Shown here: positions 1 to 64,000 of the stretch, piece after piece
How positions within the stretch are numbered: position 1 is the first letter of the stretch
How the letters are laid out: every line of letters starts with the position of its first letter
Source: Mobula hypostoma
Taxonomy: Eukaryota
Length of the DNA: 64,000 nt
Direction of reading: 5' to 3'
Assembly (NCBI RefSeq): GCF_963921235.1
Contig: NC_086097.1
Span: forward strand, 50,098,001 to 50,162,000
Made by a program: the position numbers and the translations under genes
The notes under the pieces: generated by a model
What the model was told of the DNA's origin: nothing
Seen by the model: the letters and a program-made list of their open reading frames with translations, nothing else
Database searches by the model: none

Positions 1-175
1 AGCTGTATCAGTCTCTGCCATTCCTTTAGGTTCATCAGATGCGTGGAGAGGGGGAGCTTGTTACATGGGCAACAGCCTGCTCTCCATATCATACTGCCCA
101 AGCTTGCATATCTAAATGGCTAGGACGCAATATCCGTGGTTAACTCCGACCGATGGAGACCTCAGATAGACAGAT
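1..175 (+). mobile_element. 3' part of a non-autonomous RTE-like retroelement, same family as 25421-26015
   Basis: Matches the reverse complement of ~25430-25600; ends in a short gata/gaca tail. Confidence 0.7.
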
Positions 176-289
176 GTTATGTCACATCATACAGGAATGA
201 ATACCACTTCACATGTGGTGTTCTCAACCTTATTTTGAATGAAAGTACCAAATTTATACTGATTCTCACCAACACTGAGGAAGAAAGAA

Positions 290-925
290 GCATACTTGAG
301 GTTTAAGAAACAAGGATCAAACAGGGCTCTAGAGAGCATTCGTAAGAAAAGACTTAGGAGAGCTATAAGGGAGGATGAGAAAGCTTTGGTGAGAAGGATT
401 AAGGAAAGACCCAAGGTATTTTACATGTACATGAAGAACAAAAGGATAACTATAGTGAGGGTAGGACCGATCAGGAGTGAAAGAGGAAATAAGTGCCTGG
501 AGTCAGAGGAGAAGTGGGAGGTCCTTAATGAATACTTAGCTTCAGCATTCACCAGTGAGAGGGACATTGACAAATGCGAGGACAGTGTAAAGCAGGCTGA
601 TAAATTGGAATATGTCAATGATAAGAAAGAGGATGTGCTGGAACTTCTGAAAATATGAGGGTAGGTAAGTTCCTCCAGCATTTTACATGTGTTGCTTTGG
701 ATTCTCAGCATCTGCGGACTTTCTCATGTTTGGGACAGGTAAATCCCTGGGGCGGACAGGATATAACCTAAGTTACTACGGGAGAAGAGATTGCTCTGCC
801 TTTGATGATAATCTTTGCATCCTCACTGGCCAGAAGAGTAGTACCAGAAGATTGGAAGATGACAAATGTTATTCCTTTGTTCAGGAAAGGTATTAGGAAT
901 AATCCTGCAAATTATAGACAGTGAG
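290..925 (+). mobile_element. CR1 LINE ORF2 fragment with a ~65-bp Penelope-type tail inserted at ~669-731
   Basis: ORF 296-658 (IKERPKVFYMY...VLNEYLASAFT) is CR1 tether-like; the insert ttcctccagcatttt...cagcatctgc recurs across the window. Confidence 0.8.
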
Positions 926-929
926 CATT

Positions 930-3320
930 AGAGTCATAGAAAAGTACAGCAAATTGGTCCTTCCGCCCATCTAGTCAGTGCTGAACCATTTAAACTGTCT
1001 ACTCCCATCGATCAACACCGGGACCGTAGCCCTCCATACCCCTACCATCCATGTATCTGTCCAAACTTCTCTCAAATTTTGAAGTTTAGCTTGCATGCAC
1101 CACTTGTGCTGGCAGCTTGTTCCATACTCTGATGACCCTCTGAGTGAAGAAGATTCCCCTCATGTTTCCCTTAAACTTTTCACCTTTCACCCTTAGTCCA
1201 TAACCTCTGGTTGTAGTCCCACCTGATCTCAGTGGAAAAAGCTTGCTTGCATTCACCCTATCTCTATCCCTCATAATTTTGTACACCTCTGTCAAATCTC
1301 CCCTCAATCTTCTACGTTCCAAGGAATGAAGTCCTATTCTATTTAATCTTTCCTTATAACTCAGGTCCTCCAAACCCTGCAACATGCTTGTAAATTCTCT
1401 CTGTACTCTTTCAATGCTATTTACATTTTTCTTGCAGGCAGGTGACCAAAACTACACAATACTTCAAATTAGGCCTCACCAATGTCTTGTGCAATTTCAA
1501 CATAATATCTTATCTCCCGTATTCAATACTTTGATTTACGTGCCAATGTGCCGAAAGCTTTCTTTATGACTCTATCTACCTGTGACACCACTTTCAATTA
1601 ATTATAGACATGTATTCCCACATTCCTTTGGTCCACCACACTCCTCAGTGCCCTACTGTTCAGTGTATAAGACCTACCCTGGTTGGTCCTACCTAGCTGC
1701 AACACCTGTCTCTATCAAATTCCAACTGTCCATTTTTTCAGTTGGTCCAGATCCCACTGCAAACCATTATAGCCTTCCTCCCTGTCCACTACACCCCCAA
1801 ACATTCACAAATTTGCTGATCTAGTTAACCACATTATCATCCAGATCGTTAACATAGATGATAAACAACAATGGACCTAGCACCGATCTCTGTGGCACTC
1901 CACTAGTCACAGGCCTCCAGTCAGAGAGATAACCATCTACCACCTCTCTCTCTGGTTTCTCCCACAAAGCCATTCTCAAATCCAAATGCGACGGAACCTT
2001 CTTGACCAATCTGCCATGTGAGACCTTGTCAAATGCTTTGCTAAAGTCCATGTAGACAACATCCACTGCCTTGCTTTCATCAACTTTCCTGGTAACTTCC
2101 TCAAAAAAGCTCCATAAGACTGGTTAGACACAATCTACCACCCATGAAGCTATGCTGTCTATCCTTAATCAGTCCATGTCTATCCAAATACTTATATATC
2201 CTGTCCCTTAGAATACCTTCCAATAACTTTCCCACTACTAGTGGCAGGATCACTAGCCTATAATTTCCTGGTATATTCTTAGAGACTTTCTTGAACAGCA
2301 GAACAGCATTAGCTATCCTCCAATCCTCTGGTACTTCACCTGTCGCTAAGAATTATTTAAATATCTCTGCTAGGGCTCTGACAATTTCTGCACTTGCCTG
2401 CTTCAGGGTTGAAAGGAACCCTGGGGACAAACTCCCTGGGGATTTATCCACCCTAATTTGACTCAGGACAGCAAATACCTTCCTCTTTTGCAATCTGTAT
2501 GGGGTCTGTGAAGTTGATGCTGCTTTGCCTGACTTCTATAGACTCTGTGTCTGTCTCCTGAGTAAATACAGATACAAAATATTCATTTAAGATCTTCCCT
2601 ATTTCTTTTGGCTCCACACATGGATTACCATTCTGATCTTCCAGAGGACCAATTTTGTTCCTTGAAATCCTTTTGCTCTTAACATTTCTGCTGAATTCTG
2701 TAGGGTTCTCCTTCACCTTGTCCGCTAAGTCAACCTCATGCTGCCTTTTAGCCCTCTTGATTTCCTGAAGTGTTCCCTTACATTTCTTGTACTCCATAGT
2801 GCCTCATTTGTTCCTACCTGCCTATACCTGCTATGCACCTCCTTTTTTTTCTTAACCAGGGCCTAAATATCTCTTGAAAATGAAGGTTCCCCACTCCTCT
2901 TATTTTTATCTTTTATTCTGACAGGCACATACAAGCTTTGTACTCTCAAAATTTCACTTTTGAAGGCCTCCCATTTACCAAGTACACCTTTGCTAGAAAA
3001 CAGCCTGTACCAATCCACTCTTGCCGGATCATTTCTGATACCATCAAAATTGGCTTTTCTCCAATCTAAAATCTCAACCCATGGACCAGACCTATCTTTT
3101 TGCATATTTACTTTGAAGCTAATGGCATTGTGATCACTAGATGCAAAGTGTTATCCTACACAAACTTCTGTCACCTGCCCTAGCTCAATCCCTAATAGCA
3201 GATCAAGTATTTCACATTCTCTTGTTGGGACTTCTATGTACTGATTAAGGAAACTATCCTGAACAATCTGCCATACCCTATCCCATCTAGTCCTTTTAGA
3301 ATATGGGAGTCCCAGTAAAT
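930..3320 (-). mobile_element. Decayed CR1 LINE, from the APE region to the 3' end
   Basis: ORF pieces [28 protein letters not shown] and LERRRLRGDL; CR1 3' tail near 930. Confidence 0.9.
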
Positions 3321-6300
3321 ATCGTATTTTGCCTCCCAGGTGCCAGGGTCCGGGATGTTTCTGACTGCGTCCACGATATCCTGAAGTGGAAAGGAGAACA
3401 GTCAGAGATTGTGCTACATATTGGTACCAATGATACAGGTAGGAAAAGGGAGGAGGTCCTGAAAACAGACTACAGGGAAATAGGAAGGAAGTTGGGAAGC
3501 AGGACCACAAAGGTAGTAATCTCGGGATTACTGCCTGTGGCACGTGACAGTGAGTATAGGAATAGAGTGAGGCAGAGGATAAATGCGTGGCTGAGAGATT
3601 GGAGCAGGGGACAGAGATTCAGATTTCTGGATCATTGCGACCTCTTCTGGGGCAGGAGTGACCTGTACAAGAAGGATGGGTTGCACTTGAATCCCAGGGG
3701 GACCAATATCCTGGCAGGGAGGTTTGCTAAGGCTATTGGGGAGAGTTTAAACTAGCATTGCGGGGGGGGGGGCGGTGGGAACCAAACTGAAGAGACGGAG
3801 GAAGAGGCAGTTGGCTCACAAATAGAGAAAGCTCGGAGACACTGCAAGAGGGAAGATAGGCAGGTGATAGAGAAGGGACGCGCTCAGACCGATGGTTTGA
3901 GATGTGTCTATTTTAATGCAAGGAGTATTATGAACAAAGTGGATGAGCTTAGGGTGTGGATCGGTACTTGGAGCTATGATGTTGTGGCCATTACAGAGAC
4001 TTGGATGGCTCAGAGGCAGGGATGGTTACTTCGAGTGCCAGGCTTTAGATGTTTCAGAAAGGAGAGGGAGCGAGGCAAAAGAGGTGGGGGCGTGGCACTG
4101 CTGATCAGAGATAGTGCCATGGCTGCAGAAAAAGAGGAAGACATGGAGGGACTGTCTACGGAGTCTCTGTGAGTGGAAGTTAGGAACAGGAAGGGGTCAA
4201 TAACCCTACTGGGTGTTTTTTTATAGACCACCCAATAGTAATAGGGACATCAAGGAGCAGATAGGGAGACAGATTCTGGAAAGATGTAATAATAACAGGG
4301 TGGTTGTGATAGGAAATTTTAATTTCCCAAATATTGATTGGCATCTCCCTAGAGCGAGGGGTTTAGATGTGGTGGAGTTTGTTAGGTGTGTTCAGGAAGG
4401 TTCCTTGACACAATATGTGGATAAACCTACAAGAGGAGAGGCTGTACTTGATCTGGTATTGGGAAATGAACCTGGTCAGGTGTCAGATCTCACAGTGGGA
4501 GAGCATTTTGGAGATAGTGATGAGAATTCTATCTCCTTTACCATAGCATTGGAGAGGGATAGGAACAGACAAGTTAGGAAAGCGTTTAATTGGAGTAAGG
4601 GGAAATATGAGGTTATCAGGCAGGAACTTGGAAGCATAAATTGGGAACAGATGTACTCAGGGAAATGTATGGAAGAAATGTGGCAAATGTTCAGAGGATA
4701 TTTGTGTGGAGTTCTGCATAGGTACACTCCAATGAGACAGGGAAAGCATGGTAGGGTACAGGAACCGTGGTGTACAAAGGCTGTTGTAAATCTAGTCAAG
4801 AAGAAAAGAAGAACTTATGAAAGGTTCAAAAAACTAGATAATGATAGAGATCTAGAAGATTATAAGGCTAGCAGGAAGGAATTTAAGAATGAAATTTGGA
4901 GAGCCAGAACAGGCCATGAGAAGGCCTTGGCAGATAGTATCAAGGAAAACCCCAAGGCATTCTAAAAGTATGTGAAGAGCAAGAGGATAAGATAAGAGAG
5001 AATAGGGCCAATCAAGTGTGACAGTGGAAAAGTGTGTATAGAACCAGAGGAGATAACAAAGGTACTTAATGAGTACGTTGCTTCAGTATTCACTACAGAA
5101 AATGATCTTGGCAATTGTAGGGATGATTTTCAGCGGACTGAAAAGCTTGAACATGTAGATATTAAGAAAAAGGATGTGCTGGAGCTTTTGGAAAGCATCA
5201 AGTTGGATAAGTCAGCGGGACTGGACAAGATGTAACCCAGGCTACTGTGGGAGGCGAGGAAGAAGATTGCTGAGCCTCTGGTGATGATTTTTGCATCATC
5301 AATGGGGATGGGAGAGGTTCTAGAGGATTGGAGGGTTGCGGATCTTGTTCCCTTATTCAAAAAAGGGAGTAGAGATAGCCCAGGAAATTATAGACAGTAA
5401 GTCTTACCTCAGTGGTTGGTAAGTTGATGGAGAAGATCCTGAGAGGCAGGATTTATGAACACTTGGAGAGGCGTAATATGATTAGGAATAGTCAGCGTGG
5501 CTTTGTGAAAGACAGGTCATGCCTTACGAACCTGATTGATTTTTTTGAGGATGTGACTAAACACATTGATGAAGGTAGAGCAGTAGATGTAGTGTATATG
5601 GATTTCAGCAAGGCATTTGACTAGGTACCCCATGTAAGGCTTATTGAGAAAGTAAGGAGGCATGGGATCCAAAGGGACATTGCTTTGTGGATCCAGAACT
5701 GGCTTGCCCACAGAAGGCAAAGTGCTTGTTGTATTCTGCATGGAGGTCAGTGACCAGTAGTGTGCCTCAGGGATCTGTTCTGGGACTCCTACTCTTCGTG
5801 ATTTTTATAAATGACCTGGATGAGGAAGTGGAGGGATGGGTTAATAAATTTGCTGATGACACAAAGGTTGGGGGTATTGTGGATAGTGTGGAGGGCTGTC
5901 AGAGGTTACAGCGGGACATTGATAGGATGCAAAACTGGGCTGAGAAGGAGCAGATGGAGTTCATTTTGGTAGGTCAAATATGATGGCGGAATATAGTATT
6001 AGTGGTAAGACTCTTGGCAGTGTGGAGGATCAGAGAGATCTTGGGGTCCGAGTCCATAGGACACTCAAAGTTGCTGCGCAGGTTAACTCTGTGGTTAAGA
6101 AAGCATACGGTGCATTGGCCTTCATCAATCATAGGACTGAGTTTAGGAGCCAAGAGGTAATGTTGCAGCTATATAGGACCCTGATCAAACCCCACTTGGA
6201 GTACTGTGCTCAATTCTGGTTGCCTCAATACAGGAAGGATGTGGAAACCATAGAAACGGTGCAAAGGAGATTTACAAGGATGTTGCCTGGATTGGGGAGC

Positions 6301-6740
6301 ATGCCTTTTGAGAAAAGGTTGAGTGAACTCAGCCTGTTTTCCTTGGAGCGACGGAGGATGAGAGGTGACCTGATAGAGGTGTATAAGATGATGAGAAGCA
6401 TTGGTTGTGTGGATAGTCAGATGCTTTTTCCCAGGGCTGAAATGGCTAGCACAAGAGGACACAGTTTTAAGATGCTTGGAAGTAGGTACAGAGGAGATGT
6501 CAGGGGTAAGTTTTTTACACAGAGAGTGGTGAGTGCGTGGAATGGGCTGCCAGCAACAGTGGTGGAGGCGTATGCGATAGGGTCTTTTAAGAGATTCCTG
6601 GACAGATACATGGAGCTCAGAAAAATAGAGGGCTATGGGTAATCTGAGGTAATTTCTAAGGTAAGGACATGTTCGGCACAGCTTTGTGGGCTGGAGGGCC
6701 TGTATTGTGCTGTCGGTTTTCTATGTTTGTATGTTTCTAA
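3321..6740 (+). mobile_element. Near-complete CR1 LINE: ORF1 SGNH-esterase part (to 3755) and ORF2 APE + RT (3864-6642), broken by stops and frameshifts
   Basis: HIGTND...DGLHLN esterase motifs; YFNARSI, VAITETW, YRPPN (APE); [14 protein letters not shown] (RT); (ttctatgt)-like tail. Confidence 0.95.
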
Positions 6741-7202
6741 TATGTGGAAAGTTAAAATCAGCTGCTATAACAGCCTCCTATTTCTTGCAACAGTCTGCGA
6801 TCTCTCTACAGATTTGTTCCTCTAGATCCCTTGGACTGTTGGGTGGTCTGTATTATAGCCTTATTAATGTGGTCATAGCTTTCTTATTTCTAAGTTTCAC
6901 ACATAACACCTCACCAAACGAGATCTCCATTCTGTCCTAACTGAGCACTGCTGTGACATTTTTCCCTGATTATTAACACCACCTATCCTCCTTTAATCCC
7001 TCCCACACTGTCATGTGTAAAACAATGGAACCCCACAATACTGAGCAGCCAGTCCTGCCCCTCCTGTAACTAAATCTCACTAGTGCCAACAATATTATAA
7101 TTCCAGGATTTTGATCCATGCCCTGAGCTCATATGCCTTTCCAACAATACTTCTTGCATTGGAATATACACAGCTCAGAATACTAGTAGCACCATGCTCA
7201 AC

Positions 7203-8712
7203 CTTTATACTTTATACTTTATTGTCACCAGACAATTGATACTAGAACGTACAATCATCACAGCGATATTTGATTCTGCGCTTCCCACTCCCTAGAGTAC
7301 AGATCGATAGTAAATATTAAAAATTTAAATTATAAATCATAAATAGAAAATGGAAAGTAAGGTTGTGCAAAAAAAACCGAGAGGCAGGTCCAGATATTTG
7401 GAGGGTACAGCCCAGATCCGGGTTAGGATCCGTTCAGCAGTCTTATCACAGTTGGAAAGAAGCTGTTCCCAAATCTGGCCGTATGAGTTTTCAAGCTCCT
7501 GAGCCTTCTCCCGGAGGGAAGAGGGACGAAAAGTGTGTTGGCTGGGTGGGTCATGTCCTTGATATCCTGGCAGCACTGCTCTGACAGCATGCGGTGTAAA
7601 GTGAGTCCAAGAACGGAAGAATAGTTTGTGTGATGTGCTGCGCTGTGTTCACAATCTTCTGAAGTTTCTTCCGGTCTTGGACAGGACAACTTCCATACCA
7701 GGTTGTGATGCATTCTACGGTGCATCTATAAAAATTAGTGAGGGTTTTAGGGGACGGGCCAAATTTCTTTAGTTTTCTTGGGAAGTAAAGGCGCTGGTGT
7801 GCCTTCTCGGCAGTGGATTCTGCTTGTTTGGACCAAGTCAGGTCATTTGTGATATTGACCCCAAGGAACTTAAAGCTTTCGACCTGTTCCACTTGCGCAC
7901 CACCGATGTAAATTGGGTCGTGCGGTCCGCTACTCCTTCTGAAGTCAACAACCAATTCCTTCGTCTTGCTGATGTTGAGGGATAGGTTATTGTCTTCGCA
8001 CCATGCCACCAGGTTCTTAATTTCCTCTCTGTACTCAAACTCATCATTACCCAAGATACAGCCTACAATTGTTGTGTCATCAGCAAACTTATATATTGAG
8101 TCGATGGAAACTTGGCTACACAATCATGGGTGTACAGTGAGTACAGCAGGGGGCTGAGTACACAGCCTTGTGGGGCACCATTGCTCAGAGTGATTGTAGA
8201 GGAAGTTTGTCCCCTATTTTTACAGCCTGGGTCCTGTCTGTGAGGAAGTTGAAGATCCAGCTGCAGATCTGAGTGCTAAGTCCCAGGTTCCAGAGCTTAG
8301 GAATCAGTTTATTTGGAATGATGGTATTAAAGGCAGAGCTGTAGTCAATGAAAAGGAGCCTTACGTATACGTCTTTATTCTCCAGGTGTTCTAAGGAGGA
8401 ATATAGAGCCAGAGAGATGGCATCTGCCGTTGACCTGTTGCTCTGGTAGGCAAATTGCAAAGCATCAGGGTTGACCGGTAGGCTGTGGTTGATGTGTGCC
8501 ATAACCAATTGCTCAAAGCACTTCATAGCAATTGATGTCAGAGCCACAGGTCGATAGTCATTCAGGCATGCCACCTTGCTCTTCTTCGGCACCGGGATTA
8601 TCGTTGCCTTCTTAAAACACGAGGGGATCTTAGACTGAAGCAAGGAGCAGTTGAAGATGTCAGCAAACACTCCAGCTAGCTCGTTTGCACAGGCCCGGCG
8701 AACCCGTCCTGA
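7203..8712 (-). mobile_element. 5'-truncated Rex1/Babar LINE, inserted into an older CR1-type fragment (~6760-7200 and 8713-8780)
   Basis: ORFs with [51 protein letters not shown] and KTKELVVDFRR; (ataaagt)n tail. Confidence 0.9.
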
Positions 8713-9492
8713 CTTTTGATTCATGACTTTGTGTGAGGTCTTAATAACATCTGACTCCACAACCTCTACACTAACTATTTTACATACACTGTAAAAGAGA
8801 GGTGAAAGTGGATATAGGATCACTGGAAAACAATGCTGGCAAGGTAGTAATGGGGGACAACAAAATACCAGATGAACTGAATAGGTATCTTGCATCAGTC
8901 TTCTCTGTGAAAGACACTAGCGGTATGGTGTAAGTTCCTGCCGTATGGTGTAAGTTCCAGCAGTCAGGGGTCATGAAGTGTGTGAAATTACCATAACTAG
9001 AGAGAAAGTCCTTGGGGAACTGAAAGTCTGAAGGTAGATAAGTCACCTGGACCAGATGGTGTACATCCAAGAGTTCCGAAAGGGGTTACTGAAAAGATCG
9101 TGGAGGCATTCGTAATGATTTTTCAAGAATCACTAGATTCTGAAATAGTTCCATAAGACTGGTAAGTTGCAAATGTCACTCCACTCTACAAGAAGGGAGA
9201 GAGGCAGAAGAAAGGAATGTATAGGCCAGTTATTCTGACCTCAGTGGCTGGGAAGATGTTGGAGTCGATTGTTAAGGATGAGGTCTCAGAGTACTTGGAG
9301 GCACATGATAGAATAGGCCATAGTCAGCATGGCTTCCTCAGGGAAAATCTTGCCTGACAAATCTGTTGAAATTCTTTGAAGAAATAACAAGTAGGATAAA
9401 CAAGGAGAATCAGATGATGTGTACTTAGATTTTCAGAAGGCCTTTGACAAGTTGCCACACAAGAGGCTGCTTAACAAGCTACGAGCCCATGG

Positions 9493-9585
9493 CAGACATC
9501 CCACCCTGCAAAAACTCATTTCAAGGAGGTAGCACCATCAATTTGCGGGAGACTCCCGGAACTTCCAGGAGAGGTGGGACGTCTG
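9493..9585. mobile_element. 93-bp MITE with TIR CAGACATCCCACC and 6-bp TSD CCATGG
   Basis: ccatgg|cagacatcccacc...ggtgggacgtctg|ccatgg; interrupts the CR1 RT. Confidence 0.9.
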
Positions 9586-10329
9586 CCATGGTAGTACAGA
9601 AAAGATTCTAGCATGGATAAAGCAGTGGTTGATTGGTAGGGGGCAAAGACTGGGAATAAAGGGAGCCTTTTCTGTTTGGCTGCTGGTGACTAGTGGTATT
9701 CCACAGGGTTCTGTGTCGGGTCCAATTCTTTTTACATAATATGTCAATGATTTGGATAATAGAATGGATGCTTTTGTTACAACATTTGCTGATGATATGA
9801 AGATAGGTGGAGGGTCGGGTAGTTTTCAGGAAGTAGAGAGGCTACCGAAGGACTTAGACAGATTAGTTAAATGGGCAACAAAATGGCAGATGGAATACGG
9901 TGTCAGGAAATGTATGGTCATGCACTTTAGGTGAAAAAATGAAAGGGTTAGCTAGTTTCTAAATGGAAAGAGAATACAAAAAGAGATGCAAAAGGACTTG
10001 GAAGTCCATGTGCAAGAGTCCCTAAAGGTTAATTTGTAAGTTGATTCTGTGATGAGGAAGGCAAGTGCAATGTTAGCATTCATTTCAAGAGGAATAGAAT
10101 ATAAAAGTAAGGATGTAACTTTATAAAGATATGGTGAGGCCTCACTGGGAGTATTGTGAGCAGGTTTGGGCCCCTCATCTTTAAAAAGAGACGTGCTGAA
10201 AATGGAGAGGGTTCAAAGGAGATTCCCGAAAATGATTCCAGGATTGAATGGTTTGTCATCTGAAGAGAGGTTTTGATGGCTCTAGGCCTGTATTCACAAG
10301 AATTCAGAAGAATTAGGGGTGACTAAATT

Positions 10330-11816
10330 CAGCTTAATGATTAAATTTGGCTTTTTTGACACTGATCAACAGAAAAAGACTTTTTCATGTCAAGGTGAAA
10401 ACAAATCTTTACAAAGTGATCTAAATTAATTATACATATAAAACACAATATAATTGATTGCATAAGTATTCACCCCCTTTAATATGACACACCAAATCAT
10501 CACTGCTGCAGACAATTGGTTTTAGAAATCACATCTTAGTTAAATGGTTATCACCTGTGTGCAGTCATGTTTCAATAGATTGTAATAAAAATACACCTGT
10601 ATCTGGAAGGTTCACCTGCTGCTAAGTCAGTATCCTGGCAAAACTATACATGAAGATACAGGAACTCTCAAACAACTCCATGAAAGGATTATTGAAAAGT
10701 ACAAGTCAGGAGATGGATACAAGAAAATTTCAGTCACTGAATATTCCTTGGGTACAGTTAAGTCAATCATCAAGAAATGGAAAGAATATGGCACAGCTGT
10801 AAATTTGCCTAGAGCAGGCCATCCTCAAAAACGGAGTGACCATGCAAGAAGGGGACTCGTGAGGTACGCTACCAGGAGACCTATGGCAACCCTAGAGTTT
10901 CGAGCTTCAGTGTCTGAGATGGGAGAGACTACACATACAGTAACTTCTGCCCATGTGCTTCACCAGTCACAGATTTATGGGAGAGTGGTAAAGAGAAAGC
11001 ACTGCTGAAAAAAAAACTCACATTAAATCTCAGCTAGGATTTGCCAGAAGGCATATGGGGGGACTCTGAAGTCAGCTGGAAGAGGGTTCCAGTGTCTGAT
11101 GAAACCAAAATTGAGATTTATAGCTATCAGTCTAAACACTAACATCACACATCATCAAAAACACACCATCCCTACTGTAAAGCATGGTGGTGGGTGCATC
11201 ATGCTGTGGGAATGAATACAGCAAAATACAGGGAACTCCTGGAGGTAAACCTGATGCAGTCTGCAAGAAATCTACAATTTGGGAGATTTGTTTTCTAGCA
11301 GGATAATGACCCTAAGCATAAAGCCAAAGCTACACGGGCATGGCTTAAAAACAACAAAGTTAATGTCCTGGTGTGGCTGTCAGAATCCAGATCTCAATCC
11401 AGCTGAGAATTTTTGACCGGACCTGGAAAGGGCTGTTCACTCACGATCCCCATGCAACCTGACAGAGCTTGAGCAGTTTTGTAAAGAAGAATGGGGAAGA
11501 ATTGCAGTATCCAGGTTTGCAAAGCTGATAGAGACCTGTATACACAGACTCAAAGCTTTAATTGCTCCCAAAGGTGCATCTACTAAATATTGACTTGAAG
11601 GGGGTGAGTAATTATGCAATCAATTATCTTGTGTTAAACAATTGTAATAAATTTAGATCAATTTGTAGGAATTTGTTTTCACTTTGACATGAAAGAGTCT
11701 TTTCTGTTGATCAGTGTCCAAAAAAGCCAAGTTAAATCCACTGTGATTCATTGTTGTGAAACAATAAAACATGAAATCTAAAGGGGTGAATACTTTATAT
11801 AAATTTATAGGCACTA
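10330..11816 (+). mobile_element. Tc1-type DNA transposon with long IR/DR-like TIRs and a dead transposase (~10650-11593); outer part of the left TIR deleted
   Basis: Motifs SDETKIE (11092-11115), QDNDPKH (11299-11319) and PDLNP.EN (~11387-11410); 10335-10480 is inverted at 11595-11740; ends ggcacta|ta. Confidence 0.92.
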
Positions 11817-11989
11817 TATATTTAAGGCAGGGGTTGATAGATTCTTGATTGGTCAGGACTTGAAAGGATATGGGGAGAAGGCAGGAGACTGGGGCTGAGA
11901 GGAAAATTGGATCAATCACAATGAAATGGTGGAGCAGACTTGATGGGCCAAATAGCTTAATTCTGCTCCTATATCTTATGGTCTTATAA

Positions 11990-12975
11990 TGGCACTCTGG
12001 TTCCCATCTGTCTGTAACTATAGTTTAAACCCCACCATGCAGCACTAGTAAACTTTCTTTCTAGGATATTAGTTTCCTTCCAGTTCAGGTGCAAATTTTC
12101 TCTTCTGTCCAGGTCCCAGCTTCCCTGGAAGAGAGCCCAGTGATCCAAAAATTTTATGTCCTCCCTCCTACACCAACTCCTTAGCCACATATTACACTGT
12201 ATAATCTTCCTATTTCTGGCCTCACTTGCAAGTGGTATGGGTAGCTATCCTGTGATCACAACCCTGGAGGTCCTGCCGTTTTTTAACTTAGCACCTAACT
12301 CTCTGAACTCATTTGCAGAAGCTCGCCCCTCTTCCTATCTGTGTCATTGGTACCTTCATGGACATGACTTCTGGCTTTTCACCCTCTGACTTAAGAATGC
12401 TGAGGACTTGATCTGGGATGTCTTCAATCCTGACACCTGGGAGGCAACACACTATGGGGGAATCTCATTCTTGTCCGCAGGACCTACTCTCTGTTCCCCT
12501 AACTAACAAATCTCCTATCAACACAGCTCACCTCTTTTCCCCCCACCCCTTTGCTTCTGAGTTGCAGAGCCAGAATTAGTGCCAGAGACATGACCACAGT
12601 GATTTTCCTCTGTTAAGTCATCTCTCCCAACAGTACCCTCAACCTGATGTTGAGGGGGATGGCCACAGCGGTACTCTACACTGGCTGTTTAACCCATTCC
12701 CCTTCCTGACTGTCACCCAGTTTCCTGTGTCCTGCACCCTGTGTGTAACTATCTCTCTATATGTCCTATCTATCACTCCTCAGCCTCCCAAATGATCTGG
12801 AGTTCATCCAGTTTCAGCTCCAACTCATTAACATGGTGTGTTAGAAGCTGCGGCTGGATGGACCTTGCAGGTTTAGGACACTGAAGGTCTCCCTGCCTTC
12901 CCACATTCCACAGGAAGAGCATTCCACTATCCTGCCTGGCATTTCTTCTGTTCTAACTGAGCAAATATAAAGAAA
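11990..12975 (-). mobile_element. CR1 ORF1 (esterase) fragment
   Basis: ORF WLRSWCRREDIKFLDHWALF...LHLN is homologous to 3303-3755. Confidence 0.8.
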
Positions 12976-12979
12976 GTTA

Positions 12980-14700
12980 ATGGTGGGCTAACTATTGGAG
13001 TAGATTCTTAGAGACAGGATTTATGAGCATTTGGAGAAGCATAGAATGATTAGGGATAATCAGCATAGCTTTGTGAGGGCAGGTTATACCGCATAAGCCT
13101 GATCAAATTCTTTGAGGTGGTGACAAAACCAGTTGACCAATGTAGAGCAGTGGATGGACCATATAGACTTTAGTAAGACATTTGACAACGTTCGCCATGG
13201 TAGGCTCATTTAGAAATTCAGGAGGTGGGGGATCCAGGGAAACTTGGCTGTGTGGGTTTAGAATTGGTTTACCCATAGAAGCCAGAGGGTGGCAATAGAT
13301 GGAGAGCATTCTTCCTGAAGGTCAGTGACCATTGATGTTCTGCAGGGATCTGTTCTGAAATCGCTGTTCTTTGTGGGGTTTTTTTAAATGAATGACTTGG
13401 ATGAGAAAATGGAAGGGTTGGTTAGTAAATCTACAGAAGACACAAAGTTGATGGTGTTGTGGATAGTGTCGAAATTTGTCATAGGTTACAATAGGATATT
13501 GATCAAATGCAGAGTTAGACTGAGAAATGGCTGATGCATTTCAATCTGGAAAGGTATGAAGTGATCCACATGGGAAGGTTGAACTTGAAGGCAGAGTACG
13601 TACAGGGTTAATGGCAGGATTTTAGTAGTATGGAGGAACAGAGGGATCTTGGTATCCATGTCCATAGATCTCGCAAAGTTGGTTTAAAAAGGCATGTGGT
13701 GCATTGGCTTTCATTAGTCAGGGGATTGAGTTCAAAAGCCATGAGGTAATGTTGCTGCTTTATAAAACTCTGCTTACTCTACACTTGGAGTATTGTCACA
13801 AACATGAGAAAGTCTGCAGATGCTGGAAATCCAAAGCAACACAGACAAAGTACTGGAGGAACTCAGCAGGCCAGGCAGTATCTATGGAAAAGAGTAAACA
13901 GTCAATGTTTCGGGCCAAGACCCTTCATGGGGACTGGAAAGAGGAGAAGTCTATCAATGTTCCATTGTAACCTATGACCACTTTCTACATTATCCCCAAT
14001 ACCATCAATTTTGTGTCATCTGCAGAACTTTCTAACCCTCCATTTCCTCATCCAAGTCATTCGTAAGACTTCTCTTCCCTTCCAGTCCTGATAAATGGTC
14101 TCGGCCCAGAACATCGATTGTTTACTGTTTTCCATAGATACTATCTGGCTACTGAGTTCCTCCAGCATTTTGTGCTTGGAGTATTGCGTCAGTTCTTGTC
14201 TGCTCATTATAGGAAGGATGTGGAAACTTTAGCAAGGGTGAAGAGGCGATTTCCCAGAATGATGACTTGATTAGAGAGCACATCTTATGAAGATAGATTG
14301 AGAGAGCTAGGGCCTTTCTCTTTTGAGTGAAGAAGGATGGGGGGATGTTTTTATAGAGGTGTATAGGATGATAAGTGATATAGATACAGAGGACAAGCAT
14401 AGACTTTTTTTTCTCCGGTGGAAATGGCTAATACAAGGGGGCAAAATTTTAAGGTGATTGGAGGAAAATAAAGGGGTAGGTTATTTTATACAGAGAGCAG
14501 TGGGTGCATGGAATACGCTGCCAGGGAGATGTCAGAGTCAGACACATTAGGGACATTTAAGAGATTCTTAGATAGGTAAATGGATGGAAAAAAAATAAAG
14601 GCCTATGTGGGAGGTAAGGGTTGGATTGATCTTACAGTAGTTTAAAAGGTCAGCACACCATTGTGGGCTGAAGGGTCTGTACTGTTCTGTATTTTTAACG
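12980..14700 (+). mobile_element. Decayed CR1 3' half carrying a Penelope palindromic insert
   Basis: RT and 3' remnants similar to 5400-6700. Confidence 0.85.
13796..14174. mobile_element. Inverted pair of Penelope-like terminal repeats around an inverted CR1 piece; 12-bp TSD CTTGGAGTATTG
   Basis: TSD at 13784-13795 and 14175-14186; arms at 13797-13952 (-) and 14066-14174 (+). Confidence 0.8.
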
Positions 14701-14740
14701 CTGTCAATTTTTGGCTGTTAAGGTAATCACAGGATGTGTC

Positions 14741-16015
14741 TGTCACAATGGCGGGGCATTGGGAGCAAGGGTGGACCCAAATGCAAGACACATCTTGTGA
14801 GATTACTTAGGTTTAGTTTATTGTACGATACCAGGAGAGCAAGACAGAAGCAGGAATAGCGAACAGGATAAGGACCCAGGACTTCGACTAGGCTGGGACC
14901 TAGGGTCTGGGCTTGGACTCGGAATCGGCTCCCAAGAACCAGAGGAGACATGAAGAAGCTAGGGTATGGACTCCGAGCCCAAGACTGGGCAAGGACCCAG
15001 TACCTGGGTCTTGCCTTGGGCTCGGACCCCAGAAGCAGGCATGGACATGACATGGGCTAGGGCGAGGAGGAACATGGAAAACAGAGCCTCGGTCTCGGGA
15101 GAGCAGGTACATGCAACCATGGACACATACACAGAACAGAGAGCTGGGACCCCTCCTTGGGTACAGGACATAGGGCCGGGACTCATGACCCTCCACGGGG
15201 CAATGGAAAGACGGCCTGACTTACCCCATGGAGGCGAGGACAAGACAAGACAAGACCAGCACGAATGAACACCAGACAGTACCTATCTAGCTCTGGTGAT
15301 GGAACTAGACCGAAGTGCAGGCAGGGGCTGCAGACGAGGGCTAGAGGCGAGAGGGGCAGAGAAGGGATTCAGACTAGGGGGTAGGACAGAAATCACAGAC
15401 CGCCAGGGCCAGGACTGGACTCAGAACTGGGAAGCCTCCAGGTACAGGACTTGACATGGTGCTTGAACGCCGCCAGGGCCAGGACTTGACATGGTACTTG
15501 AACGCTGCCAGGGCCAGGACTTGACATGGTACTTGAACGCTGCCAGGGAAAGGACTTGACATGGTACTTGAACGCTGCCAGGGCCAGGACTTGACATGGT
15601 ACTTGAATGCAGGCCGGAGACAGGACTTGACTTGGAGCCTCTGGGAACAGTAGACAGCGGTTCTTGATTCCCTCCGGCGGGTTAACTGACGGACCCACCT
15701 CAGTAAGGAAACTTTGCAGGCTCGCTTTGGTGAGGTAACTTGACAAGGTTGCTCCGGTGAGGAAAGGTGAATTACTGGCACTCGCTTTGGGCGGAGACTA
15801 GGCTTGCTCCGGCTAGATGAGGTTGGTATGCCGTGACTTTGCAGACGCTCCCACACCGAACGGCTCAAAGCCGGAGACTATAAACTACTGGTTCAGCCGA
15901 GTGCTAATTGCCTCTAATCACTGAAGTCGAGGGACATGGGAAAACAGGGAATCAATGGTCTGGATTGTAACATAAACAAGGTAAATGTAAAGGGACCCCG
16001 ATCCGGACCATGACA
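14741..16015 (-). mobile_element. Solo LTR (Gypsy/BEL-like) with an internal minisatellite
   Basis: Termini TGTCA...TGACA; flanks GTGTC/GTGCC (5 bp, one mismatch); AATAAA on the minus strand near 14820. Confidence 0.75.
15446..15610. repeat. 35-bp tandem repeat, ~5 copies (aggacttgacatggtacttgaacgctgccagggcc)
   Basis: Units start at 15446, 15481, 15516, 15551 and 15586. Confidence 0.95.
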
Positions 16016-16789
16016 GTGCCCTACCTCAACAACATTAATGCTAAGTGCAGGGAACTCTGAAATGAACTGGAGAAGGGAGGCTTGGACATTTTTACGTAGT
16101 CAGCTGCTGTCAGAAAAAACGTAAGCAAACGTAAATATCAGTGGACAACTAGCCACCTCTCTGCTGCATTAACAAGGAATATACATTATGTTTTAGAACA
16201 AATCAAGGCAATGGCATAAAAAGCTGCAAGTTTCCTTTACTGCATAGATATGGAAAACTAAATGAAATCCTCGGTGAACCTTATTTTTTGTTAAAAGAAA
16301 ACTAGGCACTGAATAGAACCTATGTACAGCAGCAGTAATCAATTTCACAACTAAATGTGGATAATTGAAAATCCAGAGATCTCCAGTAATTGCTTCAATC
16401 ACAAGGTGATATTTTGCAAGAGAAGTAGGTCTTCAGTCCACATTTATTCTGGAATTCTGTCAGCAAAATACTAATTATTTTAAGCAGTAATTTTTGGAAC
16501 GCATCTACTTGTATTGCTTAATTTGGATAACAAATATGCAGATGAAGGAATGCAGATCGTCAAATAATGACATAACAGCTTTGTCAAATTGGACTGCATG
16601 TGCATGTTTAACACAGTAAATCTAACACATTCTTTTGAAATCAAACCCCCTTCAGCTGAGAGTCAAAGTCTAACATCCTGAACATGTCGTAAACTTTAGG
16701 GGGTCCCTTGTGCTAGCCACAGGAAAAATACAGAAACTGCTGGAAACATTGAACAGATCACATAACATCAACAAACAGGGAACATAAGA

Positions 16790-18900
16790 ATCAGAAGCTG
16801 GAGCGAGATGCTCCACTATTCAGCAAGATCATTGGTGATATGATAGTAACTTGCTTATCAAGAATCTAACTGCCTCTGTCTTAAAATAGCCAAAGACTGT
16901 TATCACTCCCCTTTGAAGGAAACTGTTCCAGGGACTCGTGGCCTGCTGAGAGAGAATAAAAATCACCTCAACTATTTCAAATAAGTGACCACTTATTTTA
17001 AAATGATGATCCTTTAAATCCAGGTGTGCCATGAGAACCTTCTCCACACTCACTCCATCAAAACCCTTCGGGACGTTATATGCTCCAGTATTCTCTTGCT
17101 TTTCTGAATTCCACCAGATATAAACCTAGATTATTGAATATTTTCCTCATAAACACATCCACTCATTCCAGATATCAGTTTAGCAACTCTTCTTTGATCC
17201 ATTTCCAATCAACTTATATTCTTAAATAAGGAGACCGGTACTCCCTTAAGTGAAATTGCATTTCTTGGTCAAAGCCCATTTAATTTGACTCTAACTCCTC
17301 CAAAATATAATAGTATCCCTGGTGCACCTAATTATGGTATTTGTGATGTCTCTACGTCAAGTAGCACTGGGCAGGCATTTTCAGACTGCTGACACAGTGA
17401 TGAAATTATATCTGAGATACCTAGTGCAAAGCTGAAACCATAAGCACAAGGCTTGGAAATTTAGTGTAGGTAACATTGTAATGAAAACGTAGAATTTTTA
17501 TTTCAAACTTGTGGTAATTCCCAAATTTCTGCTAACTGCTTTCCCCTCCCCCATTTCTTTTCCAGCTTTTTTCTTTTCTCTCTCTTCCTGATACAACTGG
17601 CCCCATTACCCTACCTTTTCTTCCCCACGCCATCTTCCCACCCCCACACGTTCCTCCCACTAGTTCCCTTCACCACCTCCCTCCTTTTATTCCATGCTAC
17701 ATCTTCTTCAATCAGATTGCATCATCTTCAACTCTTTGTCACTTCCATCTATCACCTTCTTGTTTGGGACAATATTCCTACTCGCGCTCTCACTCTCTAC
17801 CTATTGCTCTTCTCACCTGGATCCACCTAGCACCTGCCAGCTCCTTGGTCCGACCCTTCCCTCCGACTTTTTACACTGGTTAACTGACTTCTTTCTTACA
17901 CTCCATAAGAGATGTCTCATTCTGAAATGCTGACTGTCCATTTCCCTCCATAAATGTTGTTTGACCCACTGACTTCCTTCAGCACTTTGTGTGTTGCTTC
18001 AGGTTCCACCATTTACAGTTTGTGTCTCGGATTTGGTGTCTTCGGAGAAGACTTGATGGGCTGAATGGCCTATACCTGCTCCTATGTTAATGATCTTTAT
18101 GGTTACAATTGTACAGAGAGGCAATACCTGGAGTATTCTACACAGTTTTGCCTCCTTATCTTTGGACTACCTCCAACAGTCCAAAGGAGATTAACCAGGT
18201 TAATTCCTGGAATGAGAGGGTTGTCATAGAAACATAGAAAACCTACAGCACAATACAGGCCTTTCAGCCCACAATGCTGTGCTGAACATGTACTTACTGA
18301 AATTACCGAGGGTTACCCATAGCCCTCTATTTTTCTAAGCTCCGTGTGTCTATCCACCAGTCTCTTAAAAGACCCTATTGTATCCACCTCCACCACTGTC
18401 GCCGGCAGCCCATTTCACGTACTCACCACTCTCTGCATTTCTAAAAAAAAACTTACCCCTGACATTTCCTGTGTACCTACTTCTAAGCAGCTTAAAACCG
18501 TGCCCCCTATTAAAACTAAACAGTTTGTATTTATATTCTTTGGCATTTAGAAGAATGAAGGGTGACATTATTAAGACATATAAGATCTTGACGGGGCATA
18601 ACAAGGTAGATGTTGAGATGTTTTCACTAATGGGAGAATCTTAAACTAGAGAATATAATCATAAGATATGGGGATTGTCATGTAAAAGATGTCTTAATTT
18701 CTTTTCACAAAGGGTAATGAATCTCTGATATTCTCTTTCCCAGAGGGTTGCTGGAGGCAGAGTTATTTAGGGTGGAGGTAGATTTTTTTTTTGAAATATT
18801 GAGGAATTGATGGCTATGAGGAACTGGTGTGGAAGAGGAGCTGAGCCCAGCATTGATTAGCCATGGAGTTAGCTGAATGGCAGGGCAGGCTTGAGGGGCC
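16790..18900. mobile_element. Cluster of old fragments: CR1 (-) ~16790-17250, Penelope-like end (+) ~17520-18030, CR1 (+) ~18030-18900 with a younger CR1 3' end (-) at ~18225-18505
   Basis: Similarity to CR1 3' ends and Penelope tails elsewhere in the window. Confidence 0.65.
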
Positions 18901-20226
18901 AGTTAGAATACTGCTGTTTTTGTGTGTGTGTGTGTGTTTTGTTTTCTTTTGTAAATTTCCTTTTGCAACTGGAAACACTTGTCTTTACATTAAACCTAAG
19001 TTGGCCAGATTGGTCTGTTGGATACTGTTCATTTTAAATATCCTTTTTGATTTTGGGAGCTGCGACCAGACTAAAGGAAAGAGGTGATGATGAGTGTTGC
19101 CATTAAACTCAAGTACCCTAAATTATTAATAATACATGAGTGTTGTTTTGTTCTAAATTTGAGTTGGATACCCACTTGACCCAGCATTTCAGGGCTCTTG
19201 CTTGTGTACAAATAATAAGACTTTGAAACCTTTGAACTTAATCCTCTTGTAAATCCTTTAACTGCTCATATATTTCTCCCTCTCCTTTTCTAGTCAAATT
19301 ATTGAGACTTCCCTACTGCTCTTTCAGCAATTTTTCCCAGTAGCTGGCTCACTACACTGACCACTTCTGAAACAATTGATCCTTCACTCCATGAAAACAT
19401 CTCTGTTCGTCACCCATAGAATCAAACCCTCCTCCAACTGTTTCAGGCAAAATAAACCTGAAGAAACTACTGTATGTGAATAAATGACAGCATTTTATTT
19501 AACCAGTAAACTTAGCTTTTAAACATTGAAACATCTTAAGACCTTATCAGAACATTCATTTAGAAAATGAAAATACCAAGAACCTGAGGACCTATTCTTT
19601 TTGTAAAGCTGGCCCAACTATTATGGATGGATTATAATTAGGTTTAACCTTACCTTCCACAGAACTGGCATGATGTGTAATATAATGTGCTCTTTGAACT
19701 ATTAATAGTTCTCGCCATTTTAAATGATGTTATATTGTTCATTTTCATTAATTATCTTGTCACTGTAGATTTTACAGAATATGGGAATGGGATTAAAAGG
19801 TATTAGTTAAAATAAAATATAAAGTAGATTAAATAGACTGAATGGCTCTTGGATTAAAGTTCTCACCAAAGGCATTAACTAGTGGAATACTAAATGGGTT
19901 TGTTCTACTTATGATTTTATCACTTGCTGTCTAATGGAATCCTGAACGTGAATAGTCCATCCATCCCCTTTAAATACAGTAAAGATAACTGATGATATGT
20001 ACATGTGAGAATGGAAATATGATAATCATTTTAACATTGTGAATGTGTTATCTGCATACCTGCTGCTAATTCACTTTCTCTCAATGTCTCTTCTTTCCAG
20101 TAATACAAGTATTATAAACTGCATGAAAATTATTCTTAATTGCATTGATGAAAGTAAGTTTTTAAGAAAATAATACTGTCAATGTACATAGAAAATATTT
20201 GATTTGTTACAAAAATATAAGCTTAC

Positions 20227-20393
20227 CACTGACTTGGTTCCTTTCCCGTCAATAGACTCCAATTCAATAGAGCTGGGTATTCTTCGTTTCAGGCAATATT
20301 GCATTTTGTATGGTTCAGAATACTGCAAAATCTTGAGTGCATCTTCATACTTAACATTGTCAAAATAAATTGTAGCACTGATAAGTTGATCAC
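20227..20393 (-). CDS. AHNAK2: AHNAK2 PDZ domain, second half: (G)[55 protein letters not shown]
   Basis: Acceptor ccatcag and donor gtaagc; 167 nt, phase 1 to 0. [16 protein letters not shown] matches AHNAK2 rather than periaxin (EDALRLLQCAEPYK). Confidence 0.95.
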
Positions 20394-20479
20394 CTGATGG
20401 AAAACAAAACCATAAAGTTTGGTGATAGGATCATGAAATGAATTAAAAACTTTCTGTATCTTTGGCAATTTTCCTTAAT

Positions 20480-20675
20480 TAAGGTATAATACATCTGTTA
20501 GTCTATTCACCAATTTTGGGGATGTGGTAAGAAACTGGAGCTCTTGGGGGAAGTCCATGCAGTTTCATAGACAATGCACAAATTCCACATAGATGGCACC
20601 AGAAGTTGGGATTGAAGCGATTTCAGTGGAGTTGTGAGGCAATAGCATTACCTGCTGCAACACTATGCTGCCCCA
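20480..20675 (-). mobile_element. Decayed tRNA-derived SINE
   Basis: Minus strand ggggcagcatagtgttgcagc...ttcaatcccaact...gtttcttaccacatccca resembles the other SINE copies. Confidence 0.6.
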
Positions 20676-20719
20676 TGAAGATGATGGCTGGTTCAAAAAT
20701 TTCTTTTATTTGAGAAGTG

Positions 20720-21090
20720 ACTGGTGAGACCTCACTTGGAGTGCTGTGGGCAGTTTTGGTCTCCTTATTTAAGAAAGGATGTGCTGACGTTGGAGACGGT
20801 ACAGAGAAGATTCACTAGAATGATTCCGGGAATGAGAGGGTTAACATATGAGGAACGTTTGTCCACTCTTCGACTGTATTCCTTGAAGTTTTGAAGAATG
20901 AGGGGAGACCTTATAGAAACATTTCGAATGTTGAAAGGCATGGACAGAGTGGATGTGGCAAAGTTGTTTCCCATGATGAGGTAGTCTAGTACGAGAGGGC
21001 ATGACTTAAGGATTGAAGGGTGCCCATTCAGAACAGAAATGTGAAGAAATTTTTTTAGCCAGAGGGTGGTGAATCTATGGAACTTGCTGC
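20720..21090 (+). mobile_element. CR1 3' fragment
   Basis: RPHLECCGQFWSPYLRKDVLTLETVQRRFTRMIPG-type coding remnant. Confidence 0.85.
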
Positions 21091-21094
21091 CATT

Positions 21095-22370
21095 GATTTA
21101 CCTACCACCTCACCAGCCTCCGGGTCCAATATATAATTCTCCGAAACTTCCGCCACCTCCAACAGGATCCCACCACCAAGCACATCTTTCCCTCCCCCAC
21201 CCTTTCTGCTTTCCACAGGGATCGCTCCCTACGCGACTCCCTTGTCCATTTGTTGTCCCCCACCCCATCCCCTCCCACCAATTTCCCTCCCAGCACTTAT
21301 CCTCGTAAACGGAACAAGTGCTACACATGCCGTTACACTTCCTCCCTCACCACCATTCAGGGCCCCAGACAGTCCTTCCAGGTGAGGCGACATTTCACCT
21401 GTGAGTCGGCTGGTGTGATATACTGTCTCCGGTGCTCCCGATGCGGCCTTCTATATATTGGCGAGACCCAGTGCAGGCTGGGAGACCATTTCGCTGAACA
21501 CCAACGCTTTGTCCGCCGGAGAAAGCAGGATCTCCCAGTGGCCACACATTTTAATTCCACTGTGGCGACCCACTTTCTACGCAGGCGAACCGGTTCACAA
21601 AATGGCGCGTGCGTCGGCAGAGAGGCCAGCCCCAAAATGGCGCTGGGCCTTGTTCTTCACCGGCAAGGGGAAGAAAGCCCGCACGCAGGAAGAGACTTTT
21701 GTAAGCACCTCTGATGTCATTTCCGCCTGGAGAGGGCGGGAACGGAACAGCGTAAAAGCCAGTGCCGCGAAGTTTGAATAAACTAGTCTCAAGTGCAACT
21801 TACAGACTGCGTGTCATTATTTCTAGCTCTGTGTGTAGCACATCGCTACACCATGTCTCATTCCCATTCAAGAAGAAGCCACACTCAGGTTAGAGGAACA
21901 ACACCTTATACTCCAACCTGATGGCACGAACATTGACTTCTCTAACTTCCGTTAAAGCCCCTCCTCCCCTCTTACCCCATCCCTTATTATTATTATTTAT
22001 ATTTTCCCCCTTTCTCTTTTTTTTCTTCCTCTCTTTTTTCTCCCTCTGTCCCTCTCACTATAACTCCTTGCCATCTCCATCTTCCTCTGGTGCTCCTCTC
22101 CTCCCATCCCATGATCCTCTCCCTTCTCCAGCCTTGTATCCCTTTTGCCAATCAATTTTCCAGCTCTTAGCTCCATCCTTCCCCCTCCTGTCTTCTTCTA
22201 TCATTTCGGATCTCCCCCTCCCCTTCCCATTTTCAAATCTCTTACTATCTCTTCTTTCAGTTAGTCCTGACAAAGGGTCTCGGCCTGAAACATTGACTGT
22301 ACCTTTTCCTATAGATGCTGCCTGGCCTGCTGCATTCCACCAGCATTTTGTGTGTGTTGCTTTGATTTCT
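21095..22370 (+). mobile_element. Penelope-like element, 3' part: GIY-YIG endonuclease and pseudo-LTR
   Basis: ORF 21250: KCYTC...FTCESAGVIYCLRCSRCGLLYIGET...FAEH; pyrimidine-rich 3' region with a hammerhead-like motif. Confidence 0.92.
21561..21850 (+). mobile_element. 290-bp solo LTR (Gypsy-like) inserted in the Penelope endonuclease
   Basis: Termini TGTGGCGA...TCGCTACA; 4-bp TSD CCAC/CCAT; AATAAA near 21777; the Penelope sequence resumes after it. Confidence 0.88.
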
Positions 22371-22809
22371 GGTGCAGTTACAGAACTGTATACTTAACTA
22401 TCGATGATGATGATACTTAAAAATAATCAATTCAATACATATCACTTTATGGAATTTATAGAGAACATATGTAACATTGTATAAATGTAATATATTCTAT
22501 GACTAAGTAAAATGCACTGGTCATAGAATCAGTAAGGTATGAGAGGAAGCTTTTCTGCCCATCAAGTCCAGCTGCTTGTAAGGCAATCCAGTAGTGCATG
22601 CAGCAAGTTCCAAATTACAATTATCTTATGCATAAAAAAAGTCTTTTTTTTCTCACATCCCATTGTACATTGTGCTCATCTTTGAATCTATGTCTTCTAG
22701 TTCTTGAACTATTTATTACTGACAACTTCATTTCAAATCAGTTTCGGCAAAGAGAAACAATCCCAACTTCTCCTGCAATTTTGTTATTTTTGAATGCACA
22801 CACTATACA

Positions 22810-23720
22810 GCTAAGGTAGATGATTTTGTAGACACAATTAGAGTTTGGCAGATATGACATCCTAAGCATCACTGAGTTGTGGGTGAAAGAAGATCATAGT
22901 TAGGAGCTTACCATTTAAGGGTGCACCGTGTATCAAAAGGACAGGCAGGAAGGCAGAGGGAGTAGGATGTTTCTGTTGGTAAAAAATTAAATCAAATCCT
23001 TGAAGAGGAGACAAAGGATCAGAAGATGTAGAATCCTTGCGGGCAGAATTAAGAAACAGCAAGGGTAAAAAGATCCTGTTGTGAGTTATACAGGATTCAA
23101 ATAGTAGCCAGGATGTGGAATACAAATTAAAATAGGAGATAGAAAAGGCAACGTTGTGGTGAGGAATGGCAATTTCAATATGCAAGTACACTGGAAAATT
23201 CAGCTTGATGCTGGATTCCAGGAAAGGAAATTTGTAGCACTGAGACGAGAAAATCTGCAGATGCTGGAAATCCAAACAACATACACAAAGTGCTAGAGGA
23301 GCTCAGCAGGCCAGGCAGCATCTATGGAAAAATGTAAACAGTCAATGTTCCAAGCAGAGACCCTTCATCAGGACTGGAGGGAAAAGAAAATGAGAAGTTG
23401 GATCAAGGCAGTAGGGGGAGGGGAGCAAGAGGTACATGGTGATAGGTGGAACTGGGAGGGGGGAGGGGTAAAGTAAAGGACTGGGAAGCTAATAGATGAA
23501 AGAGATAAAGGGCTAGAGAAGGGTAGAAAACCAGAAGGAGGCGATGGGCAAGTAAGGATATGAGGTGAGAGAGGGAAACAGCAATGGGGGGGGGAAATTA
23601 CCTCAAAATTCTGGGAATTCCCCTCCCTTCACAATTCCCATTCCCGTTTTCCTGTTTCTCCTATCTCCTTGCCTGCCATCACTTCCCTCTGGTGCACCTT
23701 TCCTTTCTCTTTCTTTGATG
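22810..23720. mobile_element. CR1 APE fragment (+, to ~23240), then a Penelope end (-, ~23243-23610) with a short inverted piece (~23620-23720)
   Basis: Homologous to the CR1 APE copies and to the reverse complement of 21950-22370. Confidence 0.75.
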
Positions 23721-23757
23721 CGCTATGATTCTATGAATGGGATTGAGAGGAATAACA

Positions 23758-24365
23758 CGAGGGGTGATTGATAAGTTCGTGGCCTAAGGTAGAAGGAGTC
23801 AATTTTAGAAAAGTTAGCACATTTATTTTTCCTACATTTACACACTTAGTCCAGTAGTCATGGATCATACGGATCCCTTCTTTGTAGAAGTCAACATCTT
23901 GGACCTCCACAAGTGGTCCACAGCAGGGGTGATTGATAAGTTCGTGGCCTAAGGTGGAATAAGATGAGGAGAAACTTCAAATTTTCTGCATTTTCACTCA
24001 GAGTTGAACTGCACGTACATATAACAAGAGCTGTATAACTCATCTCCTTCTAGCTTAGGCCACTAACTTATCAATCACCCCTGCTGTGGACCACCTGGAG
24101 GTCCAAGATGCTCTCATTATATGCATGTGCAGTTCAACTCTCTGAGTGATAATGCAGAAAGTTTGAAGTTAATAACTCATCTCCTTCTACCCTAGGCCAC
24201 GAACTTATCAATCACCCCTGCTGCAGACCACTTCTACAAAGAAGGGATCCGTATTCTCCACGACCACTGGACTAAGTGTGTACATGTAGGAGGGGACTAT
24301 GTTGAAAAATAAATGTGCTATTGACTCCTCCTACCTTAGGCCATGAAATTATCAATCACCCCTCG
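23758..24365. mobile_element. Mariner-like MITE, quasi-palindromic, with five TIR copies
   Basis: TIR CGAGGGGTGATTGATAAGTTCGTGGCCTAAGGTAG at both ends; CA and TA flanks (TA TSD, one mutated); inserted in a CR1 3' tail. Confidence 0.88.
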
Positions 24366-25420
24366 TAAATCAGCCATGATAGAATAGTGGGGAAGACTCT
24401 GGGTTAAATGGCCTAATTCTGCTCCTGTGTCTTATGGTCTTAAGGTCTTTTGTACCTGAAACTTAAGATCCCGGGATCTATTTAATTGAAGAAAGAATCA
24501 AGAAATTTTATTACCATGTCGTAGTCCATGCAACTTTACATATAAAAGAAAGCATTTGAGTTACTCAGCACTCAAGTCACATAATGGACTTCAGAAAAGT
24601 TTCTGGAGCCAACAGATGGAGCTTGGAATTTTTTTGTCCAGTAAAACTGTGATGACTGAATTCTTGCATATATTCAAAGATGAGCTAGTCTTTTCATCTT
24701 GTTGGAGGAACCTAGGAATACGGAGATGGGCAGGAAAATGGACCAGGGAAGTTGACTCATCCATGATCTTACAGTGGGGGGAAAAAAGGGGGTTAAGAGG
24801 GAAAAAAAATAGCCATGGTTGAATGGTGGGGCAGATTTTATGGGCCAAATGGACTAATATTGCTCCTATATTTTATGGTCTTATGAAAAATGCTCAAGAC
24901 GCTGAATTGCCTCTATTCCTATTATAGTCATAGTACATTTACACATAAATTTATTTTTATTTCATATTTTTCTGTAATATTTCAACAACTGTTTTCGGCA
25001 TTACTCTTGCAGTTTTATGCTAGCATTTAAGTTATTCATCTGAAGTAATTTCTATGGGAATTTTAGCAGATATACTAATCTATTTTAAAATATACTTGCA
25101 GTGGTATAAGACACTGGTGAAGCTTCACCTGGATTATTGTGCACAGATTTGGTCACCTTGTTATAGGAAAGATATCATTAAGCTAAAAAGATGGCAAAGA
25201 AGATTTACAAGGATGTTACCAAGTCTCAAGGGAGACTGAGTAGATAACTTTATAGAGATGTATAAAATTATGAGGGGCCTAGATAGGGTGAAGATACAGT
25301 TTTTTTTACCAAGGTACAGTGGTGTTTATATGAAACAATCTGTCAGAAAGCAGTTAAGTCAGGTTCAATAACAACATTTTTTTAAAAACGGATGAAATAG
25401 ATGGTTCGGAAGTATATGTC

Positions 25421-26015
25421 GTGAGGTGAGGTGAGGGCTGCCGTTGGTCAGAGTTAACCATGTATATAGTATCCAAGCTGTCCAGATATGCAAGCCTGGG
25501 CAGTACGATATGGAGAGCAAGCTGTTGCCCATGTAGCAAGCTCCCCCTCTCCACACATCTGATGAACCTAAAGGAACGGCAGAGACCAATCGAGTCTGGT
25601 ACCAGCAGCATTGCAGCAGTTGCCAGTAAGCATTGAACACAATGTAGGGCTGCCTTGGGGATTCCAGCTCCAGATTTTTCCCTTGGGAGTCTACTCCGGG
25701 AGTCTACTCCGGAAGCCTTCCCCATGAGTGTGTAAAGCCGCAAGGTAGTGGAGGTTTGAGATCAGTGTTTTCCTTCTCCTCTATAAGCTGACAACCACAG
25801 CTGACAAGCCCCATCTGCCCGGTGACTGGTTTTAAGGCGCTAGTAACCTACCTTTTCCCCTTCTCCTGTCTGTAGAAACAGTTCCGCCGGGCTTAGTAGC
25901 TAAGCCACACATGAAGGCCAGGAGCAGGATTTGATTATTAGAGGCTAAAATTGAGGTGCCCACCATTGGGAGTATCTAATAACTTGTCCGGTTACCACCC
26001 CTGACTATCATAACC
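25421..26015 (-). mobile_element. Non-autonomous RTE-like retroelement (~600 bp) inserted in a CR1 3' fragment (~25090-26110)
   Basis: Minus-strand GGAGAAGGAAAACACTGATCTCAAACC motif recalled from RTE 5' regions; (cctca)n tail; second copy at 1-175. Confidence 0.65.
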
Positions 26016-26179
26016 TTAATGTAAGTGCTAAACAAGGACAAATGGGACTTGCTTAAGTGGGCACTCTGCGTTTGGCTGAAGAGCCTGTTTCCATGCTGTT
26101 TTACTTTATGACCCGTTCAAACGATGGCTCATGACTTTGATGTTAGCAAGACATCAGCTGGGTTAGGCCATATAGTGTC

Positions 26180-26415
26180 CATGGGTGCGTGGTAGCATAG
26201 CATACAGTGCCAGTGACTTGGGTTCAATTTTTCCACTGTCTGCAAAGAGTTTGTACATTCTCTCCCTGACTGTGTGGATTTCTTCTGGGTGCCCTAGTTT
26301 CCTCCCACATTCCAAAGATGTACCGGTTAGTAGGTTAAGTGATCACGGGTGTAATTGGGCTCCATGGACTCATTAGGCTGAAACAGTCTACTACTATGCT
26401 GTGCCTCTAAGTAAA
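26180..26415 (+). mobile_element. tRNA-derived SINE
   Basis: A-box-like tggtagcatagc, B-box-like ggttcaattt, and core gtttcctcccacattccaaagatgta. Confidence 0.8.
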
Positions 26416-26989
26416 TAATTAATTAGGTATCTATTTAGTGGGATGATATCTGATCTTCAGTATTACTCCATGCACCCAATGCCCCAATTTCTTAATGGTT
26501 TAGGTTATCAAAATTCTATCCACATCAGCTTTGCAATTACCAGTTGTTTCACCATTTGCCTTGTGCTAAAAGGTGTTGGAAACGTTAACTATATTTCACT
26601 TGTACAAGTGTTTCTTAGCTTCTGAATGCTTTGCCTTTACTTCTTTGTATTATACCTTTATCCACCCTATCAACTTCCCTTAATGTCTTGAAAGCTTTGA
26701 TCAAATTATGGTCTTTATTTCAATCATTGTTGAGATCCAGTGAAATCCTGATTTGCGCAACATATCTCTGTAGTTTAACCTTTGAAGACTTAATAAATAA
26801 ACACTATTCCCTTCAAGGTCATTATATCCTTCCTGTGCTTTGGTGCCCAGGCTACTCATAGTACAGATGTTAATGGCCTAATCTGCAAAAGAATTTGCTT
26901 TGTTGATTATTTTTGTATGTATCTGAGAGATTTTATTCACCTATATTCATGGATGCCTAATTATCTTTCGATCACCATTGTTCTAGCAT

Positions 26990-28058
26990 TTAGAACATTA
27001 AAGAGTACAGCATAGGAACAGGCCATGTGGCACATTCTGTTGTGCCGAGCCAGCTAAAAAGCAAATCAAATACACCCAAACACTAATCCCTCCTACCTAC
27101 ACCATGTCCATATCCCTCCATCTTCCTTATATCCATGTGCCTATCCAAGCATCTCTTAAAAGCTTCTAATGTATTCGCCTTTACCAACATACTAGGCAAT
27201 TCATTCCAGACATCCACGACTGAGTAAAAAAACTTAGACCTCACATCCACCTTGAACCTACCCCCTGTCACCTTCAATGCATGCCCAATGGTATTAGCCA
27301 TTTCAATCCTGGGAAACAGATACTCTCAGTCCACTCTATGCCTCTCATAATCTTGTAAACCTCTATTAGATCTCACCTCAGCCTCTGACACTCTAGAGAA
27401 AACAATCCAGGTTTATCCGGCCTCTTGTGATAGCGCATACCCTCTAAACCAGACATCATTCTGGTAAACCTCTTCTGCACCCTCCCCAAAGCCTTAACAT
27501 CCTTCTTATTGTGGGGTGACCATAACTGTATGTAATATTCCAGATGTGTCATAACCAGAGTTTTATAAAGTTACAACATAACCCCCTGACTTTTAAACTC
27601 AAAAGCAAGCATTCCTTAAGCTTTCCTAACATCTTATCGACCTGTGCAGCTACTTTCAAGGAGCAAAGAAGTTGGATCACTGGTCAGCAGCACTTTTTAC
27701 TGAACATCTGGTTTTACATTCCATGTTTTACCTTCTCTCATACTTAGACATTTTGCAGCAGGGGACTCTTTCAGAACATGTTTAATAAATATCCCATCCT
27801 TTTCTCCACCTCCAACAATGACCCTGCCCTTAACAGTGTACTGTCTCCTTGCATTTGCCCTCCCAAGGTGCAACACTTCACATTTGTCTGGGTTAAAATC
27901 CATCTGCCATTTCTCAGCCCATATCTGCAACTGATCTATATCGTGCTGTATTCTTTGCCAGTCTTCTACACCATCCACAACCCCACCGATCTTGGTATCA
28001 TTCGCGAATTTACTAACCCACCCATCTACATTTTCATCCAGCCCATTTATACACATTA
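26990..28058 (-). mobile_element. CR1 3' portion containing the captured AHNAK2 exon fragment
   Basis: ORF 27697-28056 (WVSKFANDTKIGG...KWQMDFNPDKCEVLHLG); CR1 sequence resumes after ~27665 (SLKVAAQVD) and runs to the tail near 26990. Confidence 0.9.
27691..27820 (-). pseudogene. Partial duplicate of the AHNAK2 PDZ exon 3' half plus its donor and ~40 nt of intron, embedded in a CR1
   Basis: Aligns by eye with 28527-28655 at about 90% identity; encodes GGEKDGIFIKHVLKESPAAKCLSMREG. Confidence 0.92.
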
Positions 28059-28566
28059 TAAATAAACCTTATTTTATATGTAAAATAAAGAAATCTTTTA
28101 ATGATAAAACTTATATTACTATTATTAAAACTGTTTTCTGTACATCCATATTTCTAATGTTCCCCTGTCCATAATTTCACAATAACTGATGTTGGATTGG
28201 CTGGTTGAAACAACAGATTTCACAATCATACTTGAGAATGATTCTAACTCTGAAAAGTGCCGTGGCAGAAGCCGTCAATGGTACCACCCATTTTGAATAG
28301 TGGGATGCATTGATGTTGATGTTTACTTAGGGTGAATTTTTCAGAGCTGGGAGTGTACACACGGTTTTCCAGCAGAAGGTGAACTTTGTATCTGGAGCCA
28401 ATGGCAAACTGGTTGAATAACCCTGAAAGAAATTAAACTTTTCTGTACTGCACATCTAAATACTAATATGTAGTCCATAAACTGTTGGAAGAACACTTGG
28501 GTTCTTCTGGTGGTGAACGTTAATAACATTTTTACTAAACGGCTGGTTTTACATTCCATATTTTAC

Positions 28567-28723
28567 CTTCTCTCATGCTTAGACGTTTTGCAGCAGGGGA
28601 CTCTTTCAGAACGTGCTTAATAAATATCCCATCCTTTTCTCCACCTCTAACACTGAAGCCACTTGCACCTTTTTCAACATCTGTGTTCACAACCACTTCC
28701 ACAATATCCTCTTGTTTTACTTC
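28567..28723 (-). CDS. AHNAK2: AHNAK2 PDZ domain, first half: EVKQEDIVEVVVNTDVEKGASGFSVRGGEKDGIFIKHVLKESPAAKRLSMRE(G)
   Basis: Acceptor tttcttctag and donor gtaaaa; 157 nt, phase 0 to 1; AHNAK/periaxin-type PDZ motifs GASGFSV.GG..GIF and SPAAK.LS..EG. Confidence 0.95.
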
Positions 28724-28854
28724 CTAGAAGAAATGCAAAGTAATTTAAATGCCTGTAAATGGTGTGGCAATTATTTTCATTAATTCTATTCCATTTGTCT
28801 TCAGATGAAACACGTGCTTTGAAAATTGTAGACAGTAAAAATAAATGAACCTAC

Positions 28855-28962
28855 CCCCTTGTCACTCATGTTTGCAGGAAATAGTTTTTTTGACAACTGT
28901 TCTAATCCTTGCTTATGGTCTGTAATGTTAGTAGATGACTTGGTTGGTGTTTCCTCCAGCAC
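28855..28962 (-). CDS. AHNAK2: AHNAK2 coding exon: VLEETPTKSSTNITDHKQGLEQLSKKLFPANMSDKG
   Basis: Acceptor ttgtgcag and donor gtaggt; 108 nt, phase 0-0, open frame; a 131-bp intron separates it from the PDZ exon. Confidence 0.82.
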
Positions 28963-29654
28963 CTGCACAAGAGAATTCAGTAAATAATTGAAATAATAAG
29001 ATGCTGTTCCACCTGCTCAATGGTTACGTGATGTTATGTCATGCTTAAATTTAGAGAAGATCCGCTGTTCAGTTTTTGAATCTAGACAAGACTTTTATAC
29101 ATTATGCAGACCATTTTTGAGTTATTTTCAAAACCTTTGATTTGTTGTAAAACTATAGGTGGCAGCTAATAATATATTTTATTATATGATAAAGGTTTTT
29201 TTCTCCCTTTTTTCTTGCTTTTCCTAACAGCTCTAACTTTGGTAGTGGGTTTAGATTTTTTTTCAATATAACAAAATTATTATTTCAATATTACAATTTA
29301 ATTTAATTTCTATGAATACAGGGTTTTGTGATTGTAACTGTATTTTTAATACAATGTATTTGGTACTATTTTATTTTTTTTCTTTTGACTTATATATTTT
29401 CTTGTACTCTGTATTCTTCTATGCAGAAACCAATAAAAAATATTGAAAGAGAAATAATAGGGCATCTTGAAGCATTTGACCAGGATGTGTTAAAACCTAT
29501 ATGTTAAGAAGTCTTATCATAATGGTTTTCTTACTCTAACGACACTTCAATTTTTAGTTAGCATGAGTGGTTTGCATTAACTTAAATTGCCCTGCATTCA
29601 GGGAAAAACACAAATTATCTGTATATTCATTCTACATTATTAACTTTTATGTAT

Positions 29655-30531
29655 TGTCACGTGACCAGCAACAATGAATATAGAATTGAGTCAGGTTTTA
29701 TAAACAAATAAGCATTTATTAAACTCAGCTCAAAATTAGTAAAAAGATAAACGAACGAAAACCTTAACCGGAAGTAAACTGCTATGCGGCCATTTAACAA
29801 ACCGCTAAACTCAGTACTAGTTCTTAAAGCAATAAATGCGAACTCAGTATTAAAGTGGTAAATTCCAAAACAGTTCTCCGAATGGTAAATTTGAAAGTCC
29901 AAGAGACTTATACAGTCAATTAGGAGAGACTTTCCTGAAGTAAAGAATTCCTCGAAGACATGACGTTACTGTCGATCCCAGCCAGAACCTGCCTTGTCCG
30001 CAGGATTCACAACGACGGAAATAAAAAGCGGTTTAAAGGCACTGACCTTTTTCCTCCGTAGACTAGATTAGATACTGCACAACCTATTCTGCTTTTTTTT
30101 TAGCAGAGGTTATCTCATGCAGATCACTCTTTCTTGAACGAATTCAATAAGGGTTGATCCTCTCCAAAAAACCATCGAATGACTCCTTCAGGTTCCCGTC
30201 TTCACTCTCCAATATTACTGAAAAGGTACATCAACAAATCTGGCAGCTATTGGTGAAACTGCTGGCCCAACACTTCTGTACCTTACAACAGACAGTAAAA
30301 CTCCGTCTTAAAATTAAACTGCGTCATAAGACTAATACGCAGTGTAGCGGAGTATCTGACTAACGATCTAACTGAAATCTAACTGCGTCACCAGGGGTCT
30401 ACACTTATATACCTGGTGAGAACAGGTCATCACGTGACCTCACATCAGCGGGAAAATTACATCATGTGACCTCCGCAAGACCATTACATCATCCTCATAA
30501 GACGGTCACAAGATATCCATGAAGTATGTAA
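29655..30531 (-). mobile_element. Probable solo LTR
   Basis: Minus strand has TATATAA (~30404-30410) and AATAAA (~29716) and ends ...GTGACA; the other end is eroded and no TSD is clear. Confidence 0.6.
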
Positions 30532-30989
30532 TCTTCAACAGATTAATAAACTTAAATAACCACTATGTGTCAACTGTGTTAATATTTCTACATCTAAGAA
30601 ACTTGTTCAAGCTCAATTCCAAACTCTTGATCAAATTTTTTAATGTAGTACTAGGGAATGAGCATTATGAAAGTTGTTGTTTCTCTGTGGAGCACATTTT
30701 CTTTACTGCTAAGATCCTATATTACCTTTGAAGAACACATTTTTTAATGCTAAGATCTTATATTCCCTCTGAAATGGTCATAAAAATGCTTATGACATAT
30801 TGTAGACCATCAACCAGTTTCTAAAATATATTATACGATAATAAATTCAGCTATAGAATTTTATTATAACTGCCATGTTTACATTCACAATTTGATTGCA
30901 GAAGTTTCATGCTTTGTAAGGTTCTTGTATCATAAATATATTTAATCAATTGGTCTATTATTCTATCTCTTCTACATTCTTTCATTCTG

Positions 30990-31350
30990 ACATTCTCCCT
31001 TGCCCCTCTTCCATCAGGCAGAAGATATATAAAAGCTTGAAAGCATGTACCACCGGGCTCAAGGTGAGCTTCTGCCCCACTGGTATAAGACTATTAAATG
31101 GTTCCCTAGTACAATAAGATAGGCTCTTGACCTCACAATCTACCTTCTATTACCTTGCATTTTATGGTTTAGCTGCACTGCACTTTCTCTCTAGCTGTTA
31201 CTATATTATGTATTCTGTTATTGTTTTACTTTGTTCTACCTCCTGCATGGTGAAATGATTTGATCCATATGAACACTATGCAAGATAGCTTTCCACTGTA
31301 TCTTGGTACATGTGACAATAATCAGAATTAGGTTTATTATCACCGGCATG
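30990..31350 (+). mobile_element. Rex1-type 3' end fragment
   Basis: LPSGRRY..LKA.T..L..SF-like remnant and 3' UTR ending gtgacaataa. Confidence 0.65.
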
Positions 31351-31498
31351 TGTCGTGAATAATAAGCCATTTCCAATTTAAAATTCTCCAGAGCCTTATA
31401 GCATATGAGGCAATTCATTTTCTCCTGTGCTGTCAGTCTAGTGCACAATTTATTGTTCTTTCAATGGGTACAGTAATGGTATAGTGGATGCCATTAAT

Positions 31499-32165
31499 GG
31501 AGGAGAAGATGGCGGCGTGACACAATGCACAGCGGCCACTCCGATGAATGATATCTGTTATCTGTCAAGAAGGGTGCTGTGCACAATTCTGATTTGATGG
31601 AGACAGACGTGATAGCATGGAGGAACATCTGGAGAAACTTCTGAAATGCCTGTTTCACTGCTGCTGCTACTGTGTGATCCAGAATCTCCGGAGGAGAAGG
31701 CCCGGAATCCTCAGCTTTGCTTGTTGCTCGGCAGCCGGGATGGGGTCGAGGCGCTCGGCAGAGATGGTGCTCGGTGTCAAAAGGCTGGTCGGAGGCTAGA
31801 AGTTTTCGGACGGACTCAGAGTCGGCTGTGGTTGGGTGCTTCCAATGCATCGGCAGTTGTTGGCGCCTGGAGGTTTACAGCAGGGAGAATTTCTCCCTTT
31901 TGCCGCCTGCTATCGGGACTATCAGGAGTCGATCGGAACTTTGAGAATGTTTTTACCATGCCTATGGTCTGCTCTTTATCAAATTATGGTATTGCTTTGC
32001 ACTGCTATAACTATATGTTATAACTATGTGGTCTTATCAGTGTTAGTCTTTGGTTTGTCCTGTTTTTTTTGTGATATCACTCTGGAGGAACACTATCATT
32101 TCTTAATGCATGCATTTCTAAATGACAATAAACAAGAACTGAGTATCCTTATAATCTAATCTAAT
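31499..32165 (+). mobile_element. ~660-bp non-autonomous retroelement: 5' GGAGGAGAAGATGGCG, 3' AATAAA plus (atcta)n tail
   Basis: A full-length inverted copy lies at 50210-50866. Confidence 0.8.
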
Positions 32166-32479
32166 ACTAGAATTCAAATTCCATTGTGGCAGCTATGGAA
32201 TTTAATACTTGAAATGTGAATGGAAAAAGTGTACCTACTTTATAAAGATGACTATTGTAATACAATACCCATCAATATTACAATCCCTGGGTATGTTTTG
32301 GCCTACCATCAGAACAAACCCTGTAGAGGTAACAGCCCAATGAAAAGTAGGTATGAGGGAGTAGCTCTTGGATTCGACCCTCGAATATTAATACCATCAG
32401 GACGAACATGGGCAAGGAAACCTCCTCCTCATTAACATCCCTCTCAGATGATTAATCATTGCTCCCCCCTGTTGAACAA

Positions 32480-33145
32480 CACAAAAAACTTGTGCAGGAT
32501 TCACTAAAGGTTAATTTGCAGGTTGAGTCAGTGATGAGGAAGGCAAATGTGATGTCAGCATTCATATCAAAAAGTCTAGAATATAAAAGCAAAGATGTAA
32601 TGTTGAGGCTTTAAAAGGCATTAGTGAGGCCTTACTTGGAGTATTGTGAGCAATTTTGGGCCCCTTATCTAAGAAAAGGTCTGCTGACATTGGAGAAGGC
32701 TCAAAGGAGATTTGTGAAAATGATTCTGGGATTGAAACGCTTATCATATGTACTCACTGAAATTCAGAAGAATGAAGGGGGATCTGATTGAAACCAATAG
32801 AATATTGAAAGGCCTTGATAGAGCGGATGTGGAGTGGATGTTTCCTATGGTAGGGAATCTAAGAACAGAGGATGCAGCCTCAGAATAGAGGGATGTCCGT
32901 TTAGAACAGAGATGAGAAGGAATTTCTTTAGCCAGAGAGTGGTGAATTTGTGGAATTCAATGCCACAGGTTGCTGTGGAGGCCAAGTCAATGGGTATATT
33001 TCAGACAGAGGTTGATAGATTATTGATTAATCAGGACATGAACGATTGGGGCTGAGAGGGAAATGGATCAGCCATGATGAAATGGCAGAGCAGACTCGAT
33101 GGGCCAAATGGCCAAATTCTGCTGCTATATCTTATGGTCTTAAAC
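32480..33145 (+). mobile_element. CR1 3' fragment
   Basis: SLRIEGCPFRTEMRRNFFSQRVVNLWNS; CR1 tail. Confidence 0.85.
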
Positions 33146-33323
33146 TTATATGTCTTTTAGAATCTGGAACGTATTGTATAGATAATAAAACACTTTCAAA
33201 GCATAATTTTCTAAAAGGAATTGAATAAATACTTAAAAGGGAAGAATTGCAGGGCTGTTGGGAAAACAAAAAGCATGGGGTTGGTTAGGCTCTCGAAGCT
33301 GTGACATGCACAACAGGCTTAAT

Positions 33324-33325
<2 letters not shown>

Positions 33326-33394
<69 letters not shown>

Positions 33395-33481
33395 GTCTCT
33401 GTCTCTCTCTCTCTTTCTCTCTTTCTCTCTCTCTCTCTCTGTATCTCTCTGTCTCTCTCTGTCTCTCTCTGTCTCTCTCTC

Positions 33482-33513
<32 letters not shown>
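33326..33513. repeat. (CT)n/(CTGT) compound microsatellite
   Basis: Seen directly. Confidence 0.98.
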
Positions 33514-33514
<1 letters not shown>

Positions 33515-34025
33515 TTTATAGGAGAGGCATATTAATCCAGTATGCACCTTCATACAGCTTTGAACCAATAAAAATTAACGAATCAAAAAGAAATCTGAGT
33601 AATATAGCTGCTGTTGACTCCTGTGTTTTAGTTCAGATGAACTGTGGTGGCATTTGCTGTCAGCCCAGTACAATCCTCGCTGATTTGATATGACACAAAC
33701 ACCACTTTTCAATGTATATGTGACAAATAAAGCTAAAGCTATTCTTTATTTTTTCTTTTCTTGAGGGGACAAACTTTTTAGTCCCCTGAGTATGTTAAAA
33801 GTATTTTCTGTACATAATTATTCACATTAATGTGCACACCAGAATCTCACTGCAAAATAATCTGTGAATCTATTTTTTCTGGGTAGATTCCATAATCTGA
33901 TATTTTCAAAACAATTTGTTGTCCATAGAAACAACGTGATTGAATACGTCGGCAGATAGTCTTCAATTTTATTCAGATTACAGATTATCCAATTTTAATT
34001 TATTTCATCTTCATTATTTACATAC

Positions 34026-34130
34026 GTTTTTGTCCTTGTATTCTTCAGTCAATGTGTAGTCATATACTGGTGAAGACCCTTGAGGCCTTGGTCTGACAGT
34101 CTCTACAAATTCTGCTGGCAACTCACACAC
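34026..34130 (-). CDS. AHNAK2: AHNAK2 coding exon: VCELPAEFVETVRPRPQGSSPVYDYTLTEEYKDKN
   Basis: Acceptor ttccttacag and donor gtatg; 105 nt, phase 0-0; contains RPRPQGSSPVY, which I recognise from the AHNAK2 N-terminus. Confidence 0.93.
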
Positions 34131-34452
34131 CTGTAAGGAAATAAAGTACCAATACTAAATAATCTAAAATGGAATGAATAAATGAAATGCCAGCTGCCCT
34201 CAATAAATAAACATTGTTACACATCATGCAATTGTGATAGTGCAAACAAAATCTTGAAATGATGTAGATTATGAATAACTGAAGCTTTTTATATTCTTCC
34301 ACCTATCACTTACAGGACAGGCAGCAATGAATTGTCAAGGTTATAAGGAAATGGTGTACATGATTTCTGGAAAGGTGTTAAATATTCAACAAAATAACAG
34401 GGTCTGAAATTAGCATTAAAAAACCAAATTGTTTTACCTATGTTTTAGTACG

Positions 34453-34760
34453 GGATGGCACGGTGGCATAGCTAATAGAATAGCTGCCTTATTCCAGGAT
34501 TCAGTTCTGACTTCTGCTGCTGCTCACGTATATTTTGCATGTTCTCCCTGAGACCTTGTGGGTTTCCTCCCACAGCCCCCAAAAACAGGCCAGTGAGTTA
34601 ATTGGCTACTGTCAATTATCCTCAGTGTAAATGTATTGTAGGAGACTCACAGTAATTAATAGGTATGTAAGAAAAATGGGTTACAGAAAAATAAAAGGAG
34701 GAAGGGTTTGTCTGAGAGCTGGTGTTTACTAATGGGCTAAAGAGCTCTCTTCTGTCATAA
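34453..34760 (+). mobile_element. tRNA-derived SINE
   Basis: Head ggcacggtggcatagc and core gtgggtttcctcccaca. Confidence 0.7.
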
Positions 34761-35077
34761 TGAAATATGAAATGGATTGCTGGATATACTCAGAAGAGTT
34801 GGCAGCATAATGAATATTTCTGGTTGACATTTGAGTAGTTAGTTTTCTTTCAGATTTTTATGCTGTGTGGTATTTGTCATTAATATTGACATAAATTTAT
34901 ACTGTTTCAATGAATATAACTCACAATAGATATTTTAAATTTTCATTTCAAATTTTAGGATAGATTTTCTGAAACACATATTGTTCAACCTAATTAATTT
35001 GTGTAGGATACATAGTTAAAATTATAAATTATAGCTTTTAGATATCTTGCACTTTTTTTGTAAAAAGTATTACTTAC

Positions 35078-35130
35078 AGAATCATGTTCTCCAGGATCGG
35101 TCTCAGCATCTTTTAAGCACTGGACTGAGC
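35078..35130 (-). CDS. AHNAK2: AHNAK2 coding exon, probably exon 2: (G)SVQCLKDAETDPGEHDS
   Basis: Acceptor ttttttag and donor gtaagt; 53 nt, phase 1 to 0; joins the 34130 exon in frame. Weak resemblance to human AHNAK2 'GSVSG...ETEDDHS' (from memory). Confidence 0.8.
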
Positions 35131-35399
35131 CTAAAAAAGCATTAGAAAATCACAGATCTTAATATTCATGTATGGGTACTTAGTCTTGTTTCGAATATGG
35201 TTTCTACTTTCTATCTTATAAATCTAGCAGGCAAGAGCTTGTTGATTACAAAATATTGAGGCAATTTACTCCTTTTAAAAAAAACTGCTTCCAAAATACG
35301 ATTATTACAATGGCTGCTTGTTTTCACCCTCAGATCAAAGAGTTTATTTCAAGTCCAATGCTAAAATAATAAATGCATGATCGAAGGAGAGGGAAACAC

Positions 35400-38200
35400 C
35401 CTTCTGAGATCAAAAGTAGATTAGAGCAGGAGCAATTAAAGGGGGAGGGGTGGCATTACTAGTCAGGAAAGCTGTCACGGCACTGCTCAAATAGGACAGA
35501 TTGAAGAGCTTGTCTACTGAGGTAATATAGGTGGAACTGAAAACTCAGGGATGACCACGTTACAGTATAGGGATTATGTTATAGACCACCCAACAGTACA
35601 CAGGATTTGGAGGAGAAAATTTGTAGAGGGATTGCAGACTGTTGTGTGAAACATAAGGTTGTGATAATAGGCAATATTAACTTTCCACATATTGACTGGG
35701 ACTCCCATACGAAAAAGGGCTGAATGGGAACAAATGGAAACAACTTGAGGAGTATAGCAAGTACAAGAGAACACTAAAAGAGGAAATCAGAAGTGCCAAG
35801 AGAAAGCATGAAGCTGCTCTCGCAGACAAAATGAAGGAGAATTCCGAGAGATTCTACAGATATATTAAGAGCAAAATGATAGCAAGGGACAAAATTGGTC
35901 TTCTGGAAGATCAGAGTGGTCATCTATTCATAGAACTAAAAGAGATGAGGGAGATCTTAAATGGATTTTTTGCATCTGTATTTAATCAGGAGACAGACTC
36001 AGAGTCTAGAGTAGTGAGGCAAAGCAGTAGTAAGGTCATGGAACATACTGTATACAGATTGCAGAGGAGGAGGTGTTTGCTGCCTTAAGGAGAACTCAGG
36101 GTGGATAAATCCCCATGGCCTGACAAGGTATTCTCTCAAACCCTGTGGGAGGCTAGTGTAGAAATTATAGGTGCCCTAGTAGAGATATTTAAAGCGACTT
36201 TAGCCTTGGGTGAGGTACTGGAGGATTGGAGGAAAGCTAATATTGTTCCATTGTTTAAGAAAGGCTCTAAGAATAATCCAGGAAATTATAGGCTGGTGAG
36301 CCTGACATCAGTACTGGGTAAATTACTGGAAGGTCTTCCAAGGGACCGGATGTACAAGAATTTGGATAGACGGGAGCTGATTACACATAGTCAGCATGGC
36401 TTTGTGTATAGTAGGTCAGGTCTAAGCAATCTTAGAGTTTTTTGAGGAAGTTACCTGGAAAGGTAATGAAGACTAGGCAGAGGATGTTGTCTACATGGAC
36501 CTTAGGAAGATCTTTGACAAAGTCCGGTACAGGAGGTTGGTCAAGAAGCTTTAGTCTCTTGCCATTCAAGATGAGGTAGTAAATTTGATTGGATATTGGC
36601 TTCATGGAAAATAGTAGTAGGTGGTTGCCTCTGACTAGAGGTCAGTGAGTAGTAGTGTGCCACAGGGATTGGCAGTGGATCCGTTGTTTGTCATCCATTA
36701 TCCAGATCATTGATATCATGTGCTAAACTGGATCAGCAAATTTGCAGATGACAACAAGATTGGGGTGTAGTGGACAGCAAGGAAGACAATCAAAGCTTGG
36801 AGCAGGATCTGGACCAGCTGGAAAAATGGGCTGAAAAATAGCAGTTAGAATTTAATGCAGTCTCATGTGGGGCATTGCACATTGGGAGGACAAATAAGGG
36901 TAAAATTTGCACGGTGAGCAGTAGGGCACTGAAGACCTGTGATCATCACAAGAAATAGTTTAACTTCCCTTTGGACCAAATAAGAGACCAGCGATAATAA
37001 AAAGAGCAGAGGACAATGAAGGCTACCAGTTGGCTGTGTGTGCCAACATCACCAGCCTCATCTCTTGGCTAAGCAGAGAATACACGTTTTTTGCATAGTC
37101 TTATAAGATTCCCTGGCAGACACTTCTGACATTCTGCAACCTTAGCCTTAGTGCAAGCCAAGTGCCCCTTGCCATTCTTCCAACAAGGGTCGGGGTTCAA
37201 AGTTCTGGATCATTGAGATCTCTTCTGGGGAAATTATAACCTGTACAAAAAGTAGAAGTTGCATCTGCATCCGAGGGAGACCAATATCCTTGTGGGCAGG
37301 TTTACTAGAGTTGTTGGGGAGAATTTAAACTCATTTGTCAGGGGGGTGGGAACTGGAGTGACAGGGCTGAGGATGGGGCAGTTGGTGTACAGGTAGATGC
37401 AGTGTGTAGTGAGGCTGAGAGGAAGAACGGGCAGGTGATAGGGCAAAATTGCTCTCAGTGGGATGAGTTGAAGTGTAACGTAGGAGCAAAATTGAAAATG
37501 GTGATAAATACAGGCCAGAGGGTGTTGTATTTGTATGTATGCAGTGCATTGTATGTATGCAGTGTATGAAATAAGGTAGATGATCTTGTTACATAATCAG
37601 AAATTGGCAGGTACTACTGAGTTGTGACTGAAAGAAGATCACAGTTAGGAGCTTAACATCCAAGGATACACACTGTGTCGAAAGGACAGGCAAGTAGGCA
37701 GAGGGGATGGGGTGGCTCTGTTGGTAAAAAATGAAATCAAATCTTACAAAAGAGGTGACATAGGATCAGAATATCTAGAATCCTTGTGGGTAGAATTAAG
37801 AAACTGCAAGTGTAAAAGGACCGTGATGGGAGTTATATGCAGGCTTCTGATAGTATCAAGATGTGCAGTATAAATTACAACAGGAGATAGAAAAGGCATG
37901 TAAAACAGGCAATGTTACAAGAGTCATGGGGAATTTCAATATACAGATAGGTTGGGAAAATAGAAGTCTCAAGTTCCTTTGCACCTTGGATTTTTAAATG
38001 TTCTGCCCATTTAGAAAATAGTCTATGCTTTTGTTCTGCCTACCAAACTGCACGACCATATACTTCCCAACATTGTATTCCAACTGCCACTTCTATGCTC
38101 ATTCTTGTAATCTGTGTAAGTCCTTTTGCAGCCTCCAGCTTCCTCAGCATTACCCACACCTCCACCAATCTTCGTATTGTCTTCAAACTTGGCCACAAAG
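35400..38200. mobile_element. CR1 cluster: (+) ~35400-36930, (+) ORF1-end/APE ~37150-37960, (-) ~37965-38200
   Basis: ORFs KENSERFYRYIKSK and EDWRKANIVPLFKKG...NYRLVSLTS. Confidence 0.85.
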
Positions 38201-38204
38201 CTAT

Positions 38205-38720
38205 CAAAGATTCAAAGTACATTTATTATCGAAGTGTGTATGTAGTATACAACCCTGAGATTTGTCTTTCTACAGACAGCTATGACACAAAGAAACACCA
38301 TGGAACCTGTTCAAAGAAACCCTCATACACCCAACGTGCAAAAAAAAAGAACAAATCATGGAAACAGTAAAATATCAAGCAAGTAACAATGGAATATTGA
38401 ACATCAAACTGCAGAGTCCTTGAAACAGTCTAGGAATGTTCAGTTTAGTTCAATTTAATTTAGCATTGTTATTTGTTGACTGCAGGCTGCTGAATCAGTT
38501 CATCCCAATCAAAATCGCACAAAATAGGAATAATAGTAAAAAAAAACAGTAACTAGAAACAATATAACATGATCTACAGCATCCTCTAAAAACAAATCCA
38601 ATCCACAAACCTCACCAATCAAACCTTGCCCAATACCCAAGGCTCCTGCACCTTCCTCCAGCAGCAGTGAAGGAGAGCAAGAGAGAGAGAGCGATCGGTC
38701 AAATGAAGGCAGACAACGCT
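38205..38720 (-). mobile_element. Rex1-associated 3' end or non-autonomous element
   Basis: Minus-strand end ...cgataataaatgtactttgaatctttga, like the ends near 57330 and 58890. Confidence 0.55.
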
Positions 38721-38726
38721 GAACAC

Positions 38727-39556
38727 TGTTATGTACCCCGTAACTGGGTTGCCAAACCAGCAGAAATGGACCACTAGTTGGAGTCTGGTTTACTAGAAAC
38801 TAATAAAGTTTTATTAAAGAAATAAGTAACACAGTACTCTAATGGTAAGGATATAAATGCAACAGGTTAGCAATGATAAAACAGACATGTACACAGAACT
38901 AGGGTAATAGGAATCAACCAAGCTCTATCGCAGTCTAGGGGTAAAATGATCAGTCTCAAGTGACGCAGAATTCAGTTCAGCTTAGTACTGTTCGCAGTAA
39001 TTGCTGTTGTGCCGTTGGAGAGAGAGAGAGAATGCAAATTTGATTCAAGCACACCTTTGATGTTCTTTGCAGTTGGCTTTTGGGCGGACCCTTTTATGTC
39101 TTTTGTGGTCACCGACTGTGACCCCTCCGTTCCGGATACGACCGTTCTTCCGCGGTGAACCCGGCACCCAGGTGAGGGCAGACACACACACCAGGTTCCC
39201 ACCGATCGTACGCTTTTCACCCTGTGCGTCTATGGTCGGTTCCCGCGAACCAGACCTCCAAATTGCCACCAACTTGTGGGGGCACACCGCTCTTCCAGGG
39301 CCTCGTTATCTCGTGATCTCGTGGTGTGTGTGTGCCTTAGCGAACCTGTTCTTTTTATCCCCCTGCTGAGGTATCGCCTGTCCATCAAACTTCAAACAGT
39401 TCAGGTTCAAAGCAACTGGTCTGTCAATATTCTGAATTGTGTCTCTTTTCGTTACCTCTCTCTCCTCTCTCATTAACATTTTGAATGTTTCTCCATTGTC
39501 TCCCTTATCTCTCTCCCATTAGCATCAATCTTCTGATAACTTGGTCTTTCGTCACA
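38727..39556. mobile_element. Solo LTR (Gypsy-like), 4-bp TSD ACAC
   Basis: acac|TGTTATGTACCCCG...GTCACA|acac; same family as 53970-54843. Confidence 0.9.
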
Positions 39557-39789
39557 ACACCAACTCATCTTCCGCTCTCATCCTCATTGATTTCAATCTT
39601 GCCTGATGCTTTCATCAGTGAGTTGGTCGAGAATTGGAGCCAATCAATGGGTTTGCAGTCCACCATTAGGCCACACAGTCCATTCCCAACCTCACTCACA
39701 ACCATGCCAAATTCCCTTGGAGATAGCAAAGCGCCAGTTTGCTCAGTCGACCCAAAAACACGTTTAAAATGTAAATTACAGGCTCACTT

Positions 39790-42365
39790 CTGTCATCCAA
39801 ATCATTAACATATAAAATAAAAAGAAGTAGTCCCAATACAGAACCCTTCAGAACACCATTAGTCATTGGCAGCCAACTTGGGAAAACTCCCTTTATTCCC
39901 AATCTTTGCCTCCTGCCAATCAGTCAATCCTCTATCCATGCTAGCATCTTTCCTGTAATACCAAAAGTTTTTAATCTTGTTAAGCAGCCTCATCTGCAGC
40001 ATTTTGTCAAAGGCCTTCTGAAATTCCAAGTACACAACATCCACCATTCTCCTTTCTCTATCCTGCTTGTTGTTTCCTTAAAGAATTCCAACAGATTAGT
40101 CAGGCAAGATTTTCCCTTGAGGAAACCATGTTGACTTTGGCCTGTTTTTATCATGTGCCTCCAAGGACCCTGAGACCTCATCTTTAACGATCAACTCCAA
40201 CATCTTCCCAACCACTGAGCTCAGGCTAGCCGGCCTACAATTTCCTTACTTCGGCCTCTCTTCTTTCCTAAAGTGAGGAGTGACATATGCAATTTTCCAA
40301 TCCTCCAGACCATGCCAGAATCTAGTGATTCTTATCAATCTCTCCACAATCTCCCCTGCCAACTTTTCCAGAATCCTCAGCAGCAGTCCATCTGGTCCAA
40401 GTGACTTGTCCACCTTCAGATCTTTCTGCTTCCCTTCTCCCTAGTAATAGCAATTGCTCTCACTTTAATACTGATACGTCCCCCTCAAATTGCAAGGTGA
40501 AGTCTATCATTATATGATCACTGTCTCCTAAAGGTTTCTTTCCTTTAAACTCCCTAATCAAAGCCATTTCGTTATACAACATCCAATTCAGAATAACTTT
40601 CCCCTAGTGGACTCAACCACAAGCTGTTCTAAAAAGCCATCTCGTAGGCACTGTACCAATTCTCGACACCAGCTTGGTTTTCCCACAAGGATTCTACATC
40701 TTCCGATCCTATGTCACCTCTTTCTGAGGCTTTGGTTTCACTTTGTTACCAACTGAGCCACCTCACCACCTTTGCCTACCTGCCTGTCCTTTCAGTGCAA
40801 GTATATCCTTGATGTTAAGCTCACAACTATGATCTTTCAGCCACATCTCAGTGATGCCCACAACGTCATACCTACCAATCTCTAACTACGCCAGAAGATC
40901 ATCGATCTTATTCTGGGTACTGGGTGCATTCAAATATAACACCATCAGCACTGTATTCATCACCCATTTTGATGTTGTCTCATGTTACTCCGAAAGTCAT
41001 CCCACTGACTGCATTTTTGCCCTATCAAAATGTGGAGAGTATTCCGATTGGCTGCATCACCATCTGGTAAGGGGAGGGTTCTACTGCATGAGATAGAAGT
41101 TGCAGATATTTGTAAAACTAGCTCCATCGTGGGTACTAGCCTCTGTATTATCTAAGCCGTGTTCAAGGAGCAGTGCCGCAGGAAGGTGGCATCCATCATT
41201 AAGGATCCTCACCACCCAGGACACTGTTACTGTAGGGAAGGAGTTACAGAAGCCTGAAGGCACAGCGATTGTATAATATGTAACTCAGTTTTTTTCTCTA
41301 TATTTATTTATCATGTATTTCATTGTACTGCTGCCATAAAGTTAACAAATTTCATGACAAATGCCACTGAAATTAAACCTGATTCTGATTCTTTCACCCG
41401 CCTTGGATGTCCTTCCTGACAGTCTCACTTAACACTGCATCTAGTTGTATACCAACTGCCCTATCCTCAGCCCTGCCTCTCTCTTTCCCAAACCCCTTGA
41501 ACAGATCTAGCAGACTTACCCACACGGATGTTGGTTCCCCTCGGGTTCAGGTGTAACCTGTCCCTTTTGTAAAAGTCATACCTTCCCCAGAAGAGATCCC
41601 AGTGATCCAGAAATCTGAACCCCTGTCCCCTGCACCAGTTCCTCAGCCACGCATTCATCTGCCAAAATATCCTATTCTTGCCCTCACTGGCATGTGGCAC
41701 AGGCTGCAATCCAGAGATTACTACCCTGGAGGTCCTGCTTTTGTTAGCTTTCATTTCAAGAGGGCTAGAATTAAGAGCAAGGATATAATGCTGAGGCTTT
41801 GTAAGGCACTGAACAGACCGCACTTTGAGTATTGTGAGCAGTTTTGATCCCCTCATCTAAGACAAGATGTGCTGACATTGCAGAGAATCCAAAGGAGGTT
41901 CACAAGAATGATCCTAGGAATGAAAGGCTTATCGCATGAAGACCAGTTGATGGCCCTGGGCCTGTATTCGCTGGAGTTTTAGAAGAATGAGAGGAGATCT
42001 GATTGAAGTCTATTGAATATTGAAAGGCCTAGATAGGGTGGATATGGAGAGGGTGTTTCCTATAGTGTGTGATCTGGGACCAGAGAGCACACTCTCAGAA
42101 TAGAGGGACATCCATTTAGAACAGAGATGAGCAAGTTATTTAGTCAAAGGGTGGTAAATCTGAGGAATTCATCGCCACATGCAGCTGTGGAGGCCAAGTC
42201 ATTGAGTATATTTAAAGTGAAAGGTGATAGATTTTCAATTAGTAAGAGCATCAAAGGTTACAGGAAAAGGTAAGAGAATATCATGCAGCAGGATAATAAA
42301 TCAGCCATGATGGAATGAAGGAGCAGGCTTGATGGGCCAAATGACCTAATTCTGCTCCTATGCCT
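39790..42365. mobile_element. CR1 (-) ~39790-41020 and ORF1 ~41395-41745; Rex1 3' end (+) ~41030-41390; CR1 3' end (+) ~41745-42365
   Basis: ORFs VDVVYLEFQKAFDKM and NAWLRNWCRGQGFRFLDHWDLFW; Rex-type tail ctgattctgattct. Confidence 0.8.
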
Positions 42366-42519
42366 TGCAGAATAATACTATGCACCAATAATCAGCCAAG
42401 ACCACCCACATAGCAGACACCCCACCTCTCCCGGAAGTTCTGGGACTCTCCTGCAAATTAATAGTGGCTCCCTGATGCCCACAAATTATATACAATGTCC
42501 CGGAAATTGATTTTTTTTT

Positions 42520-42760
42520 GAGAGCGAGCGTGAGAGAACGCGCAAGAGAGAGCGAGAGAGCGAGCGCAAGAGCAAGAAAGCAAGAACGAGAGAGAGTGAG
42601 AGAGCGAGAAAGCAAGTGCGAGAGAGCGAGAAAGCAAGCGCGAGAAAGCAAGCGCGAGAGAGTGAGAGCGAGAAAGCAAGCGCAAGAGAGAGAGAGCAAG
42701 AGGGAGAAAGCAAGCGCAAGTGAAAGCGACCATGAGAGAGAGAGCAAGAGCGAGAGAGTT
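42520..42760. repeat. GA/GC-rich low-complexity repeat inside the TIR element
   Basis: (gagcga/gagaaagcaagc)n. Confidence 0.9.
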
Positions 42761-42987
42761 CCAAAAAAAGTCAGAGTGGCAGAGTGTTCCAAAAAAAATA
42801 TAAAATGTACGTCACCTCAGACTACACTAAAGTGTACCCCTGCCTAATAGGGGTCAAAATAATGACAGTGTTGCTCGCTGCACTGTTTGCAACAGTGACT
42901 TTTCTATTGCCCATGGTGGGTTAAAATGTAAAAGACATGTTGAGGTGAGTTTAACAGGTGTCATTCGTTCATTAGCATAGCTAACTT

Positions 42988-43167
42988 TATTTAAACTAGC
43001 TGAGAGACTGACTGATCTTTTCCACGGATGCTGCCCGACCTGCTGAGTTCCTCCAGCATGTTGTGAGTGTTATTTAAACTAGCTGAGAGGCTGACCGATC
43101 TTTTCCACGGATGCTGCCCGACCTGCTGAGTTCCTCCAACATGTTGTGAGTGTTATTTAAACTAGCT
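42988..43167 (+). repeat. 83-bp tandem duplication of a Penelope-tail fragment, bounded by three copies of TATTTAAACTAGCT
   Basis: The 14-mer occurs at 42988, 43071 and 43154. Confidence 0.9.
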
Positions 43168-46100
43168 AGCAGGCTGCTAAGGAGCTACTCTACTGCAGAC
43201 ATCCCACCTCCCCCAGAAGTCTCCCGCAACTTGATGATGCTACCTCCCTGAAATGAGTTTTTGTAGGGTGGGATGTCTGACATAGTGCATAATTTTACCT
43301 TTCATACCACTCTACAGGTCACCTACTATACAGCAATTATAACCAGTGAATGAATCTCTGATCCAATTAGTACGTATCTGTAGTTCCTAATGTGTGACAG
43401 TTTGTTTAAAAGCTTAAAACAAAATATACTCTATTCAGAAAATCTCCACTCTGCAAGTGTAAACAATGCTCAAGAACTTTGTGGCTTTGTAATGCTGTCT
43501 AGCAATGAAGTTGTTATTCTCTGATGTTGTGCAATTTATGTAATTTACAGTATTTGGATCATACTGACTTGCAGTGGGTAGGGAAATGCATTGAAAAGCT
43601 AATATTTCCAAGTCAATGAAGTTCACACTCATTCATCCCTAAGAATCCCTTGTGGAACATTAAAAAGGATAATTTTAATCACTTCTGTAAGTTGACTATT
43701 TCAGGATATGATATTGGTAAAGAGCTGAGGTAGAGGCAGCAGGTTTTACTTAACTCCCAACAATTAGATGGAATCAATGTAACAATATGCTACAGAGTAT
43801 CATGTTTTCCTGTACAAGTGATCACAATTGACTAATTCTTTTGTACCTTTTCCTGTAGATTTAAATCCTGTATTAAAGAGGGTGGTTTGTAGACAGGGAG
43901 CAATATGCAACTTCACTCTTGTTTCTCAACTTTTAGGAGGAGTCCTTCTGTTATGAGTTTTCATTCTAAGTATCATAAGTACAGTAACCATAAGAGAGAA
44001 TCATCATAGACCAGAAATAAGTTCCTCGTTTAGGTTTTTCCTCAATAATTGCCAGAATGTCATGGTAGAAAAAGAAGTCAGTCAGATTAATGCACAATTC
44101 ATGCAGTGGCAAAATCACTTTTTAAAATTATCCCTCACTTTCAAGTGACAATCAATGCATTTTCATGAGTATATTGACATGAATTGTGTGACTTTAACAA
44201 ACTTTCTATGTCGGTCATCCCAAGATGTGCAGAATGCTGGTAGCTGCCTCACTAGTGCAATTAACTCTACATAGCACAGGATGTCTAGAACCCTAAATGA
44301 GAATGTATTAGAACAATGCTCTTCTCTTGAAAATCCATATATGAATGTATATAATAATGCATAGTCAATCAGAATAATGTCATTCCTCTTTCACCTCTTG
44401 TAAGTGGGTTTTAATGGCATAGAGTAACATCACAGTGCCCTCTCTAAGGCTGCTGGATGGCTGTTTCCTTTTTCTTTGAGTCCACCTTGGCATCCAGAAG
44501 AAAATCTTGCCCTACTCAGCTGGCTTCAGGCTGAAAAGACAATCTGAGACATCTGGCAGCAGTACATGAATGAGAGCTTGGAAAATTGGGAATGAACATT
44601 GAAGTCCTGTAACCTGCTCGGTGTGTGACCTGAGGGAACCGGGAAGACAGTGCTGTAATAACATGCTGACACTCAGAACACACCACCATTGTTTCAAACT
44701 CCCACTCTAAAGCTGATGCAGTTGACAGACCCTGAGTCACAGATGTTTTGGTCGCTGCTTTCTTTACTTTTCTCTTCTGAGCCATTTCTCTGGACAATCT
44801 GAGCAGTTCTCTGCAGTGAATAGATGTTTGAGTATAGGTTGGGTGGGGTGGGCATACTGTATCTCCTCTGCAGAAGAGAGATGAGTTACTGCATGCTACA
44901 TCCTCAAGTATTTGAACAAAATGCTTATGCATACCATCCTTATGCAAATCCAGCTGATTAATTTGTAATAAGCAACAACTGTTTTCATAGAGAATAGAGA
45001 GTTGCTCATGAATAGCATTTTATGTGCACAATGACCAGCAGTTTAGTCTCAACTAGGATCAGACAGAGTGGAGCTGTATGTAGTAAAAAATTCACTTGAG
45101 TCTGCATGACGTTTTCTGTGAGAAAACTTTTCTTTAAGTTTTATTATTGTTGTGCCACTCAACTAAATGTATTTTGAGGTCATGGAACTTCTTATAATGT
45201 CATTCCTTTGCCTATGAATATGCACTCTCGGAGAAGATAATTGTTGCCCACCTCCTGTTAGGTTGTACTAATGGTGCCCCTAATGCATATGACTTTGCTC
45301 TGGCCATCTATCTTCGTCATGGGTATCGCATTACCTCCCCCTCTTCCTCCAATATGACAGCTATGATGTGAGCAGCTGCTGTCTGGCCGTCGTTAAAGAT
45401 TGCTTCTAAGGGTTGCTATTCTTCTTCGATTGTGCTCAGCAAAGTGGTGGCAGCAGCAATGAGATTGTTGTGGCCCCGTTATGAACTGTAGAGTTATGTC
45501 TTGTTCTGGCAGGAAAACACCCAAATGCTATTGCACAGTTGTTTTTGACCATTTTTTAAACTTTGAAGGCAACAGGATTTGGTTCTAGTGCTAAATGAAA
45601 CATATTTCAGCACATCACAAAAATAAGTGTAATCAAATTTCCTGACTTAAACATTGGTTTCTGTACTCTGTGCCAAAAATGGACTAATGTCAGTCACTTC
45701 AAGGTTCATGTAATATACTAACTATTATTGATTTCATTCTATCACAGAGCCATTCTTTCAATCATTGTATGTGTTATTTAAACATATCATAGGGTTATAT
45801 TTTGTGATGGATAATCCAATAAATTTTGAAAACATCTTTCAAACGTGTAGAAATAATGACTGGCAATATTATCTTTGAATTTTGTCACATATGACAGTAA
45901 TGCCTTGTTGGCTATGGGTGGTAATCACATGGCATGAAATTTATGCAATTGGCAGCATGGGGGAGCTATATTACTTTCCATTGGGACCTCATCACTAATT
46001 ACATGAATCACTCCCAAGGTGTCAATTAATATTACTCTTCTATGGATCTTATTCTGATTGGGTTTTGATTGAAGAAGTGAACTCTTGTTAAATGTTTTAA

Positions 46101-46194
46101 AATGAAACACTTGTTTCCTTTTTTGCTACTAGAACTAAGGATAATTAAGGTGATCATGTTTGCATCAATCAATGAGATTTTATAAGATCATCTA

Positions 46195-47130
46195 GAAATA
46201 AGAGCAAGTGTAGACCATTTGACTTCTTGAGCCTTTTCCATCATTCTGCAAGATAATGGCTGATCTTCTGCTCAACACCATTTTCCTGTCTATCTGCATA
46301 TCTTTTGATTCTTCTAATGTCCAGCTATCTACTGAAGGAGATCAGTGGCTGATACTCCACTGCCTTTTGGAATCAAAAATTCAAAATTCATCGGTTGAGA
46401 ATTATCTTCCCATTCCAGTACTAATTGGCACACCCCTTATTTTGAAACAGCGACTCTAAGTTTATTCAATGAGGGGAAACATCCTCCCTATATACACCTG
46501 TTGAGCCCTCTAAGAAACATATATTTCAATGTGGTCACCTCCTCTTCTTAAATTTAGAGAATAGAGACTACCTACTCAATCATATGACAGATTTCCCATC
46601 CCAGGAACCAGTCTGGTGAATCTTTATCGCACTTCCTCAATAGCAGGAATACAGTTTATTATTTAGAGACCAAAATTGAACGCAATTTTGCAGATGTCTC
46701 CCTACAGCCCTATATAATTGTAATTACACGTCTTTATTTGTACACTCAAATCCACTTTCAGTAAAGACTGTTTATCTTGTTAACTGCCCAGCATACCAAT
46801 GTTTACTTTCAGTGACATACCATACGAGCCCAAGCCCAGCAAGGTATCTTTGATCATTAGCATTTCTCAATCTCTCATCTTTGGTTTACATTACTTTATG
46901 CTACTTTCCTCTCATATGATCCAAAAACATTTTTACGACTGCAAATTCAGCATCATTTTCATTCTTGTATCCATTGTTTTTGATCATTTGATAATATCTT
47001 TTTCTGTCCCACTTGTATCATCGACCAATCCATCATAATTAGCACACCTTATTTATCCAACTTCTTTTCCTGCCTTTTCGCATGAATGATATTATCTATA
47101 TCATAGGGGCAGCTAAGCTGTGTACACTGA
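46195..47130 (-). mobile_element. Old, heavily decayed CR1 3' fragment
   Basis: CR1 tail (tagaaataagagcaagtgtagaccatt) and RT C-terminal remnants. Confidence 0.6.
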
Positions 47131-47224
47131 CAAACTCCCAGATTGAAAAATATTCAAAGTCAATGGCTTAAAATCTTATTTTTAGGATAGTTGTTGGCAG
47201 CAACCTGCAGTTTGCAGAATAACT

Positions 47225-47490
47225 TTTTTTAATTTATTGAGATACAGTGCAGAATAGGCCCTTTGAGCATGCTGCACAGCAATCCCCCAATTTGATTCTA
47301 GCCTAATCACAGAACAATTTACAATGACCACTTAGCCTACCAACCGGTACATCTTTAGACTGTGGGAGGAAATCGGAGCACCCAGACGAAACCCACACGG
47401 TCATGGGGAGAACTTATAAACTCCTTACAGGCGGTGGTGGGAAATGAACTGGGATCACCGGCACTGTAAAACATTGTCTAACCACTATGC
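47225..47490 (-). mobile_element. tRNA-derived SINE
   Basis: Minus strand gcatagtggttag...cagttcatttcccaccaccgcctgtaaggagttt...tttcctcccacagtctaaaga. Confidence 0.8.
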
Positions 47491-48074
47491 TCTGCTTAAG
47501 TCCTTGGTGCCAAGAAAATACAATGTAATTTAGTAACGTTCATGTATCATTACGTAATAGAATAAATAGAAGTATTTTAGCATGACGCTTGAGGGTTTTT
47601 GTTACAATTAACCAAATACCAAAACCCAATTCCAACATCAGTTTAGCTTATCAGTTGCTGAGGTGAAACACAGCTTAACTGAAGGCATATTAAGAAACAA
47701 TTATTCTGACCCAAGGCCTAAAGACCAATTTCGAACCATACATCTTGCAGTCAACGTTTAAAAAGAGATGTGTGGTAATAAAAATATTCCCTTAAATCAT
47801 TTGTTTTTCTACCTATTGAAAGAAAAGTGTTCTAAATATTTAACACTAGAAAACAATTTAACTCAGTTATTAGTATGATTTGCATATTCATGAAAATAAA
47901 TTGATCTAATTTCTCTTCTAAAATTTGTCAATGCAAAGTATTTAATGCATCACATGATGAATGCTACCATTCACAAGTGATAGGTGATAGTTAATTTATT
48001 TTTATTTAGACATTAATTCTTCAGTAATCACTCTGATAATCCATCAGTGTGCTTGGTGAAGAACATGTAGAAAT

Positions 48075-51000
48075 AGTTAAGACCACAAGATATAGGAGCA
48101 GAATTAGGCCATTTGGCCCATTGAGTCTGCTCTGCCATTTTATCATGGCGGATCCATTTTTTGCCTCACCACCCAATTTCCTGCCTCTTTCTCTCCCCCC
48201 CCCCCACCCCCACCCCCCACCCGGTATCCCTTCATACCCTGACCAATCAAGAATCTCTCAACCACGTAAAAACTTGGCCTCCACTGCTGCCTGTGGCAAC
48301 AAATTCCACAAATTTACTACTGTCTGGCTAAAGAAATTCTTCCTCATCTCTGTTCTAAAAGGACACCCCTCTATATTGAGGCTGTGTCCTCTGATCTTAG
48401 ACACTCCCACCATAAGGTGCATCCTTTCCACATCCACTCTATCAAGGCCTTTCACCATTGGATAGGTTTCAATTAGGTCACCCTTCATTCTTCTAACTCC
48501 AGTGAATACAAGCCCAGAGCCATCAAATGTTCTTCATATAACAAGCAGTTTAATTCTGGAACCATTTTTGTGAACCTCCCTTGAACCCTTCCGGTTTCAG
48601 CAAATCCTTTTTAAGATAAGGGTACCAAAATGGCACAAAATACTCCAAATGAGGCCTCACCAGTGCTTTATAAAGTCTTAGCATTACATCCTTGCTTTTA
48701 TATTCTAGTCCTCTTGAAACAAACTCTACCAGCAAATTAAGTTTTAGGGAATACTGCACAAGGACTCCCAAATTCCTTTGCACCTCGATTTTTTTGTGTG
48801 TTTTTTCTCTCCATTTAGTTAACCCTTTCATTTCTTCTACCAAAGTGCATGACCATACACTTCCCAACACTGTATCCTATCTGCCACTTATTTGCCAATT
48901 CAACTGATCTGTCTAAGTCCTTATGTAGCATCCTATTTCCTCAAAACTACCTGCCCCTCCACCTATCTTCGTATCATCTGCCATCAATTCTGTCTTCCAA
49001 ATTATTGACACATAGCATTAAAAAAATCAGTCCCAACACAGGCCCCTGTGGAGTACCACTAGTCACTGGCAGCCAGCCAGAAAAGGCTCCTTTTACTCCC
49101 ACTGTTGACCTCCTGCCAATCAGCCACTGCTTTATCCTTGCTAGAATCTTTCCTGTAAAACCGTGGGCTTGTAGCTTGTTAAGCAGCCTCATGCATGGCA
49201 ACTTGTCAAAGGCCTTCTGAAAATCCAAGTAGACAACATCCACTGATTCTCCTTTGTCTATCCTACTTGTTATTGCTTCAAAGAATTCCAACAGATTTGT
49301 CAGGAAAGATTTTCCCTGAAGAAACCATGCTGACTATGGCCTATTTTATCATGTGCCTTCAAGTACCCCGAAACCACATCCTTAATAATTGACTCCAACA
49401 TCTTCCCAACCACTGAAGTCAGACTAACTGGCCTATAGTTTCCTTTCTTCTGCCTCTCACCCATCTTGAAGAGTGGTCTGACGTTTGCAATTTTCCAGTC
49501 TTCCAGAACCATTCCAGAATCTAGTGATGCCTCAATGATCTCTTCAGCCACCTCTTGCAGAACCCTGGGGTGTACACCATCTATCCAGGTGACATCTACC
49601 TTCAGACTTTTCAGTTTCCCAGAATCTTCACTCCAGTTATGGTAACTTCATGCCCCCTGACATCTGGAACTTCCATTATACTGCTAATGTCTTCCACCAT
49701 GAAGGCTGATGCAAAATTCAGCTTGTCCGCCATTTCCTTGTCTCCTATTACTACCTCTCCAGCATTGTTTTCCAGTGGTTCAATATCCACTCTCATCTCA
49801 CTTTTACTCTTTATGTATCTGAAGAAACTTCTGGTATCATCTTTAATATTATTGGCTAGCTTACTTTCGTATTCCATCTTTACCTTAATGACTTTTTTAG
49901 CAGTCTTTTGTTGGTTTTTAAAAGCTTCCCAATCCTCTAACTTCCCATTAATTTTTGCTCTCTTATTTGCCCTCTCTTTGGCTTTTATGTTGGCTTTGAC
50001 TTCCCTTGTTAGCCATGGTTGTGTTATCTTGCCTTTCACTTTGGGATGTATCTATCCCGTGCCTTCCAAATTGCTTCCAGAAATTCCAGCCATTGCTGCT
50101 CTGTCATCATTCCTGCCAGTGTTCTTTTCCAATCAATTCTGGCCAACTCCTCTCTTGTGCCCCTCTAATTCCCTTTACTCCTCTGTAATACGGATACATC
50201 TTACTTTTTTTTTTAGATTATGAGGACACGCAGTCCTCTTTTATTGTCATTTAGTAATGCATGCATTAAGAAATGATACAATTTTTTCCCAGAATGATAT
50301 CACGGGAACACATGACAAACCAAGACTGAAAAACTGACAAAACCACATAATTATAACATATAGTTACAACAGTGCAAAGCAATACCGTAATTTGATAAGA
50401 ACAGACCATGGGCACGATACAGTCTCAAAGTCTCTCGAAAGTCCCTTGAAAGTCCCATCATCTCATGCAGATGGTAAACCTCCGGTGCCGCAAACTTGCC
50501 GATGCAGCATCCCGGAAGCATCCGAACACAGTCCGAGTCCGAGTCCATCCGAAAACTCCGAGCCTCCGACCAGCTGCCCGACACCGATGCACCGAGCACC
50601 ATCTCCGCCAAGCGCTTTGATCCCGGCCCCGGAACAGGCAATAGGCAAGGCCGAGGATTTGGGGCCTTCCCTCCGGAGATTCTTGATCTCACAGTAGCAG
50701 CAGCAGCGAAGCAGGCATTTCAGAAGTTTCTCCAGATGTTCCTCCATGCTTCTTCACTTCTGTCTCTATCAAATCAGGATTGTGCACGGCATCCTACTTC
50801 ACAGATACAATATCAATTTGGAATGGCTGCACGGGCTGCATCGTGCTGCCATCTTCTCCTCCCTCCTTCACAAGGTGTCTTTAGCTTCTCTTTCTCAAAT
50901 TTCAGGGTGAATTTGATCATATTATGATCACTTTTCCCTAAGGGTTCTTTTACCTTAAGCTCTCTAATCAAATTCAGTTCATTGTACAAACACCCAAACC

Positions 51001-52250
51001 AGAATAGCTGATACACTAGTGGGCTTAACCATGAGCTGCTCTAAAAAGACATCTTGTAGGCATTCTAGAAATCCAGCACAAACCTGATTTTTTTCCAATC
51101 TATCTGCATATTGAAATACCCCATGACCTTTGTAACATTGCCCTTTTGCCAAGTATTTGCTATCTCTGTTATAACTTGTAGACCACATCCTTACTACTGT
51201 TTGGGGGAATCTGTATGTACCTCCCATCAGGGTCTTTTTACCCCTGCAGTTCCTTACTGTATCCACGATTCAACAGCTTCCGACCCTATGTCACCTCTTT
51301 ATAATGATATATTTTCACTTTTTACCAACAAGTTACGCCACACCCTCTGCCTTCCTATCCATCCTTTTGATTCAACGTGTATCCTTGGACATTAATCTCC
51401 CAGCTATAATCTTCTTTCAGCCATGATTCAGTGATGCCTACAACATCATACATGCCAATCTGTAACTCTACTACCAGATCATCTACCTTATTCTGTATGC
51501 TGCGTGCTTTCAGATATAACACCTTTAATCCTCTATTCACCCGTTTCGATTTTGTCTGCCTTTTATGTTGCAACTCATCCTGTTGACTTCAATTTTGCCC
51601 TGTCATCAGCGTCTTCTTGCTAGGAGTCTCAGTACACATTGGCTCTGTTTGTAAATCAACTACATCATCTTCAGCACTATCACTCTGGTTTCTCTCCCTC
51701 TACCAAATTAGTTTAAACCCATCCAAGCAATTCTAGCCAGCCTGCCCTCAAGGATATTGGACCCCTCGAGTTCAGGTGTAATCCATCCCTTTTGTACAAG
51801 TCATACCTTCCCCAGAAGAGATCCCAATGATCCATAAATCTGAACCCCTGCCCCCTGCACCAGTCCTCAGCCACGCATTCACCTGCCAATTCATGCTATT
51901 CTTACCCTCACTAGCCAATGGCACAGGCAGCAATCCAGAGCTCACTTCTCTGGAGGTCCTGTTTCTCAACTTTCTGCTTAGCTCCCTAAAATCTTTCTTC
52001 AGGACCTCCTTATCATGTCTACCTAGGTCATTGGTGCCAATACGTACCAAGACTTCCGGCTGCTCACCCTCACCCTTAAGAATACCATAGATATGATCCG
52101 AGACCTCCTGATTCTGGCACCAAGGAGGCAACATACCACAAGGGTGTCTCAATCATGCCCTCAGAACCTCATCTCTGCTCTTCTAAGCCACAGTGCCAGA
52201 GATTCAGTCACCGGGCTCCTCCCTGGTAGGTCGTCCCCCTCTTGCTGATT
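48075..52250 (-). mobile_element. Near full-length decayed CR1 (ORF1 esterase ~51700-52150, ORF2 to the 3' tail)
   Basis: ORFs RIGTND..., LYLKARSIQNK, DVVYLDFQKAFDK and SLNIEGCPFRTEMR. Confidence 0.9.
50210..50866 (-). mobile_element. Second copy of the ~660-bp AAGATGGCG-headed element, inserted in CR1
   Basis: Reverse complement of 31499-32165; poly(A) tail at ~50205-50214. Confidence 0.82.
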
Positions 52251-52268
52251 GGTCGCTCCTCAACTCAG

Positions 52269-52570
52269 GAAAACTGCCATGAAACTCAGCCTTCAAAATC
52301 TTGATCACTGCCCTGATTTTAAAAGTAGCTCTTTTCATACACCCCTGGCATGGATTGTCCAACTCAGAAAACTGACTTGAAGTTCTGCTTTTTAAATCTT
52401 GAACGTGAACCTGACTGAAAGGTAGCATTTTTTACACACTGCTGCTTACCGATTGTCACTCCCCAAAACGGAAAAACTGCCCAAAACTCTGCCTTCAAAA
52501 TCTTGATTGCCACCCTGTTTAAAAGTAGCTCTTTTCACACATCCCTGATGTGGATTGTCCAATTTAAGAA
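52269..52570. repeat. ~100-bp direct repeat, 2 copies about 203 bp apart, just 5' of the CR1
   Basis: aaaactgcc...ccttcaaaatcttgat...aaaagtagctcttttca...tggattgtccaa at ~52269 and ~52473. Confidence 0.85.
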
Positions 52571-53284
52571 GTACAGTGATAAAAATAATAAAAATTGATG
52601 CTATGTATAAAATACATCACAATTTGAAAGGCTCAAATTATGCATAGAATTTCTTGATATATTTGTCATTCCTAAAATGTATCATGCTTCGAAACCCTTT
52701 TTTTTAAACAGTTCATGCATGTGAAATGTTTTGAATATGCTCTGAATTTCGTCTATATGCTTTTACTTGTAGAAACTAAATAATATTGAATGCTGAAATG
52801 CACTGGTAGATTTCAAACATCAAGAAATTCTGTGCTTGTGGTGGTGCATATGGTTATGCTGAGATTATAACCTAGGGAGCATAATAATTCCTGAATTGTT
52901 CATGCTTCTTTCTTATTTTATAAAATAACAGAACACCTCAATTGATTACAAAAAAAACCAAAAATAATATCATCTTGTTTGATTTCTATCTTTTCTCAGT
53001 TCTTATGAAAGATCATTGAGCTGGAAAGTGAACTGTTTCTCACTCCATTGATGATCCTTGGCCTGTTGAGTATTTTCAGTACTTTGTCGTTAGTCCCTCA
53101 ATAGATATAGTATCCTATGCCTCCATGATTTCATCTGTGAAATACATGTTATTTTTCCATAGGTTTTAATGAAAAATGCATATTTACTTACAGCAATAAA
53201 TGAGCATTGGGTAAGGTGGCAATTTTCTATTCATCACAATCCCCATTTTCATCACCTTCTCTATTGATACATTTTTTTTCTCCA

Positions 53285-53915
53285 ACATGCAGATAGACGG
53301 GGTGGTCAAGAAGGCATTCGACATGCTGGCCTTCAGTCAGGGCACTGAGAGCAGAAGTTGAGATGCTATAAGACAGTGGTGAGACTATTTGGAATATTGT
53401 TTTTAGTTTTTGTCACCCTCTGAAGGAAAGATGCCATTAAGCTGGAAAAAGTGCAGAGGAAATTTATGAGGATGCTGCTGTGACTCAAAGAATCTCAGAG
53501 AGGCGTTGAATCAGTTGCCTCTTTTTTCACTGAAGCAAAGGTGACTGAGGGATGATTTTATAAAGATGCATTAAAATTATGAGGGCCATAGATGGGGCAA
53601 ATGCACACTATCTTTTCAAAGAGTTGAGAAATCAAGAACTAGTGGGCATAGGTTTAAGGTGGCAGGGAGGAAATGTAATAAGAAGCTGAGGGGGAATTGT
53701 TTTCAACCAAAGAGTGGTCAGTATATGGAATGAGCTTTCTGAGGAAGTGGTTGAGGCAAATGCATTAACAATATTTAGAAGGTACACAGATAGGAAAGAT
53801 TTAGAGGGATGCGGACCAAGCACAGGCTAATGAGACTAACTTAAATGGAAACCTTGCTCAACATGGGCCAGTTGGGCTGAAGCCCCCATTTCTGTGCTGT
53901 ATGGCTCTGTGACTT
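53285..53915 (+). mobile_element. CR1 3' fragment
   Basis: Decayed RT C-terminus and 3' tail. Confidence 0.75.
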
Positions 53916-53969
53916 TATTTTCGGTCAAATTTCACAGCAAACAATATACACAAGTTAAGTAATCTGCTC

Positions 53970-54843
53970 TGTTACGTACCCCGTAACTGGGTTGCCAAAC
54001 CAGCAGAAATGGATCACTCAGTTGGAGTCTGGATTACTAGAACTAAGAAAGTTATATTAAAGAAACAAGCAACACAGTACTCTAATCAAAAGGATAATGA
54101 ATGCAACAGTTCAGCAATGATAAACATACATGTACACAGAATTCAGATAACAGGATCAATCAAGCTCTATCGTTGTCTAGGGGTAAATGACCAGTTTCAA
54201 AGTGACACAAAGTTCAGTTCAATTTAGTTCAGTTCAGTTCGCAGTAATCGCTGCCAGGGCGATGGACAGTGGGGGGAAGGAGAGAGAGAGCAAAACGAAT
54301 GAATATTCAAAACAGCTTCCACACAGACCTTCGCAGTCAGCTTTTGGGCGAGCCCTTTGTGATGTCATCTGAGGTCACCGACCGTGACCCCTCCGTTTCC
54401 AGGTACGATCGTTTCCCTGCGGTGAACCTGGCACCCAGGCAAGGGTGGACACACACCAGGTTCCCGCCGATCGTGCCTTTCCACCCTGTGCGTCTATGGC
54501 CCGATACTTCCCACCGACTTGTGAGAGACACACCGCTTCCAGGGTCTTGTTACCTCTGGTGTCATGTGTGTGTTGCCTTAGCGAACCTGTCCCTTTTTAT
54601 CCCCCTGCTGGGGTATCGTCTGTCCATCACTTCAAACAGTTCAGGGTTCAAAGGGGGAGCCGCTCTTGACAGCCCTCTCCTTCTGTTACTCTCTCTCCTG
54701 TCCCTTCATTACACATCTCCAAATGCTGCTCCATTGTTTTCCTTATCTCTCTCTCTCCTGAAGACAGGTGGCAGACCAACTGCTGCTCCCACTGGTGCCG
54801 GCACAGGACAGCTACATCTTAATCTATGTGTATTCTTGTCACA
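53970..54843. mobile_element. Solo LTR (Gypsy-like), 4-bp TSD GCTC
   Basis: gctc|TGTTACGTACCCCG...GTCACA|gctc; homologous to 38727-39556. Confidence 0.9.
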
Positions 54844-56249
54844 GCTCTTAAACTTTCAGTTTGTCATTGTAAAGCAACATTTCATGAGAGGAGAAAGGTA
54901 AATCAGTTTATCCTGGAGATTTTCCTTTTCATTTGTGCGGAAGAACATTATAATATCTCTGCCAGTCATTAATCACTCTACATGGACCAGAACTTCACCA
55001 TCAGGAGAGTAGTAGGCATCAACTGTTAATCTGTTGAACTTCTGGCAAGGGCATTCATGCTGTCAATTGATGGTGTGGCACTTCATTACATTAACTGGCT
55101 ACTCTTCCAGCCACATTGATTTAATATTGCAGTGAAGAAAAAGTCTTTAAAATATGTCTTGTTTATCAGAATCTGCAAAAACTTGTTTTCTGATAATGTG
55201 AATCACTACAGAGCAATATAATGGCATCATTATCAACATAATAATTGCTTTATTGAAAAATCTTTTTTAAATATTTAAAAGAATTTGATGTTGTGTACTG
55301 TACTTAGTTTCTAATCTAGAGGCGTACGTTCCACTTACATAAAACCAATGAGTAACTCATGGGAAAGTATCCTGTTCTTACAGATTTATCATTGGGCAGC
55401 CAAGCACATACCAAGCTAAAAATAATTAGAAGCCCATGTGAGTCACAGGGTGGAAGCCAGCACATTAGCAAAATAGTTTGGAGATTTCTTCTGCCAACTC
55501 TGTGGGAAATAGTAGGTTTATTTTTTTATTTTACTTTCTTTAGTTATTTGTTTTATTTTGTTATCTTTAATTACTCTGGTTTTAATTGTTTTATTTTTAA
55601 TTATTGCAGTCCATTTGAATAATCTTTTAAATGCTTTCCATGATCAAAGATATCTTTTAATCCTTTTTACAGCAGAAAGCTGTCCAAGCTGTTTTGAGGG
55701 TAGAGCCTTGGGATTGATGCTCCAAATCTACTCACATCCCTTGCACCCTATTTTTCACTGCAAGAATCTTCTTGGATCCACTGGGTCAATTCTTTCAGCC
55801 TTCCACATCCAAAAAATGTGAGCGGACAGGCATTGCACATAGCAAGCCTGGCCTACAGACCAGATGCAGTGTGATCAAGCCCATTTAGATGTCAGTATTC
55901 AGTTCTTAGTAATTTTAATCATAATTTTATGATTAAAACAAAAACTGGATATTGGTCACATCAAACCACACTTTATCATGTCACATGCACATAATCACCA
56001 AAGTGGATATTAATAAATAAAAATATTTAAATAGCTAAAATCTAAAACAGAAACAAAAAAAATGCCCATATGAAATAAACACACAGCTGGTTAGCCAACA
56101 TCTGTGGAAAAAGAAACATTTTATCTGGGTGTTCTACAAACCCAGAATTAACATAGTTATTAAAAGCATTTTTTTAGACTGATGGTGCACTTAGAAGTAG
56201 GTAATGAAGAAATGTTTAAACAGAGATAATAATTTGTGCAAAATACAAA

Positions 56250-56785
56250 CTTCTGGAGAAGCACCCGAACTCAGAATGGAGGAGCAACACTTCATATTCT
56301 GTCTGGGTAGCCTCCAACCTGACATCATGAACATCAATTTCTCTAACTTCCAGTAACCACCCTCCTCTCTTTTATCCCCATCCTCTTCTTCTCTCTTTTT
56401 CCATTCCCCTCTCATCCCATCTTCCCTGCCCATCACTCCTTCTGGTTCCCCACCTCCTGCCTTTATTATAGAGTCCTCCATCCTCGCCTATTAACCCTTT
56501 ACCTCTTCCACCTATCACTTCCCAGCTTGTTGCAACCCACACCCACCCACCTACCTTCCCTCTCACTTGGTCCCACCTGCCACCTGCCAGCTTGCACTGC
56601 TCCCCTCTCTCCATTTTTTAGTTCTGTCTTCTGCCCTCTCATTTTCCAGTCTTGATAAAGGACCTTGCCCCAAAACATTGGCTGTTTGTTTATCTCCTTA
56701 TATGCTGCCTCACTTGCTGAGTTCCTCCAGCATTCTGTGTGTGGGTTGCTCAGGATTTCCAGCATCTGCAGAATTTCTTGTGTCA
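56250..56785 (+). mobile_element. Penelope-like 3' end
   Basis: LRMEEQHFIFCLGSLQPDIMNINFSNF remnant; homologous to 21880-22370. Confidence 0.85.
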
Positions 56786-57559
56786 ATAAATTAATGGAAA
56801 AACTCAGTGTATCAAACAGCAGAGGTGGAAGCAAGAGATAGTTAACATTTCAGTCTGAGACCCTGCAGAATAATTTTGTACTCTTCATTGCTGCTAAGAT
56901 GTTGCAAAGGATGCAGCATACATGGAAAGCAAATCTGCTCTTAAATTGGTCACCAGTGTCTGTAAAATTGGAATATCAGAAAACAATTGAAAAAACAAAC
57001 TTCAAAGCTATTTAAATTGCAGAATAACTACCATGCCTGTTCCATTTCATTCATTTTTTTTTGTGTAGGAGGAAGGATTTGGGAGTCAATGTTCCTGTTC
57101 CATTTTTGTTCGTTTTTGTGCAGGAGGAGGGATTTGAGGGTGTTGAAGTGCCTGTTCCATTTTGTTCATTTATTTTTGTGTGGGAGGAGGGATGTGGGGT
57201 TGATGTGCCTGTTTCGTGTTTATTTGTTTTGTGTGCTGTGAGTGGGTGGATTCTGAGGGTTGATGATTTCTCCTTTCACTCCGTATCATGGCTATCTAGA
57301 GAAGAAGAATTTCAGCGTTGTGTACTTTGATAATAAAATGAACCTTTGATTTAAAAGTGATCATGCAATTGGAACAAATATTTAAATGATATGTATTAAT
57401 TAAATTTTATACTTTTAATTTTGTGTTGTAGTTATACATAGCAAGTTTTGTGGTAATATAAAAAGCCAATCATTGTACACATATGATTATTGGCACTAGG
57501 TGAGAGGTACTGCGGCAGTTTTCCAAATATGCCTTGGCCTTCAGAATTTAAGTTGTTAA

Positions 57560-57825
57560 GAGTCAGAGGTGTGCAGCACAGAAACGGGGTCTTTGGCTCA
57601 AATCATTAAGCACAAATGTATATTAATTTATTTTTTTCTCATCACATTCCCATAACAGATTTTACCATTCACATACTCATTAGGAGCAATTTACAATTGC
57701 AAACTAAATGTTTTTGAAATGTGGGATGAAACCAGAGCACCAAGAGGAAACACATATTGTTACAGGACTCCACACAGTCAGCATCAGAGGTCAGGATTGA
57801 AATTGGGCCACTGAATTTGTGATCA
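57560..57825 (-). mobile_element. Decayed tRNA-derived SINE
   Basis: Minus strand ttcaatcctgacctct...ggtttcatcccacatttcaaaa. Confidence 0.6.
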
Positions 57826-57922
57826 CTTCTTAAAAAAAAAATCTAATTCCTATGTGGCACAGATGAATCTCAGCGACTGCTTGCTGGCGGCCAATAAAAC
57901 AAAGAAAACATCTAAATACTTT

Positions 57923-58097
57923 CACAAACAAGAGAAAATCTGAAGATACTGGAAATCCAAGCAACGCACATGAAGTGCTGGAGGAACTCAGCAGGTCAGG
58001 CAGCATCTGTGGGGAAAAAAGTACAATCACCTCTCGGCTGTACTTTTTTCTATAATGCTTCCTGGCCTGCTGAGATCCTCAGCATTTTGTCTATGTT
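57923..58097. mobile_element. Palindromic Penelope-tail insertion with 13-bp TSD ATCTAAATACTTT
   Basis: TSD at 57910-57922 and 58098-58110; the arms are inverted copies of the Penelope terminal sequence. Confidence 0.85.
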
Positions 58098-58149
58098 ATC
58101 TAAATACTTTATTAATCACACTGTTTCTGGTAAATGATCACTGCAAACA

Positions 58150-58912
58150 ATAGCTTATAACTTCCCTGGTGGAATTGAGCTTTTGAACCGCCAGTATGAC
58201 ATGGCATTTTTGTGACGTGAACTGAAATCTCAGAGGAGCGGGACGGATACGACTAGTCTGGGCTGGAGAGCAGGGAATGAACTGATGTATGGCTGTTGCT
58301 GGAGCAGAAACGAGGCAAGGCAGAGTCAAGACAGAATCTGGGCCTGTGAGTGAGCAAAGGCCTGAGGTTTGATCAAATAAAGTGCTGAGTTGAACTGGAA
58401 AGATCAGGTATGGACTGAATCGAGGCAGCAGCACCCGGACCCGAGAGCATATCAAAGAGACGGCCTGGGTTCAAGAGCATATCAAAGAAGCAGGGCCCAG
58501 GTCTGAGAGCAAGGAATGACATGAGGTTTGGATGATTTAACCAGCAAGCCAGATTGAAATGGTCAGGGGGTCAGGGTGTCAGAGTTCAGGCAAGGCATGG
58601 GCCAGGTCAGCTCAATGCTCCATGAGGTTTACCCATCACTGCGCTGAACAGAGGCTGTGACACGCAGCTAATGGACTTCTGAATTGGATGTAGTGATGCT
58701 TGGCTTCATGAACTTCAGTTCTGAATGCTATTTGCTTACTTTTATTGTTTGCACGATTTGTTTTGTTTTCTCTGCACATTGGGTATGTGACGGTCTTCTT
58801 TTGTTTTAATGTGTTCTATTGGGTTTCTTTGTTTTGTGACTGCCTTTTAACCTCAAGGTTGCATTAAGTATTCTGTACATACTTTGATAATAAATGTTCT
58901 TTGAACTTTGAA
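58150..58912 (+). mobile_element. Non-autonomous element with a Rex1-like 3' tail; a related end lies at ~57060-57350
   Basis: Ends ...tactttgataataaatgttctttgaactttga. Confidence 0.55.
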
Positions 58913-60429
58913 TTAGTATGGATTGTGGAATATCTGTGGGTGTTACCAATACAATAAGGTATGGTTTGAAGATTATTCACTACTCCTTATTTCTTATGTT
59001 CTCACTTCATTAGGAACTTGATTCATTGTAATTTATACAGGCTCAGTTTCCTTAATTTTACAAAATCCGTGATGCAGACTTTATGTTCAAAATTTGCTTC
59101 TATGATTCTGAAATATGCTACTTTGCTGATAAATTCTCCTTACAGTAAAATGGAGAGCAAGTTAATTCCTACAACACTGCATTAGATGTTTAAAAAACAC
59201 CCTTCCCAGCAGCAGAGCACACCTAAAACATTTGGAGCCAAAGAAATGTTTTTGAAGTGTTGTTACTATGATAACATTGATGTATAACATGAATCAACAA
59301 TAAAGTGAAGCTTAATTTTTTCTTATAGAAGGGATTATTAGCCCATACTTGCACATTAGGTGCTTCTCCTATATCTGGGTTATATTAAATGCAGGATTCA
59401 AGCTGTCAAATACAGAAGTGGGCTGGAATCCCAAAAGAATATTGAACACCTATAGTTCCCCAACAGAGTTGCCAAGTTTTTCAACAGCAGCAAACAGTTC
59501 AGAGCAATACAATCTTCATTCTATGTCAGCCTAGTGGTTCTATGCTGTCATTATATTCTTCAGTTCAGAACAAAAGCAGTAACAGTAATACAATTAATTG
59601 ATGAGAGAAAGATTTAAAGAATATCATTCTAATTAAATACATGTATCTGATTAACAGCTTCATTACTATGAAAAGCCATCAAAGAAAGAATATATTTTTT
59701 AATCAAAACTAAAATCAATGCCACATATTTCAAGAAGAATGAAGTGACCTTCAAGATTCAACAGTCAGACAAACAATGTAAAGGGGTCAATGCTGAAATT
59801 CTATTTTGGCTCCTGGTTCCATGTGATGTATAACAAAATATTGCAAATGAAAAATACTCTGAAGCATTCATTGCTTCCTCAATTATAAATCTTAACTTTC
59901 TGTAACATGGTTGAATTCACTACACGCTGGTGCGTAGGCATGACTAAAAATATATATTCATACACTTAGATTGAGTTCATCTTTTTAATTCAAAGAAACA
60001 AAATAGAGATCAGATTTTAAACTGAACTTTGCCCTTAATTCATAGATAATTTAGACTATGAACCTAGTTCACCTAATACACATTATAAATTAAAATGTCT
60101 TTAACTCATTGTCCACCAGATTATACTCAGAAAAAAATGGCTTTAAATAGCTATTTTTATCAGTTGGTTTGGAATAGGGAACCAATTAATACTACAATGC
60201 TTAATCAATGTGGGCATATTTAGCTGAGGAAACTTTCTTGTCTGATTCCACTTTTAGGAAAAATTAGCTGCACAAGTGAGCTATTCATTTATCTTTTTAA
60301 TGTGAATGCAGTTTGTGCAATCATGTAATATTTGTTTCTGTGTATTATTCAAATGGTGCCTGAGACCTTGCATTTAACAAAGCACAAGTAAGCTCAGAGT
60401 TAAGTACTTTGAACAAGGATTGATTCAAA

Positions 60430-60700
60430 TGATTACCGACTGGGGTTTGATTCCTGCCACTGTCTGTAGGGAGTTTGCATGTTCTTCCTGTGACCGAGTG
60501 CTTAGATTTCCTCCCACATTCCAAAGATGTACGGTCAGATTTAGGAAGTTGTGAGTATGCAACGTTGACACCGGAAATGTGGTGACAGTTGTGGGCTGCC
60601 TAGCGCAGTCCTTGTTGATTTGATTTGTTACAGATGACAGATCTCACTGTATGTTTAGATGTTTCAATGTACATGTGACAAATAAAACTTATCTTTTAAA
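60430..60700 (+). mobile_element. tRNA-derived SINE, 5' eroded
   Basis: gggtttgattcctgccactgtctgtagggagtttg...cctcccacattccaaagatgta. Confidence 0.75.
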
Positions 60701-61678
60701 TGTTTTCTTTACATACATAGCATATGCATTTGATTCTCTAAAACATGGCAGTGTAAGTACAGCAAAAATACATATTTGTAATGCACCTTTTATGCAGTAA
60801 AATAGAGATGTAATCAAACAAAGCTGAAAAAGGTTGGATTGGGTGGCTAAAAGCTAGGCAAAAAGAACAATTTTAAGGTGTGTTTTGAGATGAAAGATGA
60901 AAGGCAGATTTACAGAAATTAGGACCTATCTGGCTTAAGACAATTATAGTAGGTATGTACTTGCAGCAAGGGTTGCAGGAAATCAGGCTTCTTGGAGCTC
61001 AGAAGAATGTTACAAATATAGAACTAGTGAGAGACCATAAATTATTTGAATATGAGAATGACAGCCAGTGTAATTGGCTGTGACAGAGGTAAGAGGGATT
61101 TGGTAGAGGTTAGAATACAGGCAATCAAGTTACAGATTGGAAGGTTTAGGAGGTGGAAAGCAAGTCAGGAGAACACAGGAATAGTATTTTCTCAAGCTAG
61201 CAAAAGCATGTTTTATAACATGAATGGAAAATTAACAGAATGTTATAGGGAAGAAATTATAGCTCTCTAAAATGTAGAGAATATTCGTTTGGTTTGGAAA
61301 CTCAGCCAGGGGTCAGAGGTTGTGAACTGTCTGGTTCAAACTGAGATGTGAACTAGGGAGGTACTTGGAATTAGTAAATGGCTCATTTGGAATTGGTGTT
61401 GGATAAATTTTCTGACAATGGAGAGGCAGAAATGTAAAGTCATGCAAATTGACCAAATTTATAAGTTGTTACTACTTAATGAAACCGGGATTGGGAAACA
61501 AAATAACCTGGCTTGGCCCCAAGTTTTACTGTTGGTGGCGGAGCTGGTCCAACAGGCTAGATGGCCCAGTCCTGCTCCTGTTTCTGATGCTCTCATTTCT
61601 AATAAATGCAACTGCCCAGAAATTAATATTGTACTTTAGTATTCAATATGTATTGACTAAATACTAGCTCAGCTCAGA

Positions 61679-61750
61679 TCCCAGCTACCCCATCAGTAGA
61701 GCATGAGATCCTTAATGGCAGAGTCATGGGTTTGAGCTTCATATTGGACA
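61679..61750 (+). pseudogene. Degenerate tRNA-Lys(CTT) copy or SINE head
   Basis: cccagcta..catcagtagagcatgagatcCTTaatggcagagtcatgggtttgagcttcatattggaca aligns with vertebrate tRNA-Lys-CTT; stems are broken. Confidence 0.75.
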
Positions 61751-61759
61751 TGAGGTTTT

Positions 61760-62035
61760 AGGGCAGGACGGTAGTATAGCAGTTAGTGCCAGGGTTTACA
61801 GAACCCTGACGTAAGATCAGGGTTCGATTCCCACCACTGCCTGTAGAGAGTTTGTACGTTCTCCTTGTGACTACGTGTGTTTCCTCCCAGTGCTCTGGTT
61901 CCCTCCCATATTCCAAAAGATATACTGTTAGTGAGTAAGTTGTCGATATATGATATTGGCATCAGAAGTGTGGCAACACTTGCAGGCTACCCAGGGCAAT
62001 CCTCTCTGATTTGAGTTGACGCAATCGATGCTTTC
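61760..62035 (+). mobile_element. tRNA-derived SINE
   Basis: A box ggtagtatagcagtt, B box GGTTCGATTCC, and the shared SINE core. Confidence 0.85.
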
Positions 62036-62039
62036 CAAA

Positions 62040-63800
62040 AGACCATGAGGCATAGGAGCAAATTAGGCCATTCAGCCCATTGAGTCTGCTCTGCCTTTCC
62101 ATCAAGACCGATATATCCCTCTCAATCCCATTCTTCTGCCTTCTCCCTGTAACTATTGATGCCCTTACTAATCAAGAGCCTATCAACCCCCTTTAAATAT
62201 ACCCAATGACTTGTCTGCTGCAGCCATCTGTGGTAATGAATTCTACAGATTCACCAGTTTCTGGCTGAAGAAATTCTTCCACATCGCTGTTCTAAATTGA
62301 CATCCTCGTATTCTGAGGCTGTGCCCTCTAGTCTCAGACTCCCCAGCTACAGGAAACATTCTCTCCACATCCACTCTATCTAGGCCATTCAATATTCAAT
62401 AAGTTTCAATTAGATCCCCCCCTCATTCTTCTGAACTCCAGTGAGTACAGGCCCAGAGCCATCAAACACTTCTTATACATTAAATCTTTTCATTCCCAGA
62501 ATCATACTCGTGAACCTCCTCCAATGCCAGTGCATGCTTTCTTAGATAAGGGGCCCAAAACTGCTCATACTATTCCAGGCCTCTCGAAATGAATGCTAAC
62601 ATTGCATTTGCCTTCCTTACCACCGACTCAACCCGCAGGTTAACCTTTAGGGAATACTGCATGAGGACTCCCAAGTCCCTTTGCACCACTGATTTTCTGA
62701 ATTTTCTCCCCATTTAGAAAATAGCCTTTATTCCATCTACCAAAGTACATATCCATACACTTCCCAACACTGTATTCCATTTGCCACTTTGCCCATTCCC
62801 CTAGTCTCTCTAAGTCCTTCTGCAACCTTCCTGCTTCCTCAACACTACCCACCCCACCACCTATCTTCATAACATCCTCAAACTTGGCCACAAAGCCAGC
62901 AATTCTGTCATCCAAATCATTGATATATAACATAAAAAGAAACAGGCTCAACACTGACTCCTGTGAAGCACGACTTGTCACCAGCAGACAATCAGAAAAG
63001 TACACAACATCCTCTGATTCTCCTTTGTCTATCCTGCTTGATATTTCCTCAAAGAATTCCAACAGATTTGTCACGCAAGATTTCCCCTTAAAGAAACCAT
63101 GCTGACTTTGGCCTATTTTATCATGTGCCTCCAAGTACCCCAAAATGTCAGGTTAACAGGCCTATTATTTCCTTTCATCTGCCTTCCTCCCTTCTTGAAG
63201 AGTGAAGTGACATTTGCAGTTTTCCGGTCCTCCGGAACTACACCTGAATCTAGTGATTCGTGAAAGATCATTACTAATGCCTCTATGATATCTTCAACTA
63301 CCTCTTCCAGATCTCCTAGGGTGTTGTCCATCTGACCTTCAAACCTTTCAGCTTTCCAACTGCCTTCTCCCTTGTCATAGCAATGGCACTCACTTCTGCC
63401 TCCTGACGCTCTCGCACTTCCAGCATACTGTTAGTGTCTTCCACAGCAAGGACTGATGCAAAATACTTATTCAGTTCATCCGCCATTTCTTTGTCCCCTA
63501 TTACTACCTCTCGAGCATCATTTTCCGGCAGTTTGATATTTACTCTCACCTCTCTTTTACTCTTTGTAAATCTGAAAAACTTTTGTATTGTTCTTGATAT
63601 TATTAGCTAGCTTCCCTTCATATTTCATCTTTTCCCTCTTTTTGACTTTTTTATTTGCCTTCTGTTGGTGTTTAAAAGCTTTTCAATACTCTAACTTCCC
63701 ACTAATTTTTTTTCTCTATTCTATGCCCTCTATTTTGCTTTTATGTTGGCTTTGACTTCCCTCATCAGCTACAGTTGCATCATTCTGCCTTTTAGAATAT
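62040..63800 (-). mobile_element. Decayed CR1 3' half
   Basis: ORF 62640-63143 (SQHGFFKGKSCVTNLLEFFEE...AKFEDVMKIGG). Confidence 0.88.
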
Positions 63801-63829
63801 AGAGTTCAAGTTTATCATTATTCAACCAT

Positions 63830-64000
63830 ACGCACAGACCTCTTCCTTGCTGACAATCAACACAGATGCACCTCAAGTATGCATGCTTCACCCACTGTGC
63901 TGTTCATGATTCCGTGGCTAAACACAGCTCCAATGCAATCTCTAAATTTGCAGATGACTCCACTGTTGTTGGTAAGATCTCAGATGGGGACAAGAAGGTG
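63830..64000 (+). mobile_element. Rex1/Babar RT fragment, runs off the window
   Basis: HSSNAISKFADDSTVVGKISDGD, homologous to 7950-8120. Confidence 0.75.

Follow-up and report, generated by a model that had tools for sequence, protein, structure and literature searches.

The minus strand at positions 25432–26019 of the window, i.e., the whole 64,000-nt stretch of DNA analyzed here, raises the question of whether an HDV-like ribozyme once headed this locus and, if so, where its fold would accommodate an additional hairpin. The first-pass annotation had proposed a decayed ribozyme of this kind at the 5' end of an RTE-like element. The letters it named were all found in place: CTCCTG (25924–25919), GCC, TTCATGTGT, GGC, TTAG-CTA-CTAA, CCCGGC and GG, then CAGA (25872–25869) and CAGGAG (25868–25863), as well as GTCAGG (26005–26000). 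P2 and the P3 it had chosen pair perfectly in this copy, and its P1 contains one G-U pair and one mismatch, as claimed. The folding energy of the window copy was at chance level (z of 0.13; 105 of 200 shuffles were as stable), and no HDV-type Rfam model matched in the window or in eight loci. Since the window copy alone is indistinguishable from shuffled sequences and has no Rfam match, the HDV-like reading is carried by its repeat family and by relatives of that family; through these, an HDV-like fold with an extra hairpin was borne out. A strict HDV descriptor, run over 611,082 nt plus a control, yielded two matches (L016 and window positions 8553–8645) and none in the control. The match at 8553–8645 (plus strand), with a weak P1 and a 12-nt L3, is probably due to chance.

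The locus represents one decayed member of a non-coding repeat family of 590 nt, termed family A. It comprises family bases 7–590, followed by a short CCTCA-type tail, and is 85.5% identical to the family consensus. Searches of the 3.48-Gb genome returned 3088 and 5315 first-look candidates, with 40 scored each time, and family A has thousands of candidate copies. After removal of 4 duplicates from 60 loci, 56 copies were aligned, among which the pairs L004/L005 and L048/L054 have common flanks and do not count as independent; as copies were chosen by similarity to 5' queries, truncated copies are under-sampled. GGTTCC forms the start of the family, and a short, variable tail of repeats its end. 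It shows target-site duplications and has no coding capacity; none of 391 candidates matched in a protein search with its longest frame. Mean non-CpG divergence was 7.7% in 49 near-complete copies, a low estimate because the copies are best matches. Exact matches to the hairpin-bearing core numbered at least 29.

The predicted ribozyme of family A takes up its first 172 nt, with a 6-bp P1, a structured J1/2 of 104 nt, a CPEB3-type L3 and P1.1, and no P4. P1 is formed by family bases 1–6 (GGUUCC) and GGAACC, which lies six bases downstream of the P1' of the first-pass annotation and pairs with them perfectly; bases 1–6 are its best partner, without an equal among the first 110 bases. For HDV-like ribozymes, a P1 of at least 6 bp and a purine at the cut site are described (PMC8495972, PMC11331408). 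Both are present in the family consensus and in four other lineages, in which the pairing covaries. In the unconstrained fold of the CpG-restored consensus, pair probabilities were 0.73–0.82 for P1, 0.63–0.77 for the helix closing J1/2 and 0.95–1.0 for the hairpin, the latter also for the hairpin of the window copy. The folding energy of the consensus was not significant (z of −1.2; 23 of 200 shuffles were equally good).

The 5' ends of the copies agree with a predicted cut before the first base of the family, and not about 10 nt inside the element as had been proposed. The alignment starts at bases 1–3 in 35 of the 56 copies, at bases 4–13 in 20 and at base 38 in one. Target-site duplications adjoin G1 in 8 of 12 testable copies, compared to a control rate of 0.11. 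In addition, among the matches listed from contigs of three DNA runs of other organisms, the best-supported loose ends flanked by unrelated sequence fall at L042 1713–1716 (G1 at 1714), no more than two bases from G1. Starts at base 1 would also be expected from an internal promoter.

Projected onto the window (all on the minus strand), the 5' strand of P1 would be expected at 26020–26025, where it is missing. J1/2 is closed by a P1.2-like helix of family bases 11–18 (26008–26015) and 95–102 (25933–25940), both strands of which are decayed in the window copy. The P1 strand of the first-pass annotation, GTCAGG (26000–26005; alternative partner 25891–25886), lies inside the J1/2 helix in the family. 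The 5' strands of P2 (CUCCUG, 25919–25924) and P3 (GCC, 25916–25918) are followed by the L3 core (25909–25915), which reads UUCACGU in the family, as in CPEB3, and UUCAUGU in the window copy owing to CpG decay at the C24 equivalent. A 20-nt insert (25889–25908) completes L3; it consists of GU, a 7-bp hairpin GGCUUAG-CUA-CUAAGCC (25906–25890) and C. P3' (GGC, 25886–25888) is contiguous with P1' (25880–25885), which is GGAACC in the family and GGAACU in the window copy. J1/4 (GU, 25878–25879) provides a CPEB3-type P1.1 of one C-G pair and U·U, where GG had been proposed. A 5-nt link (25873–25877) stands in place of P4, and the P4 that had been suggested, AAC-T-GTT, cannot form with its 1-nt loop. 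J4/2 (25869–25872) is CUGA in the family and CAGA in the window copy, with the putative catalytic C at 25872, and P2' (CAGGAG, 25863–25868) closes the core.

Thus, the elements follow the nested double-pseudoknot order, with P2, a 3-bp P3 and P3' directly adjoining P1'. The L3 pattern U..CG and the P1.1 of C-G and U·U are likewise present. With its hairpin, L3 of family A reaches 27 nt, outside the 7–8 nt of CPEB3 and HDV. J4/2 conforms to C-N-R-A, its second base being U and not the purine of the CRRA descriptor. Among family A copies, P2 is paired in 325 of 336 cells and P3 in 131 of 168 (CpG decay), while the first C of J4/2 is kept in 54 of 56 copies and the A in 55. A lower mutation rate in the core (3.4% vs. 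8.3% among copies) and a core identity to locus L112 of 31/32 were discarded, both being artefacts of the way in which the sequences had been retrieved.

The window copy lacks a mismatch-free partner for P1' within 600 nt upstream, since even the best candidates contain a mismatch. Together with the C24-to-U change, this makes it very probably inactive: the copy appears to be a fossil that lost the 5' strand of P1, in keeping with the decay that had been claimed for it. No target-site duplication was evident around it. It sits between two minus-strand exons, one of which matches PDZ, and by this position it is intronic and in sense orientation to the PDZ-exon gene, as had been proposed. Further repeats were observed in the window. 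Positions 11–164 (plus strand) hold a second partial copy of the 3' part of the element (86% identical), which the edge of the window may have truncated. A 128-nt segment comprising the PDZ exon and its downstream edge is duplicated (92%; 27694–27821 and 28529–28656), the duplicate lying about 800 nt away within another repeat. The 610-nt region at 23757–24366, with long inverted repeats, resembles a decayed DNA transposon. Outside the window, the copy in L014 (2023–2240) has its 3' end followed by its own inverted duplicate; miRNA Rfam matches there were spurious and arose from this fold-back.

Relatives of the family were obtained by a metagenome scan for the core that allowed 0–30 extra L3 bases and gave 18 loci. 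Eight are homologous to the 5' region of the element (71–74% over longer alignments; two only in short pieces), and these relatives come from marine metagenomes. The other ten were chance matches, nine of them GC-rich; both matches of a viral scan were likewise due to chance. All eight relatives have a short L3 (7 nt; 9 nt in L088) followed by GGC, P1' and GU, and this GU had not been required by the scan pattern. In L112 and the relatives, the search patterns themselves prescribed P2, P3, L3 and the C, so that the conservation of these features there is not independent. A P1 partner was present 102–105 nt upstream of P2 in four of the eight relatives, compared to 104 nt in family A. None was in range in the other four (L097 is cut by a contig end, L101 is rearranged, L088 and L096 are unexplained). 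The P1 pairs are GGUUCC/GGAACC in family A, AGUUCC/GGAACU in L112, GGUUCU/AGAACU in L094, AGUUCA/UGAACU in L099 and GGCUCC/GGAGCU in L102, with a chance of 0.007–0.022 for each covarying pairing. Two-sided changes affect two pairs (L094, L099, L102), P1 of L085 contains a mismatch, and L102 additionally shows covariation in the helix that closes J1/2. Covariation was thus seen in the P1 of the form GGUUCC/GGAACC; none was seen in P2 or P3.

The origin of the fold is indicated by L112, a locus found in a search for the hairpin-less core. It is 73% identical to family bases 2–531, lacks the 20 nt and carries a ribozyme with the L3 UUCACGU. L112 runs on into a broken endonuclease, which is 73% identical to a 1045-aa endonuclease-RT-C2H2 protein; its best relatives are endonuclease-RT proteins of about 1045 aa, some of which are named craniofacial development protein 2-like. 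About 20 genomic matches cover both the L112-type UTR and the endonuclease. Judging by its architecture, we take this coding family to be an RTE (BovB-like). Since the L112 leader is homologous and continues into an endonuclease, the RTE label proposed for the element holds for its 5' part. The last 60 nt of family A had no match among the autonomous elements and LINE ends compared, nor did blastn with about 55 nt of the presumed 3' end of one copy give any. On this sequence evidence, family A is best explained as an abbreviated, non-autonomous offshoot of an RTE-type LINE. An earlier R4/Dong-derived reading was overturned by L112, and DUF6451-type RTEs and R4/Rex6-like elements of the same genome were rejected as parents because they have no sequence in common with the element.

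Several observations concern neighbouring elements. The same ribozyme and leader are found on endonuclease-type RTE elements (L112, L099, L094); the endonuclease in L099 is presumed from a motif that computational checks did not confirm. They also head elements with an RT, a zinc knuckle and a restriction-like motif (L097 110–4146, L102 53–4090 and L096), the best PDB match of which is an R2 protein. L102 and L096 adjoin TAA repeats and are presumably R4/Dong-like. This distribution suggests that the ribozyme module was swapped between LINE clades. L094 (3238–3656) and L101 hold a short element in which the canonical ribozyme occurs together with a leader hairpin of the RTE type and a tail of repeats; by visual comparison, its final 19 nt are similar to the family A end. 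The DUF6451-type RTEs (L077–L084; G000:C36:131.599–131.602 Mb) form a different family, one copy of which has a 1018-aa open frame. Their 5' end is sharply defined, and their leader is structured and conserved and may contain a pseudoknot; this leader is not HDV-like by the descriptor and has no Rfam match. Decayed R4/Rex6-like elements (L103–L108; 79 matches in the genome) have 3' ends unlike that of family A.

Compared to the parent and the relatives, family A has 20 extra bases, which are most stably read as GU, the 7-bp hairpin and C within L3. The L3 of the RTE-type parent family with the common 5' UTR is a simple loop of 7 nt, which places the gain of the hairpin at a later stage. At least eight hairpin-less matches were found, five in copies of the coding family, two with a 9-nt L3 and one of another form. 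Another version of the hairpin occurred in 5 of the 100 matches listed out of 143 variant matches. This version, family B, has at least 117 exact matches in genome G000, 100 of which were listed. Its hairpin is GGCAUAG-UUC-UUAUGCC and differs from that of family A by one pair switched from U-A to A-U, one G-C replaced by G·U and a new loop, with all seven pairs kept. Downstream follow GGC, P1' GGAGCU, GU and the link UCUCA, and the J4/2 C is kept in 96 of the 100 listed matches (counted by eye). The 5' end of family B is predicted to be (G/A)GCUCC. Although this covariation amounts to one two-sided change, i.e., one event between two families, the change suggests a selected helix in a working core. 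An intermediate between both hairpin versions was noticed in L110 (1519–1535), and L113, which spans the full body, has an L3 of 9 nt and lacks the hairpin, representing either an older stage or a deletion.

The hairpin-bearing ancestor probably self-cleaved at G1. Master copies would be transcribed by read-through from host genes, and the read-through RNA would fold into the double pseudoknot, with the first C of J4/2 as putative general acid, following HDV chemistry (PMC8495972, PMC6326823). Cleavage just before G1 would set the 5' end of new insertions and free the template for the RTE protein, while the 7-bp hairpin, which arose on the 3' side of L3, would have been tolerated and kept as a helix by a presumably still active ribozyme. 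More tentatively, and with somewhat less than even confidence, the families may represent an HDV-like ribozyme that is active and accommodates peripheral domains at a third site: non-autonomous elements would have acquired a helix in the catalytic L3, and selection would have kept it in two families. Such a helix may block dimerization of the CPEB3-type loop through its ACGU palindrome or, via the GCCGGG/CCCGGC pairing created by the insert, act as a folding switch.

It is unlikely, yet the most serious alternative, that the fold was merely inherited from the RTE parent, that the L3 insert crippled or killed catalysis, and that the elements spread by means of an internal promoter or protection of the RNA 5' end. 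Active-site residues reside in L3 (PMC6326823), trypanosome Pr77 is described as promoter and ribozyme at once, and in R2 templates the HDV fold is reported to help through its structure and not necessarily through activity (PMC11331408); all core features are intact in only 4 of the 56 family A copies. However, P3', GU and the C are preserved in both families with a hairpin although loop, L4 and P1' changed, starts pile up at G1, and decay of single copies is expected after insertion. With P1 as assigned here, it is very improbable that P3 pairs with the first GGC; L3 would then have 9 nt, and a linker of 18 nt would separate P3' from P1', much as in the topology first proposed. The alignment gap can slide, a 9-nt L3 without hairpin occurs in two genomic matches and in L088, and the covarying hairpin pair fits both registers, but the first-GGC register forfeits three G-C pairs (hairpin duplex of −9.0 vs. 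+0.3 kcal/mol). Furthermore, GCC-C-GGC, an idle linker in that register, is common to families A and B despite their different loops, and P1' is immediately downstream of P3 in known ribozymes as described (PMC3774820). The 11-nt hairpin and the linker placed between P3' and P1' by the first-pass annotation give way to a 7-bp hairpin (GGCTTAG/CTAAGCC) inside L3, which takes up the GGC assigned to P3'. The original fold (P1 GCCGGG/CCCGGC, P1.1 GG and a cut some 20 nt into the element) is hardly credible: its P1 is also perfect after CpG restoration, with six Watson-Crick pairs and a stronger duplex (−11.6 vs. −8.0 kcal/mol), so that other data are needed to separate the two, and none of the 56 copies starts at bases 18–24, i.e., near base 21, which by the criterion given in the first-pass annotation itself refutes this P1, its pair probability is 0.00 in the unconstrained fold (a method without pseudoknots), its layer energy is −34 to −37 vs. 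−50 kcal/mol, and the relatives and the parent keep the GCC-GGG run, in the relatives within the J1/2 helix, with no CCCGGC partner. As a perfect duplex after CpG restoration, GCCGGG/CCCGGC stays as a possible alternative pairing beside the P1 of bases 1–6.

HDV-like ribozymes are known from the 5' ends of R2, R4/Dong, RTE, baggins and L1Tc elements (PMC6765202, PMC5786205). Family A shares with them the fold order, the predicted cut at the first base and a long structured J1/2. P4 is described as dispensable in non-LTR ribozymes and absent in silkmoth R2 (PMC3774820), and family A also has none; it differs from their published descriptions by the 27-nt L3 with its 7-bp hairpin. Minimal HDV-like (theta) ribozymes likewise lack P4, but are described as short, phage-borne and tRNA-linked (PMC10879173). 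CPEB3 has the same L3 (U20 U21 C22 A23 C24 G25 U26) and J1/4 (G37 U38), the same P1.1 of one C-G pair and U·U, and its catalytic C, putative in family A, is also the first base of J4/2 (bioRxiv 10.1101/2022.09.22.508989, PMC9901934). In contrast to family A, it is described with a 7-nt L3, a short J1/2 and a P4, outside mobile repeat families. Extensions of HDV-like ribozymes have been published for J1/2 and P4. An L3 helix was not found in any HDV-like ribozyme in the parts of the literature available; the predicted folds of Webb 2009, Ruminski 2011, and Webb and Luptak 2011 could include one. RTE elements and their short derivatives are therefore known carriers of HDV-like ribozymes, and the hairpin in L3, which was not found described there, appears to be new. 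If a selected L3 helix holds true, the known tolerance of the fold is wider and offers a new place to graft domains, while descriptor and Rfam searches undercount these ribozymes and standard descriptors miss the whole class. Non-autonomous elements headed by a ribozyme include R2 SIDEs, NARTc/SIDER and bipartite RTEs such as RTE-N2_Lch (PMC3414825, PMC4035085, PMC5786205). Like these, family A is short and non-coding and retains the 5' UTR and ribozyme of its parent. Unlike in these, the structure of its ribozyme differs from that of the parent; parent and derivative form a natural pair with and without the hairpin in one genome, so that the effect of the hairpin is directly testable.

Follow-up and report, generated by a model that had tools for sequence, protein, structure and literature searches.

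How did the end of a PDZ exon, together with its splice donor and the beginning of the adjoining intron, come to lie within a retrotransposon in that intron? The question is raised by two segments of the 64,000-nt stretch of Mobula hypostoma DNA analysed here (the window):

27694..27821, minus strand: 128-nt copy, with the 3′ 90 nt of a PDZ exon, the GT donor and 38 nt of intron (repeat alignment, genome search)
28529..28656, minus strand: source of the copy, beginning CAGTGTT (28655) and ending before TGTT (28528) (alignment)

The two form a direct repeat of 128 nt, 835 nt apart on the same strand, with 118 of the 128 positions identical (92.2%, ten differences; E 6e-49 in a comparison within the window). 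This agrees with the copy of about 125 bp, in the same orientation and about 840 bp away, that a preliminary description had recognized, and the content given there (3′ half of the PDZ exon, GT donor, about 40 nt of intron) is also correct, the exon part ending at 27732 and the donor being intact. A genome search with the 128 nt, by a method that skips common words, returned two matches, the copy and its source. Contigs from three other organisms, here C, D and F, cover the copy (C 27680-27808, D 27635-27808, F 27609-27812) and bridge its right junction, D with 59 nt of LINE, F with 85 nt and C with 14 aligned nt. An assembly artefact, which the preliminary description had named among the outcomes that would overturn its reading, is refuted by these contigs and by the ten differences from the source, and we give it next to no credence. 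The duplicate is real, old and single-copy. A self-comparison for local duplicates over 309 kb gave 12 local pairs, and the two examined more closely are common repeats.

The source is part of a host gene whose relevant elements are as follows:

28567..28723, minus strand: the genuine PDZ exon (AHNAK2/periaxin-family gene), followed by its GT donor at 28566-28565 (Pfam PDZ, PDB 4cn0 and 4cmz, RNA contig)
20227..20393, minus strand: next PDZ exon (sequence reading)
27730..27735, minus strand: duplicated (decoy) splice donor, last exon-side base 27732 (motif AAG|GTAAAA)

The exon encodes the first half of the domain and matches the Pfam PDZ profile with E 7.9e-5 (23.4 bits, cut-off 23.2). Its best matches in the PDB are the PDZ domains of AHNAK2 (E 4.9e-11) and periaxin (E 4.9e-10). 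This N-terminal PDZ is closest to the AHNAK2/PRX structures, and for the gene that the preliminary description called AHNAK2 we use the wider name AHNAK2/periaxin family. In one run, guessed to be RNA, a contig spans 28565-28722 with no difference from the exon. The same presumed-RNA run shows the canonical exon and gives no cover on the copy, its contigs being silent on rare use. The donor had been described as intact in the copy, and AAG|GTAAAA is indeed the same in copy and source, with positions -3 to +6 identical. Further upstream, an exon apparently ends at 28855, leaving a 131-nt intron (28724-28854), which would account for the low divergence of 28617-28896 in other organisms.

The copy interrupts a CR1-like LINE that extends from 28062 to about 26990, is 5′-truncated and lies sense to the gene, so that the captured piece and the LINE share one orientation:

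27822..28062, minus strand: 5′ piece of the 5′-truncated CR1-like LINE, in host-gene sense and with an RT palm/thumb fragment (LINE relatives; Pfam RVT_1 at E 0.06 only)
26990..27693, minus strand: 3′ piece of that LINE, which picks up again in the final bases of a hairpin's 3′ arm and ends in a degenerate (GTTCTAT)n-type tail (LINE relatives)

The Pfam RVT_1 match of the 5′ piece is below the cut-off, as this is a fragment only; what we take to be RT-like motifs are visible in its translation. Relatives end in a CR1-type 3′ microsatellite, a 7-nt GTTCTAT-type repeat that is degenerate in the window and is a variant of the bird CR1 octamer ATTCTRTG, as the latter is given in the available text of PMC8665684. 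A local 3′ stem-loop before the tail is predicted in the LINE, but its z is no better than -0.50 over 101 nt. Inspection of the flanks by eye revealed no evident target-site duplication around the LINE, and no empty site was identified.

Comparison with relatives defines what the insertion removed. Of 79 loci examined (6 duplicates), 65 span the point (59 distinct), and none of these 65 carries any insert at this point; with only two genomic matches, the captured piece is not a chimera family that has spread. The full 37-nt interval between easily aligned blocks is present at 50 of the 65 spanning loci and is longer at none. Intact relatives read ...GGGCAAG(A/G)TC CTTAAC AGTGTTGCTGAG... at this point. 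The window LINE stops at ...GGTC (27820) and resumes with (A)GTGCTG (27694/27693), the TC at 27821-27820 being common to LINE and source. Hence 6-7 nt were lost at the insert, and the earlier statement that about 40 nt of CR1 ORF2 had been replaced is wrong, as most of the relatives' 37 nt is still in place. At about 27679, 14 nt from the insert, the LINE has a separate deletion, which measures about 10 nt in the window and 8 nt in D and F. We also considered two different LINEs flanking the insert, first suggested by identities of 87-90% vs 73-83% and by difference counts of 12/232 vs 62/579, the latter from a comparison in which 18 of 49 loci were dropped for short or missing pieces. This reading was abandoned: those relatives had been picked on the upstream piece, and among 30 copies picked by another copy 8 are as low upstream, several with the same contrast.

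Both junctions carry microhomology, TC with an adjacent 7-mer on the left and A with a TGTT-like match on the right. The 7-mer, CAGTGTT, has a single occurrence on the source strand within about 3 kb to left and right, and 12 in the 64-kb window when both strands are counted; the TGTT that follows the right end of the source is a common match. The left junction also shows the homeology AAGG-GCAAG. Extended homeology was tried by alignment score; the score of 17 recurs at two further places within about 3 kb, and the right end does no better than 73% of windows. For this reason we retain the exact 7-mer alone as evidence.

The insertion point coincides with a hairpin. Its stem, within the part that codes for RT, is perfect over 12 bp in intact copies (among them L036/L053, L055 and L058) and is closed by a loop of 7 nt. 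The remnant in the window, which folds no longer, is placed by the fold of those copies:

27820..27839, minus strand: hairpin remnant, with the 5′ arm at 27839-27828, the loop at 27827-27821 and the first base of the 3′ arm at 27820

In the last kilobase of the LINE family, this hairpin is the most stable of 197 40-nt windows in all four real copies folded, which carry the commonest junction. Its stability has a z of -3.65, and none of 200 shuffles is as stable. Numbered -9 to +21, the hairpin holds both junctions in its 3′ arm, at +10 and +17/18, and this is the arm that reverse transcription meets first. The AGTGTT of the 3′ arm is matched over 7 nt where the source ends in the exon, and weakly where it ends in the intron.

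We favour, with somewhat better than even confidence, a one-off out-and-back template switch during insertion of the LINE into the intron. Reverse transcription, running 3′ to 5′ on the LINE RNA, would have come to a halt a few bases inside the stem. The cDNA end, set free, would then have annealed to the sense strand of host sequence about 470 nt upstream of the target site, either in single-stranded resected flank DNA, which we slightly prefer, or in the nascent unspliced transcript. Synthesis would have passed back over the donor and on into the exon, for 128 nt in all, after which CAGTGTT may have re-paired with the LINE RNA and slipped to the loop, with loss of CTTAAC (6-7 nt). LINE synthesis would have continued for a further 240 nt before 5′ joining. 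Read right to left along the cDNA, one short motif could account for both jumps, with the end at the stem base landing on the weak intron match. Geometry, hairpin, microhomology, hotspot and shared presence are observed; the direction of synthesis and the template are our reading of the sequence. The source lies 467-594 nt upstream of the LINE 5′ end, on the sense strand, and such an upstream, same-strand position is the geometry to be expected of the 5′ flank in target-primed insertion. The unspliced local template that the preliminary description had proposed is supported by the inclusion of intron and by the single source. An unspliced sense sequence agrees equally with nascent RNA and with flank DNA as its template.

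A switch at a structure that pauses the RT would agree with the predicted fold and with an excess of LINE 5′ ends at the hairpin. The sample comprised 85 copies picked on downstream sequence, 3 of them without anchor and 82 anchored; 76 were at risk at +21, the other 6 having ended downstream of the hairpin. Ten of these 76 end within the 31-nt hairpin, the top of 13 bins, where 4.2 are expected at constant hazard (binomial P 0.008), the ends being BLAST alignment ends accurate to about 10 nt and the copies top-scoring matches, not random ones. The excess was seen both in the first set (5/32, P 0.07) and in the set fetched after the idea had been fixed (5/44, P 0.04). Against the six neighbouring bins the binomial P is 0.009 (Fisher 0.02), and against the four upstream bins it is 0.043 (Fisher P 0.08). 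The excess is only about two-fold and falls to the latter Fisher value, which we count as a reservation about the switch during insertion.

Internal deletions are likewise enriched here. Among alignments covering the hairpin, 11 of 113 have a deletion of at least 8 nt with a breakpoint at it, vs 4.5% elsewhere (P 0.013; 8 recurrent deletions of 103 dropped), and 10 of 123 do so in the next bin. The hairpin is a roughly two-fold hotspot for both 5′ ends and internal deletions. The enrichment of deletions agrees equally well with fragility of the DNA and is evidence for an origin after insertion. In that account the 12-bp inverted repeat, with the LINE already in place, blocked a replication fork or was cleaved; template switching guided by microhomology (MMBIR/FoSTeS, or polymerase-theta end joining) would then have moved to DNA 835 nt away, copied 128 nt there and come back. 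This account is a serious contender, to which we nevertheless assign clearly less than an even chance. It is in keeping with a hairpin that folds as DNA too, on both strands (-12.5/-12.7 kcal/mol), and the second small deletion 14 nt away would fit serial switching. Such an origin does not predict an upstream, same-strand source, and 3′-side breaks fall in the hairpin in none of 29 copies picked on upstream sequence, one of which ends at +31. The homeology AAGG-GCAAG suits synthesis in the opposite direction, left to right, as would the G at 27813, which could be LINE-derived.

Two individual loci deserve mention beside the hotspot. One LINE copy (L106, G000:C76:31762535-31763075) has lost about 75 nt up to the hairpin base and holds a short filler that repeats adjacent LINE sequence, a repair-like scar; upstream of this, a short repeat has gone in with what looks like a target duplication. 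The locus was considered as a second capture, a reading rejected since these two changes, the repeat insertion and the deletion, explain it. At another locus (L041), the LINE pieces at 83-200 and from 624 on, which are 540 nt apart, both start inside the hairpin, at +3 and +11.

The same final order of pieces would also result from two events, a tandem duplication of 835 nt and a later deletion of about 710 nt, and the 7-nt match would serve the duplication junction. This requires the deletion to stop no more than 6-7 nt from where the 835-nt unit ends, about 1 in 100 by chance, and we hold this history to be very improbable. A bolder form of the switch during insertion would have the RT pause at the hairpin of its own RNA, move to the nascent pre-mRNA of the gene in which it was landing, copy the exon/intron junction and return within 7 nt, planting a second donor, with the hairpin as one measurable cause of the family's 5′ truncation; we regard this full chain as rather doubtful.

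Whether LINE and insert arrived together was addressed with other organisms, four runs of 24 being compared with the window. LINE and insert occur together in all three related organisms covered (C, D and F), an allele with the LINE but no insert was seen in none of the three, and the LINE 5′ junction is also present in D and F. Divergence from the window beside the exon is 18/513 in C, 44/660 in D and 43/636 in F. The preliminary description had proposed the orthologous intron of related rays as the place to look for joint arrival. Presence together is what this check found; at only 3.5-6.8% divergence the three are too close to the window, and co-arrival of LINE and insert is therefore not separable from later insertion, the LINE being older than the split. 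Across 28130-28568, many of the listed differences are common to all three others, which suggests a longer terminal branch for the organism of the window than for C.

The three organisms also help to place individual changes. All of them carry the letter of the copy at source positions 28537 and 28542, and both differences therefore arose in the source. Contig ends and depth arithmetic suggest a collapsed 43-nt contig (28614-28656) in organism C. If so, the copy equals the exon there, the left junction is fixed and the AAG/AAA change is probably on the exon side. Of the seven remaining differences, three are CpG decays in the copy, which has lost three of three CpGs. From a rough likelihood, the age of the copy before the split is 3.8-5.0% (support 1.3-11%), with about 3% since. 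The LINE in the window differs from 30 copies picked by another copy at 17/241 and 82/709 sites (99/950 from the column majority); its relatives average 9.0% and 10.2%, or about 8% at stable sites. On these divergences the ages of insert and LINE appear to overlap and are inseparable. An insert that predates the split of the four organisms and is not measurably younger than the LINE weighs against an origin after insertion. The double template switch at insertion proposed earlier thus survives the co-presence and age checks and gains the hairpin and the 5′-end excess; a later switch in DNA stands beside it.

Does the copy do anything? The frame 27697-28068 is open from stop to stop, an RT fragment followed by ...GGEKDGIFIKHVLKESPAAKCLSMREG, as the preliminary description had reported of its chimeric CR1-RT/host frame. 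Nine of 30 LINE relatives are also open over the same LINE stretch, and there is no evidence that the chimeric frame has meaning. The four exonic differences named earlier are as described, and two more, at 27813 and 27818, are non-synonymous. With these included, 3 of 6 are synonymous, and the claimed synonymous bias does not hold; what there was of it is explained, without selection on the copy, by CpG decay in the copy together with one synonymous change that probably occurred in the exon. Selection on the chimeric frame was considered from a count of 6/6 synonymous (P 0.034) in a biased set and was given up when a better set gave 7/9 (P 0.08).

That the piece was kept as a working splice element, which is compatible with any origin, would make it either a decoy donor or part of a cassette joining the RT fragment to half a PDZ domain:

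27732..28067, minus strand: hypothetical stop-free phase 1-1 cassette of 336 nt, bounded by the decoy donor and a weak AAG|G acceptor (28069-28068) (sequence reading)

We judge either use improbable. The donor is the same as the real one from -3 to +6, the 336-nt unit is free of stops and of matching phase, and changes in the LINE 5′ piece number 7 synonymous to 9 non-synonymous, where relatives show 24% synonymous (the P 0.08 above). Organism F has at least one difference in 88 assessable nt of the copy vs 43/636 in adjacent sequence (P 0.018), among the 40 of 129 rows listed. On the other side, the bounds on copy divergence in C and D give P 0.22-0.23, the acceptor is weak, neither the LINE 5′ piece nor 28068 offering an AG preceded by a 60% pyrimidine tract, and use of the decoy donor from the real acceptor meets a stop at codon 63. 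The openness of 9 of 30 relatives and the non-synonymous changes among those on the copy branch point the same way. Contigs and sequence comparison gave no evidence of splicing use or of selection on the copy, and the duplicated piece is most likely a functionless copy with a spare donor.

Known systems resemble parts of this event. In the elements ZfL2-1 and ZfL2-2, the available accounts describe extra nucleotides at the 5′ end templated from flanking DNA (PMC4245944, PMC4760211). These are LINEs of fish in the CR1/L2 group, and there too, as the element inserts, upstream genomic DNA serves as template for a cDNA end that has annealed to it. Their filler is short and at the 5′ junction, whereas here 128 nt are internal and synthesis goes back to the LINE. 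Three L1 insertions carry sequence templated near the site (PMC11702581), sharing local genomic filler and same-orientation switching with the present case; they are experimental and somatic, are attributed to reciprocal-end processing, and the passages available describe no return to the same LINE RNA.

Double template jumps, with hairpins predicted at the switch sites, are reported for the Magnaporthe MGL element (PMC2104539). Tripartite chimeric retrogenes of MGL and mammalian L1 (PMC2104539, PMC13174262) resemble the present case in the double jump, the hairpin at the switch site and the same orientation. As far as these sources extend, such retrogenes combine three unlinked RNAs, with the LINE at the 3′ end only, a target-site duplication and no microhomology; here, unlike them, the order is LINE, host, same LINE, and the source is linked and unspliced. 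The accessible part of PMC2104539 reports that no microhomology was found at the switch sites of the MGL RT, which we count against a switch during insertion.

For an origin after insertion, the closest likeness is to MMBIR-type insertions (PMC8421209, PMC4617611), with a nearby template, microhomology or microhomeology at both ends, a small deletion and germline fixation. The signature given for MMB-TI in the available text of PMC8421209, namely 2-13 nt of microhomology, tolerance of a 3′-terminal mismatch, return to the original template and accumulation in the germline, matches the microhomology and microhomeology at both of our junctions. A local template with junction microhomology, as looked for in MMBIR/TMEJ, is what we find. 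Locally templated insertions are also common without a LINE: among 1,651 complex human deletions, 871 involved a template no more than 10 kb away (PMC4617611). The MMB-TI search was limited to templates within 100 bp, and the portions available of both reports draw no link to retrotransposition (PMC8421209, PMC4617611). A search of titles and abstract openings, mostly of open-access literature, turned up no description of a LINE-host-same-LINE excursion onto the host's own exon junction. New here is the hairpin at the junctions; in other respects the event belongs, as a variant, with the LINE template switches and templated insertions already described.

In the available text of PMC4760211, the reason for the 5′ truncation of most LINE copies is treated as unsettled, with RT processivity and host repair as the candidates. 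Here a single RNA hairpin coincides with an excess of truncations and also with a rescued excursion, so that the pause-and-anneal model can be tested in vitro and, within this family, genome-wide. Were the model true, a host gene's splice donor could be duplicated by a LINE inserting into that gene. The duplicate itself, one dead copy of no demonstrated function, carries little direct biological weight.

Other repeats in the window were noted in passing. At 24000-24375 a 60-nt direct repeat occurs three times, spaced 137-144 nt apart and accompanied by a 32-nt inverted repeat; these are probably the tails of short repeats. An inverted pair of 145 nt (10339-10482 and 11595-11738) is a common repeat with more than 2,400 candidates genome-wide. 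Near-tandem duplications of 94-122 nt, with 77-80% identity and no other match in 309 kb, are located at 52241-52562, 57034-57260 and 15402-15635.
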